The position numbers were made by a program, and so were the translations under genes. From the NCBI GenBank assembly GCA_028534125.1, contig CM052816.1:80168001-80232000 (forward strand): a DNA stretch of 64,000 bases. The letters are read 5' to 3'. This document shows, in pieces, positions 1 to 64,000 of the stretch. Position 1 is the stretch's first letter. The number at the start of each line of letters is the position of its first letter. This DNA is from Lama glama (Eukaryota). The notes beneath the pieces are model-generated. The model saw only the letters and a program-made list of their open reading frames with translations, searched no databases and was not told where the DNA came from.

Positions 1-2079
1 AATCACATCAGGAGGGTACTCTGCACACATTGGGGAGGGCCCTGGACACATCAAATGACGTAACCAACTGATTTTGATAAGGGCTACTGCCTAGAATCCT
101 ACTGGGTTATTCAGGGCCACTAAAATGTGGTTAAGATGTCTTTTTTTATATAAATGAAACATCAGTCTCATTTTAGGAGTAATTTCATTTTTGTGCCTCT
201 CTTTCCTGTTTCAGTTTTTGCCCCTAAGAAAGAGGGGATGGATGGGTCTCACAGCTAAAAACTGTGAGAACATCACTTTTAAACCTGCCATGCAGGATCA
301 AGGCCATAGGACAGGGCAGGAAACTTTGAGCTAAAACCCTGCACTTCCCCCCTATACATCAAGTCTCTTTCCAGTAGGACCCCTTTCACTGAATCCCTCC
401 ATGACCATGCCTTTGTCTGTTCCCCTCCGACAGAATCAATTCCTTTGTCCTCTGGGCTCCTGTAGCACTGTTAAACAAATCTCTCTCTCCCCTGTCACGT
501 GGTACTGTGGTTTCTTATTGGTTTGTTCTTGTACATCCTCAGGCTGGTCTAGAATGGTTCTGGGGCAGTGGACTGTATTGTATCTGTCTCCATTGCTAGA
601 CCGTGTGAGCAGAATCCATCTTATCCATCCCTCTTTCATCACCGCCATTTGCACATACACATCCCTCTATTGTGACATCATCTTATAAAGGCTTAATAAA
701 TGAATAAATGATTGAGCATTTGGGGAAAATATCCTCTAACATTTGTCAACCCAAATAGGCTGACTCTACCCCAATCAGACTATGACCGACCAGTCACTAC
801 TTTCAGCACCAAAATGATAGAGTGGTCTCTGCCAGATGTCTATATGAGGGTCATAATTTTGTCTTTTTCAAAAAAATTAATTATTTTTTAACAAATTAAA
901 TGCTACTGGGCACTGTTTCGCAAACAGCTTAGAAGTTATGTTGAGATCATCGTGGTTTTGCCCTCTGGGACAATGGTCTCTAAACCACTGTCTCTTTTAA
1001 ACCAATGGCCTTTTGGTTTTGCACCTTTGTCAGCAAATATTTTTGGCCACCCTGCATTGATATATAGATATAGTATACTATATACTCTATATAGACGAAC
1101 ATATATAAACCTAACACAGAATTGAAAAATAAAGAATTTCTAATAGTTTCTTTGCATATCCCAATGGATCTTCTTCCTAATACCTTGGGAGACCACTCTT
1201 CCGGACAACAGGGAACCAAAAATATTAACTACTTGGAAAAAAAATATCTGAGTCAACCCCAATAACACACCACCAAGGCACACTGCTGTGACAGCTAATG
1301 ATAATCTGGGTTGACTGACTCAAGGAGATGGCAGAGTTCCCCCTAAGGAGAGAGCTGCACCTTTGTTCTGGAAAACAGCCGATTGGAACTGATTGGTTAT
1401 GAGAGGTGAGTCCAGGCGGTCATAGTCTAGATGGAAGCAGCTTCAACTTGAAGAGTTAAATTGTTTGCTAAAAGACATAGGAATTTCAGTATTGTCTGCT
1501 GGAGCTGGGGGTGAGGGCCATTAGGACTCTGACAGAGAAGATGGGAAGAGATTTTGCTCTAAAGAGGGACAGTCTTGAGTAACATGGTGGAGTGTGAGAT
1601 CGTGGCTTTGAGTGGATCATGGCCAGTGAGACACAGAACATGCCAGAGAAGTATCTTTAAACCATGGTGTTGATGATCCCTTTGACAATACCATCATGAT
1701 ACTCTACCATTTCCAGAGGTCCAGTAAACATCTGTGTTTGCCTGACAGAATGGAACATGTGGGAAGCAGATAGTCATTCTGAAATTCTTTAAGGTGACCA
1801 GAGGCAAAGCGAACCAAGATCTGAGCCTGAGCTGGGAGTGAAGCTGAGGAGCCAGAGTGGGGAAAGAAGCAGAGAAAGAGCTGGTTGCAAGAAGAGCAGA
1901 GTCGGAGTGTAGCCTAGAGGACTGTGACCCTTAAAAGCGTGATGGGGGAGACCACATCCAGCAGCAGTGCAGGCTGAGGGCTTGAGAGTGTCATTTCATA
2001 ATCAAGGAACGATGGCCTCTGAGCACTGGAGTGTTAGAGAATTTTTCAGGAGCAGACTATTTGGTTCCCTGTCTTGAAA

Positions 2080-2510
2080 ATTATGGTGACGGATTGAAGA
2101 GCTAAGACATTAGGAATAGGAAACCAGTTAAAAGGTTGCTAGAACACCAGGCAAGGATGATGGAATGAAGTGGGGCAGAGAGAGTGTTTATTCTAGAGGT
2201 ATTTTAAAAGTAAAATCAACAGGACTGCGTGATGTTTCCCTATCGGGGAAAAGAGGGGAGCCAATAAGAAATAACATTTATAAAGCTTGGGCAGTTGGGT
2301 GTCTGGTGACATGCCATTCACTGAATTAGGAAACCTATGAGGAATAGGTTTTCAGGAAAGATAACGGGTTCATAGCGGGATATGCTCAATTTGCGATGCC
2401 CAGGAAACCTGGTGGAGACCAGGTATAAAAAGTTGAGAATACAGGTGGGTATCTCCAGAGACTGGTTAAGGCTAAAGACATCTTTGGGAATTGTCCTCTG
2501 ATAGGTGTTA
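2080..2510 (-). mobile_element. Degenerate L2 LINE fragment
   Basis: Contains remembered L2-like motifs: ggaaaccagttaaaaggttg, aaagtaaaatcaacaggact, tgccattcactgaattagg. Boundaries are approximate. Confidence 0.6.
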
Positions 2511-2710
2511 TGATTTTTGTTTATTGCCCTTTGATAAATATTAGGAAAACAACACTCTTACTTTATTTACTCATTCATTCAAACTTATTTGATGAGTGGG
2601 CAAACCATATGCGAGATTCTAGGGATAAATGATTAAGAAGATCCTTTAGAAACTCACAGTCTTGGCACAGGATTAGCAGTCTTATCATGAAATTACAGCA
2701 GAGCTGCAAG

Positions 2711-3274
2711 TGTGAAGACCCACTCAGATCCCCAGAGTTGGTACAAAGATGATTTTAAACCGAAGACATTTGAGATTCAACAGATGCCGAAAGAAGCCTT
2801 CTCAGAGCTTCCCTTATCTGACTAAAAGCAGAAACTTCTGAGAAATGAGGGTTGCCGTAAATTCTCTCTTTGGGGGCATGTCTGCCCCCAAGAATGACTA
2901 AGAGTAAACCTACTATAAATCTCTTCTCTGGGGGCAGTTTTCGGCTCTGAAAAGGAAAGACTGCTCAGTCCTGTATAGACAAACATCATCAGAAACTTTC
3001 TTATCTCTGGTTTGTTCTCCTAAAATAAAATCCATTTGTCTTTTGTAAAAGAACCTATTCTTCCAATAGGAGCCTTTCTCCTCCATCCTTTTTCCTACTA
3101 CTCTACTAATTCTAACAACCTTTTGAGTTACTAGCCACTGAGCACTCCTATGTTTATTCACATTAGACATGTAAATAACTTTTTTCTCCTGCTAATTTGT
3201 CTTTTGTTAGTTTAATTCACAGGCCCTATTCACTGAACATAAAAGAGTCACAGAAAAGCTATTTCTCTTCTACA
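2711..3274 (+). mobile_element. ERV1 solo LTR, MER34/MER89-like
   Basis: TG...CA termini with a perfect 4-bp TSD CAAG (2707-2710 / 3275-3278). Internal motifs gaagacatttgagattcaacagatg and tctcctgctaatttgtcttttgttagtttaatt are MER34-group-like. Confidence 0.8.
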
Positions 3275-6200
3275 CAAGGAAGAGAGAAATTTCCATTCTC
3301 TCTTGGAATGGCTGCCATAATGAATACGGCATTAAATAAATGGGCAACATAGAAAGATGACCAGGCTTGGAAGAAACTGGCAGAGGCCACTCATCCCATT
3401 TTGGACTTTTTATGTACATAAGAGTAGTGAAGGAGTTAATTTACCTTGTGATTTATATCCACCCAATCTTCTCAGATATCATACACCTCTCACCACTAGG
3501 CTCTTCTCCTTCCTCATCCTAGACTGTCATACTCTCCCTGACAATATCTCCTCCAAGGACAGGCAGGAAGCAAAGATAAATTGGCCGAGACATGGGCTCT
3601 GGCACTCTGCCACAGCTAATTACCCACATGGGCTGACCCTCCTTCTTTTCCACTGGGTTTACAATCTTCTCACGTTGGGGCTTTCCAGTCCTTGGAGCAG
3701 CTCAAATTCATCTAAGAGCTGGGTCTTGTCTCATTCTTTTTCACTTGACCACTTCCCAAATTCTCCTTGAGACAAGTTCTGTTTAGATTTATCTTAGTTC
3801 AGAGCAAAGTCACCTACATTAGCATTAGATCAGAATCCTTCCAAACCCTACCCAAACTTCAAGGACTGTTTCAATAACTTTTTCTCCCATTGGTAGTTTT
3901 CTACCTGTTTGCCTTCCCTGTTCTTTCTATTGTTCACTGTTTACCAGGTTTAATGTCAGTAATGTGCTTCAGATTATTTCCCCTTGCTTGGCTCTCTAAG
4001 TATCTCACATGCTTAATATTTGCCTCTCTTAACCTTCAAGAAGTGGAATTATTTCATATAGTTCTATTGTATTTCCTACAATCTAACTCAGCACTGGGAA
4101 CATAATAGGAGCTCAATTAACAATATTTGTTTGAGTTAAATTAGGTGGAGTTATGTGGATTTTTACATTTAACCAAGGGTTTTGTTGTTGTTGTTGTTAA
4201 TTCAAGCGATAAACTCAAAGTTTCTACATGACTTTTTGTTGTTGTTGTCTTTCATGGTCTGTGTTCAGGGAGAACCCATGGGTATATAAGAAAGAATGGA
4301 GGCTCTGATGCCACAATGGGATTTTTGTTGTTGGCTATGACTTTGGAAATCAGGAATGTTCAGTCGAAACACATTCCAGAATTCCAGGCCTACACATGCT
4401 GGCTTATTTCCAGCATGTTGACTCTGTTAATGGGTACTTGAAACATACACCATTTCCCACTCTTCATGCAATTGTCTTGGGGAGGAATTTTCCTTTCTCC
4501 TCCCACCAGCCTCTCAGTGTTGCTTCAGCTCCCAATGTGTACTTACACGATGCTTTGTAAAACAGAGGGTTCTAGTATTTCCTGAACTTTGACCACTGGA
4601 CTCCTCCAGGACTGAGTTCCTTCTGGGCCTTCTCCTTCTCTGATCAGGCAGGTGCACAAGCAAGGTGGAAAGTTTTAGTGTTTAAAAAAAAGAGAGAAAG
4701 ATTTGAACCATAAAATAAATATAAATATACAAGTGTGAGAGCACCTGGGAGAAAGTCTGGGTTTCAGGATTCAGTGCAAACCATGGGGTTTACCTCTAGT
4801 TTATTCAAAGAACCTTGAGGTTTTAAAGGCTGTCCGGGAATCTAGGGACTAGCTGATGACTTCATATTGGAATCATGCAAAACCCATGAGCTCATGAGCT
4901 GGGAGATGAAACCCGATGAGACAAAAATGGCTTCAAGTGGAATGGCTGTAAGTCTGTATAAGATCATTCAAAGCTGAAGAGGCAGCAGTAGATAAAACCA
5001 GGCCACTGGAATTTGGAGACTTTCTTGCCTGGACTTGTAGTAAAATGAAACTGGTTTCACCCAAGCCCTTGAAAGACTCTCAGGGAAACTACAGGAGAAG
5101 AATTTGAAAGCCAAGGAACTCCTTGTGTTTGCTTTTGCAGTCTCTGATTTCAGTGAGAGCCATTCTCGGTACTTAACGAGGTCACCAAGGTCAAGCCTAT
5201 CTCCATAGTCCTTCCTGCCCCCTCGTCAAGTGCACTCTCTTCCCGTGCAGTCCCAGTGACCATCGTCAAATGGCTCTCACCGAGCTCTGCTGCGTACCGC
5301 TTTGACGTACATTTGTCTGATCTTTCATCTCAGACAGCAGGCCCTCGACCTGCTGCTGGAACTGGCCTGGGCCCCCAGGAGCCCAGGTCAGGGAGAGGGT
5401 GGTGCTGGGATTGGCCGCTGGGCTTTGATGGCACCAAGGAGGACCTGAGAGACAATGACCAGGAACCATACTGTCCAAGTCAGGAAGACGGAGATTTGAA
5501 GAAAGAATCAGAGAGGCTAAATCCTGGTATAGAACCAAGCTGAGAAAACCTCACCAAAGAGCCAGTTCAGTGGAGCAATGAGGTCCCAGAATGTAGCTAA
5601 AGGCACGTTTCCTTAGGTATCAGACTCTCAGTCATGAAAGGCAGGCTGTGAATTGTCCTGTATGGGTCCATTACATAGAGCAGATTTCATTCAAGTTGTT
5701 TCATGCAGAAAGGATTTATTTCAGGAATTTGGGTGGTTTAGAGAAGTCACTGAGAGGGCTGAAGAAACAGGCTCAAATTAAGGTTCAAGAACAACTCCCT
5801 AAAGTGACACCAAACCGCCAGGCCACCAAGGTAGCTGTGGTTTCCCCTGCATCTGGAGGCTGCCTTCTCAATTAGGGAGCTGGCCCTGGAGCACCTGCCA
5901 TTGCCAAGATCAGGTGGTGGCTCTGGTCAGGGGCCAGTGCCCCCCACCCCAGCCCTTACTGGGCCTGCTGTTACCAGCACCACTGCATGAATGCAAAGCC
6001 CCTGTCCTGACCTCAGGAAGCCAGTGACGGACAGCTGGGGCCTTTGCTCCCACCAACACCTGACAACAGATGTGGCCTGCCTGCAGAAGAAGTGAAAACT
6101 GAAGCAAGGAAGCCTCACGTTCACCAAATCCACCCAGGGCACTGGGCAAAAGTACAAACGGAGGCCGACTCACCGTGTCTACTAAGTGTTGCAATCACAA

Positions 6201-6674
6201 ATCAGGCTACACGTGTGTTCTACTCTCCAACCTTGACAAACGTACCTTCATAGCAATGTGGATACTCAGAGTCAAATTTGGGTTCCTGAACACCTCTGAG
6301 GAATGTGCGGGAATGAGGCAGAGGGGGAGAGCTGGCCTCTGGCCCCAGTCTCTTTCCACCATTGGCTCATCCCGCACTGCTTTGTGCCCACGTGTGCAGA
6401 TGCTCCAGCCCACATGTCTGAGCTCTGTTCGGACTGCAGACTCCCCTCTCCTGCCCGTTAGCCACCTCTCAGGGAACTTGCTTTGTTCAGCTTTACTCTT
6501 GGCACCTACTCCTCTCTGTTGATTTCAAGGCTTTGGGAAAATAAGAAATGATCCTTCTTACAAAGGATTGAAGACCCATTGGTCTACGGCCTCGGAGGGA
6601 GTATAGTGAGGTGGCGGGTTGGGGTGGGGCGGTCTGTGGGCTTTGGCAGGATCAGGCTGCATCTGACAGGTTTC

Positions 6675-6815
6675 CTAAATTCTCAAAGCCTCAGTTCCTT
6701 CATCTCTGAAATGGGAATGATAGGATTTACTTTTTAGGAAAATGTATGTAAGTAAAGTGCTTACAATGGTGCCCCAGTACATAGTAAGTGCTCAGAAAGA
6801 GTTAACCCTTGTTAT
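6675..6815 (+). mobile_element. MIR SINE fragment
   Basis: MIR core gcctcagttccttcatctctgaaatgggaatgata and tail gtaaagtgcttacaatggtgccccagtacatagtaagtgctc. Confidence 0.75.
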
Positions 6816-7204
6816 TGTCACTGTGGTTACACATTAACAGGCAAGACTGACTATGTGGGAACAGCCACAGGATTAGGGTCTTTTTGAGTCTTGAACCAGA
6901 TTTCTAATCAGGTGAGTTTCACCCCACACTAGGTCTCTGTGCCTTGGGCCAGTTGTAGGCACTGCTTAGAGCAGGCTGGAAGGTCGTCTTCATCTTGCTG
7001 ACCTGTTGTAGCTGAGGCTGGTTACCTGGAGAACTGTGCTGAGGAGGAACCTGGCCAAATCTGGGCACAGGGCTGTGATGGATTAACGTTTGCCCAGGGT
7101 GTGGGGCAGATAGGGCTGTGTGTGTGCCAGGTATTTGCCATTCCTGGACTTGATCCCATTCCTGAGCAGTAGGAAAAAGATGGGCTTACAGAGGAACACA
7201 GGGC

Positions 7205-7370
7205 CTGAGCCCTGCTTCTCCCACGCCCTGGCTCTGTGACGAGTGGTCAGGCATTTAACCCGCTTTTGCTTAGATGCTTCATCTGTAAAATGAGGATAAC
7301 GAGGTTTAACATGCCTTCCTTATAGGGTTATTTGTAAGGATCAAATGAGATCATGCTTGTGAGAACACTG
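7205..7370 (+). mobile_element. MIR SINE fragment
   Basis: MIR core cttcatctgtaaaatgaggataac ... gtaaggatcaaatgagatcatgc. Confidence 0.7.
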
Positions 7371-8401
7371 TCCGTTTGGGGGGCGTTGCCTAGATGCAAG
7401 GTGTTTTGCTATTAGCATGTGGTATTTGGCCAGTTCATACTTGACAAGGAGGAAAAGCCGAGTCAGTGATCGCTTTGGTCTGCCTGTGCCTGCACCGCCT
7501 TAGCCTGACTCTGCATCCTCCTGCAGTTTCTGAGTGCCCATCTATTGGGAGGGAGCCTGTTAGGGCAGAAGGAACTTGTACTTAAAGCCAGATGCTGCCT
7601 CACTTACCACCTGCGTGATTTAGGTCGAATTTCGTAGCCTGGGTGAGTCTCAGTTTCTCCATCTGTAATGTGGAGATTGGATAAAGATAATCATGGCATC
7701 TGTCTCAACAGTCTCCCAGGTGCTTGTACAACCCGAGGTGGTACACATCAGAGTACCAGGGGAAGCCTGAGTGTGAGTGGTCATGGTCCTTTCCTATGAT
7801 CTGAGCAAATGCATCCTGACTTTATAAACCCTGTTCCCTGCTCCCGCCACCATGATCCCTAAACAACCTCTAACGTCCTCGTCCTAGCATCAGTTTGAAT
7901 TGGGGCACAGCCTCCATGGGCTCTCAGTACCACGTCAAGGTCAGGGCTGGGCCAGAAATTGGAGGTTGGGAGATTATACCATGAAGCTAAAACCTAGTCT
8001 TCAGAACAGAGGTGGAGTGGAACTGCGGCCTGGATTGGGTATAGGAGGAGCTGGGAGGCCCAAGGATAGACCCCAAATCCACGAGGAACAAGGAGGCACT
8101 GGTGAAGAGGGTCAGTGGAGTGTGTGTGAGATGAGAACGAACCAGCATCCATAAACAAGTTCGGCCCGAAGCACCAGCCCTCGGCAGTTCTTCAGACCCT
8201 GCCTCAGTCTTTGCAACTCGCCGCAAAGCTCTGAGCCTCTGAACCAAGAGCTCAGAGTGCTGGAGGCCCGGTGTTCGGAGGCTGCTATGAAACACAGCCC
8301 CCTACTAATAACCAGTTCGTCTCTCCACCCTCCGTGTTTTCCTTCTTCGTGCTCCTGCCAACCTTAAGCAAAGAGAAGAGCACCGCTCGCTCAAGGATTT
8401 C

Positions 8402-8820
8402 TGTGTCAGTTTCCTAGCGCTCCCGTAACAAAGTACCATGAACAGATTGGCTTAAACAACAGAGTTCTATGGTCTCAGGGTCTGGAGGCTGGAAACCCAA
8501 GGGTTGCAGGGTTGGCTCCTTCTGAGGCTGCAAGGGAGACTCCATGCCTGCCTCCTTGCTTCTCGCGGTTTGCCGGCAATCTGGTGTTCCTTGGCTGCTA
8601 GATGCGTCACGAGGATCCCCCCTTTTCACAAGGCACTCTCTCTGTGTGCGTGTCTCGTGTCCACATCTCCCCCTTTTATAAAGACACAGTTATATTGGAT
8701 TAGGATCCACCCTCATGACATTGTCTAGATCATCTATACAGACCCTATTTCCAAATAAAGTCACATTCTGAGGGACTGGGGACTAGGGCTTCACCGTATC
8801 ATGAATTTGTGGGGGACACT
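8402..8820 (-). mobile_element. MaLR solo LTR (MLT1B/C-like)
   Basis: MLT1 motifs: tgtgtcagtttcctag...gtaacaaagtacca...ggcttaaacaacag, and gaccctatttccaaataaagtcacattctgagg. Confidence 0.85.
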
Positions 8821-9581
8821 GTCCCTCCTTCTCTGGCGATGATTCCAACCAAGGTGGTTGGGTGAGGATGGGGAATGAGGTAGAGCAAAACTCCAGAGTG
8901 ACACGGATCTGCTTTTGCTCAGTTAGCAATGGGAGGAGCAGTTATGCCACGTGGACTTTCCTCGTATTCTGCTGACAGAGGGGAAAGGGCTTTCTGCGCT
9001 GTGTCTTCAGAGCTTAGCATGATCCTGGCATGGAGTGGATGCTCAATAAATGTTTGTTGAATTAGTAATGAATGAGGGAAGTTCAGCCCATACCAGCAGC
9101 CTTATAGCTTGTACTCTGGTGCCCAGACTTTGCCTGGCCTGGAGAGAGGACGCATTGAACGGTTACTGAATTTAGCATTAATTTCTCCCGTAGAGCACAC
9201 ATGGCCTTACTCCTAAGAGCTGGGCCTTTCCAGGAGCGGAAATGAGGAGCTTCCAGCTGTGGGTGTCAGAGAGCTGGGCTCTTCCTTAGCGCTGTGTCCC
9301 TTGCTGCTCCTTCATGATCTCAGCCCATCCCCTGTCACCCTAGTGCCCCATTCTAAAGGAAATCTTGAGACCTGAACTGAGCTTACAGTGTCTAACCTGT
9401 CACAGGATCCTTTCCCTTACCAAAGCTTACTGGTCCTGCATCTCCCGCGTTTATCAGCATTACTGAGTTGGAAGGGCTCCATGATCATTGGGTTCTACCT
9501 CTTAATTCATAAATGAGGGAGAAAAAGTGCCACTAAATCCATACAGCTAGAACTCCTGGCTCCAGTCTATGGCTTCTTCTT

Positions 9582-9678
9582 ATTTTTTTTAAATTTTTTT
9601 TTTAATGGAAGCATTGGGAATGGAACCCAGGACCTGGTACACACTAAGCAGGCGCTCCATCACTGGGCTATTATCCCC
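9582..9678 (-). mobile_element. tRNA-derived SINE, Vic-1-like (camelid)
   Basis: The reverse complement reads GGGGATAATAGCCCAGTGATGGAGCGCCTGCTTAGTGTGTACCAGGTCCTGGGTTCCATTCCCAATGCTTCCATT followed by an A-tail. TSD ctatggcttcttctt (9567-9581) / ctatggctcctcctt (9679-9693). Confidence 0.85.
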
Positions 9679-10473
9679 CTATGGCTCCTCCTTTATCCTG
9701 AGCCATCTCTTCTGTTGTCTATTAGTAAATAACTTGCCAGACAGAGGTATTCCTCCAAATGTGTTTGTTAGACAGGAGAATGCTGTCATCTGGTTCAAAC
9801 ATCAAGGGCCCCTGAGGGTGAGGCCACCAGTGGGTAGTTGAGGCATTTGGCTGATTGCCAAGAGGCATTGGGTCAGGCCCTTCATACTCCCAGTCTACCA
9901 GCTCTGCCACCCGGCTGGCTGTTTGCGTCACCTTCAGGGAAGTCTGACTTGCCGTCCCAGATTCTCTTGCATCAACTCTTCCACCCTCCAGAGACAAGAG
10001 CGTCCTTGTGGAAAGTCAGGCCGTGGCCCAATCTTGACCTCGCGCTGGGCTGCCCTTTCTTGTTTCTCCCGTCTTTTCTTGCCCCCGGCAAGTTTCTCTG
10101 GGTCCCAACAATGGTGCAAGGAGCGGATTGCCTATTGTAGGTGCTGATTTTGCACAATGGCCAGGCCAGACGAACTAGGAGGTGGCCCTAGCAGTCACCC
10201 TTAGAGCCCTTTACAGTTTACAGTGTCCTGCGAGAAGGCGGATGGGAGCCCTGACAGCCCCCTCGTGCTTCCCCAGCACCCAGCCAGCCCCTCCACGGAC
10301 GCTGCTGAGACGGCCTCTCCTTGTGTATTGTGTGCCAGCCTTCCCTGCGGCTGTGCCTACCTGAAATGCTCAGGACCTATTTCTAAAACCTAAACTTCCA
10401 TTATGTAGCCGAGTTTAACAAGCAAAAACCAACCAACCAGCCAAAGTGGACGGGAAGGCTGAAAGTTCCCCGT

Positions 10474-10668
10474 TAGGGTTACCAGGTTGAACAAGTAAAA
10501 ATGCAGGATGCTCAGTTAAACTGGAATTTCAGATAAATAGCAAATCATTTTTTAATATAAGGATATCCTGTGCAATATTTGGGACATACACTAGAAATTA
10601 TTTGCTGTTTATCTCTCTCTGAAATTCAAATTTAACCTGGGTGTCCCGTGTTTTAGCTGACAACCCTG
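10474..10668. mobile_element. MER53 palindromic hAT MITE
   Basis: Termini tagggttaccag...ctgacaaccctg. Internal inverted arms gaatttcagataaatagcaaatcatttt / aaattatttgctgtttatct...gaaattc surround a central tgcaatatttgggacatac. This matches the remembered MER53 consensus. Confidence 0.88.
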
Positions 10669-11343
10669 GTTGCTGGAATTCTGTGGTCAGGATATCCTAC
10701 GAAACACATCTGGACTTGACTGCTGGAACAAAGTCAGGGACTCTTCCAGTCTTGACTTCAGCAGCTGTTGGATTGTTATTATTCACGAGCCCTGGACCAG
10801 GGACAGGGGCGTTTCACAGGAAGACTCCTGCACAGCCTCTCCTGGTGGGGGTTCCCTGTAATAGGAGGTGCACAGCCAGCTCTGGAAAGTACCTGAAGTG
10901 AGTCAGCACGTTTCACGTGGGCAGTCTAGTTACGAGGAGCTTTCCTAGAACTTTCTCATTTGATGATGCAACATTCCTGAATAGGATCAGGTGCAGGCTG
11001 TCACTTCTGCTTAAGATGAGGAAACACTCAGGTAAAATTGGCCAAGTCAGCACCTGGTAAACAAAGACCTGAGAGTCAACCTGGCTGTCAGGCTCTAGGA
11101 CCAATCGCCCCTTTCCTTTTTTATTGGAACATACTGCTTTATTATTATAGTTGAATATATTTTTCCAAAAGCCCTTTGCATTATCTTTTTTTCTATCTGT
11201 AAAAGTAGTATTTGATTATTATAGCAAATTTGGAAAAAAAAGAGAAATCAGCAAAGGAAGCAATTCTACAGCTGCGTGGTAATTCTCATTGACAGGTGTA
11301 TGGCCTTCCATTCTGTGTTCTCTTTATACATGTCAACGTATTA

Positions 11344-11690
11344 TGTCTTAGTCAGCTTGCAGTGCTGTAGCAGAATGCCATAGACCGGGTGGCTTAAAGC
11401 ACAGACATTTCTTCTCACAGCTCTGGAGGCTGGAAATTCCAAGATCAAGGTGCCGGCAGATTCGGTTTTTGATGGGGAGCCTCTTCCTGGCTTGCAGATA
11501 GCCACCTTCTCCCTGTCTCCCTCCTGGAGAGAGGAAATGCTGGTGTCTCTTCCTCTTGGGGCTCTACTCTCATGACTTCATCTAAATTTAATTACCTCCC
11601 AAAGGCCCCCACCTCCTAATACCATCATATTGGGGGCTAGGGCGTTAACATATGAATCAGCAGGAGGACACACACATTTAATCCATAACA
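11344..11690 (-). mobile_element. MaLR solo LTR (MLT1A-like)
   Basis: Termini tgtcttagtcagc...ccataaca; 5-bp TSD tatta/tattc; internal caagatcaaggtgccggcagattcgg. Confidence 0.88.
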
Positions 11691-12157
11691 TATTCTAAGT
11701 TTTAAGTAAAAAGGCCAAATCCTTTTATACACGTGCATTCATATTAAGTGACATAGATATAAACGTGTGAATAGTTTTACATGTGAAGATAATCATACGT
11801 GTATATGCTCAAACATACCTGTATATAGTATGAACTTAAATGATTTTGAAATTACATGGTTCATTTTTGGCATTAACCAGGACTTCAGACTAAGTACAGA
11901 ACGAGGGTGAAAAGTACTAAATAAACTCCTGATAAAGAACAAAGAGTGGGCAGTGAAGGACACAGTGCAAGATTCTACCACCATGAGGGGTGGAACTGTC
12001 TTCCTAGTCAAGAATAAGTGTTTGGTGGTGGGGAGGGTAGAGCTAAAAATGTCTATTCCTAATGCTTTCCCACTGAAATATTGACTTACACTAACTACTA
12101 CTCCCCAACAACTGGCTTCCCCTTTGGACATAGGCACTAGTAAAACACAATCCAGAG

Positions 12158-12545
12158 ATAAAGAAGTTGTGGTATGTAGATGGAATACTACTCAGCCATA
12201 AAAAAGAATGAAATAATGCCATTTTCAGCAACGTGGAAGGACGTAGAGATTATCATACTAAGTAAAGTGTCAGACAGAGAAAGAAAAATATCACGTGATA
12301 TCACTTATATGTGTAATCTAAAGCAAGGACACAAATGAACTTATTTACAAAACAGAAACAGACTCACAGCCATAGAAAACAAACGTAAGGTTACCAAAAG
12401 GGAAAAGGAGAGGGGAAGGATAAATTAGGAGTTTGGGATTAGCAAATACAAACTACTCTATACAAAATAGGTAAACAACAAGGTCTGACTGTATAGCACA
12501 GGAAACTATATTCAATACCCTATAATCAGCTATAATAAAAAAGAA

Positions 12546-12601
<56 letters not shown>

Positions 12602-12695
12602 TGAATCACTATGCTGTACACCACAAACTAATACAACATTGTAAATCAGCTATACTTCAATAAAACAAAACAAAATAAAATAAGCAAATTTAAAA
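12158..12695 (+). mobile_element. 5'-truncated L1 3' end (cetartiodactyl type)
   Basis: L1 motifs gaatactactcagccataaaaaagaatgaaataatgcc and ataaattaggagtttgggattagc, with AATAAA and an A-rich tail. TSD core aatccagag (12149-12157 / 12702-12710). Confidence 0.92.
12546..12598. repeat. Compound (TG)n(TA)n microsatellite inside the L1 3' UTR
   Basis: Visible directly in the sequence. Confidence 0.95.
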
Positions 12696-13475
12696 AACCA
12701 TAATCCAGAGTCAATGTTATTGTGAGTTCAATGGCGTTTAGGACTCAGCTGTAACGTGCTCTGTAATCAGTATAAATATAAATGACTCATGCTTATATAT
12801 AACCTTAGAACAACTTATTGTTTTAGAGTTTGGAGGACATTTTTCATTTGGGGAGGTTGATACTGTGCAACTGGGAACTTCTTTATCTTACACAGCAGCT
12901 AAAATGGCTTGTTTTTGCAGGCAGCTGCCAGACATGGTGACTTAGGACAACACAGTCTGATGATGGCCTGGGGCCAGAGTCAGAGACATTTGCAGAGAGA
13001 AGGGCTCCTGTGGACTCTAGGCGAGGAGTGATCCATAACCGACATTTGATTCACTGGCCTTGCTGCAGGCGCAGTCAGATGAAATAGTGGTTTATCATGT
13101 TTTTCCATCATATGACGTGGGAAGTCTCAGAGAGACTTCTTTCTCCCACAAAATGAACCTCCAAACACCCAGCTCCCCTTGTAAGTGCAGCTACTCAGAG
13201 CTTGGCTGCTCACTCTCCAGCATGGCGGCAGATCCTGTGAAAAATGACAGGGGACGTCCTGGGGGCTGAAGATGACTCACCACTTCATTCAAAGAGTCCA
13301 TCTGACCCTCTGGGTCTCCACTGGGCATTCTTTCTTAGGAAGAAACACTGGCATATGCCACTCAAGTAATATATGGCTGTCAAAGTCTAGATCATTATAT
13401 TTGGTTAATTTTAGTTATATACATATATGTAAACACTCTATACACAGTGTTCTTTGTTTTAACAAAACTTTTTTT

Positions 13476-13803
13476 AAAAAGATACAAATTTTATTTACAA
13501 ACCAGAAATAGACTCACAGACATAGAAAACAAACTGTGGTTATCAGTGGGAAAGGACAAGTGGGAAGGGATAGATTAGGAGTTTGGGATTAACAGGAACA
13601 CATTATTATTTTTAAAAGAGATAAACAACAAGGACCTACTGTATAGCACAGGGAACTATATTCAATTTCCTATAATGAGCTGTAATGGAAGAGAATCTGA
13701 AAAATATGTCTATATATATGTGTAACTGAATTGCTATGCTGTACACCTGAAACTAACACTGTAAATCAACTACACTTCAATGAAAAATAAGAATTAAAAA
13801 AAA
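13476..13803 (+). mobile_element. Short L1 3' end (cetartiodactyl type)
   Basis: Same 3' UTR motifs as 12158-12695 (gactcacagacatagaaaacaaac, tactgtatagcacagggaactatattcaa), ending in an A-rich tail. Confidence 0.9.
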
Positions 13804-14382
13804 CATTTATAAAGGGATCATATTTGTATTTCTTATAGCTCTTGCTAGGCAAACTCAGAGACTTAAACGCATATTAAATAGAATGAAAACCTACAACGGA
13901 AGGACCTACGAAAATATATAGCATCTCTTATCATTGTAATCTAACATGGCTTGCTCAATGTTAGTCTTGCTTGGAAAAGAAAATGTAGTTAAGCTGTGTT
14001 TAAATCTACCAAACAAGAAAACCAAAGCAAACCCCCAACTGGCCAAGTTCTTGTTCTACTCATTCGTTTTGTGAGAAACATTTACCTGGGACATAATTCA
14101 TGAACATTTCTAAGGCAGATAGTGTCAAGTTCCTAAGGAGAGAAAAATAAGAATGAGCTCTAAGTGTAAATTCTTAAATAAGGGAAGGAAAACCACACAC
14201 CCATTCAACAATGGTAACTACTTTGAGCCATGATTTCGATCAGTCGTCATGAGCACTGACAAACTGCATGGAATACTAAAATGATCCCAAAGCAGAATCT
14301 GAAATGAGAATGGTGGACCGAGGAAGCAACCAGTAAGGCTAATGGCTGTCTGCGATGTCCCAGGTTATTCTAAACGTGTGAA

Positions 14383-14397
14383 TGCCACCTGCTGGCC
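14383..14397 (-). promoter_or_regulatory. Candidate CTCF motif
   Basis: The reverse complement GGCCAGCAGGTGGCA matches the core CCASYAGRKGGC. Occupancy is unknown. Confidence 0.5.
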
Positions 14398-15574
14398 AAC
14401 GTGAACTTTCCTTAGAGGGTCCAGGAATTCTGCAGCCTACCTTGTCCAATGTCGCTGACAGCAGCATCGTGCTCTGCTAGTGCTGACCTCAATTCAAATT
14501 CCTTTTACTTTTCTTTTTTATTGTACCTCCCCTTAGTTCAGTTTTAAGTTAATGCAAAGTCACTCATTTATTTTCTCTAACACCTTTTCCCTTCACTTCT
14601 CCATGCCACTAGTCCAAGAGAGCCCAAGCACGTACTGCAAAACCCCCTCCTTATCCCAGATGACTCTACTCCATCCCTTTCTATTTCCTCACATGGGATG
14701 CAAGTGTTTCTTGAGAAGCCTGAACAACAGCTTGGTAAGAGCAGCTGAAGAGTTGATAACAGTGGCACAGCATGACTTAATTAAGGGATTAATTAAGTAA
14801 ACATTTCTACTATTACGATGACTTCCAAGCTTCAATAATAGTAATGCTGATAATAGCAGCTCTTTGTGGTGAAGAGATACGAAAAAAATCTCATGCATTT
14901 TCCCTCCTATTTTCAGTTAAGGATGGATATGTGTATATCCTTATGCTATAAGGGAAACACTCAGTCAACATACATCTGGGTAAGGATGCAAAATGACAAG
15001 GCAGTGGTGAACAGAGGTGGCGTATTCCTGAAGCCCTGGCACACGTGGGAGGGGCTGCACAAACAGGGGAAGTTGGAATTGCAGAGGTTGGAGGATACAC
15101 ACAAAGTCACGCTTAAAGTGTTAATACATTTTTAATGGTGATCTGTCAGGTTTCTGTCTGCTCCTCTGTGTGTGCATTTTTTTTTAAGTTTAAACATTTT
15201 ATAAAATCTCACAAAAGCTAATATGGGTCTGCAAGCCCCTTCTTGAAAGGTGAAAGATCACCTAATTCGTGGAAAATGTACGTATATATATAAATGAAGA
15301 GGAAGGATGACATCGTTTTGCCTGGGCCCCTTATAAGAACCAAAATACCTCCAAATAACCCCTAGTTGAAGAAATGAGATAGTATCTTGATCAACCAGCC
15401 TGGGAGGGCCGTGCCTTGAGTGTCAGTACCCGGGTTTCAGGGCTGGATTTGGCTACCGTATCAGTTGATGTCCTAGCAAACCGCTAGCACATTCAGACTA
15501 GGTGTTTTGAGGAAAGCTTTATGAAAGAATGACAGAGTGGTGTAATGGGTCACTTTGCCAGTCCCAAGCCTAAA

Positions 15575-15668
15575 GAAAGGAAAAGAGGGAGCAGTTACAG
15601 AGAGAGAGAAAGAGAAAGATTGGAGAGAGAGATGGAGAAGGAAAGAGAGAGGGAAAAAGAGCAAGAGC
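15575..15668. repeat. GA-rich low-complexity tract
   Basis: Near-pure purine run (agagagagaaagagaaag...gagagggaaaaaga). Confidence 0.85.
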
Positions 15669-17344
15669 TGTGTGGAGAGGACAGCGTGACAGCAGCCGGG
15701 ACCTTGGGTGAAGGACGCAGCCAGCCCTACGGGCTGTGGCTGGGAGGGAGCTGGGGAACCTACACTCCACCCTTTTTCCTCCCCTCTTCCTGATCTCCCA
15801 GCATTGCTCCCTGCTGGCAGAACCCAACGATGCAGCCAGGAGCCGCAGAGAAGGGTTGGGGAGGGGGGTTGGTGGACAACCCAAAGGTAAGCTGGTCAAT
15901 TGATTTTCAAAGATGAAAAAACAGAAATAACGTGAGCTCTGTCTTCTGGGAAGTAATAACAGCAAAAGCACGACTTTCTTTCTCCACAAAATGTAAACAA
16001 TTTATGTCATCCCATAACAAAGTGGCACATCACACACAAACAGCTTAGCAGTCTGCTCATAATGTTTAAAACAAACAAACAAACAAGAATCCTTGTAGAC
16101 GGACAAGGTTCTACCTACACAGTCTGTACTCAAGTCCTCAGCATCATCTTCCCCTTCAGTCATGGTATCCAAGACAAAAAGACTGTGCAGGCTGCTCGCC
16201 TGCCTGAGGCTCCTCAGCCCGTGGCTCGCAGGCCTCCTCTGCACGGGACATATCTGGCTTCTTTCAGTCACCTTCCTGATCAACACTTCCCTCGTCAGTG
16301 TCAACATCTTCAAAGTCCTCCCCCTCCTCCCGCTCCCTTTATTTCTCTTTAGCAATTCTTTTCAGATATGTCCTTTTCTGCTATTCCATTTGTCAGACCC
16401 CAAGACTGGAAAAGGATGCTGCTGGCTAAATGAGGGCCCCTGATGGTAAAGCACGACTTTTAAAAACTGGAAATGGGGGAAAGATTCTCCTTCGATGTGA
16501 AAATTAAAGTGAAAATTGTGTTTGTCTATAGAATCTACATTTTTCTGTGGATACACACACTCATACGAACTCAGACACACACATCACACACATGCAGGCA
16601 GTCTATGTAAGTGTTTTGACTGGAGAATTACAGGGAGCGGTGAAGGATACACTCAGGAAGCAGGCCATCGGACAACGAGAGGCTACATCTCGGCCCGATT
16701 CCTGTCCCTGAGACATTTTTATGATGACTCCAAAACTTTTGGAAAACACAGAGTACAAGTTTAACTTTAACAATTTGTCATCAGCTGCTTTGGAAAACAT
16801 GCCCCCCAGAGTGTGACCCAGACTAGCGCTGGGCCTGTTTTCAGCATCACCCAGGGGACTTAGTGGATCCTTGTAAAAGCACTCAGTCCAGACACCCTAA
16901 GATGCCAGTTGTACCTTATCAGGCATCAGTACCCCAGCCATGTACAATCCTTAAGGCCATCTTGCATGCATTTAGCTCTTCACAGTCTCCAAAGAGATGT
17001 AAGAGCACACCGGCACCCAATCGTATTCCTTGGCTATTTTCGGAGCCAGGAACATGATTGTCTGATTTGTTTCTCTAACTCATGGCTCAGTAAACACAAA
17101 GTACCCAGCTTATAGCTGAGTAAATATTTGCCAAGTTGAACTGACCTAAAAAACTCCAACAGACAGAGGAACGCTGGTAAATTGAGCATGTGAAGTTCGG
17201 TTTCTTCTCTGTGATGAAATAGCTTTAAAAAGAGAAATGGAGGCTGCTGGTTTCGAACCAGAACATAAAGGAAAAGCCTGGAAGAACTGACCTCTGATTC
17301 TACGGTGCACAGACCTAGTGGACTCAGGGATAGTGACTAGCTTT

Positions 17345-17510
17345 GAGTGGGAGTAGTGACCGAAATGGTGACAGTGGGGGACTTTGGGGTTCTGGTCATT
17401 TTCCTTTTTTGTTCTGGGTGCTGGTTATCCCCATGTGTTCAGTGTGTGAAAATTTAGAATCATATACTCACGTGCACTTTTCTGTACGTGTATTAGATGT
17501 CAAAAATTTT
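17345..17510 (+). mobile_element. Old L1 (L1ME-like) 3' end fragment
   Basis: Motif ggggttctggtcattttcc...ctgggtgctggtta...gtgaaaattt...gtgcacttttctgtacgtgtatt. Confidence 0.6.
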
Positions 17511-18911
17511 TATATAACAGCAATCCTTTATAGGCAATCCAACCTCAAACAACAGAATCCCTAAAGAGACTGAAGTTGTGTTTACCCTTGAACTTAATTA
17601 ATTCATTAAGAGTCTGGGATCCAGACCAAACGTCTTGGGTTGGAATCCTGGCCCTACCACTCAGTGACTGCGGGATCTTGGCCGTGTTACGTAACATCTC
17701 TAAGATTCTGTTTTCTCATCCAACAGTCGGCAAGTATTAATACCATCATAACTGAGGTGTTGAGAACACTCAGTCAGCTCTCAACAAATCACTGCTGGTC
17801 CTCTTATAATTGCTGGAGTGCGAACAAATCTCAGTTGCCAAATTCAGACACGCAAGACATTCAACTTTCTGCTTCTATACTTGGCCTTACATATTTTTAA
17901 AATCTTTATTTGGGAGGGTCACAGAAACCTGGTCTCTGCCATTTCAGATCTCCTACCCTCGCCCTGGGATTACGTCTGAGATTCGGCTCAGCTGCATCTC
18001 CCCACACTATATCTGCCCTGCTGCTCTTACTCCCATCTGACGTGGGGCGGTGTCCGCACAGATTCTAACCACCAGGCTCCTCTTGGTTCCCACAGCTGCT
18101 CCTGTGCTTCTCTGGGGAACATGGGGTTATTGTACAGCTTTTGCTCCTGGCCAGGGTGACGGTGCTACGCGGGGCTCTCTTAGGTTATCTGTCTAGACGT
18201 GTGCACATTTTCTGCTCTGAGGTCTTGACTCACCAGCACTGCATCTGAGAAAGTGGTTTGTCTTCCCCCCAACCCTACTCCCTGCCCATCCCGCCTCAGC
18301 CAACAGAAGGAGCAGGTCGCAGGGATGCCGGTATTAGTAGAATGGCTGAGCAAGTATAACACAGAGACTCTGAAATCCAAGAGAAGTTTACTTCCTTGTC
18401 TCTCTCGCTCTCTCGCAACTGTCTGGCCTGTCAGGGCTGCTGGGAAACCTGCTTTATGAGGTCACTTAGGGAGCCACGCTTTTTCCATTTGATTATTCCA
18501 CCATCCTTTAAAGTATGTATGTCTTCCTCTCCACGGTCAAAGTCAGTCTCGAGCCCACTCACGTTCCAGATCACAGGTTGGAGACAAGAGGGTAAGTCCA
18601 AGCAAGTCATTGCCTTCAAGCAGATGAGGCAGAAGTTACTCAAAGTATTTCCACCCGCAGTCTTCTGAGGAGTCCTATCACACGACCACACCACCGGCTT
18701 CTCCAAGCCTCCCTCCCGACTCTGCTCAGCACTCTTCTTCTGTAGCTGCAGTTCCTTCATGGTTCGCAGTGGTGTTTATTTTCCCACTTCCACTACTTGG
18801 TGCCCATAGAGAACGTGGCCCACTCCTTAACTGGCTTTGAGACTGAAAAGATAATGGAAACTATGGAGGTAGAATCAACAAAACTTGACACCAATTATAA
18901 CTAGCTGGTGA

Positions 18912-19525
18912 CTCTTTTAGACTCCACATGTAAGTGAGTTCGTGCACTATGTGTCTTCTGTGTCTGGTTTGCTTCACTTAGTATATATCCCCCAAGTATA
19001 TCCATGTTGTTGAAGTGGCAGGATTTCTTTCTTTTAAACACTGAATAATATTTTATTGTATATATGCACTACATTTCCTATATCCATTCACCTGTCAACA
19101 GGCATTTAGGTTGTTTCCACGTTTTGGCTATTGTGAATGATGCTGCAAAGAGCCGAAATAGCCAAACTCATAGAAGCAGGGAGTACAATGGTGGTTGCCA
19201 AGGGCTGGGGGGTGGAGGAAATGGGGAGATATTGGTCAAAGGGTACAAAGTTTCAGTTATGCAAGATTAATAAGTTCTGGAGATACTAATGTACAGCAAT
19301 GTGACTATAGTTAATAATACCACATTGTATACTTGAAATTCGCTAAGAGGATAGATCTTAAATTTCTCATCATACACACACGCACAAAAGACATTGGTAA
19401 CTATGTGGGGTGATGGGTATGTTAATTAACTTCATTGTGGTGTTTTATGTATATCAAATATCCAGTTGTATACTTTAAATATACATAATTTTATGTGTCA
19501 ATTATATCTCAATAAAGCCATAAAA
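18912..19525 (+). mobile_element. L1 (L1MA-type) 3' end with inverted 5' segment
   Basis: 18912-19148 is antisense L1. 19149-19525 is sense L1 3' UTR ending in caataaagc. Degenerate TSD tagctggtga / cagttggtga. Confidence 0.85.
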
Positions 19526-19745
19526 ACAGTTGGTGAAATAGGAGGAACTGAAATCTTTTTTATTTTTTTTCCAAATGTTGAGCCTGGAGTGACATGAGCT
19601 GATATGGGAAATACTGAAAGAGAAACAGATTTAATGAGAATTAAAAAATAACAACAACAAAAATAATAATATCTGGCACACATTATATACTGAGAACTTT
19701 GAATTTATTTCTCCATTCAGTCTTCAAAAACCACTTACTTATTTA

Positions 19746-19867
19746 CAGTCATCTCTCTCTATCTGTAAAGCCCCGTGGATACCAAAATCCATGGAGGCTC
19801 AAGTCCCTTACAATTGGCCCTGTGCGTACTCAGGAGTTCTGCATCCATGGATACAAAGGGCCGCCTG
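19746..19867. mobile_element. Tc1/mariner MITE, MER2/Tigger-like, internally deleted
   Basis: Structure TA|cagtc...gcctg|TA with a TA TSD. Contains the MER2 motif ggataccaaaatccatggaggctcaagtccctta. Confidence 0.75.
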
Positions 19868-20069
19868 TACTCATCTTCCTAACGTGGGTATGAGGCACCC
19901 TGAGCACGGAGAGCTAACACAAATTGCCTAAGGTCATGTGGCTTGAAGCAGCAGAGCAGAGAGTGGATCCTGGCCCTGGAAATCCAGAGCCCCTGAATGT
20001 AATCACCGGGCTATACTGTCTCACCTTCTACACTGAGAAGAATCTGATTTTAGAATTAGGGACAACCTA

Positions 20070-21002
20070 TGGCTGGGAAGCTGGGAAAATTCAACAGCTT
20101 GGAGACATGATGGCTGAAGGTGTCTCAACAATCGAAAGCTGGAATCATCTGCAAGCATCTACTCATCTTTCTTGCATTGATGTTGACCGCTTGCTGGGAC
20201 CTAGGCTGGGCTGTCAACTGGTGAGCCAACGGGTCTTTGCGTGTGGGCTGGGCTTCCTCACAGCATGGCAGCCTTGGACTCTGTGGATGTTTTACATGGC
20301 AGCTTATGGAGGAAGTGTTCTGTGCAACTTCTGCCTAACCAGCGAACTGCATGGATGCTGCATCACTTTTTCTGAAAGGTACGTTGATGTTAAAATAGGT
20401 CCACATATATTTGATACTCCTTCCTTCAAGTAGTGACACCTAATTCCCCTCCCTTGAGCTTGGAATATACTTAGCAACTCACTTCTAATAATAGGATGTT
20501 GTAGAAGGGATGGTGTGTGATTTTTGAGACTGAGACATAAACGCATCGTGCCTTCCTCCTTGCTCTCTCTCTCAAGTTACTTGCTCTGGGGGAAGCCAGC
20601 CACCATGACTCTCAAGCACCGAGGCTCCTGCCAGCAGCCAGTGAGTGAGCCAATTTAGAAACAGATCCTCCAGCCCCCATCAAGCTTTCAGATGACTGTA
20701 GCCCTGGCTGATAACTTGACTGAGACCTCATAAGAGACCCAGCGGCGAAAATCACCAGTTAAGTCACGCCCAAATTCCTGACTCAGAGACTATTCATAAT
20801 AAATCTTGTTATCTTAAGTGACTGATTTTGGGGGTAATTTGTTGTGAAACTACATGTGACTGATATACCTAACCTCAGAGGTCACATAGCATCATTTGCT
20901 GACTATTGGTTAAGAGCCCAGATTCAAGGGAAGGGGACACTGACCTAAGCACTCAAGTAGGAAGAGGGTCCAATATTTGCAGTCATGGTGTTAACTGCCA
21001 CA
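20070..21002 (-). mobile_element. Old MaLR LTR (MLT1H-K-like), interrupted by another LTR
   Basis: gggcttcctcacagcatggcagcc lies before 20375. The element resumes at 20870 with cctcagaggtcacatagcatca...agcccagattcaagggaaggggac. Confidence 0.6.
20376..20868 (+). mobile_element. MaLR LTR (MLT1F-like) nested in opposite orientation
   Basis: Motifs tttgatactccttccttcaag, cttgctctgggggaagccagc, tcaagctttcagatgactgtagccctggctga and ttttgggggtaatttgtt. Confidence 0.75.
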
Positions 21003-21575
21003 GAATGTTCAGTTTAGTGAACTTATAAAATGTAACTGGGGAGATGGCCACTAACTCTAGAAATGCAAGTCCTTTGCAGCCCGTGTAATATTTGTAATTA
21101 AGTAATCATCTGTGTAATTTCTCGTTGGATCTCTGCTATTCCACTGGACTGTGGATGTGCATCTGTTTTGTTCATCCTGTATCCCCAGAGCTCTGCACAA
21201 TGCTTAACTAATACTGCATGCTCACGAGGTATCTGTTGAACAAATGTACAAACTTGTAGGTAATCAGGATGTTTTGAACATATATATCTGGCCTTGGAAG
21301 TTTTTTTTTTGAATAGTTATCCCCCAAATAAAATTTCTGAATAATGCTTGAAAGTATATAACTCAGTCATGACACTTGTATAGGATATTCTGCTACTTAT
21401 TATGTTTTGATTATCTCAGTTCCAAAAAAACAGCATGTGAGATGATTTTGGAATTACATAGAGGGAGATAAACTTTTTAATAGCTATGTGATTATTTTAT
21501 TGTGCATTAAAAAGTGAAAAAATTATGAAATGTTAAAGGAAAATATTAGGTAAATAGTAGAATAGGTAACAGGCA

Positions 21576-21617
21576 GTTCCATGGTATAATGGTGAGCACT
21601 CTGGACTCTGAATCCAG
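21576..21617 (+). pseudogene. Tailless 5'-fragment retropseudogene of tRNA-Gln(CTG)
   Basis: GTTCCATGGTATAATGGTGAGCACTCTGGACTCTGAATCCAG corresponds to about nt 2-43 of mammalian tRNA-Gln-CTG, with the anticodon CTG at 21608-21610. It is flanked by a perfect direct repeat GTAACAGGCAG (21566-21576 / 21617-21627). There is no T-arm and no poly(A). Confidence 0.88.
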
Positions 21618-22416
21618 TAACAGGCAGATATGATGAAAACAACAGAAGTGGTACTTGGATAACTCAGGTTGGGTAAATATCACTAGACTGATCTGCAGAA
21701 AGACCCATAATCCGTGATGGAGGTCATTTCATCTCTGTTTTATAGAAGGTGAAACTGAAGCTTTGAAATTATAACGTAATGCTTTTTCCAGTACACCACT
21801 ATGACTTGTAAAATATTACACAAATGAATTTAACTTTGCACCTACCAAGTGAAAACAATACACTCCATGGCTTTAGATTTTAAACCCAGATTTAAAACTC
21901 CAGTGGTCACGTGCAATGACGGAATTGAAGTAACCCTAGTTTAGTGTTTCTTCTTTACAAACATTGTGCTGACATGGACTGTTTTGAATTTACTATTTAA
22001 ATACAGACATGTGTCATAATCCAGGCTTTTGGAGAAATGAGCCTTGAAAATTCAGAGCCCTTGCATGTAATCACTGGGCTGCAGTTCAGCTTTCAGCTCC
22101 AACAGTTTTAAACTGTGAAACTTTATCCTTGAAATGAATACGTGTAGCTGAGTCGACATGTGTTAGGACTGGCCGCTAACTAGAATTCCTCTGAATTAAC
22201 TTCTGTGTAGAACATAGTGTTTCTTAAAGGGTTAGTTATGAAAAGCATGCTAATTCAGAGCTTCCACATATATTATTAAAACTCAGCAATAACTTCAGCA
22301 ATAGTTTGGAACTTAGATCAACAAAAGATTGCTTTACTGACCTTGTTTAGATTTGGCAGGGCACGGTGATGGTAAAAGCAGGTCAATTAGGGGTGGGTTT
22401 CACTATCACTTTTAAA

Positions 22417-22544
22417 AAATTTTTTATTTTTATTGAGGTATAGTTGAATTACAATGTTGTGTTAGTTTCTACTGTACAACAAAGAGATTCAGTTATACAT
22501 ATATATTCTTTTTTATATTCTTTTTCATTAGAGGTTATTACAAG
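22417..22544 (-). mobile_element. Very short L1 3' end
   Basis: T-tract followed by attgaggtatagttgaattacaatgttgtgttagtttct. TSD atcacttttaaa (22405-22416) / accacttttaaa (22545-22556). Confidence 0.88.
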
Positions 22545-24149
22545 ACCACTTTTAAACTCTGTCCAGGTAATGCTTGCACTGGGCTGGCTCCTCCCACTGC
22601 CCTGATCTTGGCGCATGAGCCCAACTTCTCTGCTTCACATGTGCTTTCTCTGCATCACAACCTCCGCTTCTCATAGTTTCCACTTCCTCATAAATTTAGC
22701 TCACACAAGACCCTTCCCAAGGCTTATCACCATCCTGAACTTCCCACTTCAGCTCCACTGTTTCCGTTCTCAATCTCCCAGAGCCACCTAGTTCAAATTC
22801 CTACAACAGAAATCCTTATTTGGCCAACTCATCTTTTCTGGAGCAGACCAAGTCATGGGCTTTTGGCCAGTCTGTGCATTGACACTATTGGGTCAAGGAC
22901 TTAATGTCTGGTCCCTAGAAGATGATGGGGTCACCTGATTCAAATCGTGGCTTCCTGGAACGGGCTCTGAGCAATGCACATTTGGTGGTTGGCAGGTGTA
23001 ATGCCAAGAAAACTAAATATACGTAGAAGTCCCTGTAGGCAAGGGAAGAATTCTTCTTCGTGAAGGAGCACTGGAGGCAGATTCAGGTGAATTGGGGTTT
23101 AAATCTCCTTTCGGTAAATCTGATATCTTTTCATCTTCAGTTTGCTCAGAGTGTAATAGGCGAATTCTTTATGAAGAGCATAGAAGTAATAGAATTCTCA
23201 GTAACAGAAATGACTGAAATGAATGAGTTTACCTCCCATCCCCATAACCAGTCTAGCTATGGGTGGCTGCCGGCACTGGTTTGGGGCCAGCTTCTCAGTC
23301 TCTTGTCTTTTCCTCTAAGCTTGTTATATCACAGTTGCACGATGGCTCTTGTAGCTACGGACATCATGTCCCTTTCCAGTTAGAGAGGAAGAGAAAGTGG
23401 TGATGGACCCACATTTATGCCTCTTGTTGGAAAAAGTAAAAGGCTTCCCAGAGCACCCAGCAAATTTCCACTGATGTCTCATTGACCAGTAAAGTGTACA
23501 CTGCCATCCTTGGTCACGGGGCAGCCTGAGACAGAGGGTGCTTGCCGGGGCTGGATGCATGGCCTCCCAGAACAGAACTGAGGTGTCTGTAGCTTTAACA
23601 AAGGAAGGGGAATGGGTATAAAAGAGGTGTGGGGAGAAGTCACTAAAGGGTTCATTTGATCCGTTTTCTTACAGGGTGGTTGGGAGGATGAAGCATATGT
23701 GAAAAGTGCAACAGGGCCCTTTTCAAAATGAAAACTTGCAGCTTCCCTACGTGATCATTCTATTTGATATGCTTGCTTTCTTAAAGACAAACCACCCCCC
23801 ATTCTCTTTTACATTACCTCGGAAACTTCCAAATGACACTGAGTACTGCTTGACCCTGCCTGCCCTCCAGCCTCGTCTCTCCGCATCACGCCCTCCGCTG
23901 CTCCCACCTCCCTCTGACAGCACTGACCCCCTTCCAAGGTGTGTGATTCACCGAGGCTTTTCTCACCCTAGGGCTTTGCTTTTGCAATTTTCTCTCTTGG
24001 ATTAGACTTCCTCTTTCTGTCACCACTTCAGAGAAATCCACCCTGACTCCCAACCTCTGTGAAATATCCCCTCTTTGTTCTTTCCAAGCACTAAGCAGAC
24101 TCTTCATACTCATGTAGTCTATAGGTTTGCATTTATCTGTGTAATGGTG

Positions 24150-24365
24150 TAAACTTTGAGGGCATGGGTGCTAGAGCCAGACTGCCTGCAACTAACTTCT
24201 TCCTAACTGTGGTTCTGGGCAGGTTACTTTATTGTCTTGGTGCCTCTGTTTTCTCTTCTGTAAAATGGGAATATTATTATCACCTATTTCATGAGACTGT
24301 GAAGAGGATTGAATGTGTTAGGTGCTTAAAACAGTGCCCTGTGCATAGCAGAGACTATGTGAGTG
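24150..24365 (+). mobile_element. MIR SINE
   Basis: Motifs ctagagccagactgcctg, tgcctctgttttctcttctgtaaaatggga and gtgcttaaaacagtgcc. Confidence 0.8.
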
Positions 24366-25709
24366 TGAACTAAATCAAAGAGATCGCCTATATTTCCTCC
24401 ATCAAACAGTTGCTCTAGGAAGACAGTGTCCACCCCTGTTCTGTCACTACAGCAGCCACCACAGCGCCAGACCACGTCACCATTATTGTCCTCATGGCAG
24501 TTGTTTTATATCGCTTAGGGATGGAGTATTTCTTGAATGAATGAATACAGAAATGAATAACCAAGTGGTGCTCTAAATGGGGGAGGGGAGGAAAAGAGTA
24601 ACCTGCTCACTCAAACTAGCACATGACAAGAGCACAGGCTTCCAGAAAATTCTGACCATACAAGTCTCTGGCTCAGGTGGGAGTTGTGGGGTTTGTTAGC
24701 ACCAAATCCTCCGTGGCAAAGCATGGGACCTGCATGGACCATCCCCTAGAAGGTCCTCCTCTTGCTTGCCAGCCAACAGACACAGTGATGGCCCCCTCTG
24801 GGAGGACTCCTGGGTCTCAGGCTCTCTGTGAGGGACCATGGTGCACCCACCCTTCTGGAAATCTGCAGCCCTGATTAGGTGTCTTACTCACTGACCCTGA
24901 CATCCTGGTGACAGCTGCTCCCCTGGCTGAGCTTTGGGGGCCCTGGTCACCTCTTGGGGCTGTCCTGACTCTCTGAAGAAGATTTTTCCAGACCCCGAAG
25001 TATGGCAGTTTTATGGGCCATCTGCACTGCGTTCCCTTTCCGAGGCAACCGAGGCTCTTAAATCACAGGGAAAGCACATCTAAGTTGCGCTGGGGGACTC
25101 AATCAGGCAGCCGGCGGCTCTACTAGTTCTTCTCCAGCGCTGGGTCTCAGAGGAGCCATTAGAGACCCAGTAAAGCAGACCTCGCTCACCCTGGCTGCCT
25201 TCCACAGCCTGACGCTCGCCTGCGTCCGAAGCCTCTGCGGAGCCCTGACCATGTCCCGTGGCCCCTGGGCTCCCCAGCCCTCAGGTTAGCGCTCAGCCCC
25301 CGAGTCTTCGGAGGACCAGTTGTTTTTCCTTTTCTGTTTGGTGCATGGCCTCAGGGTTTCTCCCTTTCCTGCCCCAGCCCAGCTGGAAGCCCCTGTATTA
25401 ACAGTTTGTTTGTAAGCTCATGGTGGTCTGTGAACTTGTCTGAAACTTCCTGGAAGGGTAAAGGACTACTGCATCCGAATGTGAGTCCCAGCGGAGCACG
25501 CTGGCCAGGCTCTCTGGCCATCCCTCCCTCCCTCCCCCACACTCTGCACGTGTCTCGAGAACATCGTACTCCAGCAAAACCTTCCAGAGAGAAGGCTTCT
25601 CCCCTGAAAACGCGAGGCTTGTAATGGCACCTCTTACGTGAGGGATGTTGGAGTCCATGAGGCTCCTTAAGGAGAGTTTGAGGGAAAAATTTAGGTCAGC
25701 CTCTTAGAA

Positions 25710-26062
25710 GCTATTTGCTGTTTGTCTGCTTATCAAGGAAAATTCCTGCCCCCCCCCCCCCGCCCCGAGGTCTGGTTGTGAGAGCCATTGGCTGAGGAGG
25801 AGGGAGACGAGTCACCTTGACAAAGGTTTGTTTTGGCAACCGTGCCTCCAGCAGAGCCCATCCCTGTCCATCAGGGCTGGCGGTCACTCTGAGCCCTTCC
25901 CCCCAGGCTGCCGAGAGCCAGGCAACCAGCTCCAGGCATCTGCCCCCTAATCGGCTCCTCTGATCTCTGCTCCCCCTGTTGCCCTCAACAGCTGCATCTC
26001 CCGGGACAGGCCCGTCCTGAGGGAGGAGGAGCCTAGCTTCACCTGCTGCCTCCCGGGTGGGT
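25710..26062 (+). promoter_or_regulatory. Candidate promoter/enhancer motif cluster
   Basis: GATA (25729-25734), kB-like GGAAAATTCC (25737-25746), C-run plus GC box (25749-25766), reverse CCAAT box AGCCAATGG (around 25787-25791), and NR5A/ERR-like tcaccttga (25812-25820). A possible splice donor CGG|GTGGGT lies at 26056/26057. Confidence 0.35.
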
Positions 26063-26612
26063 CTTGGCTAGAAGTGTGGGTGGTGACAAAGCCCATATAA
26101 GTTACCAACATGCCCTTACATTTTCTTAAGGCTGATGCTGATAGCTTTTTGACGCGGATGGAAATTCAGAAATGATCCAGGTTACTGGGATTCAGGCCTA
26201 CCTTAGCATGCAGCAAACTCCTCTCCATGAATCTCTCTGAGAAGCCCTGGGACTGCCCATGCTGTGGACAAGGGTCCAGGCCCTACAGGCTAGCCCCCTC
26301 ATTTTCCTGGAAGTCCCTGAGACTCTTATTCCAAATGCCTAGGACTCTCTAGAACCCGCGGTGAAAGTTATTCATTACCATGGAGCCCAGCGTGGCCCGC
26401 TGAACGCAACTGGCTGGCCCAACATGACAGTTTTTTGGGGACCTGGGTACAAGTGGAGCCCAGGTCACTTAAAGCCAGATGTATATTGCTTACAAGTGTT
26501 CGGCCGATGTGTAACACATTGCTCACATTTGTATTAGACTTAGACTTAGTGTGAAATGGTTCAACGCTCATCCCATTTCTTTTTTCAAATTTTAGTAATT
26601 TTTTTTAGCTGG

Positions 26613-27006
26613 TGTATTATATTTCTAAAGCTGTCATAACAGAGGCACAGATTGGGTGGCTTAAACAACAGAAATGTATTGTCTCATAGTCCTGGAGGTG
26701 AGAAGTCTGAGAACAAGGTGTCCACAGGGCTGGTTCCTTCTGAGGCCTCTCCTTGGCTCCTAGATGACAAGTTTCTCCCTGTATCTGCCCCTTGTCTTCC
26801 CTCTGTGTATGTCTGTGTCCAAATTTCCTCTTCTTATAGGGATTCCAGTCATACTGAATTTGGGCCCACCCTAATGATCTCATTTTAGCTTAATTACCTC
26901 TTTAAAGACCCAGTCTCCAAACACAGTCACATTCTGGGGCACTAGGGGACGAGGACTTTGACATGTGAATATTGGGTGGGGGGCATACACAATCCAGCCC
27001 ATAACA
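26613..27006 (-). mobile_element. MaLR solo LTR (MLT1B-like)
   Basis: Termini tgtatta...cccataaca; 5-bp TSD gctgg/gttgg; canonical MLT1B internal motifs. Confidence 0.9.
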
Positions 27007-27954
27007 GTTGGCTAAACTTCACCTTTTAGTGATTAATTCAAAGAAAGCATATGGAAGCTATATTCCCTGAATTCTTGTACATTTAAAAACATTTTTCTGG
27101 AGCCTTATTTTCAGGTCACTTTTTTCCTTTTAACACTTGGAAAGCATTGCTCTTTTAACTTCTAGTCTTGCACATAGTTATGGAGAAAGTTTGAAGCTGG
27201 CAGAACTCCTTGAATTTCTTTTTCAGCTCCCACTGCCAGACACACAAGGGAGGCCATCCTGGCCCAGCCCCAGCCGAACGACAGGAAGACTTCTGCCCCA
27301 TGACTGACCCCAGGAGAGACCACCCAGAGACCTGTCCAGCTGAACCCAGAGCAAACTGCTGACCCTCAGGGTCTTCAGCAAATAAAATAGCTATTCTTTT
27401 AAGCTACTACGTTGGGATTGTTTCTTACTCAGCAACTGATATCTGACATACTGAGCTGGCAGGGATTCTCCCTGCGTCACAGTGCAGTTTCTAAAGACTC
27501 AAGCTTATTTGAGTGGATGAGTAGTGGCTTTGTTTCTGTCTAGCTAGCAGATAGCCACAGCTGCGGGGCCGCTCATACTGCAATGTGGAAACTCTCCCAT
27601 CCTGGCTCACCGACAGCCTGCTTCCTGCAAATATGGGGACTCTGAGTGAATCCTGTCCCAGCATCCCAGTCTCAACTTCTTTTTTTACCCCTCATCTTCC
27701 TGTAAGGGCCAAACCTGGCTCTGCTGATTCTGGTCCCGCCATCTCTGTAAGCATCTCTGTGCACTCGTGTTTGAATAGCAGCAGATTGGTAGCCTTTCCC
27801 CAGATACCGCAGCTAGGATCATAGATGCTGCTTAGTTTCATCACAGATGAAGTTGCATTTCTGTTTCTTGACTTTGGGGGGTGTGGGGTGGTGGTGGTGA
27901 TTTCCTAAGAAGAAAGAAGCAGTTACATATTTGCTCTGCCATTTAAACACTAAA

Positions 27955-28085
27955 TTTTTAGATTTATAATAGTAATTAATAATAATACTATAATATTATT
28001 ATATAGTAAGTTATATATTATATAATAAAATAATATAATAATAGTATTATTATATTACTAATAATATTTTAGAATAATAAAAATT
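27955..28085. repeat. AT-rich low-complexity tract (TAA/TAT-like)
   Basis: Visible directly; almost no G or C. Confidence 0.9.
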
Positions 28086-29579
28086 TAAGAACGAAGATTA
28101 ACATAGGATTGTCACCTTTTTATTTTCTCACACTAGGATATTTTAAAAAGCAGCTATTTTTTATTATCATCATATTTTCAAAACAGAAAGTTGTTGTAAC
28201 ACCTAACTAATTGCAAAGCATATAAACTCAGAAAGAAGAGTGGCTCTCCTTACAGGAGAACTGACATATAGATGTACATTTTAGCATTTCTGTTTACGGG
28301 AAATACTACTTCTTGGAGACGCAGAAAAATTACAACTTAAAATCAGATTTTACACAATTTTCCTTTAAGCGGCCTGTCAAGAATGTGGGCTTACAAACTG
28401 TACAGGGAAACTATCTTTATGTTTCGGAAGAAACTCATCTCCCACCCCCCCAAAACGAAATAATCATTACTGCCTTAAAGTCATGATGATTATTTGGTGC
28501 TGCATCCGGCTTCGTACTTTCTTATCTTAACACAGTAAACTTTCATAATCTCCTCTGGCTCAAATCTCCTCTGACTTGAGGCCTCTGTCTGGATAAACTC
28601 CGTTGTTTATTTGCAGGAAGACATTCAACAGAGTTGGGGTCTTTTGGGAGGCAGGGAAAGGGCTTTGTGGCAGGATGAGGTTCACCAGCACCGCCGATTT
28701 GGTTTCCCCTTTCTTCCCATCACTGCCTGCCCCGTCTGCAGTGGCTGCTGGGACCTGTGGGGCAGGCCCAGACTCTGAGATTTACCTATGGATCCAGTCC
28801 CCAGAATCCAGTGCGGTCAGGTCACATCTCTCTCTAGCACTCAGTAGCTCTCCAGTAAACGCTTGTGGAATAAGAACTGAGTGGCTCATTGCAGGGATCA
28901 CCAAAGTGTCCTGGGGGCCACGTGCTGAGATGGTCGCCCTGACATCCCACGCAGGGCGGGGCCCACCACAGGGGGCCTCAACAGCTCAGGAGCACAGACA
29001 CATTAGTGCACACAGAGCCCCCAGACAGCAGACACCCACACAGTGCAGTTGAAGATATTCTTTTCTTCTTCCCAGAGAAAAGGAATAAGGAGACATTTAG
29101 AAACCCAAGGAGAAGGTCTGGGAGGGGCTGATGGCAGAGTGGCCTGTGATGCCCAAGGACTGTCTTCGTCAGAGACTCTGGGCCATTTTGTGGGAGCCCT
29201 GGGACTCCACTGTATCCTGGATCCAGTGCCCCTTCCCACTCACACACAAAACCCTAGAAAGGCAAACCCTGCTCTCCAGGGCGGGCCTTATGGCTGCCCC
29301 TCTGACCAGTGGCCCACCAGGAAAACAAAGTCTGTGGCTAAAAACACGAGCGTGCACACTCCTGCGGGAAAACAGGCCGGGCTTCTTGCAGCCCCTCCCA
29401 AAAGCCCAGCGTTGGCTCAGTGGGGCCAGCCCACCCTGCTGCCGGCTTCTCTTCTCCCTGCTGATTTTATTTCTAGCTCCATTCACTTGCCACTGCTTTC
29501 CCTCCCTTGAAATCAGACCCCAAGGAGAGTGCTGTCAAATCCCCCAGACCCGGTAGGGGTCACAGAACAGGGACACAGA

Positions 29580-29750
29580 AACTGGGCTTTGAAGGCTGGG
29601 CTTCGGTGCTGGCCCTGCGCTCGCTAACTGTGTCATGGGAGCCCAGTCGCTAAATCTCCTTGAATATCAAGTTTCCTCATCTTTAAAAGGTGCTGAATGC
29701 TGGTACCTGACTCCCACACTGCAAGGTGGCCAGAGCCCAAATGAGGCAAA
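29580..29750 (+). mobile_element. MIR SINE fragment
   Basis: Motif actgggctttgaag...gctaactgtgt...taaatctccttgaatatcaagtttcctcatctttaaaa. Confidence 0.6.
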
Positions 29751-30057
29751 TGAGAACCGAGATGAGAAGTGGGGATAACTAAGTTGCTAATTGCACCTCC
29801 CCTCTGGTAGGAACTTACCTCAGTTACCAGTGATCAGGAAGGATGTGCAGGGAGGGAGAGAGGGAAAGGGAAAGAGAAAAGCACTTTACATAGTTTCAAC
29901 TACTCTAAAAACTCCTCTATGGTTTCAGCCACTATAGAAATGACATTCACAACATAAAAGACTAGAAGAAAATGTAAGATCTTAAGGAGTGGAGATTATT
30001 CCTAAGTGAGAGGTTTATAATTTTTACTTTCTGATTTTATAATAAAAAGATACATTT

Positions 30058-30121
30058 GGGGGGGGTATAATTCAGTGGTATAGTGCAGAGGTCCTGAGTT
30101 CAATCCCTGGCACCTCCATTA
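30058..30121 (+). mobile_element. Vic-1-like SINE lacking the anticodon arm
   Basis: A-box-like (taattcagtgg) and B-box-like (gagttcaatccc) motifs. TSD aaaaagatacattt (30044-30057) / aaaaacatacattt (30122-30135). Confidence 0.8.
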
Positions 30122-30710
30122 AAAAACATACATTTTAAGATGGTCCTCTCTCCCCAGTTCTTCTGCCTATTCCCCCAATTTTCCCAGCACCAGGCAATTC
30201 CACCCTACTTAACATCCACAGTGTCAGAGGGAGCTGGGGACCAGGGCAGGAGATGTCCTGGGGTCTTTGATTTCTTAGGCAGGCAGGGCAGGAGGAGAAA
30301 CCCTCTTTGAAACGGAGGTCTCAATTATCAAAAGCTTTTAAATTGCAACCAGAGAAGCATAGTGTCAGGCACTTAACTCAACACAGAGACTCTGAGGAGG
30401 TGACCTGCAGATTTCCCAGGTTAGGAGGGGTCCCATCCGGCAGACACAGGGTAGAGACGGGCTTCAGAGCTCCCCTTCCCAGATGGTCCCAAGGCAGCAG
30501 ACAGACTCAACAAGACATATTAATTATCACATTCAGGGTGGTTCTACTGTAAAAGATACATGAGGGGGACCAAGTGAAGGAAACCCTGTGTCCTGTGATT
30601 GTTAAAAAGAATCCAAGTTCCTCCGATGTAAAAACACAAAGAATTTATCAACAGTCAAAAGCTGAGAATGAATATGAAATAAACTTTCCTTTAAAAAGAC
30701 TTTCTTTTGT

Positions 30711-30836
30711 GGGGGCGGGTATAGCTCAAGTGGTAGAGTGCATGCTTAGCATATACAAGGTTCTGGGTTCAATTCCCAGTACCTTCCCCAAAATTAATTA
30801 AATAAACAAATCTAATTACCTCCCCCTGCAAAAAAA
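30711..30836 (+). mobile_element. Vic-1-like tRNA-Ala-derived SINE (long-tail form)
   Basis: GGGGGCGGGTATAGCTCAAGTGGTAGAGTGCATGCTTAGCATATACAAGGTTCTGGGTTCAATTCCCAGTACC, followed by the tail aataaacaaatctaattacctccccc and an A-run. Confidence 0.9.
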
Positions 30837-30859
30837 TTTTTTTAATCAAGCAAATAGAA

Positions 30860-30970
30860 AACAATTACAAACACCTGGAACCACTAAGTGAGTTCAGCAA
30901 GTTCGCAGGACACCAAGTCAGTTGCATTTCCATGTACTCACAATGAACGTGTGGAAATGGAAATTAAAAA
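30860..30970 (+). mobile_element. Degenerate L1 ORF2 fragment inside the SINE's TSD pair
   Basis: taagtgagttcagcaagttcgcagga...tcagttgcatttccatgtactcacaatgaac...gaaattaaaaa matches the L1 ORF2 region just downstream of the RT active site. Confidence 0.75.
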
Positions 30971-31599
30971 AAAAAAATAAAAAGACTTTCTATTAGAGAA
31001 GAAATACATGCTCATTATACAAAGTGAAGAAATATGTAGAAAAGTCTAAAGAAGAAAATATTATCAAGACATCATCACCCAAAAAAGACAGTTAACATTT
31101 TGGTACGTCTCTTTCAGTTTATTTTCTATTGGGAATAAAAAGAAAGAAAAATCATTATTGAGAATACTTAGGTTTCTGCTAAACTTACATCAGTTATATA
31201 TATACATATATATATAATGTGATACATATTTTTCCCATATCCTGAAAAAGTCATTGTAAATAAATTTTTATTGGTGGCAAAAAAGAATTTCATTGAATGA
31301 ATATACCAAAGTTTATTTAAGCATGTCCTTACTGTAGGGCAGTAAATGGGCTCCTAATGTTTTTGCAGTTATAAATAATGAGAAAAAAATCTGAGTATTC
31401 AAATCTGTGTCTATAGCTCTGGTCATTCCTGAATGATGAATTCCTACAAGTGGTATTACTAGGTCTCTTACGCATGTGTCTACAATTTCTCTGAGCTGGT
31501 CAGTGATTCTCTTACCTCACTCACCTGCCAAACTCAATAGCTTAAGTAAAACACAGCTTTGCTAAATTAATCATTATTGGCATAACTTTCTGCCATAAT

Positions 31600-31865
31600 G
31601 GGTAATAGAATCCAAATGCAAAATATTTTGGCAGGCTGGAACAGTGACTCAGATGTTACCGATGAAAGATCTTGGGGTAACAATCTGGCATTTAAGTCAC
31701 TAGACTGAATGGCTGAAATACAAGTTGGAAGTGACATAACAGCTAAGAAGAGTCACGTGAATCCAAAAAAGCTCACCATCTTAGGTCATGTTAAGAGAAG
31801 TATGGAGTCCAGATTCAAGGGTGACAGCCCCCCGCTCTGTGTGGTCAGACCTACCCTCAGCATTT
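31600..31865 (+). mobile_element. CR1/L3 LINE fragment
   Basis: ggcaggctggaacagtg and caaaaaagctcaccatcttaggtcatgttaagagaagtatggagtccagattcaaggg...tggtcagacc resemble the 3' part of L3 ORF2. Confidence 0.65.
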
Positions 31866-32657
31866 GACCCCCACACTGTCGAGAGAACAGTAACAAATGG
31901 TCGATGCTCCAGGAGAGATCAGAATAACGAAATTAGAACGCGCGTTCTTTCACTTCTCTGTGCTAGAACCCGGTAGCCACGTCTACATTATAGACACCTG
32001 CCCCCGGCTGAGGGCTGACTGATCCAGGGCGGGGCCTCTGAGCCCAGATGGGGCTTCAGAGTCTCTGCAGGAAGATGAAATTTGGAATTGAGAGACACAG
32101 ACAAGAGTCACTGATCCTTGTTGTGTGCATGGCGGGGCTATAGTAAGAGGAGCTCGGACTCCTGCCGTGAACTCCCCGAAGCTGCTTTCTCAGAAACGTA
32201 GATGTTTAATTCTCTTGATCCTATGAGGCGTCCCAGGTAAAGCTAACCAGAGCCTGTTTCACAACTTGTAACAGAAAAGAAAGAACCTTAACTAATACAC
32301 TATGAGAGATGTTGAAACTACCCTGGTGTTTGTTCTGGGGGAGAAAAGACTATGAGGGAATGTGAGAACTGTAGGCAAATATTTGAAGGTCTGACCATGA
32401 AGAAGCTGGTTAAGACTTATTCCTTGAGGTCTCAGAGGGCAGAACTGGAAGATGGGAAGGGCTCCTTCGGGAGAGTCAGTTGTCATGCAAATGTCCACAC
32501 ATTTTTGTGCCACCACGTGACAGCACTGTTGTCCAGGGCGGCAAGCAGTGGACGTTACTATTTTTAGAGCATTGCTCTGAGCCTGACAACTTGCATGTAC
32601 ATCCCCTTCCGCCATTAAAACCACCCAGGGCTCTTCCGGGGCAATGTCTAGAATTTT

Positions 32658-32674
32658 GGTGCCCCCTAGTGGTT
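32658..32674 (-). promoter_or_regulatory. Candidate CTCF motif (consensus match)
   Basis: The reverse complement is AACCACTAGGGGGCACC. Confidence 0.55.
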
Positions 32675-33757
32675 AAGGATAAAAACAACATACTCTCCTA
32701 GGTCAGGCTCCTTCAAGGCTTCAGGAAGATAGCAAGCAGTTTTTATTAAATAGTTCTAACCATTCTGTCATTCTTGATTAAATTAAACTCAGTAAAGGTT
32801 GTTTCTATATCTTAAAAGAATAAGCCAAATAATTTCGAGAGTTTTGCAGTGGTTTCCTTTGCCTGCTCTATGCTTCGATTCTCTTAGTCGTACGGTGTCA
32901 GGAAGGTTGACAAAACTGCCTGTCTATTCCCTCCTTCCCCCATACGTGTCTCTACCCATCCTCCTCCATGCCCTTTCCAATCAGATGACTCAGTTCCCAA
33001 CAGCAGATCTGAAATGCAAGTGATAGAAGGACAGTCCTACATCCCCAACGCCGTATCCTGTTTGTGCTCATCAGGAAATAAAGGACTATTGGCCAAGGAT
33101 CTATTGGACAAGAGCTCTCAGGCTTACCTATTCAACCTTCTTGTCCCTCTTCTTGGTCAGAGCCCAGATGACATCATGTGAATCCCTGCTAACACTCCCT
33201 AAGAGTCTGGAGAATTGAATGTTCTACTTTCAGCTTGACAGGACTTTTGAGGGTTGTTTGTAAAGGGACAGAAGGCATTTAATCAAACAAGTTTATTTGG
33301 CAATACCTTATTCTCCATGTTTACAAAGGCCATCCTTCCACTGGTCAATCTTCAGGGGCATTTTGAGAGGACTCTGAGTTTTTCTGAATAGGGCATCATA
33401 TTACAAAAAAATAATAAATCTATAACCACCTTTAGAGAATCTTGAAGAAATACAAGATGGACCCAATGTCAGTGGCTTACTTTAACCCATCCATAGTCTC
33501 CCCTAAACTCCAGGAAGGAAGATTGGATCTGGTGGGAACATTGCTTGACTAAAGGGTTGTTCTCTGAGTTTAGCCAACAAATGAGGGGGAAAGTACCAAC
33601 AGACCTCTGTTTAGCAGCTGCCTGCTAGCAGGTGGATGGATTACCCACCATCTTCTGCTACATCCCAGGAACTGGTAACTCACTGAGTGGGAAACTCAGT
33701 CACTTAGAAAAGAACTAGCTGTGTCTGAGATAGCATAAACACTAATCATGTCAAAGC

Positions 33758-34273
33758 TGTAAACTAAACAAGTGTAAGGGTGAAGTTCTTGTTCAGAATT
33801 TCATGAACAAAGAAGAGCAAACAGCATTGCTCACCACCCAGTTCTACAAGGGTTAAGTCATAACCGTGTCCCTGCTGCCTATGGACAGTGCACCCCAGCA
33901 GAATTCAGGTTGAAAAACAGGGTGAGGCACTCTGTGCTTTGGAAAAACAGGACGTTAGACAGTTAGATGCATCTTTCAGGAAGAATTTCAATGACACCAG
34001 ATTCTTGCATCTTCTCACACATAGGAAAGCACTGAAATCATTAACTTGACATATCTGTTCTTTGTGATTAACAGTGATCTTTTACCAAGATGTGTGCTTG
34101 ACTGCATGTATTTCCAGCCAAAAGTTATATATAAACTGGCTCCTCCCTTACCTTCTCAGAGCAGCTTCCTCAGAGCTAACTGAGTGGCTGTCTCCCAGGC
34201 TACAGTCCTCAGTAAGATCCCGAGTAAAACTTAAACCCACAACTCTTACGCTGGGTCTTTCTTTAAGTCGACA
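33758..34273 (+). mobile_element. ERV1 solo LTR (cetartiodactyl type)
   Basis: Ends in ...aagtcgaca. Has a TATA-like tatatataaa and a polyA-like agtaaa, and shares blocks with the LTRs at 48.3-49.8 kb. The 5' boundary is uncertain and there is no clean TSD. Confidence 0.75.
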
Positions 34274-34679
34274 GTTTGTATATGTGTTTGGGGGAGATTC
34301 ACTTAAAATGTCCCAAGGGCCTAAAACTATGCCTGATTCACAGCAGGAACTCTATAAATATTTCCAGAGTGAATAAAGGGGCAGAGGTAGGGATCACAGA
34401 CTCTCAGACTACAAGACAAGGTCAAGAACATCTAGCCTAGGAGATTCCAGAGCAGAATAAAATGTCTTATTTCAATTTCACTTTAAAAATATATATTTAG
34501 CTTGTGATAAAAAGTGCTTATTAAAATATACTCAAAATTATCGACACAGTCAAATGCATTACTTCATGCTGCCTGGTCAGCTCCTTTTGGAGGGGTCTGT
34601 TTTGCTTTTGATGACCTCAGATTCAGACCTGTTCTGCCCCAGCTAAGCAGTGCTCTGAACTAGCAAGGCAGGTACTGAA

Positions 34680-34745
34680 AACATAACAAAGCAAACAACA
34701 ACAACAACAACAAAAGACAAAAAAGAAAAAAGAAAAAGAAAAAGA
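34680..34745. repeat. (CAA)n / A-rich simple repeat
   Basis: Visible directly in the sequence. Confidence 0.8.
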
Positions 34746-35701
34746 GCATTAGTTTTTGCAAACATTTGTTATCAGTTAGGGTCTTTGTGATTAGCACAGC
34801 TAAAATACACACACAGATAGCCTCATTTCATTGCTTTGTAATAAATAATCCAATATGCATTCAAAGTTGTTTACATACATGAATGTATGCTGCATATTTA
34901 CATCAGTTTTTTTTTTAATAGTAGAGTTCTGGGGGCAAAATTGGGTGTTGCAAGCAAACAATTATAAAAAGCCCTTAAGTCAACCCCCTCTTTCTGCAGA
35001 GAAGGAAACTGAGTCGCAGGGCGATGAGCCCCGCTGATGGCTCACAATAATCAGAAGCAAAGCCCAGAACCTGAACCTCAGTTTTACTTCTTTCTTCATA
35101 TAAATTGTCCGGATTTTTTTCTGTTAAATGCAGTTTCGTTTTATATCGGTCCTCTTGCTGGCAAATGAATTCAATTATCTGACATGAATTTCCTTTTGTT
35201 TAGGGGCAGGAAAAATGTTACCAAACAGCCCGAAGTAGTTTCCTTTGAATTAACCCATAGTAGTTCTGAACGCAAAGCCACTGACTCATCATAAGATTGG
35301 GAAAGAGTTTTACAGCTGCAGCAAATCACAGGTCTATTGCCTGGCTTCTGAGCCCCAGCAGAAAGGAAGCCTCGCCAGGGGTCACACTGAAAGCCCTTTT
35401 GCCCTTCCTGAGTTGAGTCCAGCAGGCTGATGCAAGGACGCAGCAAGAACAGGTACTTAACCCACCCCCGGCCCACAGCCCGCCCAGGGGCCTGCTCGTT
35501 CCTTCCTTTGCAATCACCCGTAGGCTAGGATCACAGATGTGGAAATCAGGCCATGACCATGAGGGGGCGGGGGGTGATTTCCACAGCTCACAGAAGCAGC
35601 AGTGGGCAGGGCAGGGCTCAGATGCTGAAGTCTGGGCCTTTCCATCCTCAGTGGGCTCCACAGAGGATCCAAGGTGGCTCCTGGAGGTTGGAGGTAAATC
35701 T

Positions 35702-35951
35702 GTTTTTAATTGAAGTATAGTTGACTTACAATATTCTATTAGTTTCAGGTGAACAATGTAGTGATTCAGTAATTTTATAGATTATTGTATAAAGTTATAA
35801 AATATTGACTTGTTCTCTGTGCTGTACATTACATCCTTGTAACTTACTTATTTTATACCGAGTGATTTGTACCTCTTAATCCCCTTCGCCTAGTTTGCCC
35901 CTCCCCCTCACCTCTCCCCACTGGTAACCACTAGTTTTTCTCTGTGAGTTT
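35702..35951 (-). mobile_element. Short L1 3' end
   Basis: ttaattgaagtatagttgacttacaat...ctggtaaccactagtt. The TSD core ggtaaatct appears on both sides. Confidence 0.85.
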
Positions 35952-37459
35952 CAAGGGTAAATCTTATTCCATGAGCACTGTGGACATTTGCTTTTTTCTA
36001 CATCTGGAAAAGCTTGATGGATATTTGATAAGGTGAATTAAAGCATGGTTTGTGAAAAGTGTCTCTCTGCACAAGCAGAGAGACAAGGGTAGTAAGCAGT
36101 GACTTTCTGACAGATCTGGTCTGTGGAACTGACGTTTGTCATCCTTGCTGAGGGATATACAGATGGAAATGGTATGCAGAGAGGAGGCAGCCCAGGGAGA
36201 CATTTTCTAGTAAGTACCAGCTTGTAGTATTTTGGTTTTGCGTTGGAAATTATTTTAAAGACGCGTATATTATCATTTGGTCACAGAGGCATGCTTAATT
36301 GGTGTGGCAGGATACTTAAAAATCTGAGTTGTAAATTTGTTTCATTTCTTCTGTAGGATATAACACGTGGTCCTTCCTTGCTTTAAGGAAGGTTCATAGA
36401 AAGTTGAAAGCAAGTGTTGCCTCCAAACAGTCTCCTCTTAGATTTGTTTCCAAATCCCTAAATCCTTTGAGGAGGATAGAGTGTGAGGGTGAAAGAAGCT
36501 CTGACGGAAGCCTGAAGAGGGAAGTGGAGGATCCAAGCCCAACCGAGGGCAGCCAGAGGGCCCGGGGTCCTATCAGTAGAATGTGTCCGTGCCCTGGTCC
36601 ATGACAGCACCCTGAGGATGTGACAGGAGCTCGGCGGGACCAGCCCTGCTGGGCATCAGAGAGACTCATCCCGGATTCCTGGGCCCCCAAACTCCCCAAG
36701 GTGCCTGGGTCCCAAAAGAGGCACTAACTGTGCGCCAGATGGCGTCATGGGAGCTGGAACAAAGGGCCTCTCAGTGATCCTGAGCATGGACAGATGACTG
36801 ATGCCGGTGGGCCCCAGTGTGTTGGTGGAAACTTAAACCTTGGTACCACTGCCCTGTCCTGGGTTGAGTGGAAGAGGGAACAGCCCCGAGAATGACTGAG
36901 GCTGGGTCTTCCTTGGATCTCGGGGTAGTACGTGAGATGATTTATAGAAAATAGAGACTGTTAGTGTTTCTCACACCCCAGAGTCTGGGGACTGAGATTC
37001 ATTCCCATTGTATTATGTCAAAAGAGATGTGGTTTTAAACTTTTCTCCAAGATTGGAGGGGGAGCTTGGTCAAAGGAGGAGAGGATGAGTTCCAGCAGCC
37101 TGGACATTTTTTTTTTTTTGCTCTTCTCTGGAGGAGAAATATACTAAGATAGTAGAAATATGCTACTTAAAATCACAAAGGTGTGAAAGATACTCTATTA
37201 CACAAATAGACTTTTTAAAAAGGGCCAGAACTGGGCAATAGGGCAGCATTATAATTAGAATGTCTCCCAGCCCCTCTAGAAATCAGAAGTACTTAAATTA
37301 ATGTTTGTAGGTTTATAGAGGTTTTTACAAAATCATTTCAATTAACAAACAATTCTCCAACCAAATTCATAAAATTGCAAAGCAGAAATTGCTATGACTT
37401 TGTTGGGAGTAGGCAGTGAGGCCTTGTGTACTGTACACTGTGTTAAGAGTTCATGCTTA

Positions 37460-37990
37460 TATTCTGGCATTCCCCAATATCTATTCTCCGCTTTTCAAGA
37501 AATATATCCCCTAATTTTTAGCTGTCACATGGAATTCCATATAAAGATCTAATTCCTCAACCTCCCTTCCTGGTGAGAGTCTATGGCTCAGTTCTGCCCT
37601 TATTTTCAACGCCTTCTGACTAGCTGGAATGTGAGTGTGATGGCTAGAGTTCGAGGAAACACTTTTGAACCAAGAGGTGGAGGAATTTGTTGAAGGTGGC
37701 AGAGATAAAGATAGACATTCCCTGGGTCCTTGAAAATTGTTGTGCTGTCATGCCAACCCCAGACTTACTTTATATGAAAGAGAAATAAATTTATATTTTT
37801 AATACAGCATTTGATACATAGAAATGGCTTTTTGCGTGTTACAGAAAGTAAATTATTAGTAATGGTCTATAGGAAGTGGTAATGAAGAGGGCAGTGAGGA
37901 CTCAGGTATTGCAGACTGGAACATGGAGGTCTTTGTTATGCAGCAGCAAAATATTTAATTAAATTTCTACCTACTGCACTTGGAAAGGCT
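37460..37990 (+). mobile_element. Old MaLR LTR plus probable MLT1-internal remnant
   Basis: gctggaatgtgagtgtgatggctagag and tatgaaagagaaataaatttata, followed by gcagactggaacatggaggtctttgttatgcagcagcaaaatattt. Confidence 0.5.
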
Positions 37991-38039
37991 GCAGTGCAAA
38001 CTGTGGTTCTAGCATCTCCCATTAAAAATTCTCTGCCAG

Positions 38040-38367
38040 TCTGTTTCTGTTTTGTAGATGAGTTCATAGTGTCCTTTTTCTTTTTCTTTTTCTGGATTCA
38101 CAGACATAGTAAACAGTCTTATGGTTACCAGGGAAAAGTGGGTAGGAAGGGATAAATTTGGGGAGTTTGAGATTTGCAAGTGTTATATATAAAAATAGAT
38201 TTTTTTAAAGTTTCTGCTGCATAGCACAGGGAACTATATTCAATATCTTGTAATAACCTTTAGTGAAAAATGAATATATTTATGTATATGCATGCTGGGA
38301 CATTATGCTGTACACCAGAACTTGACACATTGTAACTGACTATACTTCAATTGAAAAAAAAAAAAAA
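38040..38367 (+). mobile_element. L1 3' end with inverted 5' segment
   Basis: Antisense segment 38040-~38097, then sense sequence to a poly(A) at 38354-38367. TSD ctctgccag (38031-38039 / 38368-38376). Confidence 0.9.
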
Positions 38368-39009
38368 CTCTGCCAGATGGTGGACATCACCACACGGTCA
38401 GAAACCAGCTGAAGGACGCTGCCCTTTGACCCAAGCATCTAGTTTCAGAGGCTATAAGGTAGCCCTCCATTCAGTTAAGCCATTTTGAACTGGTTTCAAA
38501 GTATAGAAACCAGTCAAAGACCAGAGTCCTGAGACTTTAAGATGCTGTCTGCAAGAGCTCTGATCAGCCCTGGGTAATGGCGACCACATGAGTCGGAATC
38601 TCTCCACCTGTCCTTCCCTCGAGCCATAAAATCAATATGGAACACAAACAACGTCACACAAGACCCAAACCTGTAGCACTTTCAGGAGACAGATCTATCA
38701 CAAACGTCAAATTGTAGAAAGAGAAATAGACACTTGTTTCAACAAAGATACAGCGAGAGCTCCTGCCACGGGCACCTGTGGGTGAGGAGAGCTGGGGAGG
38801 AGGACGAAGGTTAGATGAAGCTGAGACAAAATCGACCCCACAAGGAGAAAGTTGGGCACCAAGTGCTGGAGGACTGAACGCCCACCTGGAACTTGGTGGT
38901 TTTACAGCCTCGTCCACAGGGAAGGGCTGAGAAAATGAGGGGAGCAGAAACAGCAGCCTCAGAGAAGATAACTTCTAGGGAGAAAGACATCAAGAAAGAA
39001 ATGCCAGGG

Positions 39010-39102
39010 AAGGGGAGGAAAATTAGAGGAATGAGAATTGGAAAAGAAGAAGTAAAACTATCCTTTTATGGAGCTAACATGAAAATAAACTGGAAAATCT
39101 AA
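39010..39102 (+). mobile_element. Decayed L1 ORF2 reverse-transcriptase fragment
   Basis: The translation [21 protein letters not shown] aligns to L1 ORF2p [21 protein letters not shown]. The catalytic DD is lost. Confidence 0.8.
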
Positions 39103-39118
39103 TCAATGACAATATTAC

Positions 39119-39618
39119 NNNNNNNNNNNNNNNNNNNNNNNNNNNNNNNNNNNNNNNNNNNNNNNNNNNNNNNNNNNNNNNNNNNNNNNNNNNNNNNNNN
39201 NNNNNNNNNNNNNNNNNNNNNNNNNNNNNNNNNNNNNNNNNNNNNNNNNNNNNNNNNNNNNNNNNNNNNNNNNNNNNNNNNNNNNNNNNNNNNNNNNNNN
39301 NNNNNNNNNNNNNNNNNNNNNNNNNNNNNNNNNNNNNNNNNNNNNNNNNNNNNNNNNNNNNNNNNNNNNNNNNNNNNNNNNNNNNNNNNNNNNNNNNNNN
39401 NNNNNNNNNNNNNNNNNNNNNNNNNNNNNNNNNNNNNNNNNNNNNNNNNNNNNNNNNNNNNNNNNNNNNNNNNNNNNNNNNNNNNNNNNNNNNNNNNNNN
39501 NNNNNNNNNNNNNNNNNNNNNNNNNNNNNNNNNNNNNNNNNNNNNNNNNNNNNNNNNNNNNNNNNNNNNNNNNNNNNNNNNNNNNNNNNNNNNNNNNNNN
39601 NNNNNNNNNNNNNNNNNN
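39119..39618. other. Assembly gap (exactly 500 N)
   Basis: A run of N. The round length suggests a scaffolding placeholder of unknown true size. Confidence 0.98.
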
Positions 39619-39845
39619 CCACTCACGGACCTCACATGAAGATGCTGAAGGTCAGCGATGGAGTGACTCAGGAGGGTGTTAGGCCCTGTGCGCCGAGGCG
39701 TGGTCTCGGCAGCGTTTTGGCCGGGCTGTGGCTTCTGGCCTCGCTTCGGTCTTCACACGCCCGCAGCCGGGAGACGCCTGCGCGGCGTCCTCTGCGGATG
39801 AAGGCCAGCTGTTGTTCTCTAGGAGTGCGGGACTTGACTCATGAA
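39619..39845. promoter_or_regulatory. CpG-rich segment abutting the gap, with two AP-1 sites
   Basis: About 19 CpGs in ~210 bp by manual count. TGACTCA occurs at 39664-39670 and 39835-39841. Confidence 0.45.
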
Positions 39846-40103
39846 GTTAAAAGGAAAATTTTTTACGAGCAAGTCTTGACTCTTTTAAACCTGCAGGGCA
39901 GGGTGCTCATTTCAGCAGGAGTTTAGCTGAGCTATAAATTGGAGAAAGAGTTTGTGTCCATCAGACACTTAATCATCTGTGTGAGGGAGTTTGTTCACAC
40001 CAGCTTTACATAGTTCATGAAGACAAATTACGATATTATGATGAGGTAGAAAATTGCTCTGCGAACCCGCCAGCAGGGACACCGTGGAAGAGTCTCTGAC
40101 TTT

Positions 40104-40430
40104 TGTTAAAAAAGATAAGTTGAGGCATATTAAAAAATTTAAGAGTTTATTTGAGCAAAACTTGATTCACACAGGGCAGTGCCAAATGAGAAATTGTTAG
40201 GAGTGCTTTACTGACAGAAGTTACAGAATGACTTTTATAAGAAAAAGGCAGAACAAAGCAAGGAAATTATTGATGGGCTATAGATTGAGGCCTTGTTACC
40301 TATTTGTGATTGGTTGTCCTTTGCATTTTGATTTGTAACCTTGAGGCACTTACAGACTTAGACTTCATTGCTGAAGGAGGCCACCACATTAGAGCCATGT
40401 CAGCCCAATGGCTTCCTTGTTTAATTAACA
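40104..40430 (-). mobile_element. ERV1 solo LTR (MER57/LTR8-group-like)
   Basis: Termini tgttaaa...ttaaca; TSD cttt/ctct; polyA-signal region gagtttatttgagc. Confidence 0.75.
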
Positions 40431-41062
40431 CTCTTAAAGAAAAGGGGGTTTTCTGAAATGTTCATGCCCCGCCACTAAAGTCAGTACTGCCTTCAGTTCT
40501 AATTGGAGGAAACCCTACTGAGTGTTTCCCCCTTGGGCCTACAGTGTATGGCATCTCTCTCCCTCTTCCTGGCCTGAAATCTCTTTCCTACGCAGAGCCT
40601 CTGGCTAGACAGCGAAGGCTGGCTCATGGTTTTAAGAAGTTGCCCATTAATGTCTTTGGGCCCATAATGGGTTGAGGGGTTCCCCTCACTTTAGTCTTGT
40701 TTGTATCCATCAGTCCCTTAGCACAGTGATCTTACAGAAGCCCAAGGCTTTGGACCACCGTCCTGCGAAGATAAGGTACAGGCAGCTTCCAAAGGGGAGA
40801 GAGGTAGCAACCCGACCTTCAGAGGAGAGGGAGGTGGCCCTGGCTGGGAATTCTGAGCAGCCTGAGAATAAACACTTGGGAAGGCGGCCTCTGAGTGATG
40901 GGATGACTCTCACAGGTGTTGGAGTGAACAAGAGAATATCTTGGAGAAGGACACCCTAACAAATCTCCCAAACAAACCCATGGCATGCCCCCATCAGGAC
41001 CTTTTTAGTATAGCTCTCCTAACATCACGCAATGAAAACGCTGCCTGTTTTCCTCAAAGAAA

Positions 41063-41078
41063 CCAACAGAGGGCGCTG
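41063..41078 (+). promoter_or_regulatory. Candidate CTCF motif
   Basis: CCAACAGAGGGCGCTG, one mismatch to CCASCAGAGGGCGC. Confidence 0.5.
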
Positions 41079-42220
41079 TCGCCTAATGAAAACTACATTC
41101 TAGTCCCCCTAAACCTAGTAATTTTCCCACCTGGTCAAGAGTCCGTTCCCACTCCAGTCTATGCAAATTCATCTTTTTGAGCATTCCCAGACTGAGTGTA
41201 TTTTTTCAGCTTCCTGCTCAGCTGTGGTGGAGATGTTTACAACAGGATCGCTGCTGAACATATACTGTGAGGACCAGGTAACAGAACATCCTGGTGGAGC
41301 CTGGAGAAACACGGAGGATGACAGATTGGACAGCGCTATTTGGTTGCACACAGAATGCGCGTCATTGTTGTGTTTAGGAGGCCAGGGATGACAACACTTC
41401 AAGGATGCAGAGGGAGTTTGGTTAGCGGAGAAGCAGGACAGGGAGGATTGTGCACCCTAAGAAAACGAAGTGGGTTGACACACACATGTGCCATGGACAC
41501 ATTCGACTAGGAGACACACACGAATTTTTCGACTGGTCAAAACGAGCAGGGATTTTGCTTCACCACCGTTTCACCAGGACCTGCCTGTAAGTTCAATGTG
41601 TCACTGATATTTAACTGATACACTCAATATCAAAATTTGTTGAGAAGTTCGATCCACTGGCTGTTTATGAGGCACTAAGTTATGTTCAGCTGTTTTAAGT
41701 GATTTTTTAAAAAACTCAGCTAACTGAACTGGCTTTGTTTGAAGATCACATAAGTATGGGGATAAATTCAATAAACACATTAACCCAACACTGCCCTTTC
41801 CCCCTCAGCTCTCCTGAAACCCTCCTGTTCTCCTTGACTTTCTTCCTCGTGGGTTCCCTTGGAGACGGGTTACCTTGAGCCTGGCTGCAGCTGAGACTGA
41901 AGTCAGCCCAGTGTTTCCCCCAGAGTCGGGTGGCCCAGGTCCCCAGGGGAACTCACTCTGCTCCTCCTGCTTCTCATCTCCAGGGCAAGCCCCAGCGAGG
42001 CGGCAAGAGTTCTTCTTCCTTCCTCCACTAGGAGCCCATCACTTCTTTTTGTTGCACTGCTCAGAACTTCAGAAGTGACCATGGGCTTGTCACTTAGCCC
42101 ACGTGGACCAGTTTCCTCATCAGGGACCTGAGACTCACCTCCAGCAACTCTGTGCTCCCTTTTGTCTCCAGCTTTCTCTGCTTTTCAGACCCACACACCC
42201 TGGGGCAAGTCAGGAGATAG

Positions 42221-42628
42221 TGTTACTGAGTCCAAACTTGTACTGCTCACTGCACAACGAGCCAAAGAGATGAGAGATGAGCTGTTGGGGCAAGGAATGG
42301 CGACTTTATTTGGAAAGCCAGCAGACCGCGAAATGGTGGACTAGTGTCCCAAAGAATCATCTCCAAGTTAGCATTCAGGCTTCTTAAAGGGGAAGGGGTG
42401 AAGTCCTGGTTCCAGCCAGACTCTGGAGATTTGTTAATTTCTTCCTTCCTGCAGCCATTCACGAGTGAGCCTTGTCAGGATGCTTCCTGTGAGCTAAACA
42501 AAAGTATTTTAGCTTAATGCTCATACCCTGGGAGCCAGGGTTCCCAGCGATGGGCCATTATTTAACGTTATAGGCAACATTTCTTTGGCGATGAACTTGT
42601 AGTAGAATACAGTTTCTTCTCTGTTACA
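42221..42628 (-). mobile_element. ERV1 solo LTR (cetartiodactyl, MER41-group-like)
   Basis: Termini tgttactgagtccaa...tgttaca; TSD atag/gtag. gactttatt reads AATAAA on the minus strand. Confidence 0.8.
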
Positions 42629-42653
42629 GTAGCAGCCACACCTGAGTGTGGGG

Positions 42654-42792
42654 CAGTGGTACCCAAAGCCTGGCCTTGACCTGCAGCAGCTGCACCTGGG
42701 GACTTGATAGGCATTTGGAATCTGAAGCTCTGGGGCCGGGGCCCTTGGGATGTGACAGAGCAGCCCCCAGGGTTCTGATGCCCAAGCCACTA
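42654..42792. mobile_element. MER5A-like hAT MITE
   Basis: Motif cagtggtacccaaag...gcacctggggacttg...gaatctgaagctctgggg...ggttctgatg...ccacta. Confidence 0.65.
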
Positions 42793-44092
42793 TCGGGTTT
42801 GTGCTGTGGGAAGGGAGGGGGCAAGAGACACAGAAGAGACTGGAGCTTGGGCACCAGAGGCTGGAGGAGTGGAGTCAGGGAGGGGCTGGGGGGTGGGATA
42901 CAGAAAGCACAAAATTCCAGGTGAGAGAAGAGGCAGTGCCAGCGGTGAGGGTGCCAGGGCAGCTGGCAGCTCAGGGCACGGGCTCTCGTCAGACAGCTTA
43001 CATCCGGGCTTCGCCACCTGCTGCTGTTCACGACCTGGGCAAGAAGTTTAAATTCTCTGTGCTCCCATCTTGTCTCTAAAAATCTAACGGAGCCAGTAGT
43101 GGTCTGGGGTGGGCACTGCCCATGGGCCCCTAAGCCTCGCCCTAGTCCCTTTAGGATACTCCCCCCTGTCATCTTTGCTCTTTCTGGATGTTAAAATCTG
43201 ATCTCCCTGTCCAAGTGCCCTGTCCTCACCCCCTAACATGACAGCAGCCCCCAAACAATGACTGCTATGGTTTTGTCAAAACCCCAGCTCTCTTGCCCCT
43301 TTGTTCCTAAAACTGCTGTGTGTTCTGCACGGATGCCAGTTTCCCATCAGGAATGGGCTCCCTTTACCCTGTGGGCTCCCTTTACACTGTTTATCAGCAT
43401 TTCACGTTCCAACTCTCCTGGGCTTGCTTCCAAAGGTCGCCTTCCAAACAAACAACATGCCCTTGAGGCTTCATCTCCAGAGCTCCTTTTGGGAAACCAT
43501 GCTGATCCAAGAACTTGCCCTCTAGGGTTGATGTGAGGATCAATGGAGTCAATGCTGAGAGCTGTGCTTGGCACACAGTAGGTGCTGCGTAAATGATCAC
43601 TGTCGTTATCACGAACTGAGCACTGACTCTCGAATCAGGATACCTGCCTCTCATCCTGCTTTCCAGCCTGCCAGCAAGGGGAGCCTGAGGAAGCTGGTTA
43701 CCCTCCGTGAGTGTCAGTTTCTGCCCTTGTAGGGCTACTCTGAGAATGAAATAGAAGAAATCTGCAGGCACTTTGCAAACGGTGAAGGGTTACACCGAAG
43801 TGAAAGGTAAAAACCAAAGGCTGAGGAAATCGTGCCCAGCTAAACTCCATTTATCCTGGAGCCAGGAACCAGGACTGCCTAGGACCAGAGGGAACCCTCC
43901 TGAAGGCAGCGCCCACCCACCTGGGAGGGTGGGACATGGACGGGGATGCCTCAGCCTTGCTCTTTGACACAGCAGTTTTGGGCACTGCTGAAAATCAGGC
44001 TGTTTTGTCCATCCAGTGCTGAGCGCTTGGGGCAGAGTATCTTAGGATTCAAAAGGATTGTATTTTGAGGTATTTTAAATGGGTGTGTTAAA

Positions 44093-44191
44093 CGGTTGGG
44101 CATATAGCTCAGTGGTAGAGGGCATGTTTGGCATGCACAAGGTCCTGGGTTCAACTCCCAGTGCCTCCACTAGGGGGAAAAGCAAGGACTA
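44093..44191 (+). mobile_element. Vic-1-like SINE
   Basis: tatagctcagtggtagagggcatgtttggcatgcacaaggtcctgggttcaactcccagtgcctcca. TSD aaatgggtgtgtta (44077-44090) / aaatgggtgtatta (44192-44205). Confidence 0.88.
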
Positions 44192-44351
44192 AAATGGGTG
44201 TATTAGAAATAGGAGTAATGCCAGATAGGGATGTAAATACACTGCCACCATTCAAATATATATCTTTTACGAACTAAATCCTCATAACATGAAAAGTGCA
44301 ATGCAGCATACTTATGCCATTAGCATCATAATTAAACTATTTGTAAATGGC

Positions 44352-45450
44352 TTTTTATTGAAGTACAGTTGATTTACAATGTTGTGTTAGTTTCTGGTGT
44401 AGAGCATAGTCATTCAGTTATACATGTATATTCTTTTTCATATTCTTTTTTATTATAGGTTATTACAAGCTGGTAAATAGTTCCCTGTGCTATACAGTAG
44501 GACCTTGTTCTTTATCTGTTGTGTATATAGTAGTTTGTATCTGCTAATCTCAAACTCCTAATTTCTTCCCCCAACCCTTTCCCCTTTGGTAACCATAAGT
44601 TTGTTTTCTATGTCTATGAGTCTGTTTCTGTTTTGTGAATAAGTTAATTTGTGTCCTTTCTTTAGATTCCACATAGAAGTGATATCAAATGATTTTGTCT
44701 CTGTCTGTCTGACTTACTTCACTTTGTATGATAATCTCTAGGTCCATCCATGTTGCTGCAAGTGGCATGATTTCATTCTTTTTTATGGCTGAGTAGTATT
44801 CCATTTTGCATATATATCACAAATTCTTAATCCAGTCATCTATCAATGGACATTTAGGTTGCTTCCATATTTTGGCTGTTGTAAATAGTGCTGCTATGAA
44901 CATTGGGGTACATATATTTTTTCCAATTAGAATTTTCTCCGGATATATGCTAAATCATATGGTAAGTCTGTTTTATTTTTTTAAGGAATCTCTATGCTGT
45001 TTTTCATAGTATCTAAACCAAATTACATTCCCACCAACTGTAAGGAGGATTCCCTTTTCTCTATACCCTCTCCAGTATTTATCGTTTGTGGAGTTTTTAA
45101 CGATGGCCATTCTGACTGGTGTGAGGTGATACCTCATTGTAGTTTTGATCTGCATTTCTCTGATAATTAGTGATATTGAATATCTGTTCATGTGCCTATT
45201 GGCCATTTGTATGTCTTCACTGGAGAAATGTCTGTTTAGGTCTTCTGCCTTTTTTTTTTTTTTTTTTGATTGGGTTGCTTGTTTTTTTGTTACTGAGTTG
45301 TATGAGCTGTCTGTATATTCTGAAAGTTAAGCCCTTGTCAGTTGCATCATTTGCAAATATTTTGTCTCATTCCATAGGTTGTCTTTTCATTCTGTTTATG
45401 GTTTCTTTTGCTGTGCAAAAGCTTGTACGTTTAATTAGGTCTCATTTGTT
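44352..45450 (-). mobile_element. 5'-truncated L1 (ORF2 C-terminus plus 3' UTR)
   Basis: The minus-strand ORF 44973-45206 ([35 protein letters not shown]) matches the L1 ORF2p C-terminal domain but is frameshifted. The 3' UTR runs to 44352. Confidence 0.95.
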
Positions 45451-47104
45451 CATGAATTAGTCTGAATTCATAGTGCAGGGCTAGGGCAAGACTCAGAAAT
45501 CTTCTCACCTGAACCCTGTGTGTTTTGTCGAAGAAGGCACAACCTCAACAGGCAAGATGTCAGAGCTCTGAGTTTTCAGCCCTTTGTCCCCCATCTGAGC
45601 AGGGCAGGCTGTTTTGAAAGTGGAAGTGTCGGAAGGACCTTCTGGGGACCGTGTGGCGTGTGGTTTGCAGGGGGGAGACAGAGACACGAGATTTGTTTGG
45701 AGATAACAGCCGTCTGGACTGAGGCCCTGAAGAGCTGAAATAAACCCTTAAAAATGGTGATGAACAAGGTCAAAGGGGCTCACAGAGATATTTTGAAGGG
45801 GCAATCTCCTGGTTTTGGTTTTCCACATGTGAAATAACAGAAACACAAACAGAATTAACAGAGCTCCCCTCCCATTTTTAAGTGAACACAGAGAATTCGT
45901 CTACAGCGTCCAGAAACTTCCAGTAACTTCCAGTAACTGGTGACTTCTGTCAGGGTCCTGTCTCCCTCTCCTGAGGAGAAGAAAGACTTCCAGTCGGGCA
46001 GGCAGCTTGCCAGTGACTATTCCTCCAGCAATGCACATTTGTATTTTTTCCCCTGATGCATGTTTTTCCTCAAAATGTCCAGGCAAAAGCCAGTGGGAGA
46101 CAGTGTGTCCCAGGCAGCCGGCGTTGCTGACAGAAGTCATTCTGGATGGTGGGAGGACTGAGATGTCGCAGCTGCAAGGCTGCCGTTGTCCTTGTATTGC
46201 CCGCGAAGGGGTGATTTGTCTGGAAAAGGACGGGAGAGTGGACATCAGCTCTTGAAGTGGAGCATTCCCGTAGGGGCGGAGGTGGGGTCCTGGTGAGGGG
46301 ACGGTCTCCTGGGAGGCTGGCCAGGTCCCCTCCTCTCAGACACAGCGCTCTGCTCCCCACTGGGAAGGGCCAGGCGGCTTAACCCCCATCTCAGCCAGCT
46401 TCTCTACCTCAAGAGCCTCAGCGTCGCCAACTGAAAAGTGATAACAACGTGGCAGGAAGCGGCTCAGCCAGGCTGCTGTTCGAGGTGCGGCAGCCTTTCC
46501 GGGGGGACAGGCAGGTGCTGGGAGGAGAGACACAAGCGTCCGAGCGGAGAGGAGACAGCCTCCCAGTGAGGGCCCCGGGCGCTTGGCTTTGGGGGTTTCT
46601 GAGAACGGGGGAGGCCTGCGCCCAGTTACCACACAGCTCGCTAGGACAAGTGTGAGGTTTCTGAAGAGGCTGAGGGTGGAAACAGGAGGGGAAAGCTAAG
46701 AGCGGTGGCCTTGGAGGCTGAGGCCCAGCATGCCTGCTTCTATGCTTGGCTCAGAGGACATGAAGCCCCCTGACTCTCCTGACGTCCAACGGGCTGCCGC
46801 TCCGTGCGACCCGGAAGGAACCACATCCAGGCTTCCTGCTTTCCAAATGTAATAAGCTCTTCGGATTCTTGTCTGACCCTAGGAAGGGGGGGGGGAGATC
46901 CCCCAAACACGACTGGGGTTGCATTGCCCACCGCCTTTAAATAAACAACAACACACAGGCCCAGGTTTGTGGGCTCGGGAGCTTGGGGGACTTGGAGAGC
47001 AGTCTTTAAGGAAAAGAATACAAGGCCACGAACACACAGGTGCAGAAGTGATTATTCATTCTGAACAAGGAATTGCAACTAATCACGAAATTTAAACAAC
47101 AAGC

Positions 47105-47547
47105 TGTATTTAGATTCCTGTGGCTGCCATCATAGGACCACGCAGTTAGTGGCTTAAAATAACAGAAATGTCGTCTCTCACAGTTCTGGAGGTCAGAAGT
47201 TTGAAACCAAGCCGTCAGCCAGGCCGCACTCCCTCCAGGGCCTATAGGGGAGAATCCTTTCCTGGCATGTTCCAGCTTCTGGGAGCCTTGGCTTCCTTGG
47301 CTTGTGGCCACATCACTCCAATCTCTGCCTCTGTGGTCACATGGCCTCCTTCTCTCCTGTTTGTCTCCTCTGTGTGTCTCTCATAAGGACACTTGTTATT
47401 GGATTTCGAGTTCACTTGGATAATCCAGAATAAGCTCATCTCAAAATTCTTAATTATATCCACAAAGACTCTTCTCTTCCTAATACAGGAAAGTTCATGA
47501 ATTCCAGGGACATGTCTTTTTGGAGGCCACCAGGCAACCCACTACTA
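47105..47547 (-). mobile_element. MaLR solo LTR (MLT1D-like)
   Basis: Motif tgtattagattcctgtggctgcc...ccacatcactccaatctctgcctctgtggtcacatggcc...caacccactac. Confidence 0.88.
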
Positions 47548-48505
47548 CCAGACAAATACCCTAAACATCACAAATCGTGAGAAGATAACGGTACATTTTT
47601 TATTAAATAACTCTCTGACACACTTCCGAATAACTTCTTCCTACAATTTTGGGCTGTATACCCTTTGCCTGCCTCTCTAAGTGACAATAAATTTATGATT
47701 TCGTTTTCTGTAAAGACAATAGGAAGAAGGTCTGTGTTTAGTCCATCAGGATTTATTTTAAATGTGCATGTTATGACCGGTAGTTAGGGGACAGAGAACA
47801 TGCGACTCCATACATTTGCTGCTTCTAGCGCTGTTTTAGGTCTGTGCCCACAAACTCAGGAATTCTGATAAATTCTATTTCATGTGATTCCTATCAAAAC
47901 AGGAAAAGAAAAAGTAAGATGCTGTTACTTGATTCCTAGAGCTGATATAACAAAGTGCTACAAACTGGGTGGCTGAAAACAACAGAAATGTATTCTCTCC
48001 CAGGCCTGGAGGCTCTAAGTCCAACGTCAAGGTGTGGGCAGGGCCAGGCTTCATCGGGGACTCTGGGGAGACCCCTTCCTCACCTCTCTGTAGCTCCGGT
48101 GTTGCCATCAATCCATGGCAGTTCTTGGCCTTCCCTGGTTAGCAGCTGATGGTTCCCATCTCGTCCTCCATCATCGCATGGCATCTCCAGGGTGTCCAAA
48201 TTTCCCTCTTTGTAAAAGGCCATCGATCATTGGGTTAGGGCCTACCCTACTCCAACAAGAGTAAGTATATAAATACGACTTCATTTTAACTGATATTTTA
48301 ATTATATCTCTGATGAAATAGGGTTTATATTTTAGGGAAGACAAAAACAATTTAAACATAATATTTTTGTCTGCCGGCTTGGGCCTCCCCCCTCCCCTCT
48401 AGTGTGCACTGTTCACCTGCAATATGCATTAACCAGGCCTCCCCAAGGGTAGAAATACCTGCTCAACCATAAAGATTAGTTTTTCTTCTTTTGGTGCCAG
48501 CCATG

Positions 48506-48984
48506 TGTAAACAAAAAGTACTGCAAGCCATATCAGTAAACAAAGAATGCTGAAGTCATCAAGTCATCAGCGGCTCCCGACACACCCCAGTGTAGACAAG
48601 ATTGCAGCCCAGCCTCTGCAGCCACTCACAGTGGTGCACCCTGAGGGGACTCAGAATAAGAAAGGATGGGATACTGGCTCTAGATAGCTAGGTGCTTGTC
48701 AAAGGAATGATTTCAATGAGCCCCAATGTTTGCTCCCTCCCATAAACAGAAAAGCGCTAAATTCTTTAACTTCAGATACCTGGTTTTCTTCAGTTAACAA
48801 GCAATCTTTCATTGTTCCGACTACCTGGTCTTTGTTGTAAAGCACCTGTATATCCTAGCTCCTCCCCTGCCTCTTTGGAGCAGTCCCTCAGAGCGATTTG
48901 AGAGGCTGTCATCCCGGCTCGAGTCCTCCCGCCAAATGAAACGTAACTCTCGACTTTTAGGCTGCGTGTTTATTTCGGTTGATG
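48506..48984 (+). mobile_element. ERV1 solo LTR 'B' nested in LTR A
   Basis: Runs tgtaaac...ggttgatg and has its own TATA-like and R/U5-like blocks. Similar to 33758-34273. The TSD is not clean. Confidence 0.7.
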
Positions 48985-49147
48985 CCACAATATTCGTTCT
49001 TCTCAAATAGCAGTAACCTTCTACCAAGATGTGTGCTTGGCTGCGTGGACTGCTTCACCAAAATCACATATATAGTGCCCTCCCCTGGACTCTTTGGGAC
49101 GGTCCTCAGAGCTTTCTGAAAGACTGTCTCCTGGATTATAATCCTCA

Positions 49148-49736
49148 TGTTGCCGAAAGCTCGGCACCCCGTCCCTGACAAGCCGGGTAATTCAGAGACC
49201 GCGTCTTGGAGCTGAAAAGAAAAGAGGCAGCTTTATCACTTTGCCAGGCAAAGGGGACTCACAGCAGGCTGGTGCCTTCAAAACCGTGAGCCCGCCTTGA
49301 GGATGGGGCACGGTGGTTACATAGCCAGAGCTCAAACAACAAAGCATCGATAACAATCAACAGAATCATTTTCTCATCAGAAGATTTAGAGTGGTGTCAT
49401 GATGCCTCCAGGCGGCCAAATCTATAGTGGCCAGCGGTTAGATCTCTTTATCCCGTAAGCACTCAAGGCATGGTCTTCTTGGTAATTCAGGCTATTTTGT
49501 AAGGTTACAGTCCTGTGATCTTCTCCTTGGAGAACTACTCAGAGACCAAGCATGAGTATTACTTTCAATTCCTGGAATAAAGTAGAAACAGTAAGATCAA
49601 TAGCTTTAGTTTTAACGATGGGCCTGGGGCTGTAAGTAGCAACCAGTCCGTCAGGTTTGTTGACCGTTCTAAGGGCAAGCATAAGAATTAAGCAATCTGT
49701 TAGCCTAAATGTGACCATTTTATTATTCCTCCTTCA
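49148..49736 (-). mobile_element. ERV1 solo LTR 'C' nested in LTR A
   Basis: Termini tgttgccgaa...tccttca; perfect TSD CTCA (49144-49147 / 49737-49740). Confidence 0.85.
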
Positions 49737-52230
49737 CTCAGATTGGCTCAAATCAAATTCTCTACTTCTTTCTCAGACTGACTATTAATTAATTTTTCGT
49801 CAACATCTGGAAAGACCCTACTTCCAAATAAAGTCACATTCACAGGTATAGGGGGTTAGGACCTCAACCTGTCTTTTTCTGAGACACAATTCAGGTGCAT
49901 TTATAACTGTATGGGATGCATTCTTCAGTATACACCCGGAGAGAGCCTTCGTCTCGGACTATGTGTCAATGAGAAGCAAATTCTCCACTTACGGTTTCAC
50001 CCACCTGATGGCTGGGACAATCTTCCGTAGGCTAGCTTCCAAATCTGGATATTTCAAACCTGTTTATTATGTTTGCCATAATTTTCTGGAAGAATGGCAT
50101 GTATCATAAAATTCAGAAACCCCAAATGAAACACCCTCATAGAGGGACCAAAGAAGAAGGCTGTGTCATAGAAATGAATGTCTGTGGAGGGTGAGTGTTG
50201 CCTCTGGATGGAGAACAGAGTGAGTCCTTAATTCTTGAAGATGTGGAGGGACACGAGATCTTAATGCTCTCCATAACTAGTTGTCCATTTCAGGATTTCC
50301 CAGTACTCACTCTGGAGGAGTTCCTCAGATCTCACATCTCTCCTGCTTTACTTTAATCCCACCTTTCTGAGTTTAGAGGTCTCAGAACAGACAGTGACTA
50401 CTCAGCCTGCTTGCCCTTAAATCCTCCCATCTGCGTCTGCCGGGTGGGACCTGGCCCAGGCAGCCTGGTCACCGAGCCTGGGCCCGGCTGGCTGCAGGCG
50501 CCCCAGCTGCAGAATGACTTCATTTACATTGCTATTCAGAAGCAAATGGCCCAGCTCAACGGAAAGTCTTTCATTTCTAACAGACAAGCCAGTATGTGGC
50601 ATTTTTCTTTTCCTTACTCTGCAGGGTAAAATGAACCTTGCAGATGTTCCTATAATATTAGGAGAATAAGATTCACAGATGAGCTGCCGAGAGTGGCTTG
50701 GCTTTGATACTGGGTTAGCCAGTTGCCATGTGGCCTGTGGTCAAGTCAGAGGGAGCAGCTGGGCATTGCATTTGAGAACTGACTTCATGGCTGTGGTCAG
50801 AAGGCCAGAAAGCCTGTTTGTGTAGCGTCTTCCCTCACAAACTGCAATGAATGTGCTTCTCCTGGATAACAAAGCCTGCAACGAAGGGGTGCAGATAAGA
50901 GCATCTCCTTGTCCTAGTAAAGTGGTGGGGGGCTCGGCTTTCTCTAATCCTGGTGGTGGTGATGGGGCAGTGGAAGTCACTGGGGGAAGCAGAAGGCAGG
51001 ACCCCTGACCTATCGGGACTCAACTAGGGGTGTCCAGATAAATAAATTCTACAGAATTGGTCCATGGTGACTTGGGAGTAGCCATCACCTCAGTAAGCAG
51101 AGACAAATGCATGCTGGAGCTGCTGATTTTGTGACAGACTAGTTTTACTAACACGGCCAAAGAAACTTTCAAACCAACCAATCAGCTCCCTCCTGCTTCC
51201 ACAGTGGTGAGGTCAGATCAACCCCAGGCCCCAGGCCCCACATGGACCAAAAGTTTACATTTGGTCCAATACCAAGAGTATACATGCGGAGAAAATTCCC
51301 AGGTTCAAAAATCAGAGTCTGTTTAAGAAAGAGTCCAGTTTGCAAATAACCGTTAGAACTCAACACAGAAAAATTCTCTTTTCATGGATGATACGGATGT
51401 GGGGGGTGTCACTCCCTTTGAGAGAATTAGCCGCCCTCTTCCCTTCCTCATTCCACGCTGATTTTCACCCTTGTTAAACTGTAGAGGGGGAGGGACCTTT
51501 TTCTGCCCTGTGAGGTTTGGCCTCCAGAGCCCTGGTAATTAAACTGACAAAAGACAAATTAACAGGAGAAGAAAAGGCATACACATTTTATTTGATGCTA
51601 ACATTTGTATGTGAATATGGAATATAATTGTATAAAAGAAATAAAGACTCTCAGAGGTGGTTAGGCCTGGAAATTTACAGACCATTTTTACCAAAAAGAG
51701 ATAAACTGCAGAGACGTGGCAGACAGGAAAAAGTTCAAGCTTCTAGAGGCAGTAAATTGTGGAAAAGTAAATACGTGGGGGAGACCACTGGAAGGTAAGG
51801 GTTGATTAGTAAGATTTGTGAGACAGTCTTCTCCTTGTGTCTCTGGACTGATAAGAGTCTAGGGTCATGTCTGGTGATGAATGGTGATTCACAGCCGCTC
51901 TGCTCTTCCCGGCACAAGGGAGGGGGTGGGGGACCCCTCCACAAAGCGAGATTCACGCCCTGTTTTTTGGCAGACAGTGGGAGGCAAGTAGAGAGCTTTT
52001 CTGTGTCTTATTAAAGAAATATCAGGGGCCTGGGGACGGTGGCGCCTGAGGAGGAAGCAGAAGGCCCGGGCCAGGCTGACCCCACAGGCTGCCCGGGCCA
52101 CCTCCTCGTGGGCACCCTCTGGCTGACCAGGGCCGTGCTCCCGAGGGCCCTCACTTTTGTGTTTGGCGTTCCTGGTGGCCCTCCCCCAGAACGAGCAGCT
52201 GATTGGAGGACTGCTGCCCTGCCTTGTACC

Positions 52231-52672
52231 TGTTACCGACCTGGGTTCATGGGCTACTTAATCAACAGAAATTGATAAAAGGCCAGATGAGAAGTTCAGA
52301 TAAAGCTTCCTTTCCTGGGACTCGTGCTGCAGCAGAGGGAGTGGAAACAAGTAACAGCTTCCCTTGCTCGCTCCCCAGGGAGGGGTGAACTGGTCCCTTA
52401 AACAGGGTGAGGGTAGGGGCAGGTCCAGGGGTCGGGCTGCTCACCCCTTTGGTGATGCTGGGTGCAGGGATCGTGTGCAGTACTTGTTTCTGCTCCTGAC
52501 ACCTAGGGTTTTGGGTCTTTTTGTATCTTGTTGTTCATAACTGGCCCCAACTGCGCATGCACACAGTTAGAGTTTCTGTGTATTCTCGTAGAGTTTCTGT
52601 GTATTCTGCTGCTCAGTCCTGGTGCAAGCACTGCAGCCCAGGGTCCCAGGTCCCAGGTCCCAGCCTGTCTCA
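52231..52672 (-). mobile_element. ERV1 solo LTR inside the retro-insert
   Basis: Termini tgttaccgac...cagcctgtctca; the minus strand starts TGAGACAGGCTGGGACCTGGGACC. It contains a tandem duplication of tagagtttctgtgtattct. The flanks tacc/tttc are a poor TSD. Confidence 0.75.
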
Positions 52673-53940
52673 TTTCTAACGAGTGTCCAGCAGCGCCACT
52701 TTCAGGGGCGGAGCAGCTGGGATGCTGGGAGCTACACCCCCACCGTCCTCTGGCTGCTGGACTGGTCCCACGTTGACTCCAAACCAGATGCCCTCTCGCT
52801 TCTCCGGCCAAACACTTCCTCTTTCACCCTGGTCTCTGGCTGCACCAATGTGGTTCTCAGGGTTGCTCCCTGGGTCCTTTTCAGGTCCCCGGTCAACATG
52901 GGCAGATCCGGTAAGAGGGAAGGATGGGGAACTCATAGTCCAGGCTTGGGGCCACTCAGGTCCTGGTGATGTTACCTGCAGAGCACACTGAGACCTCCTG
53001 GCAGAGGAGAGACTGAGTGAGCTTTCCTCTTATGTTAGTTCAGAAAGTATCACCCATTTCACTTAGACTGTGGTCGATGCTGCTAGTCACGTTTATCCCA
53101 AACCCAGGAGCCTTTCTTCTTTGGGAATAATGGCGATTCTGTGGGGAGAGTCATGGCCACACCTAAAGCCGTGGTGCCAGCCTCCTGAGCAGGGAGGGCT
53201 GGGGGATGGGGAGCGAGGTCGCTGGCTGGGCTGCTGGGAGCCCTCCAGTGCTGGGGCTTCATTCGGAGGCTTCTACTCCCACCTGCTTCTTCCTTGTTGG
53301 GGAGGAACCGATCCCAGGGGTCGCAGATCAGGTCAGCCCTGCTGGGAAGAACAGGCTCCAAGGCCAAGCAGATCAGAGGTGGTGTGGCTCCAGGAGGCGG
53401 CAAGATGATCAGAAAGGTCAGCCGGGAACATGGATGGGGCGTCAGTGCGGCACGTGGCTTGGGTTAGTCCTGGATGAAAGTCGAGGGGCCCTGAGCTGCT
53501 GTGCTGTGTTTGAGCCAAGAGAGGAGGGGGATGTACTCTTCATTCAAGTCCTGGGCCCAGCACTTGGCAAGAATCACCAACCAGGGGAAGCACAACGAAC
53601 TCTGTGAGAACAGGCGAAGCCTTGAGAGAAAGTTCTGGGGTCGGGGTCGGTGTGCCTGTAGACACGTAGGGTTCCGTGTGGACATGGAAGGGGTGATGTC
53701 TGCACAGACAAGCAGGAGGTTAAGCACCTCTGGGGATCCTGATGTGACATCTGGGAGGAAATCTTCATTTGGTGGCCTGATAGTCTGGGGTGCTGGCCCA
53801 GGTCGAGGGACTGGCAAGGTCCTGGGTCACGACAGCTAGTGGATTTTAACCCAGACGCCTGACTCCTTCAGTGCCACTTGCTGGTTTATTTAGAGCAGTC
53901 TCAGGACTGTGCCAATGAGCTGGGACCCAGCTCCTGTCAT

Positions 53941-53972
53941 CTGGGTCCTGGGTCCTGGGTCCTGGGTCCTGG
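53941..53972. repeat. (CTGGGTC)x4.5 tandem repeat
   Basis: ctgggtcctgggtcctgggtcctgggtcctgg. Confidence 0.9.
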
Positions 53973-55589
53973 TGCTGAGCAAGTGTGAGTGATGCTCAGT
54001 GTGCGAGCAGAAGGCACCTCCCCCAAATCCAGTCTACAAGAAAGAAGACCGGACTGTCAGTCACCCCGACTCCCTGCCCTGACCGCCCTCCCTGCTCCCC
54101 AGGGACCTCGTGTGGACGTTACTGTTGACCAGCAAACACCCGGGTGGTCAGAGCTGGAACTGAAGCAGGGACTCTGGGAAACTTCAGCACCGTTGGTGTT
54201 GTGGTGTGAGCTGGGTATATCAGAATACAGTACAGTGCGGATGCACCATGCGTTCAGTTCCATATGGAAACTGGGCTGGGTTCCTGGAGAAAGGATATTT
54301 ACATTTGATTTATGGTATTTTCTTTTCTAAGGCCCAGGTGGTGAGGGTGGAAATAGGGGTTGGCGCCCAGTGGGTGGAGTGTGACTCGTGCCCAGTGGGC
54401 AGATGCGAGGTGAGTGATGCTGCCTTCACTCCTGTCTGGTCCTGCCCACCTGGGATTCACGGGCTGCTGCCACCTGGGGCGTCTGACCTCCATGGTGGCC
54501 ACAGGCGGCCACTGCCCCCCTTCAGTCTCTCTGCTCAGTGGGTGTTCACTAGCACAAGAGGACTCTGGGTGGGTTTTTCTTGCCATCTAAGAGGCTGCTG
54601 TTTCTTGGGACATGTGATTTTAACCCATGCCAGAGGAGGGAGAATGGTAGGTATGTTTCTCCCACTTGAACAACTGGAGTTACAGAGAATGGGAGGACAG
54701 TGCCCAAGCCAGCATCCTGCACAGAGGACACTGCCAATCTGTAACCCGTGGCTAGGTAGGGCAAGCTCTCCCGGGCCTAGCAACCAGGAAAATCGTATCC
54801 AGTCAGCTTTACTTTAAACAGTATTTCCTAGCCATGCACAGAATCTGCTGCTCAGGAAAGATGTTTGAAAACGAGCCTAACTAAACGTGGCCCAAAATAA
54901 GAGTCTTGTACTTTTTCACTGGGAAAGAAGTTCTGCTCCCCTCCACTTGGGTGTGTTAAAAGATGGGATTGGAATTAATTTAACTCATTAAATCAAAATA
55001 AAATAGAACTCTGTCTTCTCAGGAAAAAAGGAGAAATATCAGAACTAGATAGTAAAGTGGTAGAAACAGGTTTTATGCAGGACTACCGCAGCAGGGAAAA
55101 GGAGAACTCAGCATAGAACTGGGCTCAGTTCCAAGCACAGCAGCGTGGGCAAGAGGGGGGTTGTAGCCAAGGAGCAGGGCGGGGGACAGGGGAGGGAAAT
55201 TACAGGAGGAAGCATCAAGGGTGGGGGGGATTCTTGCTAAACCAACCTAATGGGATTCTTGCCGAAGGCAGGCCAGAGTGATCAGACATCACCCGGACAG
55301 TGATGGAGGATGAGGAACCTGATATCAAGGGTGATTGGATATGGAAGGTGGGGATTCTAGCTAAACTGACTTAGCAGGATTGCTGATTAGACAATGAAGA
55401 GACGAACATGCAAGTACAAAAGTTGAGGTCTAGTCAAGCAGAGGGTCAGAGGAGTCTAACTAAAGTTTGCTCAAGGAGAGACTCTTTGTCAGTCTGCTGT
55501 TTCTCAATTGCTTTCAGCTCATTATTTATCTCATAAGTGACTAACACGCCCAATTCTGTGCATGAAATCCATCATCAGGTTCCCATGGA

Positions 55590-55730
55590 GACCAGCCTTT
55601 CCATGGGCTGCTCCCAGCAATGACCCAGTGTGGCAGGGACAGCAGACAGGCCCGTTCCTGGGATGGGTGCCTTTGGTTCGAGAACTCCCCATCGGCCTTG
55701 CCAAACTTCCCTGAAAGTACTGCAGTCCCA
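55590..55730. mobile_element. LTR16-like ERVL LTR fragment
   Basis: Motif gtggcagggac...caggcccgttcctggga...ctttggttcgagaactccccatcggccttgccaaactt. Confidence 0.6.
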
Positions 55731-57433
55731 AACCAGGGAACTTGATTGGAAAGTGACTTTGCAAGGTTTAGGAAAAGCACTTGGTGAAATTTGTGGAAAG
55801 TCATCCTTTTTTGGATCGTTTTGTGAAAACATGAAATGACGGCTGTTGTATTAGGCTGCTGTTTTCAGAAAAACACACCAAAGATTAAAAACTCCAACCT
55901 TAATAATCATTTGTTCACTGAAAGGATAACACATGGTCAATAATACAAATTAAATTTAGTTAAACAGGATACAGTATCTTTATACTTTTATATTACATTT
56001 TCAAGATAAAATCTTAAGCAAATTTATTTATTTGTTTATTTATTTATTATCACCATAATGTGGTCTCAGCTTTAAGTGGGTTTGTTTTGTGTGGCATTTT
56101 CCCAGGATGATTGGCTAATGAATGGTTTAAATCTTTGGCTCTAAACATTCGCTGTTTTTAAGTTGTGAAGAGAAGCGGGTTTCATCAGTCACTTGCACCG
56201 TAGGCTGTGACAATAAGCCCGGGGACTGTGGGAGAGACGGTGCGAGGGATGGAAGGTCTGGAAGGTGGGTCCTCCGACTCCACTGTGCGTGATGAGCAGA
56301 AGGAGCAGGGCTGGTGTCCCGCGGCTCCAGGGGAGAAGCTCTTGCTTCCCTGGTCACAGCCTGGGCAAGGAGCAGCAGAAGATACAGACAGAGGCTAACT
56401 GGGAAGAGGGGCTCACAACTTTTTTTGGCTTTGGGGTCCCCAGTCCCCAGAACAAGAGACACTCCATAAGTCCTGCTCACTGAACCGGTTGAAGGGACGG
56501 ACTCTGCAGGAAGCAGGGATTGCCGTCGGGGCCCACCTACAGGTGAGAGGTGGAGGCGGTGAGAGGGGAGGCCGAAATGCACGTGGATCGACAGTTGATG
56601 GTATTTAGGCTGAGGGGGCGGAGCCTGAAGGCACTGATGCAGGAAAGAGACCTGCGCAAGTTTAGAATTCAGATCCATAGATCCCTCTGGAACCCTACAA
56701 GGTTGTAGCAGCCAGCTGGGTCAGACTAGGGGCGGGAAACAGCAATGAGAGGCCACGGTCCCAGTCATGGCAATGGATCAGGCAAGAGCTTTTTCCTTCA
56801 GGCGGCTACCACCATTTATTGAGCATTTACTATGTGCCAGGCACTCGTAGATCAAATTTCCTCGACCATGGATTCTTTTGAGTTAGAAGTCGCCCTCTCC
56901 TTTCCTCTTTAAAAATGTAACCATCCTGGGAAGGTCCATGCCTCAGTGCCTGGGTTATCAGCTAACACCATGGGCCCCTCCTCTTAGATAGAGGAAGGGA
57001 CTGTGTGGAAACACCAGACCTTTGTGGGGAGAGGAAAGAAGAGGGTGGACTGATGGCCAAAGTAGATGTGGAGAAGCATGTGGCTTGTTGGCTCTATACA
57101 GTTGTTCAAGGCAGGCCCCACAAAGCCAGACAGTGATGTCATTTAAATGAGGAAATATTTGCACGAGAGGCCTCTGCGGCCAAGCTGGTATAAATAGTAA
57201 CATTGTATAGGCTGATTGCGTCTTCAGAAGGGTATCACTTAAGGACGTGACTAACCCTCCCGTCAGCCACTGAGGAGGTGGCCACTCCCATCATGTAATA
57301 ATAGCTCTCAGAGGCCCTGGGCAGACAGAGGACAGCGCCCGGGGCTGTGGTGGTTGTGGTGGACTTGGTACATGTTGGAGGCAGGGATGCTGGGGCCTGA
57401 GGTGTGGTCCAGGATCCTCGTGGGCCATAGCTG

Positions 57434-57790
57434 TGATCATGAGCTGAACTGTGTTCCCCCCAAATTCACATGTTGACGCGCTAACCCCTAGTAACTCAGA
57501 ATGTGACTGGATTTGGAGAAAGAGCCTTTAAAGAGGTTATTAAATTAAAATTAGGCCTTTAGTGTGGGCCCTAATCCAGTCGGACTCGTGTCCTTGTAAG
57601 ACGAGGACATTTGGACGCATACAGATGACCATGTGAGGACACGTCAAGAAGGCGGCCGTCTGCAAGCCGAGGAGAGAGGCCTCAGGAGTAAGCAACCTGC
57701 GGGCACCTCCATCTCAGACTTCCAGCCCCCAGGGTTGTGAGAAGACAAATTTCTGCTGTTGTAGCTGCCCAGCCTGTGGAACCCTGTGGC
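57434..57790 (+). mobile_element. MaLR solo LTR (MLT1B-like)
   Basis: Motif gctgaactgtgttccccccaaattcacatgttga...cagaatgtgactggatttggaga...gtctgcaagccgaggagagaggcctcag. Confidence 0.88.
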
Positions 57791-59100
57791 GGCTCAGGGT
57801 ACCTCTTACCATACGGCTGCTAAGAGGTGGGGAACCGCCTGGCATCTCCAGCGTCCCCTCTGCTCTCCTGCACCTGGTTCATGCCTCCCCCATAACTCTT
57901 CATGTGGCCCCAAGTCTTTGTTCTCCTGATGGCCTCCTCCTCTTGAGTGAGTCCCGGGACAGGAGGGACTATGTTTCCATCAACGTGTATTGTCAATGCC
58001 TGGAACTTTGATTCCATTGTGAAGGTTTGGGGGAGGCATCATGGGGACCTTTGTGGCTGTCATGCTGAAGATATGATCGTTTATTCATTTGTTCATTATT
58101 CAAAGTGTATTTATGGAAAGCCTACTTTATGATAATAATTATTTGTTCATTTAAAGGATAACACACAATAGCTATTGTAACCTAAATTATAGCTACAGGC
58201 TAGATTTTAGGGAAGCAAAATACATAGCGTGGAATTCCCAACCTGAATAAACGTGTGAGTTCAGGACAGTAAATATGCTGCAATACAATATGACAATGCT
58301 GGATAGAACGAACTGCTGTGACCAGTAGGCGAGGAGAGTAAATTGTGCCATCTTCTACCCATAAGAGTGGGAAAGGCTCCTGTGTGTGCCTTAAGGGCCC
58401 TCTCTCAGATGTACTGGTCGAAATAGACAGGGCAGTTGCCTGTGTCTTATGCAGAATGGCAGACTGCTTGTTAAGATGTTTGTTATTCCAACAGTGGGCT
58501 TTGGAAATCTACTTTCTGCCACTTACTGCACTGTCTTAAGGCTTTGAACTGGACCAGCTGCTGGAGGTAGGGGAAGAACTCAGAGCTCACTTTCCGGTGA
58601 CATTTCCATCTCCTCTGTGCTCTGGTATGCACCGAGAGCCTGCCAAACCTCTCTCCAGCCCATCATTTGTCTGACTTCAGCTCCTGCCTGGGGTGAAGGC
58701 TATCATATTCTGATGAGAATGACATTTCTCTGAGCCCCCGAGGGCAGGGAGCTTGGACGTGTACTGAGTAGCTGCTCAATGAGCCATGGAAACAAGGTAC
58801 AGACTTTGGCAGGAACTCTAGAAGTGGTTAAACGGGTGTCCACCTCACTCCCTGCCTCTCTCTCTCTCAATCCCACCCCTCTGCTCTACTCACACCCTCC
58901 ACCCCAAATCAGCAACTTGCAGTTGATGGTTACAGAATCAGAATTCAAGAAGAGCTCATGCTCTTTGCGGGACTTCAGAGAAGATGGGCAAAGGTGAAGG
59001 TGTGGGGGAATCACATCTGATGTAAAAAGAAGCCTTATATGGGATCCACAGAGGGGAAATAAATATGATGGGGAAATATATTTCATGTTTTTAGATTTAT

Positions 59101-59765
59101 TTTTAATTAAAGTGTAATTGATTTACAATGTTGCGTTAGTTTCTGGTTTATAGCATAGTGATTTAGTTATTCATGTGTATATATTCTTTTTTTTAAATTG
59201 AAGTATAGTCTGTTTACAGTGTGGTATCTCTTTCTGGTGTACAGCATTATGCTTCAGTCATATAGGAGCATACATATATTCATTTTCATATTATTTTCCA
59301 CTGTAGGTTACTACAAGGTATTGAATACAGTTCCCTGTGCTATACAGTATAAACTTGCTTATCTATTTCATGTATATTAGTTAGTATATGCAAATCTAGA
59401 ATTCCCAATTTATCCCTTCCCACCCTCTTCCCTGCTCATAAACATAAGTTTGTTTTCTATGTCTGTGAGTCTATTTCTGTTTTGTAAATACGTTCGCTTG
59501 ACTTTTTTTTTTAGATTCCACACATAAGTGATATCATGTGGTATTTTTCTTTCTCTTTCTGGCTTACTTCACTTAGAATGTTATTATTACAAGTTATTGA
59601 ATGTAGTTCCCTGTGCTGTACAGTAGGATCTTGTTGTTTATCTATTTTATATATAGTAGTTTGTATCTGCTAATCCCAAACTCCTAGTTTATCCCTCCCC
59701 TCCTTTACCCCTCTGGTAGCCATAAGTGTGTTTCTATGTGAGTTTCTTTCTTTGTAAATAAATTA
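59101..59765 (-). mobile_element. L1 3' end (outer), split at ~59187/59581
   Basis: The L1 3' terminal motif at 59101-59186 continues at 59581 (ttattacaagttattgaatgtagttccctgtgc). Confidence 0.85.
59187..59580 (-). mobile_element. Younger L1 3' end nested in the outer L1
   Basis: Has its own T-tract and terminal motif attgaagtatagtc, and runs to cttacttcacttagaatg. Confidence 0.85.
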
Positions 59766-60599
59766 TGATGGGAAAATGAATCCTGCTGAAACTTCCCAGA
59801 GAACATTCCCCCTCTCTGATGCTGTTCTTTGTGCTGTAAGAGTGTCTGGAAACTCACAGACATGCTCTTGAGCAGACTGAGCCATCTGAGAGGATGAGCC
59901 AGGAGCAATCCTCTTTCTTCTAATCAAGGATGGTCCAGGTTGGAGCTCAGGCATCTGAGGAGCCACAGGAGGCGTGCCTCCTGCCCAGAAAAACAACTTA
60001 GGGCTTCATCCAAAGGCCAGTTACTGAAAGTATCCACTGGCAAGTTTATAATGGGAAGAAAAGTATCTACCTGGCTCTGAGAACCGTGGGTTCTAGGAAC
60101 TCGAGGTACCCCCTGGCTTACCTCACAGACAAGGATGCCTCATTACTGTTGAATAAAACTGGTCAGCATCGAGCATGTGCCTCAGGCTCCCAGCCCTCCT
60201 CACTGCTGTCAAGACAAGTTTCTTGGACCCAGAGGAACTTTCCCTAGTCATCAAAAAGAATCATTAAAGGATGGCTGCTAACCGATTTGGAAAGCACCTT
60301 TATAAATATTCTAGAATTGTTGAAACGCCTGTCTTCCTGGAGAATGGATTATGGGAAAGAGGATTATAGGGAAGATCTGTTGATTGGCAAAAGTAAATTG
60401 GGAATGAGTGGCTTAGGAGAGAGCTGCACATCTTTGTCCTCACAGCCTGTAGCATGGAGATGGATGTCCCTTTGCGTCACCTGTCCCCAGGCAAACCATT
60501 TCCTGAAGAAGGCCAGCCACACCTAAAACTCTTACTGTTAGTGTTCATTGTCAGCTTTCTCCTTGCTTGACTCAGTTTCACACAGTCATCCTTAGTGAC

Positions 60600-61031
60600 T
60601 GTTCTAGGTTGTCCAGAGAAACAGAACCAAGATGTCGGGGTGGAGGGGGGTGGAGAGAGAGAGGCAGAGACAGAGAGACATTCATTTAAGGAATTGGTTC
60701 ATGCAATTACGAAAACTGACATGTCCAAAATCTGTACAGTAGGCTGGCAGGCTAGAGAGCCAGGGAAAAGTCAGTGTGATTCAAGTCCAAAGACCTTCTG
60801 TTGGTAGAATTCCTTCCTGCTCAGGGGAGGTCAGTCTTTGTTCTTTTAAGCCCTTCAACTGATTGGATGAGGCCCACCCACATTATAGAGAGTAATGTGC
60901 TTTATTCAAAGTCCACTGAGTTAAATGTTAATCTGCTTTTAAAAACACATTCACAGATCTATCCAGAATAATGTTTGGCCAAATATCAAGGCACTGTAGC
61001 ACAGACAAATTGACACGTAAAATTAGCCATC
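60600..61031 (-). mobile_element. MLT2 (ERVL) solo LTR
   Basis: Motifs ccagagaaacagaaccaa, cttcaactgattggatgaggcccacccacattat and ttgacacgtaaaattagccatc. Confidence 0.88.
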
Positions 61032-61152
61032 CATGTGGTCCACGACCTTCAGCATTGTAGTAGACGATTCCTACAGTTCCTTTCAACCCCAAAGTCAGCG
61101 ATTTTGGGCTCTAAAGATTTCTATGTTACTTGGTCTACTTACCACTTGATAT

Positions 61153-61656
61153 TGTTGATGAAAATTCAATAAACTGTCAAGAAGAAAAAAAAAGGGAATT
61201 TTACTGCAGCCAAACTGAGGATTCTGACTCAGAAACAGACTCCCGGAAAGTTCTAAGAACTGTTCTTCCTGTTAGAAGTCGAAGGCTCAGTCATGTACAT
61301 TTTCAAGATAAAGGATCATACATTAAAGTGACAACTGATCTTTCACATGAAGTTCACCAAGGATACAGAGTCCAGGTAAGCCCATAAAAAGCGGGCAGCG
61401 AGTCACCATGACCTCCTACAGAGCTGGGAAGAACGCTATTCTTTTAAGAAGTAACATTACTAGCATCAGAAGAAAGACACAAAAGTTTATCTTTACAGTC
61501 AAGCAGGCCCTCCCCTCTTTGAGGTGCTCTGGATAATGTAATGCAGATGCACAATGCACATTAGGGATGGAGGGAGGAGGCCCGGACAAACACAGAGAGA
61601 GAATGGACGCTTAAGTTTTTCTTGTCCTACCTTAAAATGGAAGTTGCATTTCATCA
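61153..61656 (-). mobile_element. ERV1 solo LTR (related to LTR A)
   Basis: Termini tgttgatgaaaa...tttcatca; TSD atat/acat. Confidence 0.82.
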
Positions 61657-62394
61657 ACATGAAGGCTGAGTACTGTTCCAAGTGTGGTCTTTGGACCACT
61701 GCTTGTCACATCTCAGTCATGTGGTTAGCAGGTAGTATGACAGTTTTAGGGAAAAAATTAGCTGGTGTATAAAAATCTCACAGATTTTGAAATGCAAGAT
61801 GAAATATTATCCCAGAAATACCCTAGCATTCTTAAAAAGTGTGAACCCAAGGTTTGTATTGGTTTGCTGGGCTCTGGTCATGTTCAGTTCAGGATGTGGT
61901 TGGAGTCTGCTGTTGGCATTAATAGTTTATTGCTGATGCTTGTTCAATTTGCATTTTTTTATTATTATTTTTTGGTCTGTATTATACCCCAATTCATAAA
62001 AGTGCATTAATTACCTGGAATGGTTCACTAGAATATAAAAGTCATGATAAAAATTCATGAGTAAAATTCTACAACCCAGAATAATGTCAAAATTTTTTTA
62101 AAGATGAAGCAGGACTTAGGAGTAAGTGTTGAATATAAATCTGTGTGTTCTGGGACAGGTAAACCAGTGTGATAAATACACACAAGCAGTCGTAAGAGAA
62201 GTGCAAAGTGGCTGTATTGTGACAAATACCTACTGTTGTACTTTGTTGATTCTGTATTCATTCAGTCCCCCTTTCTTCCTCCTTTTGGATATATTGTCTC
62301 TTGTGAAACTACAACATAATGGCTTGGAACTCATCAAAGCCTTGCATAACTTGCAATCAAAGCAGAGACTCTTTTCTAGTAAACCAATTAAAAA

Positions 62395-62495
62395 TTTTTG
62401 GAACAAGTGTAAAATCATGCATTTCAGGGTCAAATGGATGGATGCTGTCCCTAACTTGGAGAAGAGAGGTCTCTGAAATTCTAGTGACAACAACC
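62395..62495 (+). mobile_element. CR1/L3 ORF2 fragment
   Basis: The translation NKCKIMHF resembles the CR1 motif KCKVLHLG, followed by a remnant resembling EKDLGVLVD. Confidence 0.5.
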
Positions 62496-63874
62496 AAGTT
62501 AGGTGATACACCCCAGAGTAGTTTGTTACCTAGAACCATGACCATTTGAACAGAATGACCAGATTATGAGGGGTGGATGTCAGGGGGCCAGGAACTCTGT
62601 TATCCCAAGGCTGAGCAGCTGTCTCCCAGCTGCTGTGTGTTTCAGCGTTGAAGACAGATGCACGTATGCAGATTTCCCACTGCACATTGGAAAATACGCG
62701 ATTTTCATGGGCATAACTGCCGCAGCATTGTGTCTGTCTCTGGAACTTTGATTTATTGGTGAAGGCTTCATGGACTTAGAAAACAGATGTGGACCACCCA
62801 GCACTGACAGGGGTATAAACCCATGTCAGTGATGAATGTGCATCCTTACGCTCCTTGCTGTGAATTGAAAATCCTTCTACAGCAGGGACTGTGAGTCTGA
62901 TCATGTTGACAATCTACCCCTCCCTCTCATGCCTGAGCCCCTAGGCAGAACATAGTTAACAATACTCTGGCCAGTTTAGAATCTACCCCTTGTATGTGAG
63001 TCCACGGATATTTCACACAAGGATCAACTTTGGCCTTGAATTCCTCATCTTTGCTGATTGACTTTTGTCATGGTATTGGCTGAGCCATGCCCCTACCCTG
63101 TCCATATAGTGAGAAGTCCCCACTATGTGTAGTCCTGGTGGGGCTCAATGCCCAACGTCCACTATAACACTTGAACTATAGAAGTTTCCACTTCTCCCCA
63201 CTCTTTGCTAGCCTGGAATGGGTGTATGTGTGGCTTAGAATCAGGCAAGACTTGAATTTGGAAAAAAGTGACAAAAAACAAGGGGTCAGTTAAGATTTAG
63301 TCATGGTGGCTTTACGGGTATCCAGGAGCAGACAGGATCTGACTCCAGGACAGTGACAGTACAGCCTTATGTTTCCTATGGCAAGATAACCCCTTAATGT
63401 CCTGTGTAGGACCCTCTATACTGCCTTCCTAGCATGTTTCCAGTCAATTGTGTGAATATTTCACAACTTCCCAATGAGAGTCTTTTCTGCCTAAGACATC
63501 CTGTGATGGTTCCCATTGCTTACTTTCATCCACATCTCTGATTGATACACATGCTTTTTGGTCTGTGTATGGTGGGAAACAGGGTGATGGTAATCAAAAA
63601 GGAGGAGGAGGGAGAAGAGAAAAAGGCAGAGGAAGAAGAGGAGATAAATAAAAATATCATGATGTACAGATGAAAACAAAAAGAAGACAAATTCCTATTT
63701 ATGAAATAGATGAAAAATTCAGATTCCCGCAGCTCTTTTAGGAGCATCAACTGTTGTCCTTTTTTTTTTTTACTGTATCTTTCCATGTATTGATAATATT
63801 CCTTATAAGTTATAGAGAAATCTGTTCCTTAATTCAGTCCAGAAGACCCTGGACAGATCAGGATTAGAATAGAC

Positions 63875-64000
63875 CGGGGTCTCTGGCCTAAGGACCTCTC
63901 TCTGTTTTTGTAAACAGTTTCTTCAGGACACAGCCATGCCTAATCACCCCCAGATCGTCTATGGCTGCTTTCAAACTGCAATGGCAGAGCTGAGGAGTCG
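63875..64000. mobile_element. MER58A-like hAT MITE (runs off the window)
   Basis: Motif tgtttttgtaaacagttt...acacagccatgc...gtctatggctgcttt...aatggcagagctgag. Confidence 0.7.

Follow-up and report, generated by a model that had tools for sequence, protein, structure and literature searches.

The 64-kb window analysed here (64,000 nucleotides of Lama glama contig CM052816.1) contains, at positions 52026–55031, an insert of about 3 kb that lies within nested LTRs and is bracketed by direct repeats. Where does this insert come from, and which RNA, if any, gave rise to it? The original prediction held that a Pol II RNA had been retroposed by the L1 machinery into the nested LTRs, so that the insert is not native to the site, and that it consists of apparently unique DNA.

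The insert and its surroundings

The features that delimit the insert are the following.
51480–52008, minus strand: 3' part of the outer LTR, by alignment to an LTR copy; its last four bases are the left GTCT of the middle LTR
52009–52025, minus strand: last 17 bp of the middle LTR, including the left TSD of the retrocopy (from the sequence)
52015–52025, plus strand: left TSD, at TT|AAAG; possibly 13 bp with two mismatches
54987–55002, plus strand: poly(A) signals ATTAAA (54987) and AATAAA (54997), from the sequence
55022–55031, plus strand: short purine tail, A6 between GG pairs; either decayed poly(A) or templated
55032–55042, plus strand: right TSD (from the sequence)
55043–55491, minus strand: main body of the middle LTR, with a TG start on the minus strand adjoining GTCT
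55492–55545, minus strand: right GTCT and 5' part of the outer LTR; aligns to 2747–2784, abutting the left half

The two halves of the outer LTR, which is presumably MER34-like, abut with a 3-nt overlap when separately aligned to the LTR copy at ~2700–3274. The left half matches the copy (2782–3274) at 298 of 462 positions, a level reached in 0 of 300 shuffles, and the short right half is weakly significant (11 of 300 shuffles). The middle LTR, which we take to be MER31-like, has the exact TSD GTCT/GTCT predicted for it (52005–52008 and 55492–55495), with a left part of merely 6 bp plus the TSD.

The predicted direct repeats of the insert are likewise present, as an exact 11-bp TSD, AGAAATATCAG, the two copies of which are the only ones on the plus strand of the window; this length falls within the 5–20 nt typical of processed and semi-processed pseudogenes. 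Among the 33 repeated 11-mers with a spacing of 0.5–6 kb in the region 49–58 kb, a poly(A) signal and an A-run precede the right copy in one case, that of the TSD. The insertion site reads TT|AAAG, as predicted. The only AATAAA of the insert, at 54997–55002, is followed 18 nt downstream by CA, in agreement with the predicted 3' end, and the tail amounts to only A6. The prediction is right in that a Pol II RNA was retroposed by an L1-type mechanism into nested LTRs and the insert is not native to the site.

The insert has no L1 body and is 70% non-coding, and the window contains no further copy of it. The 7-mer repeat noticed earlier is a tandem array of 4.6 copies. A patch previously labelled MIR-like does not stand out, with a score of 35.5 against shuffled bests of up to 42.5 in the window. 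Rfam and ARAGORN report nothing in the insert; five RNA-type runs contain only 0.06–0.13 of words and yield no evidence of expression.

The parent gene

Pfam searches returned 0 families (27 of 27 frames tried), and word-seeded protein searches with frames of the window gave no match; only unseeded phmmer, run against 1.84 billion proteins, succeeded, with the N-terminal sequence of LMF1 (lipase maturation factor 1, a lipid-metabolism gene) in 9 of 10 matches and cat and whale LMF1 as the named members. The earlier statement that the insert has no recognisable CDS is wrong because whale LMF1 matches it in tblastn (E 1e-24 and 4e-9). Its expectation that protein-based finders would miss the copy holds for Pfam and the word-seeded searches and fails for tblastn with LMF1, which finds it easily. 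With 86 of 128 residues identical to camel LMF1 (references XP_032316499.1 and XP_031303648.1 from Camelus), the insert resembles its parent as a processed or semi-processed pseudogene does; by sequence comparison, that parent is LMF1. The corresponding parts are as follows.
52026–52159, plus strand: LMF1 exon 1 remnant, beginning 10 nt upstream of ACG (protein comparison)
52160–52230, plus strand: 5' part of LMF1 exon 2, camel residues 65–87 (protein alignment)
52231–52672, minus strand: inner antisense solo LTR of 442 bp, TG...CA on the minus strand (from the sequence)
52673–52910, plus strand: 3' part of LMF1 exon 2, residues 90–168 (tblastn, E 1e-24)

In the exon 1 remnant, ACG at 52036 replaces the ATG of the start, turning MAAPEE into TVAPEE; this match taken alone is 4 of 6 residues, one of eight such in the window, and counts by position only. 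About 39 nt appear to be missing near the N-terminus, and camel residues 32–62 align to 52063–52158. Exon ends were set from genomic ORFs: 6 of the 10 matches pass from RALAF[VI]Y (with K for R in two) into CES-type sequence, which defines the end of exon 1, and P0015, P0018 and P0019, all ending at GQIW, define that of exon 2. The exons join at ~52159, where 5 nt are deleted and intron 1 is cleanly absent, as at least one intron is in processed and semi-processed pseudogenes. The 5' part of exon 2 carries a 6-nt deletion (D81-R82), and the 3' part, which is 61.5% identical to whale LMF1 over 78 columns in tblastn, carries a 3-nt insertion and, near its end, a 1-nt deletion. Residues after GQIW, i.e. 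after 168, have no match at E<=1 for any of the three isoforms, and the later exons are absent.

The idea that the GC-rich first ~110 bp derive from a parental ORF is supported by the comparison with LMF1 protein, except that they are its head (the N-terminus) and not its tail. The copy is not 5'-truncated, as had been proposed; its 5' end is nearly complete, and the part that is missing is on the 3' side, where the copy breaks off within intron 2. The insert is not unique DNA either, because it contains the antisense LTR-like element, presumably ERV1-like. This element sits between LMF1 residues 89 and 90, has a 21-bp internal duplication and is flanked by TACC/TTTC, which agree at 2 of 4 positions; it would have entered after the copy was made, because exon 2 of camel LMF1 is intact.

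Among other searches, JGI metagenomes gave 38 pattern matches to LMF1 exon 2, 0 of them confirmed, and PDB contains no sequence match to camel LMF1.

Read-through into intron 2

The remainder of the insert comprises two features.
52911–55021, plus strand: read-through LMF1 intron 2, 2,111 nt, from the donor to the presumed cleavage site CA (donor position; homology to a cat isoform)
53284–53310, plus strand: homologous, at 8 of 9 residues, to the beginning of an alternative exon located after exon 2 in isoform P0003 of cat LMF1

The exon-2 donor, GTAAGA at 52911, was not used, and an in-frame TAA directly follows it. The stretch past this donor is identified as LMF1 intron 2 because the tail of the cat isoform, from its first residue, matches 374 nt downstream. 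This is the best 9-mer in six frames of the 64 kb (the next best has 6 matches), and it is equalled in none of 200 shuffles and by no control segment (0 of 56 in one set, 0 of 34 in another). The intron evidence is a single predicted isoform in a one-member cluster; the other 9 of the 10 non-canonical LMF1 tails, among them four exon-3 variants and three near-identical whale tails, have no match. At the homologue of the alternative exon (53284), the insert lacks the AG acceptor. Intron 2 probably continues to the 3' end of the insert, the homology past ~53440 being a prediction.

Two marks of a composite terminal exon are present, namely, an unused donor with a run into the intron, as indicated by GTAAGA and the cat match, and AAUAAA/AUUAAA shortly before the end. 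Fully processed pseudogenes lack all or most introns; the copy retains 2.1 kb after the exon-2 donor and is therefore classified as semi-processed. A 217-codon open frame at 54164–54817 was considered as a gene and rejected, given its flat GC content by codon position and the lack of Pfam and Atlas matches.

Decay and age of the copy

The coding part of the copy has lost its start codon, acquired frameshifts and received an LTR in exon 2. Of 52 invariant columns, 13 are changed in the copy, compared with 0–3 in each of 28 working genes. From these sequence features, the copy is dead, and most likely it has no function today. Neutral decay of ~13–17% per site would correspond to roughly 35–65 million years at an assumed rate. 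In the protein tree, which does not place the copy firmly, it falls beside Rhinolophus (87 of 128 residues identical) and not beside camel, but a grouping of the copy with camel is not rejected (p-AU 0.21).

Origin of the copy

Because intron 1 is spliced out and the end lies inside intron 2, the insert appears to record a truncated LMF1 transcript. The probable identity of the insert is a semi-processed, 3'-shortened LMF1 pseudogene made by L1 from an intronically polyadenylated RNA. An LMF1 transcript in an ancestor on the camelid line would have lost intron 1, skipped the intron-2 donor and been cleaved and polyadenylated ~2.1 kb into intron 2, in the manner of a composite terminal exon. 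In germ-line or early embryonic cells, L1 proteins would then have reverse-transcribed this ~2.6-kb RNA at TT|AAAG, close to where an old solo LTR ends, and an ERV LTR would have entered exon 2 of the copy afterwards. The parent RNA would encode LMF1 residues 1–168, with a stop at the donor, and lack the C-terminal tail needed for lipase maturation. The copy suggests that heritable cells contained a short LMF1 RNA tens of millions of years ago.

The same parent and exons would also be expected if L1 had primed on an A-rich patch within intron 2 while the LMF1 pre-mRNA was only partly spliced, with no poly(A) site involved. Two points favour such internal priming: introns are often removed in order, so that joined exons 1 and 2 with intron 2 kept are a normal intermediate, and the tail consists of no more than A6 flanked by GG. 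Nevertheless, this explanation is unlikely: in 3 kb there is a single AATAAA, located 18 nt ahead of the terminal CA and with ATTAAA just upstream, an arrangement with an estimated chance of ~1–2%, and old poly(A) tails shrink.

Even less probable is a two-step chimera, in which an earlier copy of LMF1 exon 1, exon 2 and part of intron 2 was read into its own flank and retroposed again, the distal ~1.5 kb being transduced from another locus. The tie to LMF1 is indeed limited to the first ~530 nt past the donor; however, an extra event is required, and the insert shows neither an internal A-tract nor a second AATAAA nor an internal TSD. The original readings, a 5'-truncated copy of a long 3' UTR, an lncRNA or an orphan L1 3' transduction, accommodate the TSD, AATAAA, A-run, non-coding majority and missing L1 body, but have almost no probability left. 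They are refuted by the exon 1–exon 2 junction, with spliced LMF1 exons present from the start codon on. A 3' UTR-only retrocopy needs the last exon of the gene, whereas LMF1 residues after 168 have no match; an orphan transduction carries unspliced DNA downstream of a source L1 and could have lost intron 1 of a host gene only if its RNA were itself transcribed from LMF1.

Beyond the origin from an intronically polyadenylated RNA, a more speculative and rather doubtful proposal is that the copy is the fossil of a short LMF1 isoform that was regulated and conserved over a long time. The proximal part of intron 2 would then be a laurasiatherian termination zone (with read-through in the copy and, at the corresponding position in cat, an alternative exon), which in the germ line or embryo would yield a 168-residue N-terminal membrane fragment or throttle full-length LMF1.

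Implications and comparison with known systems

The copy locates, to the base, a predicted site of intronic polyadenylation in LMF1. C-terminal truncations of LMF1 cause severe hypertriglyceridaemia, according to the available part of PMC11526315. If the isoform-fossil proposal is true, a genome-wide search for retrocopies of such shape could provide a dated record of intronic poly(A) sites from the distant past. The name LMF1 does not occur in the available text of PMC5928244 or in the four supplement files searched, nor in the searched supplements of the human intronic-poly(A) papers PMC8559711 (3 files) and PMC10960005 (11 files). The literature search returned no paper joining LMF1, or retrocopies, with intronic polyadenylation, and the camelid literature searched does not mention LMF1.

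A semi-processed copy ending at an intronic poly(A) signal is an already known kind of object. The TMF1 semi-processed pseudogene in CYBB, as described in the available part of PMC4151081, ends at a poly(A) signal in intron 8 and is alike in its L1-type origin, spliced early exons and end at an intronic signal. That copy arose recently as a somatic insertion in humans and comprises exons 1–8, a retained intron 7 and a 100-nt tail, whereas the LMF1 copy is old, inherited, decayed and common to three organisms, comprises two exons and subsequently received an LTR. With processed and semi-processed pseudogenes such as rodent preproinsulin I, it shares a TSD of 5–20 nt, intron loss and a putative A-tail (PMC4151081, same part). 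Unlike the preproinsulin I type, it stops inside a retained intron and not at the normal last exon, and therefore 70% of the copy is intron. The parent gene family is that of Camelus LMF1, with C65 and L72 common to both, but the copy is dead, spans residues 8–168 only and lacks 6 of 8 camel-derived states. Finally, the copy resembles intronic poly(A) isoforms with composite terminal exons, as presented in the available part of PMC5928244, in its unused donor, unbroken run to AAUAAA and position near the 5' end of the gene, and differs from them in being a DNA fossil rather than a measured RNA.

Boundaries of the copy and the surrounding LTRs

The insert at 52026–55031 (+) is an old semi-processed pseudogene of LMF1 (lipase maturation factor 1), with the following features established: exons 1 and 2 spliced together, the donor read through, a poly(A) signal, a TSD, a later LTR and decay. 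The 11-bp TSD, AGAAATATCAG (for TSD length, see PMC4862182), has only two + strand copies in the window, starting at 52015 and 55032. The left copy is positioned at TT|AAAG, and the single AATAAA of the insert (54997) is followed by a CA 18 nt and by an A6 21 nt beyond it; the insert boundaries claimed in the original prediction are thus borne out. Exact 11-mer repeats are plentiful in this region (33 spaced 0.5–6 kb within 49–58 kb); only with AGAAATATCAG is the right copy preceded by a poly(A) signal together with an A-run.

The copy lies in a nest of LTRs, all three antisense to it: the outer (51480–52008 and 55492–55545), presumably MER34-like, the middle (52009–52025 and 55043–55491), presumably MER31-like, and the inner, within exon 2. 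The other repeats considered are listed with the latter.

52231–52672, antisense to the copy: inner solo-LTR-like element, presumably ERV1-like
~2700–3274 (+): another LTR, an apparently uninterrupted relative of the outer one that served as contiguity reference; presumably MER34-like
30715–30787 (+), 44098–44169 (+), 9603–9671 (-): tRNA-derived SINE copies, not real tRNA genes (Rfam tRNA hits, self-BLAST); presumably camelid SINE

When the two halves of the outer LTR are separately aligned to the copy at ~2700–3274, they abut, one ending at 2784 and the other beginning at 2782 (0 of 300 shuffles for the left part, 11 of 300 for the right), and GTCT brackets the middle LTR on both sides, so that the predicted nested insertion stands where it can be tested. 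Left of the copy, the part assigned to the middle LTR consists of just 6 bp and the TSD. The insert is not the wholly unique DNA it was taken for, given the inner element, whose insertion point in exon 2 lies between residues 89 and 90, without coding loss; its flanks, as a candidate TSD, agree at 2 of 4 positions, and it is younger than the copy because camel LMF1 is intact at that place. This element contains an exact 21-bp tandem duplication (52568–52607). Elsewhere, 40000–50000 is a dense stretch of LTR-like and L1 3'-end fragments, and no host gene was recognised within the parts of the window read.

LMF1 as the parent

Across the first 111 nt of the insert, GC at the three codon positions is coding-like (0.81/0.59/0.84); Pfam and a word-seeded protein search gave no match on the insert frames. 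A phmmer search of 1.84 billion proteins with the frame 52027–52227 produced 10 hits. Nine have LMF1 N-terminal sequence, those with a name being lipase maturation factor 1 of cat and of whale, and the remaining one is an unrelated repeat protein. Whale LMF1 matches 52673–52906 (tblastn, E 1e-24, 61.5%) and also 52015–52170 (E 4e-9), and camel LMF1 is identical to the copy at 86 of 128 positions (residues 32–165). At 52036, the copy reads TVAPEE where MAAPEE is expected, with ACG replacing ATG, which identifies the GC-rich start, proposed as a possible tail of a parental ORF, as the ORF head; the window holds 8 four-of-six matches to this motif, which on its own lacks significance and counts by its position. 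Judging from that position, the copy begins 10 nt upstream of the conserved LMF1 start codon.

The exon-1 donor is located by six of the phmmer hits, unnamed ORFs in which RALAF[VI]Y (two have K in place of R) gives way to unrelated sequence of CES type, and three further proteins terminate precisely at GQIW, two of these starting at AFLVAF, which sets the limits of exon 2; the exon numbers agree with those of human LMF1. Within the insert, the end of exon 1 is joined directly to exon 2 at ~52159, with a 5-nt deletion, and intron 1 was therefore spliced out. Exon 2 ends at 52910, where GTAAGA comes next together with an in-frame TAA; the post-GQIW residues of three LMF1 isoforms have no match at E<=1 within the window.

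Sequence beyond the exon-2 donor

Among 125 fetched proteins that carry the exon-2 end motif, the continuation is non-canonical in 10. The tail of one, the cat isoform P0003 (UniRef100_A0ABI7W8D7), starts with CFFLVQEEP, and the window has CFFLVGEEP at 53284, on the same strand and 374 nt beyond the donor; this is the top 9-mer over six frames of the 64 kb (runner-up, 6/9), at a level found in none of 200 shuffles and none of 56 control segments. With frameshifts allowed, the match reaches ~53440 weakly (0 of 34 controls). The other nine tails, including four exon-3 variants and three near-identical whale tails, have no match in the window. The P0003 match ties the first ~0.5 kb after the donor to LMF1 intron 2, and we infer the same origin for the remaining ~1.6 kb to the 3' end. 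P0003 uses an alternative exon homologous to 53284–53440 in intron 2 and stops inside it; this isoform could indicate that carnivore transcripts, too, terminate in that part of intron 2.

The intron-derived part holds the longest stop-free frame of the window (217 codons, 54164–54817 (+)), a length attained in 3 of 1000 dinucleotide shuffles. It was rejected as a gene, with GC flat across codon positions and no match in Pfam or Atlas, and is probably due to chance. A second presumably MIR-like patch (54655–54715), besides the one predicted at ~53825–53865, was not significant against the window.

Decay, age and lineage

The copy deviates at 13 of the 52 columns that are invariant across 28 mammalian LMF1 proteins, compared with 0–3 for working genes tested likewise. 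In simulation, ~28% amino-acid change corresponds to 13–17% nucleotide divergence, which, at a substitution rate of 2.5–4 per billion per year, roughly gives an age of 35–65 million years.

Of the eight camel-derived states, the copy has two (C65, L72) and lacks six; the artiodactyl S143 is present, and this pattern fits an origin on the camelid stem. Against this stands the protein tree, which groups the copy, on a long branch, with Rhinolophus (identity at 87 of 128 positions; 4 of 14 derived states in common), and in which a copy and camel grouping is not rejected (p-AU 0.21). Rhinolophus LMF1 and the dead copy have C65, L72, Q99 and T110 in common, which pulls the tree; the shared residues likely reflect convergence at mutable sites. 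Words of 52674–55031 are present at 0.86–0.95 in fifteen DNA runs from three organisms and seven studies, one run possibly being the source of the window; the parent, ~15% diverged, could not supply these words, which argues that the copy itself is common to the three organisms.

Origin of the copy

Most probably, an intronically polyadenylated LMF1 RNA was copied by L1 ORF2p into the genome of a heritable cell. Cleavage and polyadenylation at a site 2.1 kb into intron 2 would have yielded an RNA of ~2.6 kb, from which ORF2p would have made the copy at the TT|AAAG site through target-primed reverse transcription. The putative poly(A) tail is weak, with A6 flanked by GG pairs; internal priming by L1 on partly spliced LMF1 pre-mRNA, which would make the tail a genomic A-run, is unlikely, and a two-step chimera, in which an earlier LMF1 copy was retroposed again together with its flank, is less likely still. 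The classes originally proposed, a 3' UTR retrocopy, an lncRNA copy or an orphan L1 3' transduction, are highly improbable for an insert headed by two coding exons. Under the preferred reading of intronic polyadenylation, the short RNA would encode residues 1–168; that such an isoform is conserved and regulated appears doubtful.

Comparison with known retrocopies

The literature check, which covered the supplements of PMC8559711 and PMC10960005, found no paper that describes the copy or a poly(A) site in intron 2 of LMF1, with thin coverage of subscription papers and one supplement unreadable; the copy may already be annotated as a pseudogene by NCBI or Ensembl. The Kazazian review lists four marks of processed pseudogenes and defines semi-processed ones (PMC4151081), Baertsch et al. 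state that retrocopies occasionally retain introns (PMC2584115), and Singh et al. provide a definition of composite terminal exon isoforms, which account for 61.6% of the 2,675 assembled (PMC5928244). This kind of object is already known, and the LMF1 copy is a further example, comparable to the TMF1 copy that, according to the same review, terminates at a poly(A) signal in intron 8 (PMC4151081).
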